A stretch of 64,000 bases of DNA from TPA_inf: Saccharomyces (taxonomy: Eukaryota): positions 352,001 to 416,000 of the forward strand of contig BK006939.2 of assembly GCA_000146045.2 (NCBI GenBank). The letters run 5' to 3'. The translations under genes were made by a program, and so were the position numbers. Of this stretch, positions 1 through 64,000 are shown one piece after another. Each line of letters starts with the position of its first letter. Position 1 is the first letter of the stretch. The notes below the pieces were generated by a model. The model was not told the origin of the DNA. It worked only from the letters and a program-made list of their open reading frames with translations, and searched no databases.

Positions 1-1236
1 CAGGACGAGTTTGAGAACGACGTTGAGGACGATGCTTCTTCCTCACTGAAGGAAAAATCACAAGGTTCTTGTGAAATTGAAATTGCTTCTGAAATTTCAT
101 CCGAAATTTTAAATGGCACATCGGCAGACGGTAATTCCGAGTTTCACGACTTCGCTGAGCCCCCTCCCTCTCAGAATGAATCTGTCGCTCTGTCTTTTAG
201 TCAATCGAATGATTTGGACTTTTTGAATAATCCAAGCGGATCAGGCTCTTCAAACGATATCAATAGAAGTACAAGTTCCATTTCACTTCCTAGACATGTG
301 TCACTAGATTTTAACGTTTACAATAGTCTTTGCCTCACAAATGAGGTGACTGCATCAGAATCACATAATGTGGCCAAATTTCACCTTGGCAAGAAAAACA
401 AGAAGAGCTTGCTACCAAGATGGAAAACCATTGAAATGTACGGGGAGGTAGTTAAGAAAACTCAAGACATATATTCTAATTTTCAGTATGCACAATACAT
501 TTTAAGGGTAGGGTTGGATACCGAAAAACTACACGAACTTGTTAAGGAACTGGAGGATGAAAGCAATAGCTTCTCTGTAGATTCTTTAAAGGAATATTTA
601 GTGAACGATGCCAAAGTTATTTTGAAGAAACTAAGTGCCGTTGGATACCCTGATGCACAGTACCTTCTAGGTGACGCCTACTCCTCTGGAGTTTTCGGTA
701 AAATAAAGAATAGAAGAGCATTTCTTTTATTCTCCGCTGCAGCCAAAAGAATGCACATCGAAAGTGTTTACAGAACTGCCATTTGCTATGAGTGCGGCTT
801 GGGTGTAACCAGAAATGCACCGAAGGCGGTTAACTTTTTGACTTTTGCTGCAACTAAGAACCATCCTGCAGCAATGTACAAATTAGGAGTATATTCGTAT
901 CATGGTTTGATGGGTCTTCCAGATGATATTCTAACCAAAATGGATGGTTATAGATGGTTGCGAAGGGCTACATCTATGGCTAGCAGCTTTGTTTGTGGTG
1001 CTCCTTTTGAATTAGCCAATATTTATATGACGGGATATAAAGATCTTATCATTTCGGATCCAGATTATGCTATGGCATTGTATGAGAAGGCGGCGGCTTT
1101 AGGGCATACTGAATCGGCAAGAATACTAGAAGACGCTCGCAGAAGTGGAGGGTTTGTTTCGCGAGGACATCCTCCTTCGGCACAGAAATATCATAAAACC
1201 TCCCATGAAGCTGTGGCAGCCAAAAAGTTGATTTAA
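1..1236 (+). CDS. SHC1: Sel1-repeat chitin synthase III activator (Skt5 paralog), C-terminal ~411 codons; the gene starts upstream of the window
   Basis: Frame 1 is open from base 1 to TAA at 1234-1236. Sel1/TPR-like repeats are present (YLLGDAYSSG, AAMYKLGVYSYHG). The position upstream of tRNA-Glu and UBP9 matches YER096W. The track's start at 214 is a TTG inside the gene. Confidence 0.8.
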   Translation, partial: QDEFENDVEDDASSSLKEKSQGSCEIEIASEISSEILNGTSADGNSEFHDFAEPPPSQNESVALSFSQSNDLDFLNNPSGSGSSNDINRSTSSISLPRHVSLDFNVYNSLCLTNEVTASESHNVAKFHLGKKNKKSLLPRWKTIEMYGEVVKKTQDIYSNFQYAQYILRVGLDTEKLHELVKELEDESNSFSVDSLKEYLVNDAKVILKKLSAVGYPDAQYLLGDAYSSGVFGKIKNRRAFLLFSAAAKRMHIESVYRTAICYECGLGVTRNAPKAVNFLTFAATKNHPAAMYKLGVYSYHGLMGLPDDILTKMDGYRWLRRATSMASSFVCGAPFELANIYMTGYKDLIISDPDYAMALYEKAAALGHTESARILEDARRSGGFVSRGHPPSAQKYHKTSHEAVAAKKLI

Positions 1237-2136
1237 TAGATAAATACAAACTTCGTTTTCCTTTTATTTTGTTGTTTTTTTTTTCACAAACTGTGGAAGT
1301 TCGATTAACTTTAGAAGTTTGTTTGATCAAAAATAGACTGATCCTCACACCTTTCGTTACTATTTGTTACTTTGCTGTATATCGAATAAATAAACCTGAC
1401 TAAACTCCTTCTGTTATTTAGCGCAGATCCTATATGCTGCATTTTTAGATGTATTTGAGCACTACTATCGTTAATGCCGTGGCATTGGCTATGGACCAGT
1501 TAAGTCACGGCCTTTCTTAGTTCTATCATATACGACGTTATACTTATTTACTTTCCCAGCGTTGAAATTAATGTGTCTTTTTCATAATATTTACTTTTTG
1601 GTGCGGAAATCTGTAATATTTTAAAACAAAATCTCATCCTTTTGAAAAGAAACGATGAAGAAAAAAAATAATAACATACATTGTACCTTCACTAACACTT
1701 GTAAAACAAACGCTTACATTATAATGGCACAAATGAGCAATCAGTGTCACTTCTTCCTACATAAGCATAATTCAAGTATCGGGATATAAAGCTATTATAT
1801 ACCGCTTAAGATAAGAGGTATACACCTCATTGATCAAATACGCAACAGCGTCTCCTTTCAGACCTTTGTGGAGTAATTTCTGCGGGTAGGATTGACTATT
1901 TTTCAAGATCAATGCCCCCTCACACTAAGACCTGTTTGCTTAGCATCATAAATGAGTTTTTCCATAATTAAATTTCAACCATAGATTAGAATTTCGTTGC
2001 GGGATAAAACTCCAGAACCACAACGATTATGCAGCAAATGTAACCTTGAACTAAACTAAGATTTTGTTAGAGCAGGTGGTTTCCGTTACTCAGACAAGAA
2101 CCTATAGTAGAAATATAAAAGTTTAAGTAAAACTTT

Positions 2137-2390
2137 CTTGGAATAGGAATCAGCCATCATCTATCAACTAGTGTACTGATATTCATAATACTGGTATACA
2201 ATCATATACGGTGCGGGAAGATGACATAAAAAATTGAGAAACACTCATCAAATTTAATGGAGGCCGAAATGCAGGGACTCAGATCGTGATAGAATAATAA
2301 ACGAGAACATATAAAATGGAAGAAAAAAGAATAACAACAATATGTAGATTTATCGATTCTGTTGATAATTAGAGGTAAAAAAATAGTATT
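2137..2390 (+). mobile_element. Diverged solo Ty1/Ty2 delta-like LTR (5' two-thirds)
   Basis: TCTTGGAATAGGAATCAGCCATCATCTATCAACTAG...ATACGGTGCGGGAAGATGAC...AAATGCAGGGA aligns with the delta consensus TGTTGGAATAGAAATCAACTATCATCTACTAACTAG...ATACGGTGTTAGAAGATGAC. Boundaries are approximate. Confidence 0.5.
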
Positions 2391-2730
2391 AATGAAGAAA
2401 TAATTACTGATCTTCTTATACTAAATAAGAGAGGTATATAAAACACACGCCGATTGGTCATATTAATCATGACCAATATAATAGTGATTCCGGTAGTTAC
2501 TATACATTGATGTGACGACTCATATTCCTCATATATGTACCTACCATAACATGTTCAACTAATAGGTGTTTAACACAGCTTCAGTATTGTCTGAGCTTCT
2601 CGTTTAACATTCCTTCTGCAATAGGCGCAATCACACTTAAACGTATACGAGGTGTACATTAATATACGATGTAAGCATTAGATTGTTACCATAGCAACTC
2701 ATGTCACTATTAATTACTCTCGTTCCAACA

Positions 2731-2850
2731 GATTCTCCTTTTATGGATTCCATATCTCGAGGAGACTTCTAGTATATTCTGTATACGCAATATTATAGCG
2801 TTTACGAACAATGAATCCCAACAATTATTTTAAAATTCACCAACATCTCA
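2731..2850 (+). mobile_element. Ty1/Ty2 delta LTR 3' fragment (about 120 bp, ends ...CAACATCTCA)
   Basis: GATTCTCCTTTTATGGATTCCATATCTCGAGGAGACTTCTAGTATATTCTGTATACGCAATATTATAGCGTTTACGAACAATGAATCCCAACAATTATTTTAAAATTCACCAACATCTCA closely matches the 3' third of delta (…CCTCGAGGAGAACTTCTAGTATATTCTGTATACCTAATATTATAGCCTTTATCAACAATGGAATCCCAACAATTATCTCAACATTCACCCATTTCTCA). Confidence 0.65.
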
Positions 2851-2918
2851 ATATGTGTTTTATGAATATTTTAGGTGGGTATTGTCATACTGACGTATTC
2901 CATTTTGAGATGCAACAC
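2851..2918 (-). mobile_element. Ty3 sigma LTR 5'-end fragment, inverted, abutting the delta fragment and ending 15-16 bp upstream of tRNA-Glu
   Basis: The reverse complement reads TGTTGCATCTCAAAATGGAATACGTCAGTATGACAATACCCACC...CATAAAACACATAT, matching the sigma 5' end TGTTGTATCTCAAAATGAGATATGTCAGTATGACAATACGTCACCC...CATAAAACACATAT. The roughly 16-bp spacing to the tRNA start is the typical Ty3 integration distance. Confidence 0.6.
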
Positions 2919-2933
2919 ATACGTGTATTGTAA

Positions 2934-3005
2934 TCCGATATAGTGTAACGGCTATCACATCACGCTTTCACCGTGGAGACCGGGGTTCGACTCCCCGTAT
3001 CGGAG
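2934..3005 (+). tRNA. tE(UUC): tRNA-Glu (anticodon UUC), intronless, 72 nt
   Basis: TCCGATATAGTGTAACGGCTATCACATCACGCTTTCACCGTGGAGACCGGGGTTCGACTCCCCGTATCGGAG. It has an A-box, a B-box GGTTCGACTCC and a CTTTCAC anticodon loop. A T6 Pol III terminator follows immediately. Confidence 0.93.
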
Positions 3006-3008
3006 TAC

Positions 3009-3014
3009 TTTTTT
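3009..3014 (+). terminator. RNA polymerase III terminator (T6 run) for tRNA-Glu
   Basis: TTTTTT lies 4 nt after the tRNA 3' end. Confidence 0.8.
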
Positions 3015-3465
3015 GACATCATACAGTGTATGTATGGGGTTAGGAGCCACCTTCCAACAAAGCATCACGCTGTCGTATCTCAATTGTCCTTCAGCAAAAG
3101 AAAAAGCAGTTGGGCTCCTGTACGCCATATATACTTTATATGCGGTTTTTACCCCGGAAATCGCGTTTATTAATGTCAATGCGCGATTTCTATTATGGGT
3201 TGAAAAAGTTGCACTTCTGTTCCTTTCCAAACGATATACGCCCCCCCCACAAGAAAACGTTTCTCTTGCATTCAATAAGGTCCATCGAAGCTGTATTTGG
3301 AACTTCCGATTTTATTAAACTTCTAGGGGCGAACTCAACCTTTCGCTTGAACAAGCTTGAATGTGTCGAAAACCTTAGCTCGATCCTTAAAAAAGTATTT
3401 GCATTATCAGTAATAAACAGAAAATTAAAACATTTACCAAAGGCAACGAGTCTTCCATATGAAAA

Positions 3466-5730
3466 ATGATAAAAAGATGGTTATCTGTGAATAGGAAAAA
3501 GTCACACCCGGAGAAGAACACTCAAGGTAATGACGAAATTAATCGGAAAGCAACTAGCCTGAAGAAAACGAAAGGTTCTGGAGATCCCTCCATAGCGAAA
3601 TCACCAAGTGCTAAGAGTAGTACATCAAGCATACCTTCTAATCTTGCGAGCCATGAAAGAAGAAGCAAGTTTAGTAGTCAAACGGATAACCTTGCAGGAA
3701 ATAAACATTACCATGAGCATTACCATAATATGGCAAGTACTTCAGATGAAAGAGAGTACGATTCCTCGACTACATATGAAGATCGTGCGTTCGATACAGA
3801 GTCCTCCATACTATTTACTACTATTACAGATTTAATGCCATATGGGGATGGTTCCAATAAAGTGTTTGGTTATGAAAATTTTGGGAATACTTGCTACTGC
3901 AACTCCGTTCTACAATGCCTTTATAATATCCCCGAATTTAGGTGTAATGTGCTGCGATATCCTGAAAGAGTAGCCGCAGTAAACAGAATACGCAAAAGTG
4001 ATTTGAAGGGTTCAAAAATAAGGGTATTCACTAATGAAAGTTTTGAAACATCTACTAATAGCGGAAATTCTAATACGGGGTACCAAAGCAATGATAATGA
4101 AGATGCACATAACCACCACCACCTTCAGCAGAGTGATCAAGATAACTCCTCTTCTTCTACTCAAGAAAAACAGAATAATTTTGAAAGAAAAAGGAACTCG
4201 TTTATGGGTTTTGGAAAAGATAAATCGAACTATAAAGATTCTGCAAAGAAAGATGATAACAATGAGATGGAACGGCCTCAGCCTGTTCACACAGTTGTAA
4301 TGGCCTCTGATACATTAACAGAGAAGCTTCACGAAGGCTGTAAAAAAATTATTGTGGGAAGACCGCTTTTAAAGCAAAGCGATTCCTTATCAAAAGCTTC
4401 AACTACAGATTGTCAAGCAAATTCGCATTGCCAGTGTGATTCACAAGGCAGTAGGATTACATCAGTGGATGATGATGTCCTTGTTAACCCTGAGAGCTGT
4501 AACGATGCTGTCAACAATTCTAATAATAATAAAGAGAATACGTTTCCAACAAGTGAACAAAGAAAAAAAGCCGCTTTAATTAGAGGCCCCGTTCTTAACG
4601 TAGATCATTTACTTTATCCAACCGAGGAAGCTACACTTTACAATGGACTAAAAGATATATTTGAGTCTATTACTGAAAACTTGTCGCTAACCGGTATCGT
4701 TTCACCTACAGAGTTTGTCAAAATTTTAAAAAAAGAAAACGTCTTGTTCAACACTATGATGCAACAAGATGCCCATGAATTTTTAAACTTTTTATTAAAT
4801 GATTTCAGTGAATATATTCAACGCAATAATCCCAGAATGAGATTCGGACCACAAAAGACAGACAACAGCAACGACAACTTTATAACGGATTTATTCAAAG
4901 GTACACTGACGAATAGGATCAAATGTTTAACTTGTGACAATATCACCTCAAGGGACGAACCATTTTTAGACTTTCCAATAGAAGTACAGGGTGATGAAGA
5001 GACTGATATCCAGAAGATGTTAAAAAGCTATCATCAGCGTGAGATGTTGAACGGGGTTAACAAATTTTATTGTAACAAATGTTATGGTTTACAAGAAGCA
5101 GAACGTATGGTCGGACTGAAGCAACTGCCCCATATTCTGTCATTGCACCTAAAAAGATTCAAGTATTCAGAGGAGCAAAAGTCAAACATCAAACTTTTTA
5201 ACAAAATACTCTATCCACTAACTTTGGATGTTTCTTCCACTTTTAATACATCAGTATATAAAAAATATGAACTAAGCGGCGTCGTCATCCATATGGGGAG
5301 CGGTCCACAGCATGGTCATTACGTATGCATTTGCAGGAACGAAAAGTTTGGGTGGCTTTTGTATGATGACGAAACGGTGGAATCCATAAAAGAAGAAACT
5401 GTGTTACAATTCACAGGTCATCCAGGTGATCAAACTACAGCCTACGTTTTATTCTATAAAGAAACACAGGCTGATAAGACCGAAAATCAAAATGAAAATA
5501 TAGACACTTCTAGTCAAGATCAAATGCAGACTGACAATAACATTGAACAGTTAATAAAATGCGATGATTGGTTAAGGGATCGTAAATTGAGGGCAGCTGC
5601 AAATATTGAACGCAAAAAGACCTTGGGGAATATACCTGAAGTTAAGACTGCAGAAACCAAGACGCCATTAAATGATAAAAAACGCAATAAGCAAAAAAGA
5701 AAATCGAGAATATTGAGCTTCATCAAATAA
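3466..5730 (+). CDS. UBP9: Ubiquitin C-terminal hydrolase (USP family), 754 aa
   Basis: ATG at 3466. Cys-box [13 protein letters not shown] and His-box [24 protein letters not shown] are present. The length matches YER098W. Confidence 0.9.
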
Positions 5731-6104
5731 ATCGGGATTGTTTCGATACATCATATAGTTGAGACCCATCTGTTCTAAAAGTATCAATATTAGTGTACCA
5801 TTTTTTCTTCCTTTTTTAAATAATTTCCACGTTTCTTTCTATTGTTCCTGATCTTTCGAATTTAGTTGTATTTCACTTCACCTACTGTAATAACTTTTTT
5901 TTTTTAGAGCACAATAAAATTTCACATATTTTCCAAAAGCAAGGGCGGTAAATCAGAAAAGATTAAGCTTTAATGAAAATCTCATAGAGACCAGATGAAG
6001 AATATTGGTGGCAGCATAAGCGCTAATACTGAATAGATATACGCATTTTTTTTCAAAATATCTGTTAGTACATTTATACAAATATATTCGTTTATACCTC
6101 TTCT

Positions 6105-7061
6105 TTAAACAGGCGCATGTGTAAATAAATATGAGACTGATTCTCCATTATGCAATCTTCTGATAGCTTCTGCAATCGTAGGGCTGATATCCACCTGATC
6201 GACAATGTCCAAATCCAAATCAACAGGTACCGTGTTGGTGCAAACAATTCTTGATAACCTACTATTTATTAACTTCTCCCTAGCTGAGCCAGAAAATATA
6301 CCATGTGTGACAATAGCGATAACCTCCTTAGCACCGTGATCCATTAATGTGTCACAGGCTTTCACCAGCGTACCACACGTGTCAGCCATATCGTCAATCA
6401 ACAAGCATGACTTACCAGCAACATCACCGACAAGCAGCATTCGCGAAACTTCATTAGCTTTTTGCCTCTCCTTATGAATCAAGGCAAAATTCATATCCAG
6501 CTTGTCCGCTAAAGAAGCCACCCTTTTCGCACCACCAGCATCAGGCGATACCAGTATCGCATTATTGAAATCTGTTTTGGTCCTTATGTAATTCAACACA
6601 CTTGGTTCACCGTATAAATTATCAACCGGGATATGAAAAAACCCTTGAATTTGTGAAGCATGGAGATCCATAGTAATAACATGATCACAACCCGCAGTTT
6701 CCAAAAGATTGGCAATCAGCTTCGCAGTGATGGGCGCCCGCGATTTATCCTTCTTATCTTGTCTAGCATAAGGGAAATTTGGTATTACTGCCGTAATTCT
6801 TCTGACTGATGCCGTCTTACAAGCGTGAATTAAGATAAGTAATTCCATTAAGAAATCGTTGATTTCATGTTCCCCGTAACCAGTTTGGATGATATATACG
6901 TCTTCATCACGAATGCTTTCCCCTATTGTAACAGACGTCTCTTTATTTGAATACTGATATACCCCCACTTTAGATAACGGTACACCAAGCCTTTGGGAAA
7001 TAAGCTCAGCAAGCCCAGGATGTGAGTTACCAGCTAACAACTTAATACTGTTTGTAGACAT
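6105..7061 (-). CDS. PRS2: Ribose-phosphate pyrophosphokinase (PRPP synthetase), 318 aa
   Basis: PRPP synthetase signature (…[14 protein letters not shown]…, [11 protein letters not shown]). The track's 320 aa includes TTG-Asn before the real ATG at 7061; 318 aa matches YER099C. Confidence 0.9.
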
Positions 7062-7561
7062 ATTCAACGAAACTTACGACAAGATAGTCTTTGGATGATG
7101 AGGAATATCCTCTTCTTAGCAATCCCTCGATGCCTCCTCATATCATCTATTGTTCAAAATTTTTTCATTGTTGAAAAATAGTCACGTGCTTAACCATTTT
7201 GCTGCGCGATTTGGTAGGAGGATAAATACACGGGCATACCGTATCTGTTCAATAGCAACAATGTCGGAGAGAGCTAAACTAGCCAACTCGCCATCCTATT
7301 CCACTGGTCGCTTGAGTCGATATCCTTCCACAGCAATATTGCACTTTACAATTAGGATAGCCTCCCCAATAAAATAAGGAAATTTTGGTTATTTGTGTTC
7401 AGAAAAAGCCGAAATCGATTGCAGAGAACAGAAAGGAACTTTCCGATTATCACACTTTAGGAGCCGTGATAAAGAAGACTACCATCGCATATCGCAGAAA
7501 AGACTTTAAATATTAACTAAAACCGCATTCGCAAATTGCAAACAAAGTACGTACAATAGTA

Positions 7562-8314
7562 ATGGCTACAAAGCAGGCTCACAAGAGATTGACGAAAGAG
7601 TACAAGTTGATGGTGGAAAACCCTCCACCATATATTCTTGCTCGCCCCAACGAAGATAATATTTTAGAGTGGCACTATATTATCACAGGACCTGCGGATA
7701 CTCCTTACAAGGGCGGTCAATATCACGGTACTTTAACTTTCCCGTCTGATTATCCATACAAACCACCGGCTATCAGAATGATAACACCGAATGGACGTTT
7801 CAAGCCCAACACACGATTATGCCTTTCTATGAGTGATTACCACCCTGATACTTGGAATCCTGGCTGGTCTGTCTCAACCATTTTGAACGGGTTACTAAGT
7901 TTCATGACCAGTGATGAAGCCACGACAGGATCAATTACAACATCAGACCATCAGAAGAAGACATTAGCAAGAAATTCCATAAGTTATAACACTTTTCAAA
8001 ATGTTAGATTCAAATTGATTTTTCCGGAAGTTGTACAGGAAAATGTAGAGACATTAGAAAAGAGAAAATTGGATGAGGGGGATGCGGCAAATACAGGTGA
8101 TGAAACAGAAGACCCTTTTACAAAGGCTGCGAAGGAAAAAGTCATCTCGTTGGAGGAAATTCTAGACCCTGAAGACAGAATACGCGCTGAACAAGCGTTG
8201 AGACAATCAGAAAATAATTCCAAGAAAGATGGCAAAGAACCTAATGATAGTTCTTCAATGGTTTATATTGGTATCGCTATTTTTTTGTTTTTGGTTGGCC
8301 TTTTTATGAAATGA
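7562..8314 (+). CDS. UBC6: Tail-anchored ER ubiquitin-conjugating enzyme E2, 250 aa
   Basis: UBC fold with HPN-like motif (…RLCLSMSDYHPDTWNPGWSV…) and a C-terminal TM anchor MVYIGIAIFLFLVGLFMK. Matches YER100W. Confidence 0.9.
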   Translation: MATKQAHKRLTKEYKLMVENPPPYILARPNEDNILEWHYIITGPADTPYKGGQYHGTLTFPSDYPYKPPAIRMITPNGRFKPNTRLCLSMSDYHPDTWNPGWSVSTILNGLLSFMTSDEATTGSITTSDHQKKTLARNSISYNTFQNVRFKLIFPEVVQENVETLEKRKLDEGDAANTGDETEDPFTKAAKEKVISLEEILDPEDRIRAEQALRQSENNSKKDGKEPNDSSSMVYIGIAIFLFLVGLFMK

Positions 8315-8501
8315 AGCCATTAAATGAACTAAACTTTAGATAAATTTTGACAACACAGAATAGAAATCAATAGTATTATATAGACAAAACGGATCTTTTT
8401 ATTATGAACATTGTGAATTATTAATTATATTTTTGAGTATGTATTGACCAAGAAACCTCAATAAAAATGAGGTGAAACCTAGGGAGACAGAAACTCCCAT
8501 T

Positions 8502-9794
8502 TCAAAAACCTTCAACTTTCATTATAAGCTTACCTTGAGCACGTTGTGTAGCCATATAGGAAAATGCTTCCTTGAAATTTTTCCAGGAATAAACCTTATC
8601 AACAACGCAATCTACGACTCCCTCATTTAGCAGCTTGCCGCATTCATGTATCCAATCATTCTTCTTGGGGATAATCTTGATATTGGGGTCAAAGTAAAAA
8701 TGAGAATAATCGTATGACCATAACATTGATCCAAACATTTTTCTTGCATTGGCGCTAGGGTTATCCCAAGAATCAAAGACGTCTTTCTTATAATTTCCAA
8801 CATAATCACCAACTGTTGTAATATAAGCACCTTTAGCGTGAATTAAAGAACTCGAGTGACTCAAGATATCATAACCACCGATGAAGTCCAACACGACATT
8901 AAATTTACCCTGAGTATAATCTTCGGTTTCTTTGAGAGTATTAAAATCATCATAATCTACAACTTTACCGGTATCCAACATACGTCTGAGTGGTTTACTA
9001 GATTTTCCCCTACATGACAGATAATTTATGAAAATGATTTCATCTTTCAAATCCGGGAAATGTTCTGACAGGACTGCTGCACCATTACCTGACGTTACCA
9101 CTACTAGCTTTTTAGAAACTTTATAGTAACGCTTCAATAACTGGATAGCAAACATCCCTACAGAGCTTGTACCACCGTTTATTAAAACATTAGATTCTGT
9201 ATTCAATTGATCCTTCTCCTTTAGTTGAGCTAACAGATTAAGTGCTGTTCCTAAACAGAATAAGGAGCCTGCTGCCTTTTCTGGTGATAGAGTATTTTTG
9301 GGTCGCATTAAAATAGGATCGACACGCGGATCAATGAGCAACGAACTTTGCAGGGCGCCAATGGCTAACTTGGGATGATAGTAAATGCCGTACACATCGT
9401 CACCCACGTTCCATCTATTTGTCAAATTATCACCGACATGTGTTATCACTCCGCTGTATTCTCTTCCAATGCCGGCTTCACCATAAATAGGCTTGGTGTA
9501 ACCATTCCTAATCTTCATATCAACAGGGTTCAAACCTACATAGTTCACTTGAACTACCAGTTTGTTTTTACTTATGGGCAACTTAATTTTGTTCTCATAT
9601 GAAAAAGTAATGGGACCGTGTTTAGAATGAAAAACTAATGACTTAACGGGAATATGTCTTACATGTCTTAACGGTCTGGCGACTCTAGTCAGCGTAGGTT
9701 CATCCACGGGGATTGGCTTCGGCGCTGAAACTTCATGGTCCACTGTCATCGCTTCTAGTTTAGGGTCTTTATTTTCCAAGATTTTCTCTGCCAT
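8502..9794 (-). CDS. AST2: MDR/zinc-type alcohol dehydrogenase-like protein (Ast1 paralog), 430 aa
   Basis: ATG at 9794. Quinone-oxidoreductase-like Rossmann motifs are present (VLINGGTSSVGMFAIQL). Position and length match YER101C. Confidence 0.85.
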   Translation of the reverse strand: MAEKILENKDPKLEAMTVDHEVSAPKPIPVDEPTLTRVARPLRHVRHIPVKSLVFHSKHGPITFSYENKIKLPISKNKLVVQVNYVGLNPVDMKIRNGYTKPIYGEAGIGREYSGVITHVGDNLTNRWNVGDDVYGIYYHPKLAIGALQSSLLIDPRVDPILMRPKNTLSPEKAAGSLFCLGTALNLLAQLKEKDQLNTESNVLINGGTSSVGMFAIQLLKRYYKVSKKLVVVTSGNGAAVLSEHFPDLKDEIIFINYLSCRGKSSKPLRRMLDTGKVVDYDDFNTLKETEDYTQGKFNVVLDFIGGYDILSHSSSLIHAKGAYITTVGDYVGNYKKDVFDSWDNPSANARKMFGSMLWSYDYSHFYFDPNIKIIPKKNDWIHECGKLLNEGVVDCVVDKVYSWKNFKEAFSYMATQRAQGKLIMKVEGF

Positions 9795-11099
9795 CTTTCT
9801 ATGCTAGTTTAACTTTCTTTTGATTGTTACGTCTTTACTTCCTGCGTAATGTACCCTTCAACTTAAGTATAATCGTGCATCCCTTCCTTTATACTTCTCT
9901 TTGTGTATAGCTGGGGCGATGTCTGAAAATCATAAAATAGGATGAATAATGGCGATAGAAGGTTTTACAATCAAGGTCAACTGGACGCAAGAAAAGGCTA
10001 AGTTAAGGTAGGTCTTCGACTTGACAACAAAACTTCCCCCTTAAGAGAAACTGAACTTGACCTACAGAGAAATTCGAATACGGATATTATTGGTTCTCCC
10101 CTCGTTGTGAGTAATTCCATTTCAAGCAGTAAATTCATGGACTTGTATCGCCTTGAGCAATGTACTCAATAAAAAGAGTTAGGCTGAGTGAATCCTTAAT
10201 GTACATAATCTATGCACCGCTTAAAAGTTTACTTGAAGCCTGTCGTTTATCTTTAGCTACCGACTTCTGGGCATAATAACCAAAGTCATATTTTATCGTC
10301 ATTAGAGTGAAAGTTTTTACTGCGAAACATCTTGACATCCAAGAAATTTAAACCCATACAATATATTTCAATATTTTTGTCTATTACTAAAAGTTCGCGG
10401 AGCACAATCGGTCGACAATTCGCCCGAACAGAGATTCTGCCTGATACCGACTTGCCCAGCCCAAGTGGGCAGAGAGGAAGGAGAAATTTCTCGGGTAGAG
10501 GGGAGGGACAGTCCGCCTAACTTCCTTACGAACGGGCATTGCTTTAGGCAGGAAAGGGTCCTGCTTCAGCGTGGACATTGAAACTTCCATTCTGCGGGAC
10601 GAGCTTGCCAGCATTCCAATGCCCATCGTATTGTACTCAATGGTGAAACTTACCACCATATTGTTAAAAGCTATTATTTATGATTTTTACTTACCAAACA
10701 TTGAAAGGAGACTGAACACACCACGATAAAACGTATGTTCTGATACCCAGCAAATGAGAAAGTAGAAGGAGAAACCTAAAAACCTGTGGCGGTCAAGACT
10801 GCTAGCAAGATGGATATTTAGATCATAAATTCTAACGCATGCATCCTGAGCAATGAAATCATGCAACCTAACATTTGAGGTTAATATATGAGAATTAACT
10901 AGCGTTGAGGAGGTACTGCAATTTAAAAGACCGAAGAATTATCGATGCAAGGAAAAATGGGTCTAGGATGAATACGAGCAATTGAAATACATTTGGAATA
11001 CCTTGTGAAAATATCACATACTTTCGCCTTCTATCTCGATGCGTTATTACAAGAAAATAGTTTTACTAACAAATTAACAAAAATTAAAATAGTGTAAAA

Positions 11100-11702
11100 A
11101 TGGGTATTTCTCGTGATTCTCGTCACAAAAGATCAGCCACTGGTGCTAAACGTGCTCAATTCAGAAAGAAGAGAAAGTTCGAATTAGGTCGTCAACCAGC
11201 CAACACAAAAATTGGTGCTAAGAGAATCCACTCTGTCAGAACTAGAGGTGGTAACAAGAAATACAGAGCTCTAAGAATTGAAACCGGTAACTTTTCTTGG
11301 GCTTCTGAAGGTATCTCCAAGAAGACCAGAATTGCTGGTGTTGTTTACCATCCATCCAACAATGAATTGGTTAGAACTAACACTTTGACCAAGGCTGCCA
11401 TTGTCCAAATTGATGCTACTCCATTCAGACAATGGTTCGAAGCTCACTACGGTCAAACCTTGGGTAAGAAGAAGAACGTCAAGGAAGAAGAAACTGTTGC
11501 CAAGAGCAAGAACGCTGAAAGAAAGTGGGCTGCTAGAGCTGCTTCTGCCAAGATCGAATCTTCCGTTGAATCTCAATTCAGCGCCGGTAGATTATACGCT
11601 TGTATCTCTTCCAGACCAGGTCAATCCGGTAGATGTGATGGTTACATCTTGGAAGGTGAAGAATTAGCTTTCTACCTAAGAAGATTGACTGCTAAGAAAT
11701 AG
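11100..11702 (+). CDS. RPS8B: 40S ribosomal protein S8 (eS8), 200 aa, intronless
   Basis: [39 protein letters not shown]… is the canonical eS8 sequence. The chromosome V copy is YER102W. Confidence 0.93.
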
Positions 11703-12335
11703 AGATAATAAGATAATATTTTATTACACTACATGTACAATTTTACTTTTACTTTGTGTTGTCTCTATCTGCTTTCTTATTTTTAATATTTACCATTCCA
11801 TTTATAATTTGTAAAACAATTAACATAAAAGTTTTTTAAACTCTAGACCAGCAACATATCTTCAAATATCAGTTGATAAGGTAAAGTATGTTGATAGCAT
11901 TCTACCGTCACACTTATCTAGCAGATCTTTGTTAGGTAGATCTGCTAATATATTTTACGTAAGATTCGTTGTATGTGCGGGAAAATTTGTATCTGTTGTG
12001 GTAGTCACTCACCCTTTCTATGTATTAAAAACTGATACCTTCCATACTAGAAAAGACATTCAGTTGAATCCTTCTCCAAATCAAGGATACTATTGTCACT
12101 TCTCCATTGAGATTCGAAAAACCCCTCGGGTCTTGTTAGAACTAAATTACGTTCATAGGGGTGGGATTTATATTGTAATTCCGCGAGGTTTACACGAAAG
12201 ATATCTCAACTCTAGCCGCACATCCATTCCGGTATGTACTCTCCCACCATTGGGTATTATAGAATGTAATAGGTTTCAAAGCGGATATCTTTTGCCCGGT
12301 GAGTTGTTACTTTTTCATTCGAGCAATGAAGTACA

Positions 12336-12353
12336 TTCTAGAAGTTCCTAGAA
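12336..12353 (+). promoter_or_regulatory. Heat-shock element (four alternating nTTCnnGAAn units) about 235 bp upstream of the SSA4 ATG; STRE cores CCCCT at 12122-12126 and AGGGG at 12157-12161; TATAAA near 12453
   Basis: TTCtaGAAgtTCCtaGAAcc reads directly as an HSE. SSA4 is the strictly heat-inducible SSA member. Confidence 0.75.
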
Positions 12354-12588
12354 CCTTATGGAAGCACCAAGAAAAAAGGAAGTTAAACAAAACACTGATT
12401 CAATAAGCAAGGGGGGAAGCTCCTTAGTTTGACGACAGTAACAAAATGTTCGTATAAATTGAACGAAACTCAAGCCAATAAAGGACTTTTCAGAGGCCTA
12501 TCTCTTCTTTCTCCACAACTTTCGAATAAAAACCACTAATAAAAAGTAAATAACAAAAACAAGAAAAAAAATAAACAAAACAATAATC

Positions 12589-14517
12589 ATGTCAAAAGCT
12601 GTTGGTATTGATTTAGGTACAACCTATTCATGTGTTGCTCATTTTGCAAACGATAGGGTTGAAATTATCGCTAACGATCAAGGTAATAGAACGACGCCTT
12701 CTTATGTGGCTTTTACTGACACAGAAAGGCTAATTGGTGACGCTGCGAAGAATCAAGCTGCGATGAACCCACATAATACAGTATTCGATGCTAAGCGTCT
12801 GATCGGACGTAAATTCGATGATCCAGAAGTGACGAACGATGCTAAGCATTACCCATTCAAAGTGATTGACAAGGGAGGTAAACCGGTAGTGCAAGTGGAA
12901 TATAAAGGCGAGACAAAGACATTTACTCCAGAAGAAATTTCCTCAATGATCTTGACAAAGATGAAGGAGACTGCTGAGAACTTTTTAGGAACAGAAGTGA
13001 AAGATGCTGTAGTAACGGTTCCAGCCTATTTCAACGATTCACAAAGGCAAGCAACAAAAGATGCCGGTACAATCGCGGGCTTGAACGTTCTTCGTATCAT
13101 TAATGAACCTACAGCTGCCGCTATTGCGTATGGGCTGGACAAGAAATCGCAGAAGGAGCACAACGTCTTGATCTTTGATTTAGGTGGTGGTACTTTTGAT
13201 GTCTCTCTGCTATCCATAGATGAAGGTGTCTTTGAGGTTAAGGCTACTGCTGGTGACACTCACTTGGGTGGTGAAGATTTCGATAGTAGGCTGGTTAACT
13301 TTCTAGCCGAGGAGTTCAAAAGAAAAAATAAAAAGGATCTAACAACTAACCAAAGGTCCCTAAGGAGGTTAAGGACCGCCGCTGAAAGGGCCAAGAGAAC
13401 TCTGTCTTCGTCTGCTCAGACATCTATAGAAATAGATTCATTATTTGAGGGTATCGATTTCTATACTTCCATTACAAGGGCAAGATTTGAAGAATTATGT
13501 GCTGATTTGTTTAGATCTACATTGGAGCCAGTGGAAAAAGTTTTGGCTGATTCAAAATTAGATAAGTCACAAATTGATGAAATTGTACTTGTTGGTGGTT
13601 CAACAAGAATTCCAAAAGTACAAAAACTGGTTTCTGATTTTTTCAATGGTAAAGAACCAAACCGTTCGATTAACCCTGATGAGGCCGTCGCTTATGGTGC
13701 TGCCGTACAGGCTGCCATCTTAACGGGTGACCAGTCGTCGACGACCCAAGATTTACTGTTGCTGGATGTTGCACCATTATCTCTAGGTATTGAAACTGCA
13801 GGTGGTATTATGACAAAGTTGATCCCAAGAAATTCGACTATCCCAACAAAAAAATCGGAAGTGTTTTCCACCTACGCTGACAACCAACCTGGTGTGTTGA
13901 TACAAGTTTTTGAGGGTGAAAGGACAAGGACAAAAGACAACAATCTACTGGGTAAATTTGAGTTGAGCGGTATTCCACCCGCTCCAAGAGGCGTACCACA
14001 AATTGAAGTTACATTTGATATCGATGCAAATGGTATTCTGAACGTATCTGCCGTTGAAAAAGGTACTGGTAAATCTAACAAGATTACAATTACTAACGAT
14101 AAGGGAAGATTATCGAAGGAAGATATCGATAAAATGGTTGCTGAGGCAGAAAAGTTCAAGGCCGAAGATGAACAAGAAGCTCAACGTGTTCAAGCTAAGA
14201 ATCAGCTAGAATCGTACGCGTTTACTTTGAAAAATTCTGTGAGCGAAAATAACTTCAAGGAGAAGGTGGGTGAAGAGGATGCCAGGAAATTGGAAGCCGC
14301 CGCCCAAGATGCTATAAATTGGTTAGATGCTTCGCAAGCGGCCTCCACCGAGGAATACAAGGAAAGGCAAAAGGAACTAGAAGGTGTTGCAAACCCCATT
14401 ATGAGTAAATTTTACGGAGCTGCAGGTGGTGCCCCAGGAGCAGGCCCAGTTCCGGGTGCTGGAGCAGGCCCCACTGGAGCACCAGACAACGGCCCAACGG
14501 TTGAAGAGGTTGATTAG
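12589..14517 (+). CDS. SSA4: Cytosolic Hsp70, stress-inducible, 642 aa
   Basis: Hsp70 signatures ([23 protein letters not shown]-terminal PTVEEVD). The sequence differs from SSA1/SSA2 at diagnostic positions (…[11 protein letters not shown]…[25 protein letters not shown]…). 642 aa matches YER103W. Confidence 0.9.
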
Positions 14518-14801
14518 ATAAATACAAAGATGCGATGAAGTAGCAGCATCGAATTTCTTAGTTTTCCCTCTTAACAACTTTTTATAAGTATATATATAAG
14601 ATACACAATCAGTAATTAGCAAATGACTACTATTTGTACGTTCTCATCGTCATAAGCCAGAGTTTAATTAAGTGCCTCAACCGGGATGCGATTTCGCGTT
14701 CATATACAAAGCCGAAATGACAATAAGAAAGTCATCGCCAAACAACACGACTAATTGACCATTAAAAGGAACAAAATACAGTCAAAGAGTTTAGCTCGGA
14801 A

Positions 14802-15428
14802 ATGTACAGCAATCATAATTTAAATTCGGATGACTGTTGCTTCGATTGGAATGAAGAGAAGGCCGCAGAACTACAGCGTACAGGTGTTTCTTTTGACCGG
14901 AGTTTAACACCTCAATCTTTAAGAACATCTACACGTAGACTATCAGAAGAGAACAAACAACAAAGTGGCACTATGCACATTGACACTTCCCCTTCTGTGG
15001 TTTCAGATATAATATCAAGTAGACGAGATCGTTCACAGGATTTTTTTGGGCCTCATTCTTCATCCCCTATTGCCCCTTCAGAACGACAACGAGCGGATCA
15101 GAGATCACGGTTGGAGTCCATGAGATTAACTAGACGTCGAGACAAAATGACCAAAGTACGCGGTGGCCTAGAAAAGATGGAAGAAATGATCATGCAAGGT
15201 GAACACCTTAGAGAAATGCAAAGGCTAAAGCAGGAAGCACAAAAGAACGCTCTACCCTCTGACATGGCTGAATATATGGAATGGCAAAACAACGAGGATT
15301 TGGAAGACGATGAGTTGCTTGCCTTTATTGAAAAACAGGAAACTTATAAAAATGAATTAGAACACTTTTTGAACAATGCTAATAAAAATGTTTATGAGAA
15401 CAACTCGTATCCGAACTCTCATACGTGA
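14802..15428 (+). CDS. RTT105: Small acidic/charged protein, 208 aa (regulator of Ty1 transposition 105)
   Basis: ATG at 14802; 208 aa matches YER104W between SSA4 and NUP157. The sequence is low-complexity and charged. Confidence 0.75.
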   Translation: MYSNHNLNSDDCCFDWNEEKAAELQRTGVSFDRSLTPQSLRTSTRRLSEENKQQSGTMHIDTSPSVVSDIISSRRDRSQDFFGPHSSSPIAPSERQRADQRSRLESMRLTRRRDKMTKVRGGLEKMEEMIMQGEHLREMQRLKQEAQKNALPSDMAEYMEWQNNEDLEDDELLAFIEKQETYKNELEHFLNNANKNVYENNSYPNSHT

Positions 15429-15837
15429 TGGCATCATTGCTATTACAGAAATAGCCCTAGCCTGTCATATTTAACTGAGCTGTTGAGTATGGGCATCTTT
15501 CCGCATGCGCTAACTACGGAGCTGGCTCTTCCCCTTCTATTAATCCTTCTGGCAGGAAGCGAAAGCGACTGATGTCGTTTCTACGTTTCTATGTATATTC
15601 TATCGCGTTTAAGTGTGTATATTTTGAGCTGCTCAAGTGAAGGGAACGTATTCAGAATAACTAGATTCTCTGCCATACGATCAACTAACTGTTTACCATA
15701 TACAGTCTCAGTTCGCTACGGTTAGCGTACCGTAAAACAGCAGTTTACATTCACTATATAAAGGATGACGTAAGAATTTGCCTACGTATTAAAGAAAACT
15801 TCACAATCAAACTGCTAAAATATACAAATAATTCCGT

Positions 15838-18800
15838 TCATTTCAGGCCATGATGACGATCCTTCACATAATCTTGAACGGGATCGGTATTCGGATCATA
15901 TTTCTCCAATTTTTTGATTTGTTCTGGCGCAATTGAACCGCGTAAATCTGAATCACTTTGGTACCAATCTTTGATCAACCATACCATTTCTTTTTTTGCC
16001 AATTCGACATTTCCTTCAGAGTTTTCTATGATACGACTTAGAATGTAATAGAGTTTTAAATGAGAAACTCCGGCAAGCAAGAACATTGAACATACAGATC
16101 CATCAGCAGCTGAACTTTTATCAATGAATGATTCTAATATTTTATTCATTAAGAAATGTACAGGGAAAACAACGTCCGTATCGCGTGTTGTTTTACCAAT
16201 TCGAATTAGTGTGTTGGATATCGAGGAAAGAAAGGATTCTTGGCCTACACTTCCCACGTCAGGCGATGGAGCATTTTTCATGCTATCGAGCAATCGATTC
16301 CACTCTCCTTGAATGACTTTTTCATCTTTGAATTGAGATACTTTGAAAATTCTTAGTTTTATTTCGTAGTAATCTAATGGGTCTGCACAATCATTAAAGA
16401 GATCTGATAATGGGAGCACCCTTCCATTTAGTTTAAGTGTTAGTTGCTTTCTATAATCTTCGTCAATCCTTGTTTCATTCCTTACCAAATTAAGTAGGTC
16501 ATCCTGAATGGAAGCTATGTCGAAAAGTTCGTGGATGTTCTCAGATAACTGGACCAGTGCCGGCTTTTGGTCGAATGACGTTGAGCTATCACAAAGACCG
16601 TTTGCTCTTGCTAGGCATTCGATTCTTTCACTTAATTTTAAGTCAAAATCAGAACTAGCTAGAGCATATAAAACATCAGCTGCTTCAAGAAAATGTTCTT
16701 CTTTGAATAAGTAGAACCACAACAGATTACTAATTTCTAGAGATTTTTCTGCTCTTTCTTTCAAGTACGGCAAAACAAATTGAGAATCCAAACGTAATAA
16801 GTAGTCTTGTCTTTTATTTGCGACAAGCCAATCATAAAAGCAATAATGGAAGAACCTGTTATTGCTATTCATTATCACTGAGTAAACTCTTTTCTTCAGT
16901 GACGAAGCTGGTGAAAAAATAGATATATTTGCAATTGAAGGGGATTGTTCGATAGATGTATAGTCATCCACGCTTTTGACAATCTCAAAAATCAAAGTGT
17001 ACACATTTATGCGTTTGTCATAAAAAACTTTTCTTGGATCGGCAGTATTACAACCTCTAGACACATACTCTTGTGCTTGGTTTCCTTTATCAATTTTATC
17101 TGCAAATCTAAGTAGAAATCCAACAGTCTTAGGCTGGTAATTAAGTTTTACCATGATATCCACCACACGTCTCAATTCACATAATTCTATATTCTCGGCA
17201 CACCTTTCATAAAGGTCAATTGCGGTATCTAAATGGTTCCTTGATATTTTAGAATCTATCATTTCAAACTTCTGTGCTGCTTCTAAATGCTCTCCTGCCC
17301 TGTAACACAAAATGTCTGCACTATGACAAAAAGATCCAAAGCGTTCCTTTAAAACGTTCACAATATAATCTGCCGATGTGCCGCTTGCAATATTAGCGTT
17401 TACAACTTCTATTAAAATCTCTTTTATTAATTGTTTGGTTTTTGCGTTAGGGGTAAACAAATCATGGAACTTAAGATCAAAAAAATACTCACGTGTCTTG
17501 GAGTCATAAACTCCCCCTGCACCCATCAATGTATTTAGCAAAGATTTGAAAGCATCAATATCTTCGTAGAAGACATTTATAAGGGAAAGCGCATCCTTAA
17601 TAGAATTTATTAAGAGGATAAGAGCATTCATAGCAATAGACTCAGCATCGGATGCAGTTATAGCATTGCTACCTTTCGGAGGCACAAATGAAACGAAGGA
17701 AGGACGGTGGATGTTGAAGAAATCTGCCAAAACAGATATCGATGATAAATAATACTCAACCTGTGGCCTAGTTATAGAAATACCAAAAGCATCCATTTTT
17801 TCCGTTTTGGAAGCCCTTTTAAAAACAAAGACCCTCTCTTCCCATATTTGGCTAAATAATCTTGTAATTAATAACGCAGAACCATAAAACCTGGGAGATA
17901 GTACTATACCATCACATTCACCAGATTTATCGAATAAATTTTGTGAGATTGGCGGCACGCTGCCACTTTCTCTAGAACTTTTCGGTTTTATTTCAACTAC
18001 CCCAGGTATACCGGCAGAGAAGAAGGCCAGGGCACTTGATTTAATATGCTCTGACTTATTAAACTTACAAGCTAAATAAAGTGCCGTAGAGCAAGCCTCA
18101 GATAAACCATAACTGTGAATAAATGGCAAAGGATTTTCAATCAAGCTTTCGAACACTTCGTCGGGCGTGCGATAGCAATAAATTTCTAAGGCATTGCTTG
18201 TTAAAACGGCAACTTTTAATGGTTCTGCACTGTATTGTGAGGCAAACACATTGGCGTAACCTTGGGGAGTAGAAGTGTAATTAAAAGATCTTGTTAAGGG
18301 AACAATCTCTTTAATTTCATCTGTCGTATCGAGTAGTGCGGTATTCTCTACATATTTACCATAATTCTTTAATATACCGTAATCTGGAGCACTAACGTAA
18401 AGTTTGTGTTCCTCTTTATTTTCCAGCAAAGCTTTATTTGTAATACCTTTAGATAGTTCTCCGGAATTAGCTCTTTTCCTCACGCACGTAAAGTATATAC
18501 CTGGTGATATTATCGTACTAGCGCAAGTGGTATTGATATAAGTTGAACTAGCTTTTTGTGTTGAAAGTGGGCCTGTATCATGTGTGTTTAAGGGGTGATG
18601 ACCGATTATGAAAGATTTATTTTGCTCGAGGGAGCTAGATATACTGGTAGGAGGAAACTTTACAGAGTCTAATTTTAATGAGCCAATCGATCTCCTAGAA
18701 ATGGAACCTTTGAAATACAAGCGTACCCCAGTAGTAGTTATAACAGCTAAGAATAAATCATTGTTCTCACACATAGAGATAGAAACAATTTTGGCAATCT

Positions 18801-20013
18801 TGAAAGCTCGATTACTGAGTAGAGGTGAATTTTTTACACCCAATGCATTCATTCCACGCCTGATATGAGCAGCATCAATGAGGACCGGTCCTACTAGCCC
18901 GTTACTAGTAATTAGGTAAGATCTGACAATAGATTTCGTTGATAGAGTATGTAAAACGCCTCTTGACTGGTCAACTTCGAGCTGTGATATAGTTTCTTCT
19001 TCGGTACCTGCATCCCCTTCTAGTACTTTTTGTATCAACTTTCCTCCGGGTATGCTAGGTATTAGTTTTGTAGGTAGTAAATTTGCTAAGTTTGACTTTG
19101 TCAAACATATTTTGTTACTCTTGCTATTGAATAGGTTCTCCGAGCAGTTATATTGTAATTCCCACACGTTGACACCATCAGTCGCACCAGTGAAAAATAT
19201 TTGTCCAGTCCTTTCGTAGCTTATTATGTTAGAAACGTTGAACCCAGTTACATTTACTTTTAATCCTGTGTTAAAGATATTCAACTCATGAGTACGGTCA
19301 TTAAATGATATTGTCAAAATATAGATATCAAAAAGAGTGGCGACAATCAATAAATTTTCAACAGAAGAAACAAAAGTGTTTGGGCTAGGCTTAACTAGTT
19401 TCACTTTTAAAATGGTGTGCTCGATTTCATCGATACAGTGGTATTCTGAACTATTATTGATATTCCACAAGATCAATTTATTATCAGAGGTTATCCAACA
19501 ATAGTTCAGTTCGAGAAAAATACCCATATCACTCTTTATTTCGGTATTTGAAACTTGTGATAAAACTTCATCTGGTATATTTGTCACTTGTTGTCTTTGG
19601 AAGGGGGTAAATGCACCTAATCCACCGACTTCATCTGAGAAATTATAATCCAAACCTTTACTATAATAGTCTGGATTATCTAGTATTGGCGTATTTCTGT
19701 CCCTAAAGCTCAAATCCTGGACAAATTCACTAGCCAACTGCAACGGTTCAGAGGAAGTCAACCCGCTTATCTTGACGTGTGTAGTTACGTCACGAAGTTC
19801 TGATTCAATAGTATTTCCAGCCTCGCCATACTTGTTTAATACATCTTTCCTGGTTTTTCTTTCGCTTAGGAAGGAACGGCTCGACAGGTTGGGCTTACCG
19901 TTGTTTTGGTCATCTCTTGGCCGATTCCTTAAGCGATTTCCTCCTAAGGAAGCCGAAGCCGTAAACGTTTCGCGATCGTAATCAATCCTCTTTTTTAGTG
20001 GAGTTGAATACAT
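15838..20013 (-). CDS. NUP157: Nucleoporin of the Nup155/Nup170 family, 1391 aa
   Basis: Long minus-strand ORF. The track's first residue is a GTG codon; the real start is the following ATG ([17 protein letters not shown]…). 1391 aa matches YER105C. Confidence 0.88.
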
Positions 20014-20325
20014 CACAATTGAAATCCGAGCTGTAGTTTTTGTGAAATGTTTCTCCTACAAACAGATTTTATTCTTAATTTCTTCTATTGATTTATAAAG
20101 CCATTCAAAATTCAGATGGAAATTATTCATTAGAAATCTTTCCTCTCCAAAGTCGGGTAATACTTTCTATTTTGTGTCACTAATTTTATAATACTTTAAT
20201 CAGCAAATACTATAATAATAGAATAATCTCCAGACGTTCATGGAAAGTTCAACAATGGAAACATAGCCATATTTATTTACTAGCAAAAGCATTTTCAGAG
20301 AATTTTTTTGTTTCCTGAAAAAAAA

Positions 20326-21234
20326 ATGAGGGAAAAAAGAACAATTTCAAATAAAGACACAAACTATCTCAAATTCCCAAATAAACTCCAAAGATATTCC
20401 CGATTCTTGAGCAGGAAGATATCCAATACCAGCCCAGAAAAGCAACCGAAGAAGAACATAAAAGAACACTGTTTATCGAGTTATCATAAAGAACACTCGG
20501 TAAAACCAAAGCAAAACTCCGGTAATGTTGCAGCAAAAGAAGACAAAGATACGCAGCATTTACAAAATAATGTCGCTAATGAAGAAGCAACGGAATGTCT
20601 AACAAGAAGTAATTTGAAAAAGTTACAAGAGAAAATTTTCGATAGAGAACTTAATGATATTGCCTGTGATCATTGTCTTTGTAGCACAGAAAATAGAAGA
20701 GATATCAAGTATTCACGACTTTGGTTCCTTTTTGAGTTGGAAATGAGTGAAAACTGGAATGAAAATCTCCGCCTTAGTTGCTATAATAAATATGTGTATT
20801 CCGCAATTGATGAGTCGTGGAAAATGGAGAATATTCTACTTAAAGAACAAGAGAAGCATTATGAATATTTTCCAATAGGACAATTACTGATACCCAATAA
20901 TATTGACTACACTAATAAACAGAAAAGGAAGGAAAACATTGAAGACTTAACAATTGAAATTGATAGTATTATAGAGACAAACCATCAAAAGAAAAGATTT
21001 TTGCCGCAAAGTGTCCTGATAAAAAGGGAGGATGAAATTGCATTTGACGACTTTCATTTGGATGCACGAAAGGTTCTAAACGATTTGAGCGCCACTTCTG
21101 AAAATCCATTCAGCTCTTCACCAAATACAAAAAAAATTAAATCAAAGGGAAAAACCTTGGAAGTGGTTCCCAAAAAGAAAAACAAAAAGATCATAGGTGC
21201 TTTGGAAAGAAAGCTACATATAGATGAAAATTAA
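20326..21234 (+). CDS. MAM1: Meiosis I monopolin subunit, 302 aa
   Basis: The track ORF starts at TTG 20308; the first ATG at 20326 gives 302 aa (MREKRTISNKDTNYL…), matching YER106W. Confidence 0.8.
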   Translation: MREKRTISNKDTNYLKFPNKLQRYSRFLSRKISNTSPEKQPKKNIKEHCLSSYHKEHSVKPKQNSGNVAAKEDKDTQHLQNNVANEEATECLTRSNLKKLQEKIFDRELNDIACDHCLCSTENRRDIKYSRLWFLFELEMSENWNENLRLSCYNKYVYSAIDESWKMENILLKEQEKHYEYFPIGQLLIPNNIDYTNKQKRKENIEDLTIEIDSIIETNHQKKRFLPQSVLIKREDEIAFDDFHLDARKVLNDLSATSENPFSSSPNTKKIKSKGKTLEVVPKKKNKKIIGALERKLHIDEN

Positions 21235-21447
21235 TGAAAGTATTGTCTGCACATTACCACCGGTTAAAACGGCGACTCAGTGTAACCTGTAAAACTTTTT
21301 ATCAATTTTGAATAGGTATAGAGAGATTTTCCTATTCTCTCCAAAAGAACCTGTATCATTAAAAAATATATATCTTTTACATATTGCAAATATAAAAAAT
21401 TACAAAAGTAATGTGGTTGCGCACGGAAGCTATCCGAAGAACGAATT

Positions 21448-22545
21448 TCACCTTTTCTTTTTCTCTTTAACCTCTTCATCAGTTGTGGCATGTAGCCTAA
21501 TGACGTTTGGATAGTCGGGTCTGTTGCCCATATGGCCTTGATGCCAATCATAACTTAGAGCGTACGCAAATACGCTACCATTCCTATTGAAGCTGCATAC
21601 AGGAATAGATGCTTGCAAAGTAGGATAGCCTTTCAATCTATGCCTTTGATTCTTATCCCAAAAATTGAAGGTACCATCACCACCAGCCGTAACAAAAGTA
21701 CCATATAATGGATGAAATGCAATGCTATTTACAGGATACACTAGAGATTGACCATTGGAGCCAGGTGCCCTATTAGGATTGGTTTGACGATGGCATTTAA
21801 ATGAAAAGCCTGATTTTTTCTGCATACCATCATCGATATACCTTATGGAGCATCTACCTTCCACTGAACCAATCGCATATCCATCGGCTTCATTATAACA
21901 TGCCACGCATCGAGTTTGCCATTTTAAAGGTGACGTGGTTGCCTTAAAAATCGTTGTTGGGTTTGCTAGATTGATAATAGCGATATGTCTTTCGGCAGTA
22001 GCCACTACTAACAGAGACTGTTTATTATCCATCGAATATACTCTTTCAGGCATCATTACGGTGGATACGGGCTGGGGTTGTCTCATATCCCAATATTTTA
22101 TGGTTTTATCCCAGGATCCGGTTACTATACACTCTGTGTTCGATGGTCCACATTGTACAAAACGTAATACTTTTATTGGCGCAGAATGCATTCCAATTTG
22201 CTGTGTTTGACCACTGGCAATATCGTACAATTTCAGGGCATTATCACACCCGCCTGAGGCTACTTTTGTACCATCATTCGACCATCTGGTACATAATACA
22301 GGGCTGGAGCTTTCATGCTGCGCTCTACCTTGAGGTACACCATTTTGGACATCCCAAATACGTACCTTACCGTCCCAGGAACTGGCACTAAACATGAAAT
22401 CTTGTTGCGGTGAAAACGCAATATCCGATATTGAGTCCTCTGCTGGGCTATTAATGACAATATCATTGGCCAAATCCTTTTCATTCGCCATTGCAGTACT
22501 CGTTCCCAAAGCTGAGGTTGTATTTGATCGATTAAAAAAAGACAT
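21448..22545 (-). CDS. GLE2: WD40-repeat nuclear pore-associated mRNA export factor (Rae1 ortholog), 365 aa
   Basis: WD repeats (…[10 protein letters not shown]…, …[12 protein letters not shown]…); 365 aa matches YER107C. Confidence 0.9.
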
Positions 22546-23214
22546 AGTTCCCCACTTTTCCTCTTCTTACGTATTTCTTTATTTTATTGTAATATGCAGA
22601 TTAAGGTTTATGATATTTGATCAAGGTGGATGTGCCGGAATGATTGGTATGGTAAGCTTGCCCAATTCTTATAAGTCAGTCTCTGTTCAAGTAAAATGGT
22701 TATATAGTGCTTAACCGGAACAAACCTTTAGCAATTGCGATCAACTAAGATATCTTATTGTAAACCCTACCGTCATCATATGAAATATCAATCTTAGAAA
22801 TCTTAGAGAGCAATGCAAAAAAAAAAAAGAGACGAGACGGTCATCGTAAATCATGATCATAGTAATGTCAAAAGTTAATTTACCATTATGCCAAGCTACT
22901 TCAATGAGTGTACATCAACCAGAAAAGTGCCTGTATTTAATGGTTCAAATGTTCTTTTTATAAGTACAATATCTTATCTAAAAATTAAACACTTCTATCT
23001 TATCATGGAAGAAAAACAAAGCTATCACAAAACAAATATCCTAAAAAACCGTTTATAAAAAGTCGTTGCTGTGAAAATGGTTCAGTTCACAGGGCTTAAA
23101 CCCATCCCCAAATTTAGCGAAATGTCAGATACGTAACTCCATTCTCCTAGCTTTTTATTATGTTTCCTGTCATTAAGAGTTTTTATTTTTTATTATAATA
23201 CTCAACACGTGACT

Positions 23215-25614
23215 TCAGCCTTCCCAATTAATAAAATTGAAATCATTTTCATTTGTATCCAGTAAATTGAGATCGTAATCCGGTCCTTGGTCTTCAACCA
23301 TACCAATATTCCCAAACTTCAAGTTCTGAGAGTGTACATTCTGATTTTCATTAGTACTGGTTTGCTGAGGACCCAAAGTTGTACCCACATTGGATGAGGG
23401 CTGAATTAATGTGTTATCATTATCGCCACTATTTGTAGATGCAGAGGTTTCATCAGCAACATTTGAATTCTCGTTTGGTGTTCTATTGTTAGAAGCATAA
23501 GCTTGATTAGGAAACAACAAAGAACTTGAATTTTTGAGGGCGTCAAAATCATATCCTTGATTATTACTACTCGGCTTTTTTTCCTCTGGAGTAGATAATG
23601 TGTTACGATTGCCTTTACTACTTCTTGAATCATTGCCTACTTGCGCCTCCAGTATGTTTCCCCCATTCGGCAATTCTTGGGATACTGTATTATTCTGTGA
23701 AGTGATTATTTTAGAGTTCTTTAAAGTAATATTCAAATTGGTGGTTGAAAACCCATGTGGCGGCTTTATAACCACGTTTCCTGGTACCTTAGAACTTCTT
23801 TGCTTCTGAGCGTCACCAGACCGAGGTGTTGCTATGCTTAATGGGGATGATGCCGAAACTTTTGAGTTTACTGCTCGCTTGGGTCCATTCTTTCCGGCAA
23901 TCTTGCCACTTTCTGGATCGAAGCAACTCTCTGTCACTGAAGATAATGGACTGGATACAGCCGGCTTGTTGAAACTTCCCAAATTTATACCTGGAAAAGG
24001 GAGAGAATTCGCAGTTTTAGTGGGCGGAGCGGAATGAATATTCGGAGCAATAGTATTCGAGAATGTTCTTAACATATTATTCTCATCCTTAGTGGCATCA
24101 GCATTCAGAATAACAGAAGGAGTGGATTTCCTCCTCGACACTCTAGTGTTAGGGGGACTGCGCTTTTTACCTGTCACCACGCTGTTGCCACCGAGTTTAT
24201 TCGTAGACTCTACTGGAAAAGCTGAGGTGGATGCCTTTTTTGTATTTTTCCTTACCTTTGTGGGCTGTTTAGAAGCTAAAGCGGAAGGTGATGCTCCATC
24301 CAACGATGGGCTAGATTTGGAATTAGAATAAATATCTTCCTCGCCAAATATTATTGCTTGATTGCGGAAGTTAGTAGCAATATCTGATCTTGGAGTCTTA
24401 TTTACTCTTGAACCTACCATAGCGGGTTCACTTGTTGTTGAGCCTGGTGTGGTAATATTTGGCGAACAAGCGTTCGTCGATCCCGCGGAAACTGTAGCGG
24501 TATTATTTTTTCTTCGTCTCTTAGCCACTAGACCGGCTTTAACTTTACCCTTCGCTTTTGAGGTTGCAGATCTACTTCTTGTAGATTTTGACGTCGGGAC
24601 ATTATTTGGTTTATCTGTTGAATGCATAGTTTTTAAACTTTTAGGTTGGTTCACTGGAGATTTGTTATTAGTTGTATTATTTGTGGTATTATTGTTACAC
24701 GGGTTTCCCACTGGATTTTCCGTAGTGGGTTGCATTGGATAATTATAGACTGGCCAGCCAGTAACGTTTTGACTCCGATTCTGGGTTGGCCCTACATTTG
24801 TAAAATCGCCGGAAGGCGGCGCTGTGGGAGCAACAGCAGTTGCACCAGTCGTGGGGTTTGCATTATTGTATGGTGGAATGGAAAAATTATTAACGATAGG
24901 GTTACCAACCATAGGAATTGGTATAGGGTTCATATTAACATTGCGCATTTGAACCGCAGGTGCCATAGGATTTCCTAGCATCATAGCAGCCAAGTGCATG
25001 GGGTCTATGTCCTCGTTACTATATTCCCCTCTTCGTTCTGCATCGTGTTGTAGCCTTGCCGCATGAACAGCCAAGCTTCTATATATTTGTTCCTGCCTTT
25101 GTTCTTGAAGAACTAGTTGATAATATTGCTGAGCGAACTCTGAGCCACCTCTGGAAGAACTGGTATTAAAGATGTCCCAGAATATTTGCTACCATTCATA
25201 CAAAAAGCCTTGAGGTGTATCTACTACCTTCGAGAACGTATTCTGGTTACCATTGTTTTCTTTAGATTTGGGTCCGTCGACTGGGTTTTGGCCTTTGTCT
25301 CTATCTAGGTGCGCATCTTGAGCAAAGGCTGCTGCAGTGTTTTTCAAAGACGACTTCGTAAGAAAGTCAAATATGTACTCATTGAGCGTATTCTTGCAGT
25401 TCATTTTTTCCTTCAAATCCGAATTTTCCGCCGTAGGTTGATTTATCCACTGCTGTTGCTGCTGTTGCTGCTGCTGCTGTTGTTGTCGCTGCTGTTCACT
25501 ATTCGTTGCCATTGCAATATTACTCTGCAAATCTTGTTTATACTGGCTTGCCATGTACGGTTGTTCCGTGGGAGGAATTGAATCTGGATACGAACTATTC
25601 ACTTTATAACTCAT
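23215..25614 (-). pseudogene. FLO8: FLO8 (LisH-domain transcription factor for flocculation and filamentous growth) interrupted by an in-frame amber codon at 25189-25191 (the flo8-1 allele). The intact frame would encode 799 aa.
   Basis: The 141-aa ORF (25192-25614, ending …GFLYEW) and the 619-aa ORF (23215-25074) are in the same frame and separated only by TAG at 25189-25191. Together they give 800 codons = 799 aa + stop. An N-terminal LisH-like region and poly-Q tract are present. Confidence 0.88.
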
Positions 25615-26761
25615 TCTACCACGGAATGCGTTTCCTCTTTATTTATGTCTATAAACGTCTTCGTGTTTATTTTTTATAGCCTCAGTGACTTACTAACGTC
25701 AACTCACCGTGTCTTCGGCAAACAAAATGGTATCAAAGCAAATGCGCTTGAACAGGAGTAAAAAATGGTCACTTTTTCAATCTGTATTCTATGAATTTTA
25801 TCAGTACCGGTCTCAAACCAACCCTCTACAACTTCATCGTGATCCCATTCTTTCTTCGTTGTCTTCCCACGCTCTTCCGGACCCTCGTAAAAGAGTCCGA
25901 AGCCGAGAAGGCGCGATTTCATGCACTATACACTCGTTGGCAAACACAACAATGGACCCTGGCCAGTTGAACTGTGGTCCCTGTTGCGTCCACTATTGAT
26001 ATGCATGCATGTGGACGCAAGCACACGCCTGCATAAACGTTTAATTCCTCAGTATCCCACTCCCAGGGCTACTTATTCGAGGCATTTTCTATTTTTGTTA
26101 CTACTAGAGCCAGCATTAGAACTGGAAATACAGCAAAAAATTTTTCACATTCTTATCACAAGAATGTGCAGGAGAAGGTAAAACCTGCAGGTAACTTGCA
26201 TATATTTCAGTAAATTACATGTACTATACATCGTCAAATAATTTACATTTGTACAAGACCAATATCCGGGGCCCGCTAATTAGTAACGTGCCGTGATTCT
26301 TTCATTAGAACAAGTACAAGATGACCTGAACTTGCGCGTATTCATATGGAAAATACGCAAGGCCCGGTTATTTCCGTTCTGGGATATTCGCCGAAAGCTG
26401 CCTTCTGTTCGAATTGCGTCGTCAACATCCTTTTGAGCTTTCTTTAAGTTCTTTCCTTCGAGATGGACGATGCCAAGAGAATCATCGCTGAGTTGATCGG
26501 CGGCGTGTAGATGCGCCGATCAACTTTACAGGACGAAACTCACATAACCTTAATACAATAAAAAAGTATTGCATACAATAGGTCCCTCAGGACACATACA
26601 TACAAGATTGGCAAAAGTGAAGGCAGGTGCCTAAGATTGGGTGGGAAAGTAAATTTACATATAGTTTTTTCTAGGAAAAAAATAAAAATAATGAAGGAAG
26701 GTATACTTATATAAGCGCTGTTTATCGAAACAGACGAGAATAAAAAATGGTTTTAAAAAAA

Positions 26762-29700
26762 TCAAGCAATGACGGCAGCTAAAACCGGATTTTGAGCAAC
26801 AATTCCGTTGTAAGTAGTGTTTAGATACTTCAATAATTCAATAACCTTATGCTTCATCTCTTCGGTTTGGAATTGCTTTAATCTTTCCATATTCTCTTCC
26901 CTACCTAGAGTAGACTCCTTTTCTAACTTAATTCTATCATTTTCTTTGGTAAACACAGCACTGAAAATCTCGATGATCCTTGGGGTTTCGTTTGTGATAA
27001 CGGGACTATTTTCCTGGTATAGTTTCATGATCAATTCGAAAATTGGATTGTATTCTTCAAAACCGGTGTTTAGTGGTAAATGTGCCAATAATGCTGGAAC
27101 AGTTTGTTCCAATGGAACTAGAGCACTGTTCTTCAAAGCCATTCTGGCCACACATCCACTAGCATTAGCGTATGCTCTATCAATAATCTCTCTGGTGGCT
27201 TCGTCATCTTCGGCTGCTAAGGCCTTTTGGTCAGCAGCACTTAGTAACTCATAAAGCGCCTTCAAAACAGGTTCATAAACGGCTGAGATGTCCATAGAAG
27301 CATATTCACACAACAAACCAACACCATAAGCCGCGTTACCTCTAACTTCTAAAGATTTATCGCTTGTTAATCTAATGACTAAGGCTTCTAGCATTTCATG
27401 AACGAAAGGATTTTGTTCTTTCATACCTAGAGCTAATTCAGAGGCGGCACCGACGGCGGATGATCTCTTATTCTTGGATTTAGATTGGAATAATCCGAAA
27501 ACAACCGGTCTGAAGTTGTCAAAGACTTTGGCAAAATCACCAGCTAAAGCTTGAGATAAACTGACAAGAACTTCCAATGCAACATCTTGTAAAGTTGCTT
27601 CGGTTTCAGAAGCGTCTAATTCTTCATCTCTTGGAACGTCCTCCTCGATATCAATGGTTTGACAAGTATGGGTACCCTTCAAGACACTAAGAACTTGCAT
27701 GCACAAAGCTTCTAGCATAGAAGAGTCGCCGTTGTCCATGATGATGATTGCGCCAAATTGCTTAATCATATTGGCAAAATCTTCCATAACGGTAATGACC
27801 ATTGAGGTTTCGAATTCATCGCTTAAGTTACCCATGGAAGTTTCCCTGGCAGCTTGAATAACCGCCAAAACATCAGCATTAACGTAGGAAGAGGCTGGGA
27901 TACCCTTAGGATAGCTTTCTGGTTCTACTTTGGAAGCCAACAGGACAGACTTAACAACATTCCAGATGGTGTTTAGAGCGGTTTCTCTTAAACCGTACGA
28001 CTCATCGACTTGTTCATTCAAAACCTTTAAGGATTGTTCGACGTATGGCAAGAAATGCTCCTTCGTACCCAATGCTAATTCGGATAGAGCTGCAGAAGCA
28101 ACTTCCTTTTCATAGGAAATACCAGTGTTAACGGTGAATTTGTTCTGTAGTTCTTCTTCATTGGCAGAATCAGCAAATGCGGCTAAATCCTCTGCATCAC
28201 CATCGAAGTTGAATTGGTATTCATCTAATTCTAGTGTCTTGAAGATTTCTGGTAGGATAGTTTTCAAGAAAGGAGCAAAATTTTCGCCGTAAACTTTAGC
28301 CAAGTTTGCAATGAATGCATAACCAGATTCTCTTAATCTAGCAGAATCAGTTTTGATGGCCTCATAGGCGGAGTTAACCAAAGGTTCGGCAAATTCGGCA
28401 AATGCGTCTGATCTGACGGCTCTGGCCATAGTAGAAATATTTTCAAAAGTGTTGGCCCTTAGTTCTATATCATCTTCGCTCATACCTTCAATTTGAGAAC
28501 AGTTTTGGATGAATTTTTCCAAATAGTGAACACTAGTCTTGAAATATGGAATGAACGCGGAACCTGCTGCAAAAGCAGCGGAACCAATTGCAGAAACAAC
28601 AGCACATCTCAACTTGGATGATTCATTACTTTCCAACATATAGAATAGTTTGTTCATTAATGGATCCAAGTACTTAGCGATAGCATCATAAGCAATGAAC
28701 TCAAGCAGACCATCTAAAGCAACAGTTGCATAGTTGTAAATGACAATGTTTTTCGCAGAATCAATGATATCGATGATCAATGGCAAGTATTCTTCATGAA
28801 ATTTGGCAACTTCGTCTTGTAAGTCAGTGGTTAATTGGTGAATACACTTCAGAGCAGCTAATTTAACAATCGGTTCAGTATCCTTCAAACCGTTTATGGT
28901 GGCAGGGATAATTTTGTCGAATTGAGACAAAATGTAGTCTGGAGAACCAGTAACAGCAACGGAAATAGCTAAAAGAATAGCTCTTCTCTCAAAAACGTTT
29001 GCGGATTGCAACATAGCTGGAATGTGTTCAACAATAACGGAAGCAACCTGGGATGGTGGCAGTTCAGAGGAAGCGAAAGCTAACAGTCTAATAGCAGAAG
29101 AAGAGGGTGTATTTTCCTCATTTTCGCCTGTTTCGTCTTCGTTGTTTAATTCATCGTCAACATCGATCTCTTCACAAGCCACCTTCAAAGCTGCAACAGT
29201 AATTTCTGGGCCCAATTTGCTTTGAGAAACCTTCGATTTTCTGTAGGACAATGAAGATATGATGAATTGAAGAGCAAAAACTCGAACATCTTCGTCAATC
29301 TCACTGTTAACAGCAATTTGTAAAGACAGCTTAATCAAATCCACAATAAAGTTTCCTGTTAATTGGGAGTCCAATAGCAGGAAATCGTTTAAACAGTTAA
29401 AGATTAATTTAGCGTTCATGGTGTCGTCGGCCTTGATAACTGCGTCTAAAACGTTAACCACAGATGGAATTGAGGCGGCGAATTTTTGAGCTTGAACAGG
29501 GTTGATGGTTTCTTGTTCTTCAATCAAAGCAGAAACGTGGTTCAAAGCCTGGGCAGATAATGATCTGATCTCCAAAGAAGATGGATCATTAATTGTCTGA
29601 GAGAACAAAGCCAAAAAGTCATCGATGTGGCCAGATAGAGAAGAGGTGAAATCTTCCAACAGAGAAAACAAAATAAAAATGGCAGTTTGTCTTGTTTGAA

Positions 29701-30103
29701 CGTCTTCACCAGAAGCAGTTTGGATTAGGTTAGGGACTAAATCTGGCCATTTGTTACCATCTAGCTCTTCAGTACCAATAGAAGCAATTACTCGAGCGTT
29801 GGAATGACGAACATTTTCTTTTGGCTCACTAAATGCTGTTTGTAAAAGAGATGTTTTGATGGAGGCTCTAGTGGATTCATCAATGGCGTTCCAGTGCTTG
29901 GAAACCAACTTTCTAGCTTCAACACCAGCTAGTTGTTTCAACGAATCATCGGAGCCGTTCTGCAAAATATGAATCAAAGCTGGCAAAGTTGTAGGCTGGG
30001 TATAAAATTGAGTTTGCAAAGTTTTTGTAGCCTCCTTCAAGCCTACACCAGAAGTGATAGCGTGCAAAGTTTGCTCAAGTTGACTTAGAAATTGTTGATC
30101 CAT
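26762..30103 (-). CDS. KAP123: Importin-beta family karyopherin (HEAT/ARM repeats), 1113 aa
   Basis: ATG at 30103; HEAT-repeat protein whose length matches YER110C. Confidence 0.88.
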
Positions 30104-30298
30104 TATACTACTTGATACTAAAAAAGTGTTTTTCGTCCCTCAGTTTTTATGCTGCTAAGGCAGGATTTTGGTAATATACAGAAACGAGAAGAAGGATCCT
30201 TGCGGGGTCTTGCCTATTCTTTTTTGTTGACTAATAAAATCAATACCAAACCTGACAACAAATAAAATGAAGGATCTATGGATAAGTGGATGTTTCTA

Positions 30299-30323
30299 TT
30301 TTTTTTTTTTTTTTTTTTTTTTT
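30299..30323 (+). repeat. Poly(dT) tract of 25 bp in the KAP123 promoter; a poly(dA)18 lies at 30524-30541
   Basis: Homopolymer runs read directly from the sequence. Confidence 0.9.
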
Positions 30324-30332
30324 CGACCTCAT

Positions 30333-30340
30333 CTCATCGC
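30333..30340 (-). promoter_or_regulatory. PAC motif (GCGATGAG; read here as CTCATCGC) about 230 bp upstream of the KAP123 ATG
   Basis: An exact 8-mer sits immediately downstream of the poly(dT) tract. Confidence 0.55.
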
Positions 30341-30594
30341 GCTTTCCATTCATCATATTGTACGAAAACAAAGCACAATCGTAATAAAAGACATCCTGAT
30401 AATTAGCAAAGGGCTAACCATAATAGTCTAAGTTTAGTAGTTCAAATGTTTGTTGACATGCACTTGAAGCAACTCAAGCGCAATGAGAAAAGTGACTATA
30501 CAAATATGTAAAAAATTGCTACCAAAAAAAAAAAAAAAAAATTTAAAAACTCTGATAATATAGTAAAAATTATTGGTACATTGTGAATTAAAAT

Positions 30595-33500
30595 TTATGC
30601 GTTTGCCCTCAAATCCTTTTCTATATCGTCCAATTTTGAGTCAATGTTCTCAATTGTGATACCAATCAAGTTTCTGTATTTATCTAACTTCACCGATGAA
30701 TTAATTTTGCTTTTAGCTTCGCTTATTTTCAATGTTGTCATCCTTCTTTTAAACTGTAGAATAGTTAGTTCCGTTGCTAGTCTCAACGTCTCATTTACAT
30801 CATATGATTCTTGTACAGTATTAGAAAATTTGGCGTCCGCTTTGGTGTTTTTAGGAGAAGAAGTTTCCGACGTTGACTTTGGAATTGGCTCTTCATCTTC
30901 CTGTTTTTCTGGATGTGAACTTGAGTTAGTATTCATATCAACCTTTGATTCCTCATCCTGGACAATTGTAGCCAGTTTTAAAGCTTGAGATTTTTCCAAG
31001 CTTTGAATAAAATTTTGCTTTTCAGAATTCAACTTTGACGATGTTTCTTTAATCCTTGATTGTAAATCTGATATCGAATTTATGGGAGTTTTGTTTGATA
31101 CGGAATCGAAAGCATCCTCTATTTGATGTGCTATTGTAATCAATCTCTTCTTATTGTTAGAAATAGAGGATTCGGTTTCTACTACTTCGTTGTCCAGATT
31201 TTTAATTTCTTCACCCATTATTCTTTGTAGAGAAGAAACTTTTGTATTTAATTTGTTGATCTGCTGCGAAAGCGGTTTTGAGTACTTTCCTAGTGGAGAC
31301 ATCTGTATCGGCAGAAGGGAAGAAGGCGATTCCAATGATGGCATGGCAGTTTTCACACTATTCAAGGGATCCTTTTTCTTTTCAACTTGATTCTCATTAT
31401 CCTTTGCCTTTTCTTTTTCATCTGATATTGACTGTGATCTTCTTCTGTATAAAATGGGAGAGTTTTCAAGAATTTTGGACGGCGTAGACTTTATATCTTT
31501 AATGACAGACGACGTCACGAAAGAATTAATATTCGACAAGTCTTCCATAATAGTGTTCATATTTGTAGAATTTGGCTGGTTGGAATGCAGGTATTGACTT
31601 TCGTTGACTTCAGAATCTGTTTTAGCTATATTGACATCTGCAGTAGAATCTTCTTTATCAGGATGTTGAGTTTTTATAATTTTTGGAATTTTGACATTGT
31701 TTTGTGGTTGCTGTTGCTGTTGCTGTTGTTGGTAATAATTCTTTTGAGGAAGGTTTCGAGCTAACTTTCGATCTGCCTTGGTGTTGTTGTTTCTGCTGTT
31801 TGACCCGCCAGCCGGAGTATTAAACTTATTCATTATTGACGCAGGCGATTCGTTATCTAGATTCAATATATCTGTTGACGCACCAAGATATACCAGTCTG
31901 TTGTAAACCTCGAAGTTCAAGTTTAAAGCAGATAAATGCAGTGGAGTGTTCCCTATATTATCTTGGTAGTTCAAACATATCTTCAACAAATTGTAGTCCT
32001 GCTGACCCAAGCTCAATATTATCGAATCCATATAAGATTTTATTATCATTGGATTTTTGGACTTATTAACGCTCAATTCAATTAAATAATGAAATGGCAA
32101 TCTTCCATTTACGTCGGGAGTTATAAGACATATTTTTAAGATGGATATTATTTCATCGAAAGCATTCTCCTTGTAGCAATTGTTGTAGAAAATTGATTTT
32201 GTGATGCAATTAAAACCGAGCTTATTACACTGTAATGCATTAGCATTTAAGGTAATTAGCATTTTTATCAAAGGAATATTCGCCATAGCTGTAGCCCAAT
32301 GGAGTGGAGTGTGACCTTGATCATCAATTTCAAAATTTATGTTAAAATTTTTGGGCGCCGGATATAAAGTAGCCAACAACGCTTGATCTACATCAGAAGA
32401 CCTTTCCGATGATAGTATTGTTAATATCGTCTGCTTGTATTCTTGATCTGTCATTTTGTTTTCCAACTTGTTTTGAGATGAAGTATTTCCTGCGCTGAAC
32501 GGTGTCATAGATCGTGAAGACATATTCATACTGTTATCATTTTCATTTGATGAAAATACTTCAATGGAGGAGCCATTGGATGCTACAGTGTTGTTGTTAT
32601 TGTTGCTGCCGTTACTGTCACAGTACTCATTATGGTGATCATTTGGATTTTGAAAGGATTGCCATAATAAGGGTTGCTTCATTAATTTGAAATGCCTTTG
32701 TATTTTTTCTTGCTGGTTGTAAAATTGTTGTTCATTAGATTGATTCAGCTTTTTCCTCCTTTTTTTACTATTGCCATTTGTAATGGAGTCCATCATGGAA
32801 TGATTGAAGTTATTCGTCAAATATTCATGATGATGTTGTTGTTGTTGTTGGCTTTGCATAGGTCCGTCTGGAACTATGATCAAGTTATTATTATTGCCAT
32901 TATTATTGTTATTACTGCTGTTAATGACATTGTCGATGTTATGGCTGTAACTATTACTGTCATTATTATTAGGGTTATTCAGAGCAACGTTCTTGTTTTG
33001 TAAATTTGTCGGAATTGGAAAAAATTGAAGAGGTTTCTGAGTTGCCGAATAATTATTATTGAAAGAGTTTTCATGAATGGATTTTTGTTGTTGAATAATA
33101 GTAGATTGATTGCTGTTGTTACTAATATTATTTATTAAATTGTGTCTTGTGTCATTGTTGAAATTCATCGTGGTGTGGTTATCATTATTGTTCATTATAT
33201 TCATTGATGAATTTACTTGGAACTGTTGAGGAGTTTGGAAAACAAGGTTTTGTAAAGGACTTGGATTCGGCTGGTTGATCGATGCATTTTTCTTGCCTTT
33301 CTTATTCGCAGCTGTAGTTGTAGCCGATGTTGATGAACTACTGTTCTTTTTTCTTGGTGTTTTATTGTAGCTCGATGGAGAAGTTATCTTCGTTCCCGGC
33401 GAAGTCTTCCTCAATATACTATTTTTGCTTCTCTTTGGTGGAGGGTTATTTGGATCGAATTGAAAAGTTAAGATGGAGTTGACCACAGGGTCAATTATTT

Positions 33501-33876
33501 CGTACTTATTGACTAAAAACTTCGCTGAATCCAGTGGGATCCAAGTACCTTGAAACCTACCATACCCACCTTGAACTTTTTCATGTTGCATATCATTTGA
33601 TTCCTTTTCCAGTATTTTAGTTCTTTTCGTCTTCGAAAATTGAGCTATTTTGAAAACCTGGGTAATATTAATCCAATCATCTTTAGTTCTTCTCATCACT
33701 ATTTTAGTTTCAAACCCACGTATATAGCATTCGTATACATCGGTTTCTGAATACGTAGCTATTTCAATCACTGGATGGTTTGAATGAGGCGCCAAAAGAA
33801 CTGATTTTGATATTGGCGTGATGTTCTGGTGATTGGTATTATCTTTTTGGTTTGATATCAAAACATCAAATGGCAT
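30595..33876 (-). CDS. SWI4: SBF DNA-binding subunit: APSES/KilA-N DNA-binding domain, ankyrin repeats and an Asn/Gln-rich centre, 1093 aa
   Basis: The N-terminal domain (…IYECYIRGFETKIVMRRTKDDWINITQVFK…) is APSES. Ankyrin repeats are present (GHTPLHWATAMANIPLIKMLI…). 1093 aa matches YER111C. Confidence 0.9.
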   Translation of the reverse strand: MPFDVLISNQKDNTNHQNITPISKSVLLAPHSNHPVIEIATYSETDVYECYIRGFETKIVMRRTKDDWINITQVFKIAQFSKTKRTKILEKESNDMQHEKVQGGYGRFQGTWIPLDSAKFLVNKYEIIDPVVNSILTFQFDPNNPPPKRSKNSILRKTSPGTKITSPSSYNKTPRKKNSSSSTSATTTAANKKGKKNASINQPNPSPLQNLVFQTPQQFQVNSSMNIMNNNDNHTTMNFNNDTRHNLINNISNNSNQSTIIQQQKSIHENSFNNNYSATQKPLQFFPIPTNLQNKNVALNNPNNNDSNSYSHNIDNVINSSNNNNNGNNNNLIIVPDGPMQSQQQQQHHHEYLTNNFNHSMMDSITNGNSKKRRKKLNQSNEQQFYNQQEKIQRHFKLMKQPLLWQSFQNPNDHHNEYCDSNGSNNNNNTVASNGSSIEVFSSNENDNSMNMSSRSMTPFSAGNTSSQNKLENKMTDQEYKQTILTILSSERSSDVDQALLATLYPAPKNFNINFEIDDQGHTPLHWATAMANIPLIKMLITLNANALQCNKLGFNCITKSIFYNNCYKENAFDEIISILKICLITPDVNGRLPFHYLIELSVNKSKNPMIIKSYMDSIILSLGQQDYNLLKICLNYQDNIGNTPLHLSALNLNFEVYNRLVYLGASTDILNLDNESPASIMNKFNTPAGGSNSRNNNTKADRKLARNLPQKNYYQQQQQQQQPQNNVKIPKIIKTQHPDKEDSTADVNIAKTDSEVNESQYLHSNQPNSTNMNTIMEDLSNINSFVTSSVIKDIKSTPSKILENSPILYRRRSQSISDEKEKAKDNENQVEKKKDPLNSVKTAMPSLESPSSLLPIQMSPLGKYSKPLSQQINKLNTKVSSLQRIMGEEIKNLDNEVVETESSISNNKKRLITIAHQIEDAFDSVSNKTPINSISDLQSRIKETSSKLNSEKQNFIQSLEKSQALKLATIVQDEESKVDMNTNSSSHPEKQEDEEPIPKSTSETSSPKNTKADAKFSNTVQESYDVNETLRLATELTILQFKRRMTTLKISEAKSKINSSVKLDKYRNLIGITIENIDSKLDDIEKDLRANA

Positions 33877-34362
33877 GATTTCTCGAATAAATCAACCTTT
33901 TAGAACTACGCAAGAGGGACAGAAGGGAAATGAGAAAGAAAGAAGAGTTAATTTTCGGCAAAGAGCAATTATTGTTGACAATATATCAAATAACGTGAAA
34001 TAATGTACCTTTTTTTCAAAGGGTAAGTGGAGGAAGAATCGTTTGAAAAAGCGACGACCAATGCTAGATGTGATTCTGCTGTAACAACAATTAATAGTAA
34101 AAATAACACAATACACTAAAGAGTTTCTTTTTTTATTATCTCGAAAAAAAAAAAAGCTTCCAGTTGAATTTAGCAGCAAATATTAGTCAATTAGTTGATA
34201 TGCTAAACCAATGCTAAAGGATGGCAATAACTATAATATCTTTTGTGCGTTTTTCACGTTGACGTGCTTCTTAGTCCTTGTTCCTCTTTTTTTTTTGTTA
34301 GGTTAACCATTTATTTCCTAAACGGGAAATAAGCAGGCGGGGAGCTGAATATAATTAACTTT

Positions 34363-34398
34363 CGCGTCATGGTTAGTGACGCGTCACTTCAAACGCGG
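34363..34398. promoter_or_regulatory. MCB (MluI cell-cycle box) cluster about 500 bp upstream of SWI4: perfect ACGCGT at 34379-34384, flanked by TCGCGT (34362-34367) and ACGCGG (34393-34398)
   Basis: TTCGCGTCATGGTTAGTGACGCGTCACTTCAAACGCGGG. SWI4 transcription is known to be MCB-driven. Confidence 0.7.
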
Positions 34399-35231
34399 GT
34401 AACAAAATCAAGTTGTTTTTAGCCGCCGAAGGTAATTGTATCCATAATGAAGGCTAGATTAAACCAATAATTTGTAGTGACAAAATTTATAGTCAGTAGC
34501 AGGTTCTCTTTAAATTGAGAGATTTCGACAGCCTTTTACTAGATGTCTAGTTTAGTAAAACTAATTTTCGTATGCTGCTAAACGACCTAAGATCCGCAGT
34601 CACCTATCGTTTAAAGTACGCAGTCACAATGCGGTTGAAATGTAATGTACTTATATTACCTCCTTCTTAAGTAACATTTCATTTTTTCCGCCACCGTACA
34701 CAGAGTAATTGCTTCGTTCGTTATCTACTTGTACTGAAGTCCCTCTAAACCTACTGCCTTTTATTTTTAGGCTCTAAAATAACCATGGACAACGTGAATT
34801 GGGTAGCATCTTTTTTTTAATAGATAGTTTATTATGTATAACAATAATTTAAAGATATTCATAGTGATAAGTAATTTTAAATGAGTTTAAAGTACTACTT
34901 TTCCTTTACCGCCAGTTTCCTGTACTATGAAAAAGGCAAATTCCGCATTGTAGCCGCCCACACGCATTTTGATCATCAATTACGAAATTTGCCGCACACG
35001 TGTCACGTGATAAGCACTCTTACTATCATGTTTTACGGAGTAGCAATGATGTTCAATTATTGCAGCTTTCTTTCGTGAAATCGTAGTATCATAGACCTTC
35101 CTAATGATGGAAGCGGTAAAGAAGGAAATCGTAAAAGTAAATTAACGAAGTAGTATTAGTAAAACAGAGTTGAAAAACTGATAAATCTTCAACTCGAACT
35201 GAAAAGAAACACAATAGAATATTTTTTCTCA

Positions 35232-35795
35232 ATGCTACCTTTATATCTTTTAACAAATGCGAAGGGACAACAAATGCAAATAGAATTGAAAAACGGTGAA
35301 ATTATACAAGGGATATTGACCAACGTAGATAACTGGATGAACCTTACTTTATCTAATGTAACCGAATATAGTGAAGAAAGCGCAATTAATTCAGAAGACA
35401 ATGCTGAGAGCAGTAAAGCCGTAAAATTGAACGAAATTTATATTAGAGGGACTTTTATCAAGTTTATCAAATTGCAAGATAATATAATTGACAAGGTCAA
35501 GCAGCAAATTAACTCCAACAATAACTCTAATAGTAACGGCCCTGGGCATAAAAGATACTACAACAATAGGGATTCAAACAACAATAGAGGTAACTACAAC
35601 AGAAGAAATAATAATAACGGCAACAGCAACCGCCGTCCATACTCTCAAAACCGTCAATACAACAACAGCAACAGCAGTAACATTAACAACAGTATCAACA
35701 GTATCAATAGCAACAACCAAAATATGAACAATGGTTTAGGTGGGTCCGTCCAACATCATTTTAACAGCTCTTCTCCACAAAAGGTCGAATTTTAA
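35232..35795 (+). CDS. LSM4: Sm-like protein LSm4 with a C-terminal Asn-rich prion-like tail, 187 aa
   Basis: ATG at 35232. The Sm fold is recognisable (…LKNGEIIQGILTNVDNWMNLTLSNV…), followed by an N-rich low-complexity tail. Confidence 0.9.
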   Translation: MLPLYLLTNAKGQQMQIELKNGEIIQGILTNVDNWMNLTLSNVTEYSEESAINSEDNAESSKAVKLNEIYIRGTFIKFIKLQDNIIDKVKQQINSNNNSNSNGPGHKRYYNNRDSNNNRGNYNRRNNNNGNSNRRPYSQNRQYNNSNSSNINNSINSINSNNQNMNNGLGGSVQHHFNSSSPQKVEF

Positions 35796-35931
35796 ACAAA
35801 TTTTGTATTATAATAATTATGTACATATATAAATATATTGGTACATATGTACTGTGTGTGTATGTGAATGTTGATTACCGTTTTCTTTAAAAAAAGCTTT
35901 TCTTCTTTTTATTACCGAGCTTTCCTTTAGT

Positions 35932-38052
35932 TTACAGGTTGACTTTCTGGTGGTATATTTTATTTATAAACCATGAAGCCGTTAAGTAACTTAATGCGCC
36001 AAGCCCTAAACTGCACATTACGTTGAAGATTAAACTATAACAAATGGAAATTAAGATAGATGAAAACCCATGGATGTTTAGCACTGCGAAAATGTAATAT
36101 AGCGAATACAATTCCATATATACACCACCGCTAAATCCCATTTCAAAGCACTTCCATCTCCAATTGTTGCGAACCACCTTATCTTCGAAGCAAAATCTCA
36201 TTAATAAATAACTTCCAATAATTGATATCTCCATAGTTAACACGCATAATAGTATGATACTCAAAAAAAGGAATCCGTAAAAATAATAAAATGTAGTTTT
36301 CTCCAACCAGAGAGATTTGTAAACGTATTGCATTTCCACGTAAATTACTAACAAGGGGAAAATACCACATAAATAAATGCCGCAGTAAACCAACGGGTTG
36401 AACTTGGCTCGTGATTTAGGTACAAATAATCCATTGCCATCGCTATTGCTTTCATCTTTAGTAATTCCACTCAACCAATATTGAGGCAAAGGTATATTAT
36501 TAGCTACAATACCACCAAACAAGCTGAGTGGTATACAGACGATGAAATAAATGCTCATGAAAAACACAATAGTCTTGAATGGTAATGCACTTGTAGAATC
36601 ATGTGCCCAAACAATACTATTTAATAAAAATGTGCTCACCATTACAATGCCAGGTAAGCTGGACCCACAAAGTATCGTAAAAATGGGACTAAACTTCTTG
36701 TAGTCTTTGAGGTATCTGTTATCGTCAAGGTAATTGGCCTTGGTTCTTTTCGTTTTCGTTACCATACTGAGTCTTGTCCCTACGAATGATGCCATGAATG
36801 CTCCAAGTACGAAAAATAAAATGGCCATAGTTAGCACACTGTTTCTTACATTATGCAATTTGTTCATTGAACATGATATCGTTAAGGATCCAATTATGGT
36901 AAATAAAAATTGCACCCCAAATGAGACCAGAAGGATTAAAACTTTTAAACCAAATAAATTTGGTCTACCATTTTGTATCCAGTCTTTCGCCACCGTGTAA
37001 ACGGAGTATTTACCATACTTGTCATCGTCCAGGTCATCCTCTGTTTCAATTCCTTCTATATTTATCATGTATTTGGGGGACTTTGAATTACTTTTATCCG
37101 TGTACATGACTCGTACGTAAATAATAAGCGTGATAAATGAGATGGACAATACAATTCCCACTGAATTGGCTAAGCTCATCCAATGAAACTGAATGCTCTG
37201 TTCGTCAGATAACTCACCTGCGTTCAAGAAATAATCCCATCTATGATTCCAGTCTACTTCAAATTCTTCCCTCCAATATACGGAGTAAGTAAATGGCAAA
37301 TATGTCAACTCATTTTCATCCTCAGGAATGACTATTTCGTATTGTTCGTAGTTCTTCGATGCCCCAGGACAATGATAATCTGACACAGATCTTGGATATA
37401 CTTCAAAGCCGACTATGGTATTTTTATCATTATCACTGGCATGAAAACGTATTACCAGCATTACGTGATTATGCAGATAGGTTTTATCTGTATCAGGATC
37501 TATGAAACCTAAAGGAAACCCAGATGCATAATATTTTTTATGATCAGTGGTGGAAATAAAGGTAGTGGCAGCCGGCAATTCATCATCAATTAGCCATTGT
37601 ACGACGTATCCCTCCCTGACTAACTTGTCTAAGGTCTGCATGCCCTCTTTGGTAGTTTTCCGGGCACACAACGTTTCACATGGATTGTCTTCGCCAAATT
37701 TGAGTTTATAGTCGCTTTCCCATTTCCTATCCCCTCTTATTATTTCGTTTAGAGATAAATGAAGCGGTTTTTTATGCATAGTAGGAGGACAAGTGAAGGG
37801 CAAGTCATAATATGCGTATGGCAATTGCGTTAAGTCAGATTCTACCTTATTCACAATCAATTCCAAGGGATCACCCTTTCTATAGAAATTGGGTGTTATC
37901 CACCCGTCATAAAGATTCTTTTGGCTGGAGGAGATGACTGGTTCCTGCCCATGCCCTCGCGTTCGTGATGAGTAGAACTGGTTTCTGAGGATGAGCATCA
38001 CGACTACTATCGCCATGAGTGTTATGACCGACCTCTTTGGTCTTACTCTCAT
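35932..38052 (-). CDS. TMN3: Nonaspanin (EMP70/TM9SF) family membrane protein, 706 aa
   Basis: Signal peptide, large lumenal domain and nine C-terminal TM helices; 706 aa matches YER113C. Confidence 0.85.
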   Translation of the reverse strand: MRVRPKRSVITLMAIVVVMLILRNQFYSSRTRGHGQEPVISSSQKNLYDGWITPNFYRKGDPLELIVNKVESDLTQLPYAYYDLPFTCPPTMHKKPLHLSLNEIIRGDRKWESDYKLKFGEDNPCETLCARKTTKEGMQTLDKLVREGYVVQWLIDDELPAATTFISTTDHKKYYASGFPLGFIDPDTDKTYLHNHVMLVIRFHASDNDKNTIVGFEVYPRSVSDYHCPGASKNYEQYEIVIPEDENELTYLPFTYSVYWREEFEVDWNHRWDYFLNAGELSDEQSIQFHWMSLANSVGIVLSISFITLIIYVRVMYTDKSNSKSPKYMINIEGIETEDDLDDDKYGKYSVYTVAKDWIQNGRPNLFGLKVLILLVSFGVQFLFTIIGSLTISCSMNKLHNVRNSVLTMAILFFVLGAFMASFVGTRLSMVTKTKRTKANYLDDNRYLKDYKKFSPIFTILCGSSLPGIVMVSTFLLNSIVWAHDSTSALPFKTIVFFMSIYFIVCIPLSLFGGIVANNIPLPQYWLSGITKDESNSDGNGLFVPKSRAKFNPLVYCGIYLCGIFPLLVIYVEMQYVYKSLWLEKTTFYYFYGFLFLSIILLCVLTMEISIIGSYLLMRFCFEDKVVRNNWRWKCFEMGFSGGVYMELYSLYYIFAVLNIHGFSSILISICYSLIFNVMCSLGLGALSYLTASWFINKIYHQKVNL

Positions 38053-38589
38053 TTTTTCTCGTTTCGGTTCACGTCTTTATATTAGTGCTTCAGTACCTGA
38101 TGCAAGAAATTCAAACGGAGAGGAAGCAGTCTAGTGAAGAAAAAGCGTAGATATACTACTATGCAATTTTGAAAAATAATACGTTGCTTTGTTCATCGAA
38201 GCAAACGAACGAGGTGCTTTGGAATGTAGATCTTAGAGTGGAAAAAAGTAAAACAAAAAAAAAAAAAATTGAAATATATTTTCCATTTTCGCGAATGCGA
38301 TTTCGACAAATTAGAGACCTCTTAGAAGGGTCCTAAAATTTTAATAGCCTTGAAACAGAAGTCACTAAACAGATTAACGGCATCTTTTGTTTAGCTTTCT
38401 TGTAAATTATATATGGTTACAAACCCCAATCCCTAACCTCACGCAAGTAAAACTATATAGAATAACATTTAAAGGATCATCGGCATCCTTTCATTTTCAA
38501 ATAACTCCATTCTTTTTTGCCCATGAGAACAATAGCTTAATGAGTTTATGCATCAAATTTGAGGCGCATCTTTTTCAATAGCTTTAAAA

Positions 38590-41500
38590 TTATATTTTGT
38601 CGGTTTTATGTTTTGAATTATCCCCGAAGTAATCCTCTTCCGTTGAGAATTTACCCTTTTTCTCTGTTCCACGCATACTACTATTGCGAGCCACTCCAGG
38701 CGATAACAATCCGGAAGCTAGTAAGAACGGACTGGAAAATCCATTTGAGCCAATGGTTGTATTGTTAGCAGAGGACAAATTCGGAGTAGATATAGTATTA
38801 TCCTCGTCGGAAGTTCGTTGGGTTGACGCTGATATTGTGCGATCAGCTTGCCCTTGATTATTGTCATGTTGCTGCTGTTGAAGCTGCTGTTGATCCCATA
38901 AAAACTGGTCCTCATCTTCCTCGTTCTCTAGCATTTGCTGTTCCCTTAGCTTGGTCTCTTCTCTCGCTTCTGCTAACATCTCTTGCGCTTTGCTCAAGGA
39001 AACCGTAGGTGTTGTATAGGAACTGATAATTGGCACTGATGTGTCGATATCAATGGTGGTTTTAATTAGTGCAGCCATCCAACCTCTCATCTCTTCTTTA
39101 TTATCTACTGCAAAATAGTGCGTGCGAGGTTGTGTAAATGTCAAACCTTTCTTTGATCCTGGTTGCGGAGGTAATAGTTTGAAACAATACCGTCCTTTAC
39201 CTGTACTGGCTGCATATAATGAAACTAGTTTATCATCTTCCTTAGCAGGCACAACGCGATGAGCAGTAATGTCGATAAGACCTCTTTCTCTCGTGTCCGT
39301 AGTGGAGCTGAAGTATGACAATCTAGTACCATGCAATGTGAAAAATCTCGTCTTCCAAGTACTCATGGCACCGCTGCCTTTCTTGCTCATCCAACCAGAA
39401 AAGTCAGCATCCTTCATTGCCTCTTTAACACTAATACTCCTTAAACCTTCTATAAATGCAGAAGTTTGCTTTTTCTTGGCTACAGGTCTAGCGGTCATTT
39501 GACGCAAGCTTTTGCCCTTGAGCGTTTCACCTTTAATAGCCTCACTCGCAGACCTCTTATTTTTATCATCTTTCACAGTTTCGGTAAAGATTTCAGCTTC
39601 CTTTGCGCTAACTGATCTTCTTTTAGATCTACTCTTTTTGGAAGACTTTTTATCAACTATCGGTGAGCTGTTTTTTTCTGACGGCATTGAGGTTATGGGA
39701 TTCTCTTCAGGACTTGAAGAGCGAGCAGCATTATCAGTAAATTGTTGCCTAAAGGGACTTAGCATGAAGGAACTTTTTTTGAATGAACTAGTTCGCGATG
39801 CACTGCTGCTTCTCTTTAAAGACGAGTTCCTCCTGGAATCGCTTTTTGATTTAGAAGATAATGAAGACGAGTGTCTCGTTGGTTTTTTCTTCCCCTCCTT
39901 CTCATGTGCCAATTTGTCATTACTTATGGATGCAATGGTAGATCCATCAGCGTATATACTGGACGTGGGTCTTTCGAATGTGTTCATTGTTTCTTGAAAC
40001 TGCTCTTCCTCATGGCTGGAACAAGAGGATTTTCTATCCGAAGAAGATTCAGGAGCGTATCCATAATAAGGGACAGAATTCCTCTTCGAAGACGATGTTA
40101 GCTTGCCTTCACTATCTTCATTTCTAACAGAATTACGGGTGGGGGATGGAATAGGTGACAACGCCTTCCCACCGCCTTGGTTGTTCTTTGGGAGTGCGGA
40201 ACGGGAATTGAAATTAGAATCTGATGAAGAATATTGATCGATATAAGAAGTTCTTTTAGGCCCTGAGAAAGATAAAGTAGGTGATTGCCATGAATAAAGT
40301 TGAGCAGGAGAAGGTGACGTCCTTGTGTTATTCAATAGGGGCGATTTTGGAGGTTGTGCTGGACTAGGGTAAGATGGGGGTTTGGGGGCTCTCCTCGGAG
40401 AAACAAACAAATTTTCATTACCTGCCATTTCCTCTACCACCTGAGGAATTTGAACATCTGGAGCTATATTAGCATTAGCCTCTTGTGAATCAAAAACTAA
40501 AGATTTAGGCCGGTGCTTGGAAGCTGAGGAGTTCCTAGTATTTCTGGGAGTGGGGATAAAATTCTGTTGTGACGGAAGGTCCTCTAACGACTGTGAAGTC
40601 TTTCTAACATGGCCTCTGTAGGAAGCTCTCTGGTCAACGTTTGCGGGAGGCATCAATTGGTTATAAATGTTAGCGTTATTGGTCTTACTAGCTCTATTCA
40701 GGGAGCGGCCATTAGTTCTAATAGCCTCTTTGATTTTTTCTATTTCTTTGAAAATCTCAAATCTTGTCCCAAAAGAATTTATGTCCAACTCTTTTAAATG
40801 AACAAGCTCTAATTCTAACAAAATTTTACCCGATATTTTGTGCTTCTGGAATCTAGAGGCAGATTGGACATCGTATCCTTCCATAATAAAATAAGCTGTT
40901 ATTTCTTCGGGTGACCAAAACTCTGCTTCTACAGGGTTCAATTTAGTAGTATCAATTCCATTAATTAAAGTAGCTTGATTTTCCAAATCTCCGTTCAGGA
41001 ACCCAGTAGAACTACTCGTTGTTGGCTTACTGTTAGATTCGACTACATCCAGTCCATCAGTGGCTGATAGAATTGTTTCATGCGTAATGCTATGTTCCTC
41101 GTCTCTGCCCGAATTGATGAAACGATCTGGTGGACCTATAGAGTCGTCTTTAAACTCCAGTAGTGCATTGTCTATGTCACTCATTGTATTCTTTAAAGAC
41201 AAGTTTCTTTCGATCTTTCCATTGGCAGTTCTCGAAATAGAGGCGGCGGTTTCAATTGGTTGCGGGGTTGGCAGTTCACTGTTTGAATCGTTTTCACTGA
41301 TAAAAGTGCTGGAAAGAAGAGGATCTTCATTGGTTAATGGACTATATATCCTTTTGGTAGACTTGGCTCTCATCAATGTCGGAGCCTTCTCCACTGTTAT
41401 CTTTTGAGTAAAGACCACCGGATATAAACCTTCCTCATTGGTTCTCAGATTTCGACCAAAATACCAGCCATCCTTGTATTCTTCGTCATCAGTTATTACT

Positions 41501-41712
41501 TTGATCTTGTCACCGGGCTTCATATCTAGTTCATCTTCCATTCGCTTAAAATACTCATTAATGGCAATATACATTGGGAAATTGCCACCGTCACGCCCGG
41601 TTGCACTTCCTTTGCTGTCAAAATCCGGTGACAAAGTGTCCGATACGTCTTTATCTCTGCTGACAGTTGTGTTGAGCTGCGAGAGTGTGGGTACTTCCCT
41701 GTCATTACTCAT
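38590..41712 (-). CDS. BOI2: Polarity protein with SH3, SAM and PH domains (Bem1-interacting), 1040 aa
   Basis: N-terminal SH3 (…YIAINEYFKRMEDELDMKPGDKIKVITDDEEYKDGWYFGRNLRTNEEGLYPVVF…) and a PH domain near the C-terminus; 1040 aa matches YER114C. Confidence 0.88.
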   Translation of the reverse strand: MSNDREVPTLSQLNTTVSRDKDVSDTLSPDFDSKGSATGRDGGNFPMYIAINEYFKRMEDELDMKPGDKIKVITDDEEYKDGWYFGRNLRTNEEGLYPVVFTQKITVEKAPTLMRAKSTKRIYSPLTNEDPLLSSTFISENDSNSELPTPQPIETAASISRTANGKIERNLSLKNTMSDIDNALLEFKDDSIGPPDRFINSGRDEEHSITHETILSATDGLDVVESNSKPTTSSSTGFLNGDLENQATLINGIDTTKLNPVEAEFWSPEEITAYFIMEGYDVQSASRFQKHKISGKILLELELVHLKELDINSFGTRFEIFKEIEKIKEAIRTNGRSLNRASKTNNANIYNQLMPPANVDQRASYRGHVRKTSQSLEDLPSQQNFIPTPRNTRNSSASKHRPKSLVFDSQEANANIAPDVQIPQVVEEMAGNENLFVSPRRAPKPPSYPSPAQPPKSPLLNNTRTSPSPAQLYSWQSPTLSFSGPKRTSYIDQYSSSDSNFNSRSALPKNNQGGGKALSPIPSPTRNSVRNEDSEGKLTSSSKRNSVPYYGYAPESSSDRKSSCSSHEEEQFQETMNTFERPTSSIYADGSTIASISNDKLAHEKEGKKKPTRHSSSLSSKSKSDSRRNSSLKRSSSASRTSSFKKSSFMLSPFRQQFTDNAARSSSPEENPITSMPSEKNSSPIVDKKSSKKSRSKRRSVSAKEAEIFTETVKDDKNKRSASEAIKGETLKGKSLRQMTARPVAKKKQTSAFIEGLRSISVKEAMKDADFSGWMSKKGSGAMSTWKTRFFTLHGTRLSYFSSTTDTRERGLIDITAHRVVPAKEDDKLVSLYAASTGKGRYCFKLLPPQPGSKKGLTFTQPRTHYFAVDNKEEMRGWMAALIKTTIDIDTSVPIISSYTTPTVSLSKAQEMLAEAREETKLREQQMLENEEDEDQFLWDQQQLQQQQHDNNQGQADRTISASTQRTSDEDNTISTPNLSSANNTTIGSNGFSSPFLLASGLLSPGVARNSSMRGTEKKGKFSTEEDYFGDNSKHKTDKI

Positions 41713-42291
41713 CTTTATATGTTCAAATTTTTTGCGGAGAAGTTGGTATGATTCAATAAATATGTGGCTAAAAATGAAAAGTTAAAACTGAAAAAGCAGT
41801 TACAGTCTTTTTGACCACTCTAAAAAAAAGTGTAAGCAGAAGGGAATTACGCAAATAGTGTTAAAAGCAACTTTAATATCTGTTGTCTTTAAAAACTGCT
41901 AAGTTTTATCGTGGGGCTAACTATCGCTTAAAAGGAAAGAGTAAATATGGCTAGTCTAACACTAAATATTAAAACCAGCTTTTTTCAACGCTTCTAAATA
42001 GGGAGACCTTACTTTCTTGACGAATTTGTCCTCATCAATCTGAGCATTTTGAATAGCGGCTGTGATAAGTTTTGTTTTTTTTTAAAAAAAAAAAAGAAGG
42101 TCTCCTTCTTCGTTCATACCGCATCGATCTAGAACGATGGGAAAAAAAGGCACCACGTGACTAGAGAATCACCTTTTTAGCGAAATATTTGTTTACTACC
42201 CTATGCATCTTGCGATGAGAAGCTACATGGAAAAGGGACCTATAATTTAGTTATCTTACAAAGTTTATTTATGGAATTGTTTCTCCTGTGT

Positions 42292-42867
42292 TTAAAAATA
42301 TAGGGATGAAAACTCATCGGCTATACTGTCATAGACCCGTGTGGAGGAGGCAGCGCAACCAAGTACAGCAGACTGGTCACAACTAAACCGAGCTAGTGGA
42401 CTTGGAAAGAGGGTAGCTTGCTGACATGCACACCTCTCCCCGGGTTTTGGATGGACACCATGTTTTATGCCGTGGAGCGGGCACCTGGTACCTCTCAAAT
42501 CTCTGATTCCTGCAAAATTTCCGAAACGTAGAGTCACGGGTCCTGACAAGCAACCATGCTCCAGAGTGATTGGTTTCCTTGATTTTTTTTGCTTTTTCAA
42601 AAATTTCTTAACGTGGGTTTTCTTCTTCCTACTTGGACTCATCCCCTGAAGGTAATTCTGCTGCTTATTTGGGTCACACGCGCCCTGTAGCAACAATTCA
42701 ATCATCCTGTCATTAAGTATATCTTGAATATCATTACATCTTCTTTTCAATAATATTTCTGCTGTAAATGATGACTTTACATTTTGTGAACAGTTATTGG
42801 TATACAGAGGATAAATCCAATGTAAATTGGAGGAAGAGTACGATTGCCATATATTAGAAACAGCCAT
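42292..42867 (-). CDS. SPR6: Sporulation-specific protein, 191 aa
   Basis: The track ORF (193 aa) starts at TTG; the first ATG at 42867 gives 191 aa, matching YER115C between BOI2 and SLX8. Confidence 0.7.
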   Translation of the reverse strand: MAVSNIWQSYSSSNLHWIYPLYTNNCSQNVKSSFTAEILLKRRCNDIQDILNDRMIELLLQGACDPNKQQNYLQGMSPSRKKKTHVKKFLKKQKKSRKPITLEHGCLSGPVTLRFGNFAGIRDLRGTRCPLHGIKHGVHPKPGERCACQQATLFPSPLARFSCDQSAVLGCAASSTRVYDSIADEFSSLYF

Positions 42868-43347
42868 ATACAAGTTTGAACAAAATACAACTCAAAGTAA
42901 AATGGTAGCTGCACGACAAAAAGTAATTCCTTGAATTTTATTTATGTTGTACCTGGTAACCTTAATTTTTTTTTTTCTTTTCTTTGTAATACCTTAGCTC
43001 TGGTTATATGCTTGGTCCCCTTAATTGTTTATGTACCCACTACACATTAATATTGAGGGGAGGATTAAATACATACTCTGCCTTGATTAGTGCCTCTTTT
43101 TCTTTTGTCCTTTTTCCTTCATTTATAGCCATTTTTGTGTAGATGGTCCAAATTCCTCGGAGTGCTTTGTTTAATCAGAAAAAGTATCAATGAGCAGGAA
43201 GCAAAAAAAAAAAAGGTAAAAATTTACGATTGTGCTGGGGTTAAAGAACTCTCATCTCCTGATGAAAACCCGGCTACTCCATAGAATCTTCTTTTGAGTA
43301 TGCCTGTAAAACGTACTTTAATAAAGAGAACACTCGGTTATTGACAG

Positions 43348-44172
43348 CTAGCTTTTTACCTTCTTCTTGACTTGCTTTTTCCTTAGAATAATTAACCTCA
43401 CATCCTTTAAGTACACTTTACTTCTACAAAGAGCGCAATGGCCGAACTGTCTACATGTTCTTGAGCTATTAACCATTTGAAATAAGCATGGACAACAAAA
43501 GACGTGCCCACATAACGTCATGAGGGCTGTCTCTGGAGGTTCAAAACAAATCGGGCAGCGATAGTCCTTGGCTGCACCATACTCTTTGGGTGCTTCTTTG
43601 GTTTCCTCCTGAAAGTCGTCATCTGATATTTGCAACACTTGTTGCTCTTCAGCGTCTAAGTCTATGGCATCTGCAGTTAAATCAACAGTTTGTTCCTTAC
43701 TATTTGTTCCAGGTTTCGTTGTCGGCGGTGCTGCGTCAAGCATCGGGGAAGCACTCGGAGTGTTTGCTGTTTGTGAAAGAACGTCCATTGTGTGCAATTC
43801 TTCAACATTATTCGTTAATGTGATATTGTTACCAGAACTTGCTTCTGGCTCTTCGGTATGCATTGTTTCCCTGTCATGATTCCCAGAATCGTTGTTACTG
43901 GTGTTATGGTCGCTACCTGGATCTTCTTCAAGTGCTCTAAAGAGAGATAAATCATCATCACCATCTTCCTCAGAAGTATTCTCAAGAGCTCGCTCTCCAA
44001 TGATTTCGACTACGGCCTCTGGGCTGTCATGGCGGTTATCTGTGACGATATTTTGTGTTCTCGATACTTCATTTTCTTCCTCCTCATCGTTCTGCCTGAC
44101 CGACTCTAGTCTTACCCTTTTGATTCGTAGATTTTCACCTTCTGGATTTTGGTTATCAGGTCTTCTTGCCAT
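43348..44172 (-). CDS. SLX8: SUMO-targeted ubiquitin ligase subunit with C-terminal RING finger, 274 aa
   Basis: RING motif CPICFEPPETALMTLCGHVFCCPCLFQMVNSSRTCRQFGHCALCR; 274 aa matches YER116C. Confidence 0.88.
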   Translation of the reverse strand: MARRPDNQNPEGENLRIKRVRLESVRQNDEEEENEVSRTQNIVTDNRHDSPEAVVEIIGERALENTSEEDGDDDLSLFRALEEDPGSDHNTSNNDSGNHDRETMHTEEPEASSGNNITLTNNVEELHTMDVLSQTANTPSASPMLDAAPPTTKPGTNSKEQTVDLTADAIDLDAEEQQVLQISDDDFQEETKEAPKEYGAAKDYRCPICFEPPETALMTLCGHVFCCPCLFQMVNSSRTCRQFGHCALCRSKVYLKDVRLIILRKKQVKKKVKS

Positions 44173-44768
44173 ACAAGGTGTAATTAATTTACTCGTTTGT
44201 TACTTGGCCGCCCCTTTATATTGACTCAGTAGGGGAAAAAGTACTGTTGATCGAAGAAAGAAAGTTGTTCCTACTAATCTTCCGCATGCTCTAATATCTG
44301 ACATATTATCCCTTCTCTTCTGTAATTTCCTAAAATACAAATAGATGTAGAAAACAGTTCTTTCTTTCCCTGTTGTATACATCCGTACACTTTTGTGAAC
44401 CCAAACATTTTTTGTTTAATTTGAAAGATTTTTTTCTATTAGGAGCCGTCTCCTTCAATTCTCGGCAAAGCGAGGGTTCCTCTCATGCTTACTGTTCTCT
44501 TCCCCACCGGCAGCTGCTGGGAACCCTCCAACATGCTGTGCACGGGGGAGGGACAGTAGCTAACTACCTTTCACTTGGGCGGGAAACTGAAACTAATACG
44601 GTGCTGTCCCGGCTTGCGCCTCTGAGACTTACTGGAAGGAAGCCCACGGTTTCTTTTCAGTTGGATGGAGAGTTATAATCAAGAAGTATATAGATTTTGA
44701 ATATTGATTAAGCGAGTAATATTGCTATTTCGAAATAATCGAGAAATCACGATAATAATACAGCAAAA

Positions 44769-44810
44769 ATGTCAGGTAACGGTGCTCAAGGTACAAAATT
44801 CAGAATTTCT
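44769..44810 (+). CDS. RPL23B: RPL23B exon 1 (MSGNGAQGTKFRIS)
   Basis: ATG at 44769; 14 codons followed by GTATGT. Confidence 0.88.
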
Positions 44811-45281
44811 GTATGTTAAAACCGAAACAAGTGGAAATACCCATTTAAATCACACAAGATGTCGTCAATCAACAAATAAAAAAGTATATTCCCGAGACTG
44901 AATGTTACAATTGAGACAAGCAATGTTCAAGAAATGTGGGAGTCTATCAATGAATATAGTGGATAGCCAAAATGGAAGATGCCAAATTTATCCTTAATGG
45001 CTTCTCCATGCCTACATCCAGATAGCGAAATCTACTTCTGGGCCTTAAAGCGTTAAATGGATGCCTTTCCAACTGATTACTGAGAAGGTTACTTTTGTTA
45101 AGACTATTGGAAGTTCTATGCGGAATATACAAACTCCAAAAATGTCCAATTGTTGTAAGATCATTTATGTCCAAGAAATATATTTGTGTTGATGGTTCCA
45201 TTCTTGCCAAGATAGGATTGATTTACTAACAGATTAATTGTGTGCTCATTTTTATGTGTCACTTACATTTTTTTTAAATAG
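44811..45281 (+). other. Spliceosomal intron of RPL23B (471 nt): 5'ss GTATGT, branchpoint TACTAAC at 45224-45230, 3'ss AAATAG at 45276-45281
   Basis: Canonical yeast splice signals. Exon 2 resumes in frame ([16 protein letters not shown]…). Confidence 0.88.
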
Positions 45282-45653
45282 TTAGGTTTACCAGTTGGTG
45301 CTATCATGAACTGTGCTGACAACAGTGGTGCCAGAAACTTGTACATCATTGCCGTCAAAGGTTCTGGTTCTAGATTGAACAGATTACCAGCCGCCTCTTT
45401 AGGTGACATGGTTATGGCCACTGTTAAAAAGGGTAAGCCAGAATTGAGAAAGAAGGTTATGCCAGCTATTGTTGTCCGTCAAGCTAAGTCTTGGAGAAGA
45501 AGAGACGGTGTCTTTTTGTACTTCGAGGACAATGCTGGTGTCATCGCTAATCCTAAGGGTGAAATGAAGGGTTCTGCCATTACTGGTCCAGTCGGTAAGG
45601 AATGTGCCGACTTATGGCCAAGAGTTGCTTCCAACTCTGGTGTTGTTGTTTAA
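45282..45653 (+). CDS. RPL23B: RPL23B exon 2. 60S ribosomal protein L23 (uL14), 137 aa in total
   Basis: The joined exons give the canonical uL14 sequence …[50 protein letters not shown]…. Confidence 0.9.
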
Positions 45654-45951
45654 ATAAAATTTCCAAGAAAAATTCTTTTAAATCATTATGTAACCTTTTA
45701 AAATATTAATATAAACAATCCAAGTCAAGTCAATGACATGAGAGTGCATATATACATTGTTGGAGAATATTTCAGTGAAGCGGTTGCCTTTTTCTTTGTG
45801 AACATCCTAGAGTAAACATAATACATAAGAATGATTTTTCCTACAATTACAGAACTATATTCTTCAAAACATTACTGTAGAGGGTCATAAAGATAGGTTT
45901 CTTTATTTTTTTCCTTTGACTCGAGAATCCATGCTATAAGATTGTTAATCA

Positions 45952-47055
45952 TTAACGATGCATTTCTTCTGGACCATCGATTAGTTGAACATAATTGCTT
46001 GGAATAATACCTGTTTCACCGTTTGCCCTTCTTGCCTTCCACCATCTGCCTTCAATGTCAGAGACTTGTAGGATTTCATTTTGTTCAAATGAGATTTCGT
46101 AAGCATCATCGTCATCAGCGTCGTATGGGTACAGTGCTTTTGCCTTGTAAATGAAATTATCATCACCGATATCGCTATACAGACCCAAAGTGTCTCCCAT
46201 CGTAGTTTCCGTATTGCCATTTGAAAAATCAGTATCGAACGTATTACCTATATTAGTATTGGTTTGATTATTGCTATTATCATTGGTTTCCTTCGCGTTG
46301 CTTGCGCTATTGATACGTTGTTGTAGAGTGTTCAAGTGAAGATTAACGGCTTCTGAAGTATTTGGCTGAGTATTCTCAAAACCAGCCAATGCCGTAGAAG
46401 ATACATAATTTGTGTGAGAAGGTTGCTGCTGTGGATATCCATCAAACTGTGTCGCGTAGCCTGAGTCTCGTATAGCATCATTATAGACATTATTTTGGTA
46501 AGGCGTTGTGTTCCTATTGCCTCTTCGACGAGCTCTATGAAGAGAATTCTCTAATGGCGAAGGCCTGATACCCTTAATGGAAAACGAATCAATCCATCTA
46601 TTGGTTGGGGAAGCATTATCACCGCCGTAGTACAGAATCCAGATTAAATTTATGATGGAAAGTAAGATGACACCTGCTGAAGCAGCAGCTTTCTTGGGAC
46701 CATCCGCATACACTAAATTCGTTGCACTGTTTGTATTATACACAAATGCCACTGCAATAGATGTGGTGATGAAGATTCTGTAATGATCGACTAAATCAAA
46801 ACAATAGAACAGCATTAAAGAACAAATAATTAGAAATTGGTATACTATACCCCACCAAGTAAAACGTGGGAAGGATTCATTGGTGGATGCAGATGAGATG
46901 GAGCCCCCGATGGCGATGACCCACGATACAATTGCCAAAGAAATTGATGATATAGCGAAAGGATCGGCATAAAATTTTTTCATTTTAAAAGAATGGTCGG
47001 TAGCCATACGTGAAGGTTTACGAGGAGTTGGTCTTATCTTTGATGATATTGACAT
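45952..47055 (-). CDS. SHO1: HOG-pathway osmosensor with four TM helices and a C-terminal SH3 domain, 367 aa
   Basis: Four N-terminal TM segments, then an SH3 domain (…ALYPYDADDDDAYEISFEQNEILQVSDIEGRWWKARRANGETGIIPSNYVQLI). Matches YER118C. Confidence 0.9.
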   Translation of the reverse strand: MSISSKIRPTPRKPSRMATDHSFKMKKFYADPFAISSISLAIVSWVIAIGGSISSASTNESFPRFTWWGIVYQFLIICSLMLFYCFDLVDHYRIFITTSIAVAFVYNTNSATNLVYADGPKKAAASAGVILLSIINLIWILYYGGDNASPTNRWIDSFSIKGIRPSPLENSLHRARRRGNRNTTPYQNNVYNDAIRDSGYATQFDGYPQQQPSHTNYVSSTALAGFENTQPNTSEAVNLHLNTLQQRINSASNAKETNDNSNNQTNTNIGNTFDTDFSNGNTETTMGDTLGLYSDIGDDNFIYKAKALYPYDADDDDAYEISFEQNEILQVSDIEGRWWKARRANGETGIIPSNYVQLIDGPEEMHR

Positions 47056-47495
47056 ATTTTGAAAACGTGATTTTTGGTGTTTCTGAAAAGATGGCGTTGA
47101 TCTATAATGTCCAATGTTGTTTTCAAATTATTGGGTTGGCTACTGTTAATAACACGCCCTTTCTTTTAGCGATTCTGTTGAGCAAAGAAAGCTGATATGA
47201 TAGACAATGATACCTCACTGAAAACGAGGCTCAATGACTTTATTCGTGTTCCTGTGTTCTTTGCATATTTCAGCAATCGCTGAAATTTTTATAATACGTA
47301 TGAAGCAAAAGCCCGACTCCGAAAGCTGTTGTGTGTAAATAGATTGAACGCGTTGGGAATGTAAAACGCGATTAAGAATTTCTGATTTAACGCAGGTGCT
47401 AGGTTATTAATAGTTTCTTACGCGGATATGTAGGTTCAAGGGTCTATGTACGTATGGAGGAATAGCAAAAAAAGAATGAGTATACTCTTGCTTAT

Positions 47496-48842
47496 TTAGT
47501 TTAGCTTCAAAGCTGCGGTCAGGCAGGTGATCATGATTATTAGCCCCCAGATAAACAAGAGAAGACCTGTGTATTTGAAAATCTTTGTCGTCAATGGCAC
47601 GGCTGTCTTGTGCTCAGTTCCTATAAGCTTGTAGCCAAAGAGCCCGGGCAGAATGAAAGAAATAGAAGTGGAGCCTGTGGCCCCAACAATGGCCAGTACA
47701 CGGGCCAAGGAGGAAACCGAAATGGCGACAAGATATGATGCAACTAAAATGCTGCACGTTATAACAATAAAGCTCTTGCCTCTCAATGGAGTCTCCTTAG
47801 GCTGATAAATAGATTCTTCTTCAATTACCTCATTGAGGTCAAGGCTACTGTCGCGAATCAACGGAGAACTTTCGGTAGCAACAGTGGGTTCATCCGCCGA
47901 TGTAGCACTTATACTTACATTTTCCTCGGCGAAGTGTTGCAAAATCTGATGGATTGAAGCTCTTGCAGGATGACACTGTAGTGGGAACGCCAGCATCACC
48001 AACAACACAATCGCTATTCTGCCGATGGTGCTCGAGACCGCTTGCGGGTACAGCATGATAATGTTTCCAATGATGTTGTCGCCGAATGTCAGGTATCCAG
48101 CACAGCCGATCGCAATATATAAGATGAGAGCCAAAGATATTGCTATCAGTGGAATCTTCATCACATGCTCGAACCGGCTTGACCTCTGCTCATTGATTAT
48201 TGAAAACATATTGTGGTGACATGTGTAGGCAAAGACAAAAATTGGAAGAGTGTTTAGCACGTTCAAATCATGCGATTGTGGTGGCAGGAGGTAGGAGATC
48301 CGGCCTTTCAAGCGAAGAATCTCATCTGATGGTGCTACATAGTGCAACAACACCAAAACACACAAGTACGCTACAGAAGAGATGGCCACCATGGAAGCGT
48401 ACCTCAACGAATTCAACTTCTTCAGAAAAGACAGCGGGGCCACGAAAAAAAGCATGATCAGTGAAATTTGCACGTTCCTGTTCAACAGCCAAGCATTTCT
48501 GGTCCACACAGACATTATTTGGGGCATCAGATCCCCAACTACAATCATATAAGAGACGCCCACACCAAAACACTTGATAGCGATCGCTAGGTCAAACACA
48601 ATACCTAGATTTGGGTTAATCAACCGCGTCAGAGCACTGAACGAGGCCCTCCCCTGTGGTACGTATTTAGCTACACGAGCTTGTATGAACAAGCTTTGCA
48701 TAGCGCACGCCCCACACAGCACTATCATTATCACTCCAGGAATTAATCCAAACGGCTTGAATGCGTACGGCATGGCCAGGATACCAGCACCGCACGCCGT
48801 GTGTAAAAGTGTCAGCACACCTGATCTAATACTAGCTACCAT
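47496..48842 (-). CDS. AVT6: Vacuolar amino-acid transporter (AAAP family), 448 aa
   Basis: Multi-TM permease. The track's 451 aa begins GTG-His-His; the first ATG at 48842 gives 448 aa, matching YER119C. Confidence 0.85.
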   Translation of the reverse strand: MVASIRSGVLTLLHTACGAGILAMPYAFKPFGLIPGVIMIVLCGACAMQSLFIQARVAKYVPQGRASFSALTRLINPNLGIVFDLAIAIKCFGVGVSYMIVVGDLMPQIMSVWTRNAWLLNRNVQISLIMLFFVAPLSFLKKLNSLRYASMVAISSVAYLCVLVLLHYVAPSDEILRLKGRISYLLPPQSHDLNVLNTLPIFVFAYTCHHNMFSIINEQRSSRFEHVMKIPLIAISLALILYIAIGCAGYLTFGDNIIGNIIMLYPQAVSSTIGRIAIVLLVMLAFPLQCHPARASIHQILQHFAEENVSISATSADEPTVATESSPLIRDSSLDLNEVIEEESIYQPKETPLRGKSFIVITCSILVASYLVAISVSSLARVLAIVGATGSTSISFILPGLFGYKLIGTEHKTAVPLTTKIFKYTGLLLFIWGLIIMITCLTAALKLN

Positions 48843-49134
48843 ATGATGCACGATTCCTTTCTATGGTTATTGAGCTGTGAAACTAACCCGTCGTTCGACC
48901 ATTGTTGTTCTATATACTTCTAGTTGCTGTATAGATAAGCTCTCCGATCCCCTAAACGTGCGTGGTGATCTTACTCTTTCGCCCTCGCTTTTTTTTTTTC
49001 GCTTGTTGTTTTCGCAAGGTGAATAGAATGGTTTTAGTAGCAAAGTGCATTGTTTATTGTGTGGTGTGGTTTGACGCACATTCTGTGTTAATAGTGTAGC
49101 AGAAGGGTATTCTACAATCTCCGCGAACCTAAGT

Positions 49135-49869
49135 ATGTCTGCTGTTGAAATTTCCCCTGACGTGTTGGTGTATAAGTCTCCATTAACGGAGCAATCGACA
49201 GAATACGCTAGTATTTCCAACAATTCAGACCAAACCATTGCATTTAAGGTCAAGACCACAGCCCCAAAGTTTTACTGCGTGAGACCAAACGCCGCAGTTG
49301 TTGCTCCAGGTGAAACAATCCAGGTTCAAGTTATCTTCCTGGGTTTGACTGAAGAGCCTGCCGCAGACTTTAAGTGCCGTGACAAGTTCCTGGTTATCAC
49401 GTTGCCTTCTCCTTACGACCTCAATGGCAAGGCTGTTGCAGATGTTTGGTCCGACTTGGAGGCTGAGTTCAAGCAACAGGCTATCTCTAAAAAGATAAAA
49501 GTCAAATATTTGATAAGTCCAGATGTACACCCAGCACAGAACCAAAATATACAGGAAAACAAGGAAACTGTTGAACCAGTAGTCCAAGACAGTGAGCCAA
49601 AGGAAGTGCCTGCTGTGGTAAACGAAAAGGAGGTCCCTGCTGAACCGGAAACTCAACCTCCCGTCCAAGTAAAGAAAGAAGAGGTCCCACCTGTCGTTCA
49701 GAAAACCGTTCCTCATGAAAATGAGAAGCAAACGTCCAACAGCACTCCGGCCCCACAGAACCAGATAAAGGAAGCCGCAACCGTACCTGCAGAAAATGAA
49801 TCATCCAGCATGGGTATATTCATATTGGTTGCACTCCTTATCTTGGTTTTAGGATGGTTCTACAGATAA
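49135..49869 (+). CDS. SCS2: VAP homolog: MSP domain plus C-terminal TM anchor, ER–plasma-membrane tether, 244 aa
   Basis: The MSP domain (…KFKVKTTAPKFYCVRPNAAVVAPGETIQVQV…) and the tail anchor GIFILVALLILVLGWFYR are present. Matches YER120W. Confidence 0.9.
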   Translation: MSAVEISPDVLVYKSPLTEQSTEYASISNNSDQTIAFKVKTTAPKFYCVRPNAAVVAPGETIQVQVIFLGLTEEPAADFKCRDKFLVITLPSPYDLNGKAVADVWSDLEAEFKQQAISKKIKVKYLISPDVHPAQNQNIQENKETVEPVVQDSEPKEVPAVVNEKEVPAEPETQPPVQVKKEEVPPVVQKTVPHENEKQTSNSTPAPQNQIKEAATVPAENESSSMGIFILVALLILVLGWFYR

Positions 49870-50374
49870 TAGGGAGATTGAGGATATAGCTGTATTCTAA
49901 ATATATATTTATATATGTGTGTGTTTTGCCCTTTCCTTCCTTTCAGTCTTTATTTTACTTTGTTTTTCTACAATCTTTTTTTATTGTTTCCTTCTGTAGC
50001 CTTTACAATACTAGAACAAGGAACTAAAAGATCATACTTTCCTAACTTTTTTATATGTTTTATTTTTTAAATAGGAGAATAATCGATAACTATACCACTG
50101 TTGTAACATATTACTTGTTTAATTTATTCATGTTCGGTTTCCCTAGTGTAGTAGGCGCTATCTTGGGCAAATAACTATCCGTTATTAACCATAACAATGC
50201 GGGGTCTACTAAATGAGGGGAGGGTCTTGGATGCACATTAACGAAGATCTTGCGAGGGGGTCGCGCCTAAAAGGTCCATAAATAAATGAATACATAAACA
50301 GCCACCTACTTTCAGTTTGTTTTTTGCTAGGTCTCATAGTGAACGAGGGACTCACATATTGACAATATAGTAAC

Positions 50375-50719
50375 ATGGGCTTATCGCGCTGGCACGACAA
50401 GAATTCAAGGCCAGCAGAGGAAAAGAGCGAAGAAATGCAACAGGATGCGCACTACTACGCCCTTGCGGCAAGTGATAGTTTAAATGCAAGTGTTTCTAAC
50501 GAATATGGTAATCAAGTAATGAACTCGTTTTGGAAAGTGGGTATAGACTCTCCCTATGTGGACGATGAAGCAATTAGAAACAGAGATGTCGAAAATAACT
50601 TACCTTCTTTAAAGCAAAGTGTTTATAATGCTAATGAACCAAATGCTACCTCGTCTGCATTTTCAACCGCTTCATACGCACATGAAACTTTCGATTTTAG
50701 AAACCTTAAACTAAGATAA
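50375..50719 (+). CDS. Small uncharacterised protein, 114 aa (YER121W)
   Basis: ATG at 50375. Position and length fit YER121W; no recognisable domain. Confidence 0.6.
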   Translation: MGLSRWHDKNSRPAEEKSEEMQQDAHYYALAASDSLNASVSNEYGNQVMNSFWKVGIDSPYVDDEAIRNRDVENNLPSLKQSVYNANEPNATSSAFSTASYAHETFDFRNLKLR

Positions 50720-50870
50720 GGGGGGATGAAGAATAAGAATAAACGCACGTACAATGCATATACAACCGTTTCTATGTACCATAAATATAATTATCATATA
50801 ATGAAAAATGAGAATAAAAAACAATGATAACAATGAAAAAAAAAAAATTCAATTAAAGAGAAAATTAAAC

Positions 50871-52352
50871 TTATTTTCTTAAGTAGTCCCTTAAATAACT
50901 ACCGAGTTTTTCAGCACCCTGTTCTACAACGTCTCTCAACATCTGCAATTCATCATCTGCGGAGGCATTAAAATCGATGAAACCGTTATTAGAATTACGG
51001 CCATCAAAATTCCCTGCTCCACTTCCACTACTATTGATGGGATTACCAAATTCATCCACTTCTTTATCTTCTCCAAAGTATGAAGAAGAGGAAATTGATG
51101 TAGCATTGTCAAATGTTTTCAACTTGTCATGCGCTTCCCTGTTTGCTGCTTCATCAAATGAGCCACGACCAAATAATTGATCAGATGATATAGCTTTTTG
51201 TGTGCCGTACCTTTCCGCGATTCTGCCCGTATATCTTGGTCCCTGAGCTATTTTCTGAGATTCTTTTTGTTGCTTTGCCAAATCATTGGCGTCATTCATG
51301 GTCATACCAAATCCCAATTTGGCAAACTTGGGTGTTAAAGTATCTTGCTGTTCTTTTCTAGTTGTGTCGAAGCTGTTTGAAGTGTCATTTAAAAAATCAT
51401 TGAATTCATCAGGCTGGGTATTAATATCATCTATACTGTTATTATTGTTGCCTTTACTGTTATTCATAAATTGGGAATCGTAATCATTTTGTCTAATTTT
51501 GGTGCTAGAAGACGAATTAGTGAACTCGTCCTCCTTTTCTTGTTGAGCCTCTTTTTTAAATTGATCAAACAAGTCTTCTGCCTGTGATTTGTCGACTTTC
51601 TTTGCGGTTAGTCTAGTGGGCTTTCTTGACGAAGACAAAATTGAATGTTTCTTTTTATCTTGCGAGTTTAATACCGGTTTCTTTCTGCTAGCCGTTAAGA
51701 TGGAACTTCTCGTTTTAGTGACAGTGGTCTTGGGTGTGCTGCCTGTGGTGTTGTTTTTTGGGGCGAGAGAGCCTGTATTTACATTGAGTTTAGAACTGGA
51801 ATTGGAGCTTGGTTTTTGCCAATTAGAGAAAAAATCGTCAACACTATTTTCTTTGGAAGTCGACCTGGAAGCGTCTGAATCGGTGTCCAACGGTGAGTCC
51901 GAAGAATCTTGACCGTTCAAGACTAATTCTGATGGGTATAACTCCATATCCTTTTGAACCTTCTTGTCGAGATGTATCTTATATTTCTTAGCAACAGGGC
52001 TCGTATATTTTGTTTTCGCGTCAACATTTGCTGTATTTAGTAGCTGTTTCCCATTGTTCTTTAAGAAAAAATCACGAGCCTTATGGTTCCCACCCAACTT
52101 AAACCTTCTTAAATTGTTAATTGTCCATTTATCTAATGTAGAAGACTTTACAAAGGTGATATGAACACCCATGTTTCTATGCACAGCAGAGCATTGAATA
52201 CACAGCATCACACCAAAAGGTACCGAAGTCCAAGTAGGATTCTTGTTACCACAATCAAAACAAACTCGATTTTCCATGTTGCTACCTAGCTTCTGAAAAA
52301 CTTGTTGAGTAGTCTGTTCCGTGGCAAATGTTTCTCCTTCATCGTTACTCAT
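50871..52352 (-). CDS. GLO3: ADP-ribosylation factor GTPase-activating protein (ArfGAP zinc finger), 493 aa
   Basis: ArfGAP C4 finger [32 protein letters not shown]; 493 aa matches YER122C. Confidence 0.9.
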
Positions 52353-52812
52353 TGTCGCTATGTGTATACTAAATTGCTCAAGAAGACCGGATCAACAAGT
52401 ACTTAACAAATACCCTTTCTTTGCTATCGCCTTGATCTCCTTTTATAAAATGCCAGCTAAATCGTGTTTACGAAGAATAGTTGTTTTCTTTTTTTTTTTT
52501 TTTTTTCGAAACTTTACCGTGTCGTCGAAAATGACCAAACGATGTTACTTTTCCTTTTGTGTCATAGATAATACCAATATTGAAAGTAAAATTTTAAACA
52601 TTCTATAGGTGAATTGAAAAGGGCAGCTTAGAGAGTAACAGGGGAACAGCATTCGTAACATCTAGGTACTGGTATTATTTGCTGTTTTTTAAAAAAGAAG
52701 GAAATCCGTTTTGCAAGAATTGTCTGCTATTTAAGGGTATACGTGCTACGGTCCACTAATCAAAAGTGGTATCTCATTCTGAAGAAAAAGTGTAAAAGGA
52801 CGATAAGGAAAG

Positions 52813-54387
52813 ATGTCCCAACGATCTTCACAACACATTGTAGGTATTCATTATGCTGTAGGACCTAAGATTGGCGAAGGGTCTTTCGGAGTAATATTTG
52901 AGGGAGAGAACATTCTTCATTCTTGTCAAGCGCAGACCGGTAGCAAGAGGGACTCTAGTATAATAATGGCGAACGAGCCAGTCGCAATTAAATTCGAACC
53001 GCGACATTCGGACGCACCCCAGTTGCGTGACGAATTTAGAGCCTATAGGATATTGAATGGCTGCGTTGGAATTCCCCATGCTTATTATTTTGGTCAAGAA
53101 GGTATGCACAACATCTTGATTATCGATTTACTAGGGCCATCATTGGAAGATCTCTTTGAGTGGTGTGGTAGAAAATTTTCAGTGAAAACAACCTGTATGG
53201 TTGCCAAGCAAATGATTGATAGAGTTAGAGCAATTCATGATCACGACTTAATCTATCGCGATATTAAACCCGATAACTTTTTAATTTCTCAATATCAAAG
53301 AATTTCACCTGAAGGAAAAGTCATTAAATCATGTGCCTCCTCTTCTAATAATGATCCCAATTTAATATACATGGTTGACTTTGGTATGGCAAAACAATAT
53401 AGAGATCCAAGAACGAAACAACATATACCATACCGTGAACGAAAATCATTGAGCGGTACCGCCAGATATATGTCTATTAATACTCATTTTGGAAGAGAAC
53501 AGTCACGTAGGGATGATTTAGAATCGCTAGGTCACGTTTTTTTTTATTTCTTGAGGGGATCCTTGCCATGGCAAGGTTTGAAAGCACCAAACAACAAACT
53601 GAAGTATGAAAAGATTGGTATGACTAAACAGAAATTGAATCCTGATGATCTTTTATTGAATAATGCTATTCCTTATCAGTTTGCCACATATTTAAAATAT
53701 GCACGTTCCTTGAAGTTCGACGAAGATCCGGATTATGACTATTTAATCTCGTTAATGGATGACGCTTTGAGATTAAACGACTTAAAGGATGATGGACACT
53801 ATGACTGGATGGATTTGAATGGTGGTAAAGGCTGGAATATCAAGATTAATAGAAGAGCTAACTTGCATGGTTACGGAAATCCAAATCCAAGAGTCAATGG
53901 CAATACTGCAAGAAACAATGTGAATACGAATTCAAAGACACGAAATACAACGCCAGTTGCGACACCTAAGCAACAAGCTCAAAACAGTTATAACAAGGAC
54001 AATTCGAAATCCAGAATTTCTTCGAACCCGCAGAGCTTTACTAAACAACAACACGTCTTGAAAAAAATCGAACCCAATAGTAAATATATTCCTGAAACAC
54101 ATTCAAATCTTCAACGGCCAATTAAAAGTCAAAGTCAAACGTACGACTCCATCAGTCATACACAAAATTCACCATTTGTACCATATTCAAGTTCTAAAGC
54201 TAACCCTAAAAGAAGTAATAATGAGCACAACTTACCAAACCACTACACAAACCTTGCAAATAAGAATATCAATTATCAAAGTCAACGAAATTACGAACAA
54301 GAAAATGATGCTTATTCTGATGACGAGAATGATACATTTTGTTCTAAAATATACAAATATTGTTGTTGCTGTTTTTGTTGCTGTTGA
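52813..54387 (+). CDS. YCK3: Casein kinase I isoform with a C-terminal poly-Cys palmitoylation tail, 524 aa
   Basis: CK1 kinase domain (…LIYRDIKPDNFLI…, …MVDFGMAKQYRD…) and a C-terminus …KIYKYCCCCFCCC. Matches YER123W. Confidence 0.9.
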   Translation: MSQRSSQHIVGIHYAVGPKIGEGSFGVIFEGENILHSCQAQTGSKRDSSIIMANEPVAIKFEPRHSDAPQLRDEFRAYRILNGCVGIPHAYYFGQEGMHNILIIDLLGPSLEDLFEWCGRKFSVKTTCMVAKQMIDRVRAIHDHDLIYRDIKPDNFLISQYQRISPEGKVIKSCASSSNNDPNLIYMVDFGMAKQYRDPRTKQHIPYRERKSLSGTARYMSINTHFGREQSRRDDLESLGHVFFYFLRGSLPWQGLKAPNNKLKYEKIGMTKQKLNPDDLLLNNAIPYQFATYLKYARSLKFDEDPDYDYLISLMDDALRLNDLKDDGHYDWMDLNGGKGWNIKINRRANLHGYGNPNPRVNGNTARNNVNTNSKTRNTTPVATPKQQAQNSYNKDNSKSRISSNPQSFTKQQHVLKKIEPNSKYIPETHSNLQRPIKSQSQTYDSISHTQNSPFVPYSSSKANPKRSNNEHNLPNHYTNLANKNINYQSQRNYEQENDAYSDDENDTFCSKIYKYCCCCFCCC

Positions 54388-55341
54388 TAAAGCGATTTTT
54401 ATACTTTTCTCTTTTTCCTTTTTTTTTTTGATTGGCTGTTTCCTTATGCCGCTCTTTCCCAATTTATGACTTTCCAATAATGTATTATTTTGTTTCTCTT
54501 TCTCTCTGTTACCCTTTATTTTATCATCTACAATAATTGAATTCCGGAGAGGGTAAAGAAACAGGAAAAAGAAGAAAATGAGACATAGTCAGCATCGTAA
54601 TCGTTTTCCTTCTGTATATTCCTTTATCAAAAGACTACACGCACATATATATTAATCCCGGTATGTTTTTGGTGTGCTAAATCTATCTTCAAGCACTATT
54701 ATAGCATTTTTTTAAGAATATCCAAAATAATATGTAATTTATGATTAATCAAGGTTCAAGAATTGGAGAAACCGTGAGCGACTTCTTTGATACTTGGATG
54801 TAAGCTTTTATTTAGTTGCTTTTTCGTTTTCTTTTATTTACGCCCTTGTTTTGCGTGTATACTTTACTTTTCTAATTCACTTGAGAGCGGGACTATATAT
54901 AAAAAAATGCACAATTACAAACTTGAGAATGAATGCATATCGTGAAGATTTTGATATTAAATTAAGAAGCCAAAAAAACGTAGGCAACCATAACAAATTT
55001 CGGCATTGAACTTGATTCTAAATGCTACATACAATTACGCGCGCTGTTTTGATATACACACACATATATATATATATACATTGTGTAAGAAAAATTCAAA
55101 GCTTAGTAAAACATACAGATCATGGAGAAAAAAAAAAAACCGAATACTTGTGTTACCAGAAGGATCCACTGACTGGACTTGGGTCACAATTTGAATTTTA
55201 TTGATTTTCACCTTCATCAAGGAGGATGGTCGTTAGTAATAAAGGGCATTCTGAGTGACAGACAAAGAAATTATCTTCAAAGAAATGTTACTTTGATTCA
55301 TTGATATGTTATTTGTTTTTATTTGAAAGCACTCAAGGAAA

Positions 55342-57063
55342 CTAGACAACAGTAGTATCAATAGTAGATCCACTTAAATGCACATCATTTACAGAATACA
55401 TCCTCTTTGTGAAGACGATATCCTCTTGGTCATCATTCAATCTACCTTCGCTAACAGTATTTGCTGAAGAACAATCCCAATTACCAGAATTTGAGAACAT
55501 ATCATCAGATGTTTCTGTCATACTATGGTCACTCTCATTGGATAATGATAACATAGAAGAATCAGATATTCCACTCTTCCCAGTACCATTACCATCGATT
55601 ATTTTACCGGTATCGACATTGAATTGAACTTGACAAATTTGATGTAATCCCAGTTCACAAAAATTGTCAAGAGTTACTAAACTTCCATCGTTTGCCATAT
55701 CAAGGAATAAAAATCCACATCCTTTTCCATTGGCCTTAGTGTCATTGCTCTTCAAGCAAATATTTTTATCACTCATACCACTCACAATAATGTTTCCACA
55801 TTGGAAGACTTGCTTGGTTAATAGTAGTTCACTTTCACTATCTAGGCTAATTGAGTTAAATCCATGGACTAACTCACCATATTTCATGTTTTGTAGGTTT
55901 TGTAAATCCCAACAAATGACAAAGCCTTGGTCATCACTGCTATATAACGCGCCTGTGTTTTCGTTAAATTTTAGACTTTCAATGTATCCTTTCTTAGCAT
56001 ATAATTCACAAACTGGTTTACCGTCGCAGGATTGAATGTCCCAAATTTGAATTTTATCGTTCAAGCTCTGTGCAACGTGATGATTACTTATCCATACGCA
56101 ATCCAAACTTGTGTTCTTTCTTTGCAAATGGTCTTTTCCACATCCTGCAGATATGCTATTATCTAAAATATCTGGAATATAGAGATTTGTTCTCAAATCA
56201 AGCAGCGAGATGCCATTTGGTCCAAATTTTGAGCCAACTAAGGCCAGTAAGAAGGGATCATGGAATTCATTAACGGCAAAAGAATTTATACCTGGATATG
56301 ATTGCAAAAAAATAGGTGTTTTTATGCAATCAAGATTTGATTTCAAGTCATATATAAAGAGGGAGTCATTTAGAAGGGAAACAAAACCGGTCTTGTTCCA
56401 TGGCGAAACCTTCAAAATAGGTGCTGTTTTTGGCGTTATTTCCAGAATCGGAATCGACGTTGATACGGTAGATTTTAGAAACTTGTTGTGGTTAAACCTT
56501 TTTATTATTTTAGCACATCCCTTATATGTTGAAGTTGCTATCAGATTGACTATACCGTCTTGATGACCTGTCAATATTAATTGGTTGTGGTTAGGATTTA
56601 TTTGAGAGCTGGGGAAAATCTGTGGCGGAAAATCTACCATGGGCAATAAGCAGATACAAGTAATGGGTTTACCGGGAACAGTAATCGTCTGTAGTTCCTT
56701 CAGCTTTTTCTCAGCGGAAATTTCAAAAAGTTTCAAGTTGTCTTTCTCGTTCATTGTAGATACTAGAAGTATATTATCCACAATGGACATGTCTGAAGGT
56801 ATGGATAACTCACTTTCATCAACACCGTACAGTTTCCAATAATCTGATTTTAATTTTTTAGTTGTATAATAGTCATTGAAGTTGTCTGATGCTTTTCGCA
56901 AAATCGGTGAATTCATTTTCGAAGTATTGTTTTGCCACGTTTTTTTGTATGTGGATAAAGTCATCATCGATTGTAAAATCCTCTTTTTATCTGATCTCTT
57001 CTTTATATTAATAGCAGGCTGACGAAAAATATTTGTTGGTTCGTAGTATTTGGTATCTTGCAT
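55342..57063 (-). CDS. DSE1: Daughter-cell-specific WD-repeat protein, 573 aa
   Basis: The track ORF (591 aa) starts at TTG; the first ATG at 57063 gives 573 aa (MQDTKYYEPTN…), matching YER124C. Confidence 0.8.
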   Translation of the reverse strand: MQDTKYYEPTNIFRQPAINIKKRSDKKRILQSMMTLSTYKKTWQNNTSKMNSPILRKASDNFNDYYTTKKLKSDYWKLYGVDESELSIPSDMSIVDNILLVSTMNEKDNLKLFEISAEKKLKELQTITVPGKPITCICLLPMVDFPPQIFPSSQINPNHNQLILTGHQDGIVNLIATSTYKGCAKIIKRFNHNKFLKSTVSTSIPILEITPKTAPILKVSPWNKTGFVSLLNDSLFIYDLKSNLDCIKTPIFLQSYPGINSFAVNEFHDPFLLALVGSKFGPNGISLLDLRTNLYIPDILDNSISAGCGKDHLQRKNTSLDCVWISNHHVAQSLNDKIQIWDIQSCDGKPVCELYAKKGYIESLKFNENTGALYSSDDQGFVICWDLQNLQNMKYGELVHGFNSISLDSESELLLTKQVFQCGNIIVSGMSDKNICLKSNDTKANGKGCGFLFLDMANDGSLVTLDNFCELGLHQICQVQFNVDTGKIIDGNGTGKSGISDSSMLSLSNESDHSMTETSDDMFSNSGNWDCSSANTVSEGRLNDDQEDIVFTKRMYSVNDVHLSGSTIDTTVV

Positions 57064-57310
57064 AATATTAATACGTGTCACTCTCACTATCACACCTACA
57101 ATCAAATTTTTTAGCAAACACAGATTAAAATTTGGAAGTCATGCAAGAAGAAGAAGCCAAAAGATAGTTTGAGGAAAGCTTGGGAGAGATATTTCTACCT
57201 TTTTATATATTGTAAAACGTTTACGCACTTATTTATGTAAACCAGTAAGCACCCACCCAGCTATGTCGTCATGACTACAAATTGGTTATGAACCAAGCCT
57301 TATTCAGTAA

Positions 57311-57659
57311 ACCAGCAAATTTAACATCATGCCGGCATTGAATCATACATAGAAATCAACACAATAGCTTTGAGAACTGAGAATGTAGCTTTGACGCTGC
57401 TATTATTATTTGGTATTGTTTACCTTTTAATGTTTATTTGTTTAGAAAACAGACTGCTGGTTTGTTTACATTTGAGAGCAGAAAAAAAAAATTGCTGGCG
57501 CAGACCAGCCGCACAGTCACGTGACAGTATACGATCATGTGATCTTACGTACATAATGACATTATACGAGAAAGGGGAAAAAACAAAAATTTAGTGGAAA
57601 TTTTTGGTAAAGACCAAATTGCAGTGATCTTCATGGTGAAAGGTAATATTTTTTGCTGG
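57311..57659. promoter_or_regulatory. Cluster of four Ace2/Swi5 core sites (GCTGG / CCAGC) 250-600 bp upstream of DSE1, at 57311-57316, 57494-57498, 57505-57509 and 57655-57659
   Basis: ACCAGCAAAT, ATTGCTGGCGCAGACCAGCC and TTTTGCTGGCGGGGG. DSE1 is a known Ace2-dependent daughter-specific gene. Confidence 0.55.
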
Positions 57660-58188
57660 CGGGGGAGGGGGCTTCTATCTCGACAATTAAAAGACATACG
57701 CTTAACCATTTTTAGGGTACTCGAGTATCGCATCTGCTAATTGATAAAAGGACTTTGTTGTGTTTTGAGGCTGTTTTCCATTTTCTTCGTTAGAGCTACA
57801 AGAGTCGACTTTTTCGTTAAACAAAAACGATTATAAGATAATAAGCGCTGTCAGTTTTTTCCACAGTTTTGGACTTGTTACTATAATTCGTGAAGCACAT
57901 TTTGCAAGTGAGTCAAAATTTCAGTTCAGTCCTTCTTTAGAAGAGTGAGTGCGTAGCAAATAAAACAGCAGGAAATAATTGCTTGTTTTTGTGTGTAAGT
58001 ACCTTTTAGTTGGAACTACCGAATATAGTGTTATTCGACTTTCACTTTCATAAGCCACAGCTTTTTCTTAGTGCGTTTTTAGTTCGATAAATTTACCAAA
58101 AACTATTTTCCCCTTTTCTTATTCCCTTTTCTTTGTTAGCTTGGGTATTATATTTAAAGTAACAGAAAGGAAAGAAAAAAGAAAAAAA

Positions 58189-60618
58189 ATGCCTTCATCC
58201 ATATCCGTCAAGTTAGTGGCTGCAGAGTCATTATATAAGAGGGACGTATTCCGTTCCCCGGATCCGTTTGCTGTTCTGACTATTGATGGTTACCAAACCA
58301 AATCTACATCCGCAGCGAAGAAAACGTTAAATCCCTACTGGAATGAGACTTTCAAATTCGACGATATCAATGAAAATTCTATTTTAACCATCCAAGTCTT
58401 TGATCAAAAGAAATTTAAAAAGAAGGATCAAGGGTTTCTTGGCGTGGTTAACGTCCGCGTGGGTGATGTTTTGGGCCATTTGGATGAAGATACTGCTACA
58501 TCGAGTGGTAGACCTCGCGAAGAAACTATTACTCGTGATTTAAAAAAATCTAATGACGGAATGGCCGTCAGCGGTAGGTTGATTGTTGTTTTATCAAAAC
58601 TACCTTCGTCAAGTCCGCATTCACAAGCTCCTTCTGGCCATACTGCATCTTCTAGTACGAATACAAGTTCAACTACTCGAACAAATGGTCATTCTACTTC
58701 CTCCACCCGTAATCATTCAACGTCTCATCCTTCCAGAGGCACCGCGCAAGCAGTAGAATCAACTCTTCAAAGCGGTACAACAGCTGCTACTAATACGGCA
58801 ACAACCAGTCACCGTTCCACCAATTCCACATCCAGTGCTACCAGACAATACTCTTCGTTTGAAGACCAGTATGGTCGTTTACCCCCTGGTTGGGAGAGAA
58901 GGACCGATAACTTTGGTCGTACATATTACGTCGATCATAACACAAGGACTACCACTTGGAAACGTCCAACGCTCGATCAAACAGAAGCCGAACGTGGCAA
59001 CCAATTAAATGCAAATACTGAGTTAGAGAGAAGGCAGCATAGGGGAAGAACTTTACCTGGTGGATCATCAGATAATTCCTCTGTAACAGTTCAAGTGGGA
59101 GGTGGTTCCAATATACCTCCTGTTAATGGTGCAGCAGCAGCAGCGTTTGCAGCTACAGGTGGTACCACATCTGGTTTAGGCGAATTACCTTCAGGCTGGG
59201 AGCAGCGATTTACTCCAGAAGGAAGAGCTTATTTCGTTGACCATAATACTAGAACAACCACTTGGGTGGATCCAAGGAGACAACAGTATATACGTACTTA
59301 TGGCCCTACAAATACCACCATTCAGCAACAACCGGTCTCCCAATTAGGTCCTTTGCCTTCTGGATGGGAAATGAGATTGACCAATACGGCACGTGTATAT
59401 TTCGTTGACCACAATACAAAAACAACGACCTGGGATGACCCAAGACTTCCATCATCGCTAGACCAAAATGTTCCACAATACAAGCGTGACTTCAGACGTA
59501 AGGTTATTTATTTCAGGTCCCAGCCCGCTCTTAGAATATTGCCGGGACAATGTCATATTAAAGTACGTAGAAAGAACATTTTTGAGGATGCTTATCAAGA
59601 AATTATGAGACAAACCCCAGAAGATTTAAAGAAAAGATTAATGATCAAGTTTGATGGTGAGGAAGGTTTAGATTACGGTGGTGTTTCCAGAGAATTTTTC
59701 TTTTTATTATCACATGAGATGTTTAATCCATTTTATTGTTTGTTTGAATATTCTGCGTATGACAACTATACCATTCAAATAAATCCTAACAGTGGCATCA
59801 ACCCCGAACATTTGAACTATTTCAAATTCATTGGTAGAGTTGTGGGTCTTGGTGTTTTCCATAGAAGATTTTTGGATGCATTCTTTGTAGGTGCACTTTA
59901 CAAAATGATGCTACGTAAAAAAGTCGTATTGCAAGATATGGAAGGTGTTGACGCAGAGGTGTATAACTCATTAAACTGGATGCTTGAGAATAGTATAGAT
60001 GGTGTCTTGGATCTGACGTTCAGTGCCGACGATGAAAGATTCGGTGAAGTTGTAACAGTGGATTTGAAGCCAGATGGGAGAAATATTGAAGTTACTGATG
60101 GTAATAAGAAAGAATATGTCGAATTATATACCCAATGGAGAATTGTTGATAGAGTTCAAGAACAATTTAAGGCATTCATGGATGGTTTTAACGAATTAAT
60201 CCCCGAAGACTTAGTAACTGTGTTTGATGAGCGTGAACTAGAACTATTGATCGGTGGTATTGCGGAAATTGACATTGAAGATTGGAAGAAACACACTGAT
60301 TATCGTGGTTACCAAGAGTCAGACGAGGTCATTCAATGGTTTTGGAAGTGTGTCAGTGAATGGGATAATGAACAAAGAGCCCGTTTATTGCAGTTCACCA
60401 CTGGTACTTCTCGTATACCTGTCAACGGGTTTAAAGATTTGCAAGGCTCTGATGGTCCAAGAAGATTCACTATTGAAAAAGCTGGTGAAGTACAACAATT
60501 GCCAAAATCTCACACATGTTTTAACAGAGTTGATTTGCCACAATACGTTGATTATGACAGCATGAAACAGAAGCTAACATTGGCCGTGGAAGAAACCATA
60601 GGGTTTGGTCAAGAATGA
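58189..60618 (+). CDS. RSP5: NEDD4-family HECT E3 ubiquitin ligase with C2 domain, three WW domains and HECT domain, 809 aa
   Basis: The track's 825 aa begins at an upstream TTG; the real ATG at 58189 ([19 protein letters not shown]…) gives 809 aa. Three WW motifs are present ([10 protein letters not shown]…TTTWKRP; [10 protein letters not shown]…TTTWVDP; [10 protein letters not shown]…TTTWDDP) and the HECT domain runs to the C-terminus. Confidence 0.93.
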
Positions 60619-61393
60619 TTATTCCGCACCAATTTTTTTTTTATTTATGGTGTCCGTTTTCCCAACATTCTTTCTGCCTCAATCATCTTGTTTTATATTT
60701 CAGCTAACAATAGTAAAGAGAAAACTCTTTTTTGTTAATTTTATCTGAGTTGCTCATGAAATGATTAATCATTGTTGTTTTTACAGCAACATGGAAAGCA
60801 GCAAAGAAAATGCAGGAAAACGTGAAGTGCTTTTTTTGATGATTACGCAAAGTTCTTTTCAAGTTCGCCATAAGAGGAGGTTTTCCTTTTCAAAAGGAGC
60901 ATGATACCAATAATTTATATTGCCTTACGCCTCTTATTTTTTATATCCTCTTTTTAGATTTTATTAATTTTTTTTTTTATTTATATACATATAATGTGCC
61001 CTGCTTTTTACAACCATACGTTTTTTGTTTTTTAATTTTCTTGCATTTTAAAACTGAATAGTGACCTGGGTATTATACTACAGTTGAAATTGCTCTCGTG
61101 AGGTACATACTTGAAACGAGCGTACTAGGCAATCCCTCTCTTGCCAGTCACCTACACACGGAGAGTATCGGTTATTTGTCGTGAGGAAAAAAGAACCGGA
61201 TAATAAATTCTTGATTTGTTATATTGTACAGAGAATGACGAGAAGTAAAAAGAGAAACCCGAACAGGACAGAGCGTACATTTTTTATATACCTGTTCTTT
61301 TGTGCTTGTAGACGTATATCGTATTATTAAATTAAAAGTAAACCTAATTTGAACCATCGAGATAAAAAAAAAAAAAACGGAGCACTTTTTTGC

Positions 61394-62179
61394 TCATACA
61401 AGCAAAACCGCATTGACACAGCCGTCTCTGTCTGGTTCGTTTGTGACCTGAGCATACTTACCCCAGACAACTTTACCACCAGCAGTAACCATCCCCAATT
61501 CCGAAACGTTAACTTCAATAATGGTACCTTTAGTCAAAACACCTAACTGAGTGTACATTGGAGATTGTGGATTCTTCTTAACTGCCAAAATTGGCAAGAA
61601 GACAGTTACACCTAATTCCGGATGAGTGACGTTTGCCTTTTTCTGTCTCAACGCACTTGGTCTGATGATTCTTTCCATTTTAACTGGTCTTCTAGTGAAA
61701 CCTTCACCCACAAAAGTGTGTTTCGTTATCATTCTCTTCCATGACTTGGATCTAGATTTACCTGTTTTAATAACTTTGAACATTTCTTCTTCACTTATAC
61801 CACGAACCTTTGGTAACGGAACTGAAAACTTATCAGCTTTTTCCAACCTCTTTTGTTTGATCGATGAAGAAATAGCTTTGGCTGTGTTATTTTGTTCTCT
61901 GTCCAATAGATATGTCGGCAAAGCATCACCATCGGTATCCAATGGTTTGGATGAACCCTTGACCTTAGATTGTTCATGTGCCTTAATCTTCTTTCTCATT
62001 GATACCTTTTCAGCATATCTCTTCTTAGCAAATTGCTTACCCTTCCAACCAGTCAACTTCTGGGCCCGTTCAGAAATCTTATGAGACTCTCTTGCCTCTC
62101 TCTTACGTTTCCTTTCTTCGTGATCTAATCTTTTACCATGCTGTTTGATGTGACGCTCGATATAATCGTTTTGAGGCAT
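61394..62179 (-). CDS. NSA2: 60S pre-ribosome biogenesis factor (TINP1/Nsa2 family), 261 aa
   Basis: A highly conserved sequence ([34 protein letters not shown]…) of the S8e-like fold; 261 aa matches YER126C. Confidence 0.9.
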
Positions 62180-62304
62180 TGTTTCGTTGTATATATCAGT
62201 ATTGATACGAGACTGACTACTGACTAAAGATAAAAACGCCAGATACGAAAACCAAGTTCTTCTCTAACTGATACCTAATCCATTCAATTGTCTTAAAAGT
62301 GCAT

Positions 62305-62412
62305 CTCATCGCTGTCCGGAAAATTTTTCATCGGATTGTTACTAGAACCGTTGCCGACGACATAAAATTTTTTACGCCTTTCCTGCAAGGTTGAAGAAAA
62401 GAAACCGATGAG
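62305..62412. promoter_or_regulatory. Ribosome-biogenesis (Ribi) promoter motifs in the divergent NSA2/LCP5 promoter: PAC CTCATCGC at 62305-62312, RRPE GAAAATTTTT at 62319-62328, a second RRPE AAAATTTTTT at 62364-62373, and PAC-like CCGATGAG at 62405-62412
   Basis: Motifs are read directly; the PAC + RRPE pairing with short spacing is characteristic of Ribi-regulon promoters. Confidence 0.7.
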
Positions 62413-62480
62413 CTATACCATTCTAAAGTGTCAAAAGAGATGAAGAAATTAAAATTGTCAACTAACACACAAATCCAAGA

Positions 62481-63554
62481 ATGTCTGAACTTAATGCATT
62501 ATTAAAAGATATCAACGGCTCGCTCACTGCGACATCAGAATCCTTGGAGAGGTTGTCTGGGATTTATAGTAATTCTGCGACCGATGAGATTCCTGAAAGT
62601 AACCAACTACATGAGCATCTATTTTACGACGCTAAGAAGCCTGCTGAGAAAGTATCGCTGCTATCCTTAAAAAATGGGAGCATGCTAGGGTACATAAATT
62701 CTCTATTGATGCTTATAGGCAATAGGCTAGACGACGAGTGCAAAGATCCTTCTGCTATGGATGCACGTGAACGCTCTATTCAACACCGTGTGGTATTAGA
62801 GCGTGGTGTTAAACCACTAGAAAAAAAGTTGGCTTACCAATTGGACAAGCTGACTAGAGCATATGTGAAAATGGAAAAGGAATATAAAGACGCTGAGAAG
62901 CGTGCACTGGAAAAATCTACCTTAGTGAATCATAGCGGCAACGACGATAGCGAAGATGATGAGTCTAGTGAGGATGAAATAGCATACAGGCCAAATACCT
63001 CTGGAATTATCAACACAAATAAAAAATCATCAGCATACAGGGTGGAGGAAACGGCTAAGCAAGAAAACGGGGAAGAAAACGATGACAATGAGACTGGCGT
63101 GTATAAACCACCAAAGATTACGGCTGTTCTACCACCGCAACAAACGCATTTTGAAGATAGATTCGATGCCAGAGAACACAAAGATCGTAGTAACAAATCG
63201 CGTATGCAAGCCATGGAAGAATATATTAGAGAGTCATCGGACCAACCGGACTGGAGTGCATCTATTGGTGCTGACATTGTGAACCATGGAAGAGGCGGTA
63301 TCAAATCTTTGAGAGACACAGAGAAGGAACGTAGAGTCACTTCATTCGAAGAAGATAATTTTACCAGATTGAATATTACAAATAAAGCTGAAAAAAGGAA
63401 GCAAAAGCAACGAGAAAGAAATGCAAGGATGAACGTTATCGGTGGTGAAGATTTTGGTATATTCAGCTCAAAGAGGAAGCTGGAAGATAGCACTTCGAGA
63501 CGTGGGGCCAAGAAGACTCGTTCTGCCTGGGATAGAGCTCAAAGGAGACTGTAG
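62481..63554 (+). CDS. LCP5: U3 snoRNP / SSU processome component, 357 aa
   Basis: ATG at 62481; charged coiled-coil-like protein whose length and position match YER127W. Confidence 0.85.
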   Translation: MSELNALLKDINGSLTATSESLERLSGIYSNSATDEIPESNQLHEHLFYDAKKPAEKVSLLSLKNGSMLGYINSLLMLIGNRLDDECKDPSAMDARERSIQHRVVLERGVKPLEKKLAYQLDKLTRAYVKMEKEYKDAEKRALEKSTLVNHSGNDDSEDDESSEDEIAYRPNTSGIINTNKKSSAYRVEETAKQENGEENDDNETGVYKPPKITAVLPPQQTHFEDRFDAREHKDRSNKSRMQAMEEYIRESSDQPDWSASIGADIVNHGRGGIKSLRDTEKERRVTSFEEDNFTRLNITNKAEKRKQKQRERNARMNVIGGEDFGIFSSKRKLEDSTSRRGAKKTRSAWDRAQRRL

Positions 63555-63858
63555 ATACAAAAAGTTTATTTTCTTATATCCTAAAGCGTTTATAGACTTA
63601 ATATTTAAAAGTTAAATATAAATGAAGGGCACTGGTATATAAGCTATTAAAAACAAGAATTTTGGCTTTCACGACATTAACGTGTGAGAGGTTTAGGCAC
63701 CATTGCCTTTATGATTATTAGTCCCTCCAGAATAAACTCTACCTTTTTTTTTCTTTTTTTTTTTTATAGTCCTAAGCAGAACATGACTAAATCGCCATAA
63801 ATTAACAATATAGTGGGAATAAGGCACACCAGAAGTGCCACGATATAGTATATATACA

Positions 63859-64000
63859 ATGATAAATGAGTACGTTGCCAGAAAGGTCGCTCTAAAGGAC
63901 ATGCAACCATGTGCGATCTGTAGCAAACCATCCACTACCGTCCTTTACAACGCATCTGGTCCAGATTGGCTATATACATGCGAAATACATTTACAAGATA
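63859..64000 (+). CDS. VFA1: 5' end (47 codons) of the next gene, running off the window edge; probably YER128W (Vps4-associated protein)
   Basis: ATG at 63859 opens MINEYVARKVALKDMQPCAICSKPSTTVLYNASGPDWLYTCEIHLQD with no stop before the window ends. The gene assignment comes from position only. Confidence 0.5.
   Translation, partial: MINEYVARKVALKDMQPCAICSKPSTTVLYNASGPDWLYTCEIHLQD

What the first reader, a model, noticed from the sequence alone, without database searches (positions are those of the whole stretch)
25189..25191. In-frame amber codon (flo8-1) splits FLO8 into 141-aa and 619-aa ORFs
The two minus-strand ORFs at 25192-25614 and 23215-25074 share one frame and are separated only by TAG at 25189-25191, where intact strains carry TGG (Trp; protein context …GFLYEW*). 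The restored frame would encode the 799-aa Flo8 transcription factor. This is the classic laboratory-strain lesion that abolishes flocculation, invasive and pseudohyphal growth. It marks the source as S288C-like and means the locus is non-functional.
Basis: partly seen in the sequence, partly recalled or inferred. Interest (0 to 1): 0.5.

Follow-up and report, generated by a model that had tools for sequence, protein, structure and literature searches.

The report
Known flo8-1 amber mutation in FLO8
This is the textbook single-base nonsense mutation (Trp142 to amber stop) that inactivates the yeast adhesion and filamentation regulator FLO8 in S288C-type laboratory strains, so the finding is real but already well known.

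Summary
On the minus strand, an 800-codon frame (ATG at 25614, TGA at 23217-23215) has exactly one internal stop: TAG at 25191-25189, codon 142, in the context GFLYEW*QIFWD. All 19 Flo8 relatives that cover this column have Trp there: 7 Saccharomyces cluster representatives, 6 more S. cerevisiae strain proteins and 6 distant yeast LisH proteins. Human and fly SSBP/SSDP also have Trp at the aligned position. Seven other S. cerevisiae loci carry TGG. One of them, L009 ('CBK' gene models), is identical to the window over 7,785 bp except for this single base (window 25190). The lesion is therefore one recent G-to-A change on an otherwise intact gene, with no secondary decay. Four independent read-set assemblies carry the same TAG, so it is not a sequencing error. 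The stop falls inside the conserved LisH/LUFS domain and removes 82% of the protein. The literature describes exactly this allele (Flo8 142Stop in S288C, 142Trp elsewhere) and its non-adherent phenotype, which FLO8 restores. The one point worth a further look is that the TAG is followed by CAAATA. This matches the yeast read-through consensus and is the same hexamer as a high-read-through reporter, so the stop could be somewhat leaky. Published phenotypes argue against any functional rescue.

The parts
25189..25191 (-). Amber codon TAG at FLO8 codon 142 (flo8-1). The derived base is window 25190: A on the coding strand, G in intact alleles.
25192..25614 (-). FLO8 codons 1-141, the only part translated up to the stop. 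It contains the polyQ tract and the LisH motif.
   Evidence: The identical 141-aa ORF is called on two Logan contigs.
23215..25188 (-). FLO8 codons 143-799 plus the terminal TGA (23217-23215). This is 657 stop-free codons left untranslated by the amber codon.
   Evidence: It is identical to the intact L009 allele.
25312..25386 (-). LisH motif, residues 77-101.
   Evidence: Pfam PF08513 scores 23.5 bits against a cutoff of 21.6 on the domain fragment, and all 10 of 10 aligned relatives match. On the whole protein it scores 19.9 bits.
25159..25206 (-). Predicted third helix of the LUFS domain (residues ~137-152, GFLYEWWQIFWDIF). The stop cuts through it.
   Evidence: A profile search against solved structures hits SSBP2/SSDP LUFS domains at E=1.1e-7, spanning LisH plus this helix. 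The columns G-F-L-E-W-W-F-W-D-F are invariant. A low-confidence AlphaFold model places a helix at residues 68-83 of the fragment.
25183..25188 (-). CAAATA immediately 3' of the stop. It matches the yeast read-through consensus CA(A/G)N(U/C/G)A.
   Evidence: The consensus and the identical IXR1-TAG hexamer are in PMC4150775.
24997..24999 (-). First in-frame ATG after the stop (Met206). It is the start of the 594-aa model that is on record as 'Flo8p: transcriptional activator of FLO1'.
25450..25496 (-). CAG/CAA polyglutamine tract, which varies in length between strains.
   Evidence: Eight codons are missing in L001-L003.
24466..24468 (-). Codon 383 TGT (Cys). It is Gly in every other Flo8 that covers the position (Ala in S. 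eubayanus), but the intact L009 allele also has Cys.
23984..23989 (-). TATAAA inside the FLO8 coding region. This is the published cryptic-promoter TATA at +1626..+1631. The cryptic start sites at +1679..+1685 correspond to window 23936..23930.
   Evidence: Sequence. Coordinates from PMC2581627.

Best explanation
The window carries the flo8-1 allele of the yeast transcription-factor gene FLO8. A single G-to-A transition (coding-strand nucleotide 425, window 25190) changed the invariant Trp142 codon TGG to the amber codon TAG. Translation from the normal ATG stops after 141 residues. That fragment keeps the polyQ tract and the LisH helices. It loses the second half of the LisH/LUFS domain and the 657 C-terminal residues. 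No functional activator of FLO1 and FLO11 is made, which removes flocculation, invasive growth and pseudohyphal growth. The mutation is very recent: the rest of the gene and its flanks match an intact allele exactly. Shown here: the sequence change, its uniqueness, the conservation of the residue, its position in the domain, and its presence in independent assemblies. Taken from the literature: the loss of function and the phenotype. Inferred and untested here: lower mRNA levels through nonsense-mediated decay.
For: There is one internal stop in an 800-codon frame. Chance is excluded at P of about 1e-18. Trp is present at the aligned column in all 19 relatives that cover it and at the aligned position of SSBP2/SSDP. 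The block GFLxEWWxxFWDxF is invariant. TGG is found in seven other S. cerevisiae loci. L009 is identical to window 20215..27999 except at base 25190. The TAG allele occurs in four independent Logan assemblies, L007, L008, L010 and L011. Gene order is conserved, with a WD40 gene and an importin-beta gene as neighbours. In the literature, S288C has Flo8 142Stop against 142Trp elsewhere (PMC4859572). FLO1 and FLO11 are expressed, and adhesion and filamentation regained, only when FLO8 is restored (PMC2780560). The name 'flo8-1' is used for the S288C background (PMC3664417). The internal TATA sits at exactly the published +1626.
Against: Nothing contradicts the identification. Three caveats apply. 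The stop is followed by CAAATA, a match to the read-through consensus, so 'no full-length protein at all' is not proven by sequence. The original description of the allele (Liu, Styles & Fink 1996) could not be read in the held library, so the allele description comes from papers that cite it. No phenotype can be tested here.
Confidence: 0.97

Rival explanations
1. The stop is leaky and the locus is not truly null. The amber codon sits in a read-through-promoting 3' context, so near-cognate tRNAs would insert mainly Tyr, with some Gln and Lys. This would give low levels of full-length Flo8-W142Y/Q/K that retain some activity under some conditions.
For: TAG-CAAATA matches CA(A/G)N(U/C/G)A and has the same 3' hexamer as the IXR1-TAG reporter, which is reported at 25% read-through. 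At UAG in that context, Tyr 92%, Gln 5% and Lys 3% were inserted (PMC4150775). The motif occurs at only 0.7-1.0% of positions in the window and after none of 27 natural stops of long ORFs. Trp to Tyr keeps an aromatic side chain.
Against: S288C is phenotypically flo8-deficient and is rescued by FLO8. The [PSI+] prion and another termination modifier did not change clumping in strains with the flo8 stop, although that result is given as data not shown (PMC4859572). Trp142 is invariant from Saccharomyces to human SSBP2. The two bases before the stop are GG, whereas the reporter has AA. From my own knowledge of Tork et al. 2004, not checked here, adenines at these positions favour read-through. 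A stop at 18% of the ORF should also trigger mRNA decay (inference). All relatives have TGG, so the context is a by-product of the conserved Gln143-Ile144 codons and not a selected signal.
Confidence: 0.07
2. The TAG is a sequencing or assembly error in the window, and the real sequence is TGG.
For: It is a single-base difference from otherwise identical DNA.
Against: The same TAG is found in four independently assembled read sets, with 99.9-100% identity to the window. The literature documents the stop in S288C.
Confidence: 0.01
3. One of the fragments has a function of its own. Candidates are the 141-aa LisH-containing N-terminal peptide, which might titrate Mss11, or a 594-aa product re-initiated at Met206.
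For: The LisH motif is reported to mediate the Flo8-Mss11 interaction (PMC4453552), and it lies before the stop. The 594-aa frame is intact, and it exists in the protein collection as a named protein and in gene models.
Against: The allele behaves as a loss of function that a low-copy FLO8 plasmid complements, which argues against a strong dominant-negative fragment. The stop cuts the LUFS helix that packs after LisH. The 594-aa gene models also occur at loci with an intact TGG, so they are annotation under-calls and not evidence that such a protein is made. Re-initiation after a 141-codon ORF is inefficient in yeast (general knowledge).
Confidence: 0.02

Closest known systems
flo8-1 allele of S. 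cerevisiae S288C (FLO8/YER109C, W142amber; Liu, Styles & Fink 1996)
   Same: Same gene, same codon (142), same change (TGG to TAG) and same neighbours. The internal cryptic-promoter TATA lies at the published coordinate. The sequence is identical to other assemblies that carry the stop.
   Different: Nothing detectable. It is the same allele.
Intact FLO8 alleles (CEN.PK113-7D-type, ScRAP-type isolates, the 'CBK' assembly)
   Same: 98.2-99.99% DNA identity and the same length class (791-802 aa, differing in polyQ length).
   Different: They have TGG at codon 142. The CBK allele differs from the window at that base alone over 7.8 kb.
LUFS-domain proteins (SSBP2/SSDP; solved structures 8hib, 6tyd, 6s9r, 6iwv)
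   Same: A LisH motif followed by the FLxxWWxxFWDxY/F helix. The profile match is E=1.1e-7, and the Trp that aligns with W142 is conserved.
   Different: Only the roughly 80-residue N-terminal domain is related. The rest of Flo8 is low-complexity sequence specific to yeasts.
Yeast read-through contexts (IXR1, SFB2, TIP41; consensus CA(A/G)N(U/C/G)A)
   Same: The six bases after the flo8-1 stop, CAAATA, are the same as in the IXR1-TAG reporter.
   Different: This stop is a recent mutation, not a conserved natural terminator. The two upstream bases are GG and not AA. No read-through has been measured for it, and the published suppressor test was negative.

Membership tests
FLO8 orthologue (LisH/LUFS transcription activator) | N-terminal LisH motif | tested here: met
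   PF08513 matches residues 77-101. It scores 19.9 bits on the whole protein, below the 21.6 cutoff, and 23.5 bits on the domain fragment. All 10 aligned relatives match, with a best E-value of 4.3e-10.
FLO8 orthologue (LisH/LUFS transcription activator) | LUFS extension: a conserved FLxEWWxxFWDxF helix after LisH | tested here: met
   The columns are invariant in 10 sequences. The profile hits SSBP2/SSDP LUFS structures at E=1.1e-7 across both elements.
FLO8 orthologue (LisH/LUFS transcription activator) | Full-length similarity and conserved gene order with named Flo8 proteins | tested here: met
   The restored protein is 99% identical to S. cerevisiae proteins and 73% identical to S. arboricola 'flo8p' at 100% coverage. 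The WD40 gene and importin-beta gene flank it in every locus fetched that extends into the flanks.
FLO8 orthologue (LisH/LUFS transcription activator) | Activates FLO1, FLO11 and STA1 together with Mss11 | not testable with these tools
   Literature only (PMC2780560; PMC4453552).
flo8-1 allele (S288C lineage) | TGG to TAG at codon 142 | tested here: met
   The literature gives 142Stop against 142Trp.
flo8-1 allele (S288C lineage) | No other disabling lesion in the gene | tested here: met
   There is a single internal stop. The sequence is otherwise identical to an intact allele over 7,785 bp.
flo8-1 allele (S288C lineage) | Source strain is S288C or a relative | tested here: inconclusive
   Logan contigs carrying TAG are 99.9-100% identical to the window, but their strain names are not given. 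The cryptic TATA sits at the published S288C-background coordinate. The window's 594-aa C-terminal protein matches a record named 'Flo8p: transcriptional activator of FLO1' exactly. No named S288C record was available for direct comparison.
flo8-1 allele (S288C lineage) | Recessive loss of flocculation and invasive or pseudohyphal growth, complemented by FLO8 | not testable with these tools
   Literature only.
Programmed stop-codon read-through site | 3' hexamer matches CA(A/G)N(U/C/G)A | tested here: met
   CAAATA.
Programmed stop-codon read-through site | The stop codon is conserved in relatives, with a coding signature downstream | tested here: not met
   All relatives have a sense codon (TGG, Trp) here. 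The stop is a derived mutation.
Programmed stop-codon read-through site | Measured read-through above background | not testable with these tools
   The only related published test, [PSI+] and clumping, was negative and given as data not shown.

The most novel reading that the evidence does not exclude
By coincidence, the flo8-1 amber codon lies in one of the most read-through-prone 3' contexts known in yeast: TAG-CAAATA, the same hexamer as the IXR1-TAG reporter. S288C-background cells might therefore make a small amount of full-length Flo8, mostly W142Y. That amount could rise when termination or mRNA decay is impaired, for example with [PSI+], amber-suppressor tRNAs, upf mutants or aminoglycosides. 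This could be a hidden variable in adhesion and filamentation phenotypes reported for 'flo8' laboratory strains. I found no discussion of it in the papers I could search.
Probability: 0.1. Interest if true: 0.35.

Novelty: already known. Interest (0 to 1): 0.07.

Why it matters
It is a dependable marker that the sequence comes from an S288C-type laboratory background. It explains why such strains do not flocculate, invade agar or form pseudohyphae, and any work on adhesion or biofilms in this background must first repair FLO8. For annotation, it is a reminder that one gene is split here by one very recent base change. It also shows that truncated 594-aa 'FLO8' models get called even in assemblies where the gene is intact. 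Nothing here changes current understanding.

Tried and rejected
The original paper (Liu et al. 1996, PMC1207636) is not held in the library. Neither are the read-through screens (Namy 2001 PMC1084031, Namy 2003 PMC154216, Williams 2004 PMC545446). I therefore could not check whether FLO8 was ever listed as a read-through candidate. Searches for 'flo8-1 + readthrough', 'FLO8 + readthrough + premature', 'FLO8 + nonsense-mediated' and 'YER108C' found no study of read-through or mRNA decay at this stop.

The exact restored 799-aa protein is not in the protein collection as such. The exact protein look-up did not find the 141-aa ORF either, although gene calls for it exist on two short Logan contigs. 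I could not establish which strain 'CBK' is; a search for CBK together with EM93 found nothing.

I first suspected that the 594-aa FLO8 models marked other strains carrying the stop. I rejected this because those loci have TGG. I also suspected that Cys383 was a second change private to the mutant allele. I rejected this because the intact L009 allele shares it.

The AlphaFold model of the LisH/LUFS fragment has low confidence (mean pLDDT 60.6). I used it only for helix boundaries and did not run a fold search with it. The Rfam and tRNA scans found nothing at the locus.

Full report
**Observation.** Read on the minus strand, the window contains ATG at 25614, followed by 141 sense codons. The sequence then reads TAT GAA TGG TAG CAA ATA, with TAG at 25191..25189. 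Translating 25614..23215 gives 800 codons with exactly one internal stop, at codon 142, and a terminal TGA. Reading codon 142 as a sense codon gives 799 residues. The 657 codons after the TAG contain no stop. From the base composition of the gene the chance of this is about 1e-18, and the other two frames of the same strand hold 39 and 78 stops. This is therefore one interrupted gene and not two neighbouring ORFs.

The frame is in fact open from the base after the TAG. The first in-frame ATG is Met206, which gives 594 aa. That exact 594-aa protein is on record under the name 'Flo8p: transcriptional activator of FLO1'.

**Identity of the gene.** The restored protein finds full-length relatives at E=0. 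These include S. cerevisiae proteins at 99% identity, one of them labelled Flo8p of strain CEN.PK113-7D. They also include S. arboricola 'flo8p' (73%) and proteins of S. uvarum and S. eubayanus (67-68%). The neighbours are a 365-aa WD40 protein downstream and a 1113-aa importin-beta-type protein upstream. The same order is seen in every S. cerevisiae locus fetched that extends into the flanks.

The protein has a LisH motif at residues 77-101. After a variable linker comes an invariant block, GFLYEWWQIFWDIF. A profile of this region matches the solved LUFS domains of human SSBP2 and fly SSDP at E=1.1e-7 across both elements. A low-confidence AlphaFold model (mean pLDDT 60.6) places a helix at residues ~137-152. 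The stop therefore falls inside the conserved N-terminal domain, at the second Trp of the WW pair.

**Is the stop derived?** The aligned column is Trp in all 19 relatives that cover it. These are 7 Saccharomyces cluster representatives, 6 further S. cerevisiae strain proteins and 6 distant yeast LisH proteins. SSBP2 also has Trp at the aligned position.

At the DNA level, seven other S. cerevisiae loci read GAATGGTGGCAA where the window reads GAATGGTAGCAA. The cleanest case is L009 (NCBI assembly GCA_947370305.1, gene models prefixed 'CBK'). Over 7,785 aligned bases (window 20215..27999) it differs from the window at one position only, 25190, where it has G and the window has A on the coding strand. 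The lesion is thus a single G-to-A transition (coding nucleotide 425) on an otherwise unchanged haplotype. Nothing in the gene has decayed since, so the event is recent.

**Is it an error?** Four independently assembled public read sets contain the TAG: Logan SRR35180664, DRR531728, SRR6228823 and SRR29838458. They are 99.9-100% identical to the window.

**Literature.** PMC4859572 states that S288C and close relatives have Flo8 142Stop while clumping strains have 142Trp. It lists FLO8 among genes whose S288C stop codon is absent in other strains, and gives S288C's genotype as 'gal2 flo8-1 hap1'. PMC2780560 attributes the non-adherent, non-filamentous behaviour of S288C to a nonsense mutation in FLO8. 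It shows that FLO1 and FLO11 are expressed, and adhesion and filamentation regained, only when FLO8 is restored from a plasmid. PMC3962479 mentions FLO8/YER109C as two neighbouring non-functional ORFs brought together into one annotated reading frame.

PMC2581627 places the internal FLO8 cryptic-promoter TATA at +1626..+1631. In the window, TATAAA sits at exactly that offset, 23989..23984. The original description of the allele (Liu, Styles and Fink 1996) is cited by all of these papers but could not be read here. From my own memory, not tested here, the reference coordinates of YER109C on chromosome V would put this window at about 352-416 kb of that chromosome.

**Mechanism.** Shown here: translation from the normal start ends after residue 141. 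The product keeps the polyQ tract and the two LisH helices. It lacks the rest of the LUFS domain and the 657 C-terminal residues. Taken from the literature: Flo8 acts with Mss11 to activate FLO1, FLO11 and STA1, and the truncation abolishes this activity. Inferred: an early stop of this kind should also expose the mRNA to nonsense-mediated decay. I found no paper in the library that tests this for FLO8.

**A side observation.** The six bases after the TAG are CAAATA. This matches the yeast read-through consensus CA(A/G)N(U/C/G)A. It is also the same hexamer as in the 'IXR1-TAG' reporter of PMC4150775. That reporter was the most efficient context tested there, at 25% read-through; the figure covers both [psi-] and [PSI+] strains. 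Tyr (92%), Gln (5%) and Lys (3%) were inserted at UAG. The motif occurs at only 0.7-1.0% of positions in this window and after none of 27 natural stops of long ORFs. The stop may therefore be leakier than an average nonsense codon.

Several things argue against any biological importance:
- The motif is simply the conserved Gln143-Ile144 codons.
- The two bases before the stop are GG, where the reporter has AA.
- Trp142 is invariant.
- S288C behaves as a flo8 mutant.
- The [PSI+] prion and another termination modifier did not change clumping of strains with the flo8 stop, although this result is reported as data not shown.
- In a Sigma1278b-derived sup70-delta strain, UAG-suppressor tRNA alleles other than sup70-65 did not induce pseudohyphal growth.

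I rate a functionally relevant leak at roughly 7-10%.

**Verdict.** This is the well-known flo8-1 mutation of S288C-type laboratory yeast. It is already known and of low interest beyond marking the strain background.

Noticed in passing
window 25183-25188 (minus strand): The amber codon is followed by CAAATA. This matches the yeast read-through consensus CA(A/G)N(U/C/G)A and is identical to the 3' hexamer of the high-read-through IXR1-TAG reporter in PMC4150775. The motif is found at about 1% of positions in the window and after none of 27 natural stops of long ORFs.
   Followed up: partly
window 24466-24468 (minus strand, FLO8 codon 383): The codon is TGT (Cys). Every other Flo8 read that covers the position has Gly, except S. 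eubayanus with Ala. The intact 'CBK' allele (L009) shares the Cys, so this is an older change on the same haplotype and is not linked to the stop.
   Followed up: partly
window 25450-25496 (minus strand, FLO8 codons ~41-54): The CAG/CAA polyglutamine tract varies in length between strains. It is 8 codons shorter in the CEN.PK-type allele (L001-L003), and full-length proteins in the cluster range from 791 to 802 aa.
   Followed up: partly
L004, L005, L006, L009 (gene at 3001-4785 in each): FLO8 is annotated as a 594-aa protein starting at Met206 in several S. cerevisiae assemblies even though their codon 142 is an intact TGG. These gene models are under-called, not real truncations. Other models of 401, 710 and 742 aa exist in the same protein cluster and were not examined at the DNA level.
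   Followed up: partly
L004 6763-7671 and L006 6763-7671: The MAM1 homologue next to the WD40 gene is called as two pieces (163 + 132 aa) in these two assemblies. It is a single 302-303 aa gene in the other loci that reach it, and a single ORF in the window (20308-21234). This is either a real lesion or an assembly error.
   Followed up: no
window 23984-23989 and 23930-23936 (minus strand): TATAAA inside the FLO8 coding region lies at exactly +1626..+1631, the published cryptic intragenic promoter used in FLO8-HIS3 reporters. The published cryptic start sites map to 23936..23930.
   Followed up: yes
window 2934-3005 (+), and about 2136-2290 and 2735-2860: A tRNA-Glu (anticodon TTC) is the only RNA-family hit in the window. 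Upstream of it are stretches that look by eye like degenerate Ty1 delta LTR remnants. That is my recollection of the delta sequence and was not tested.
   Followed up: no
literature: PMC3664417: sup70-65, a single-copy UAG-suppressor tRNA-Gln, induces pseudohyphal-like chains in BY4743 'despite' homozygous flo8-1. The passages that mention flo8 do not consider suppression of the flo8-1 UAG itself. Other UAG-suppressor alleles did not induce the phenotype in a Sigma1278b-derived strain.
   Followed up: partly
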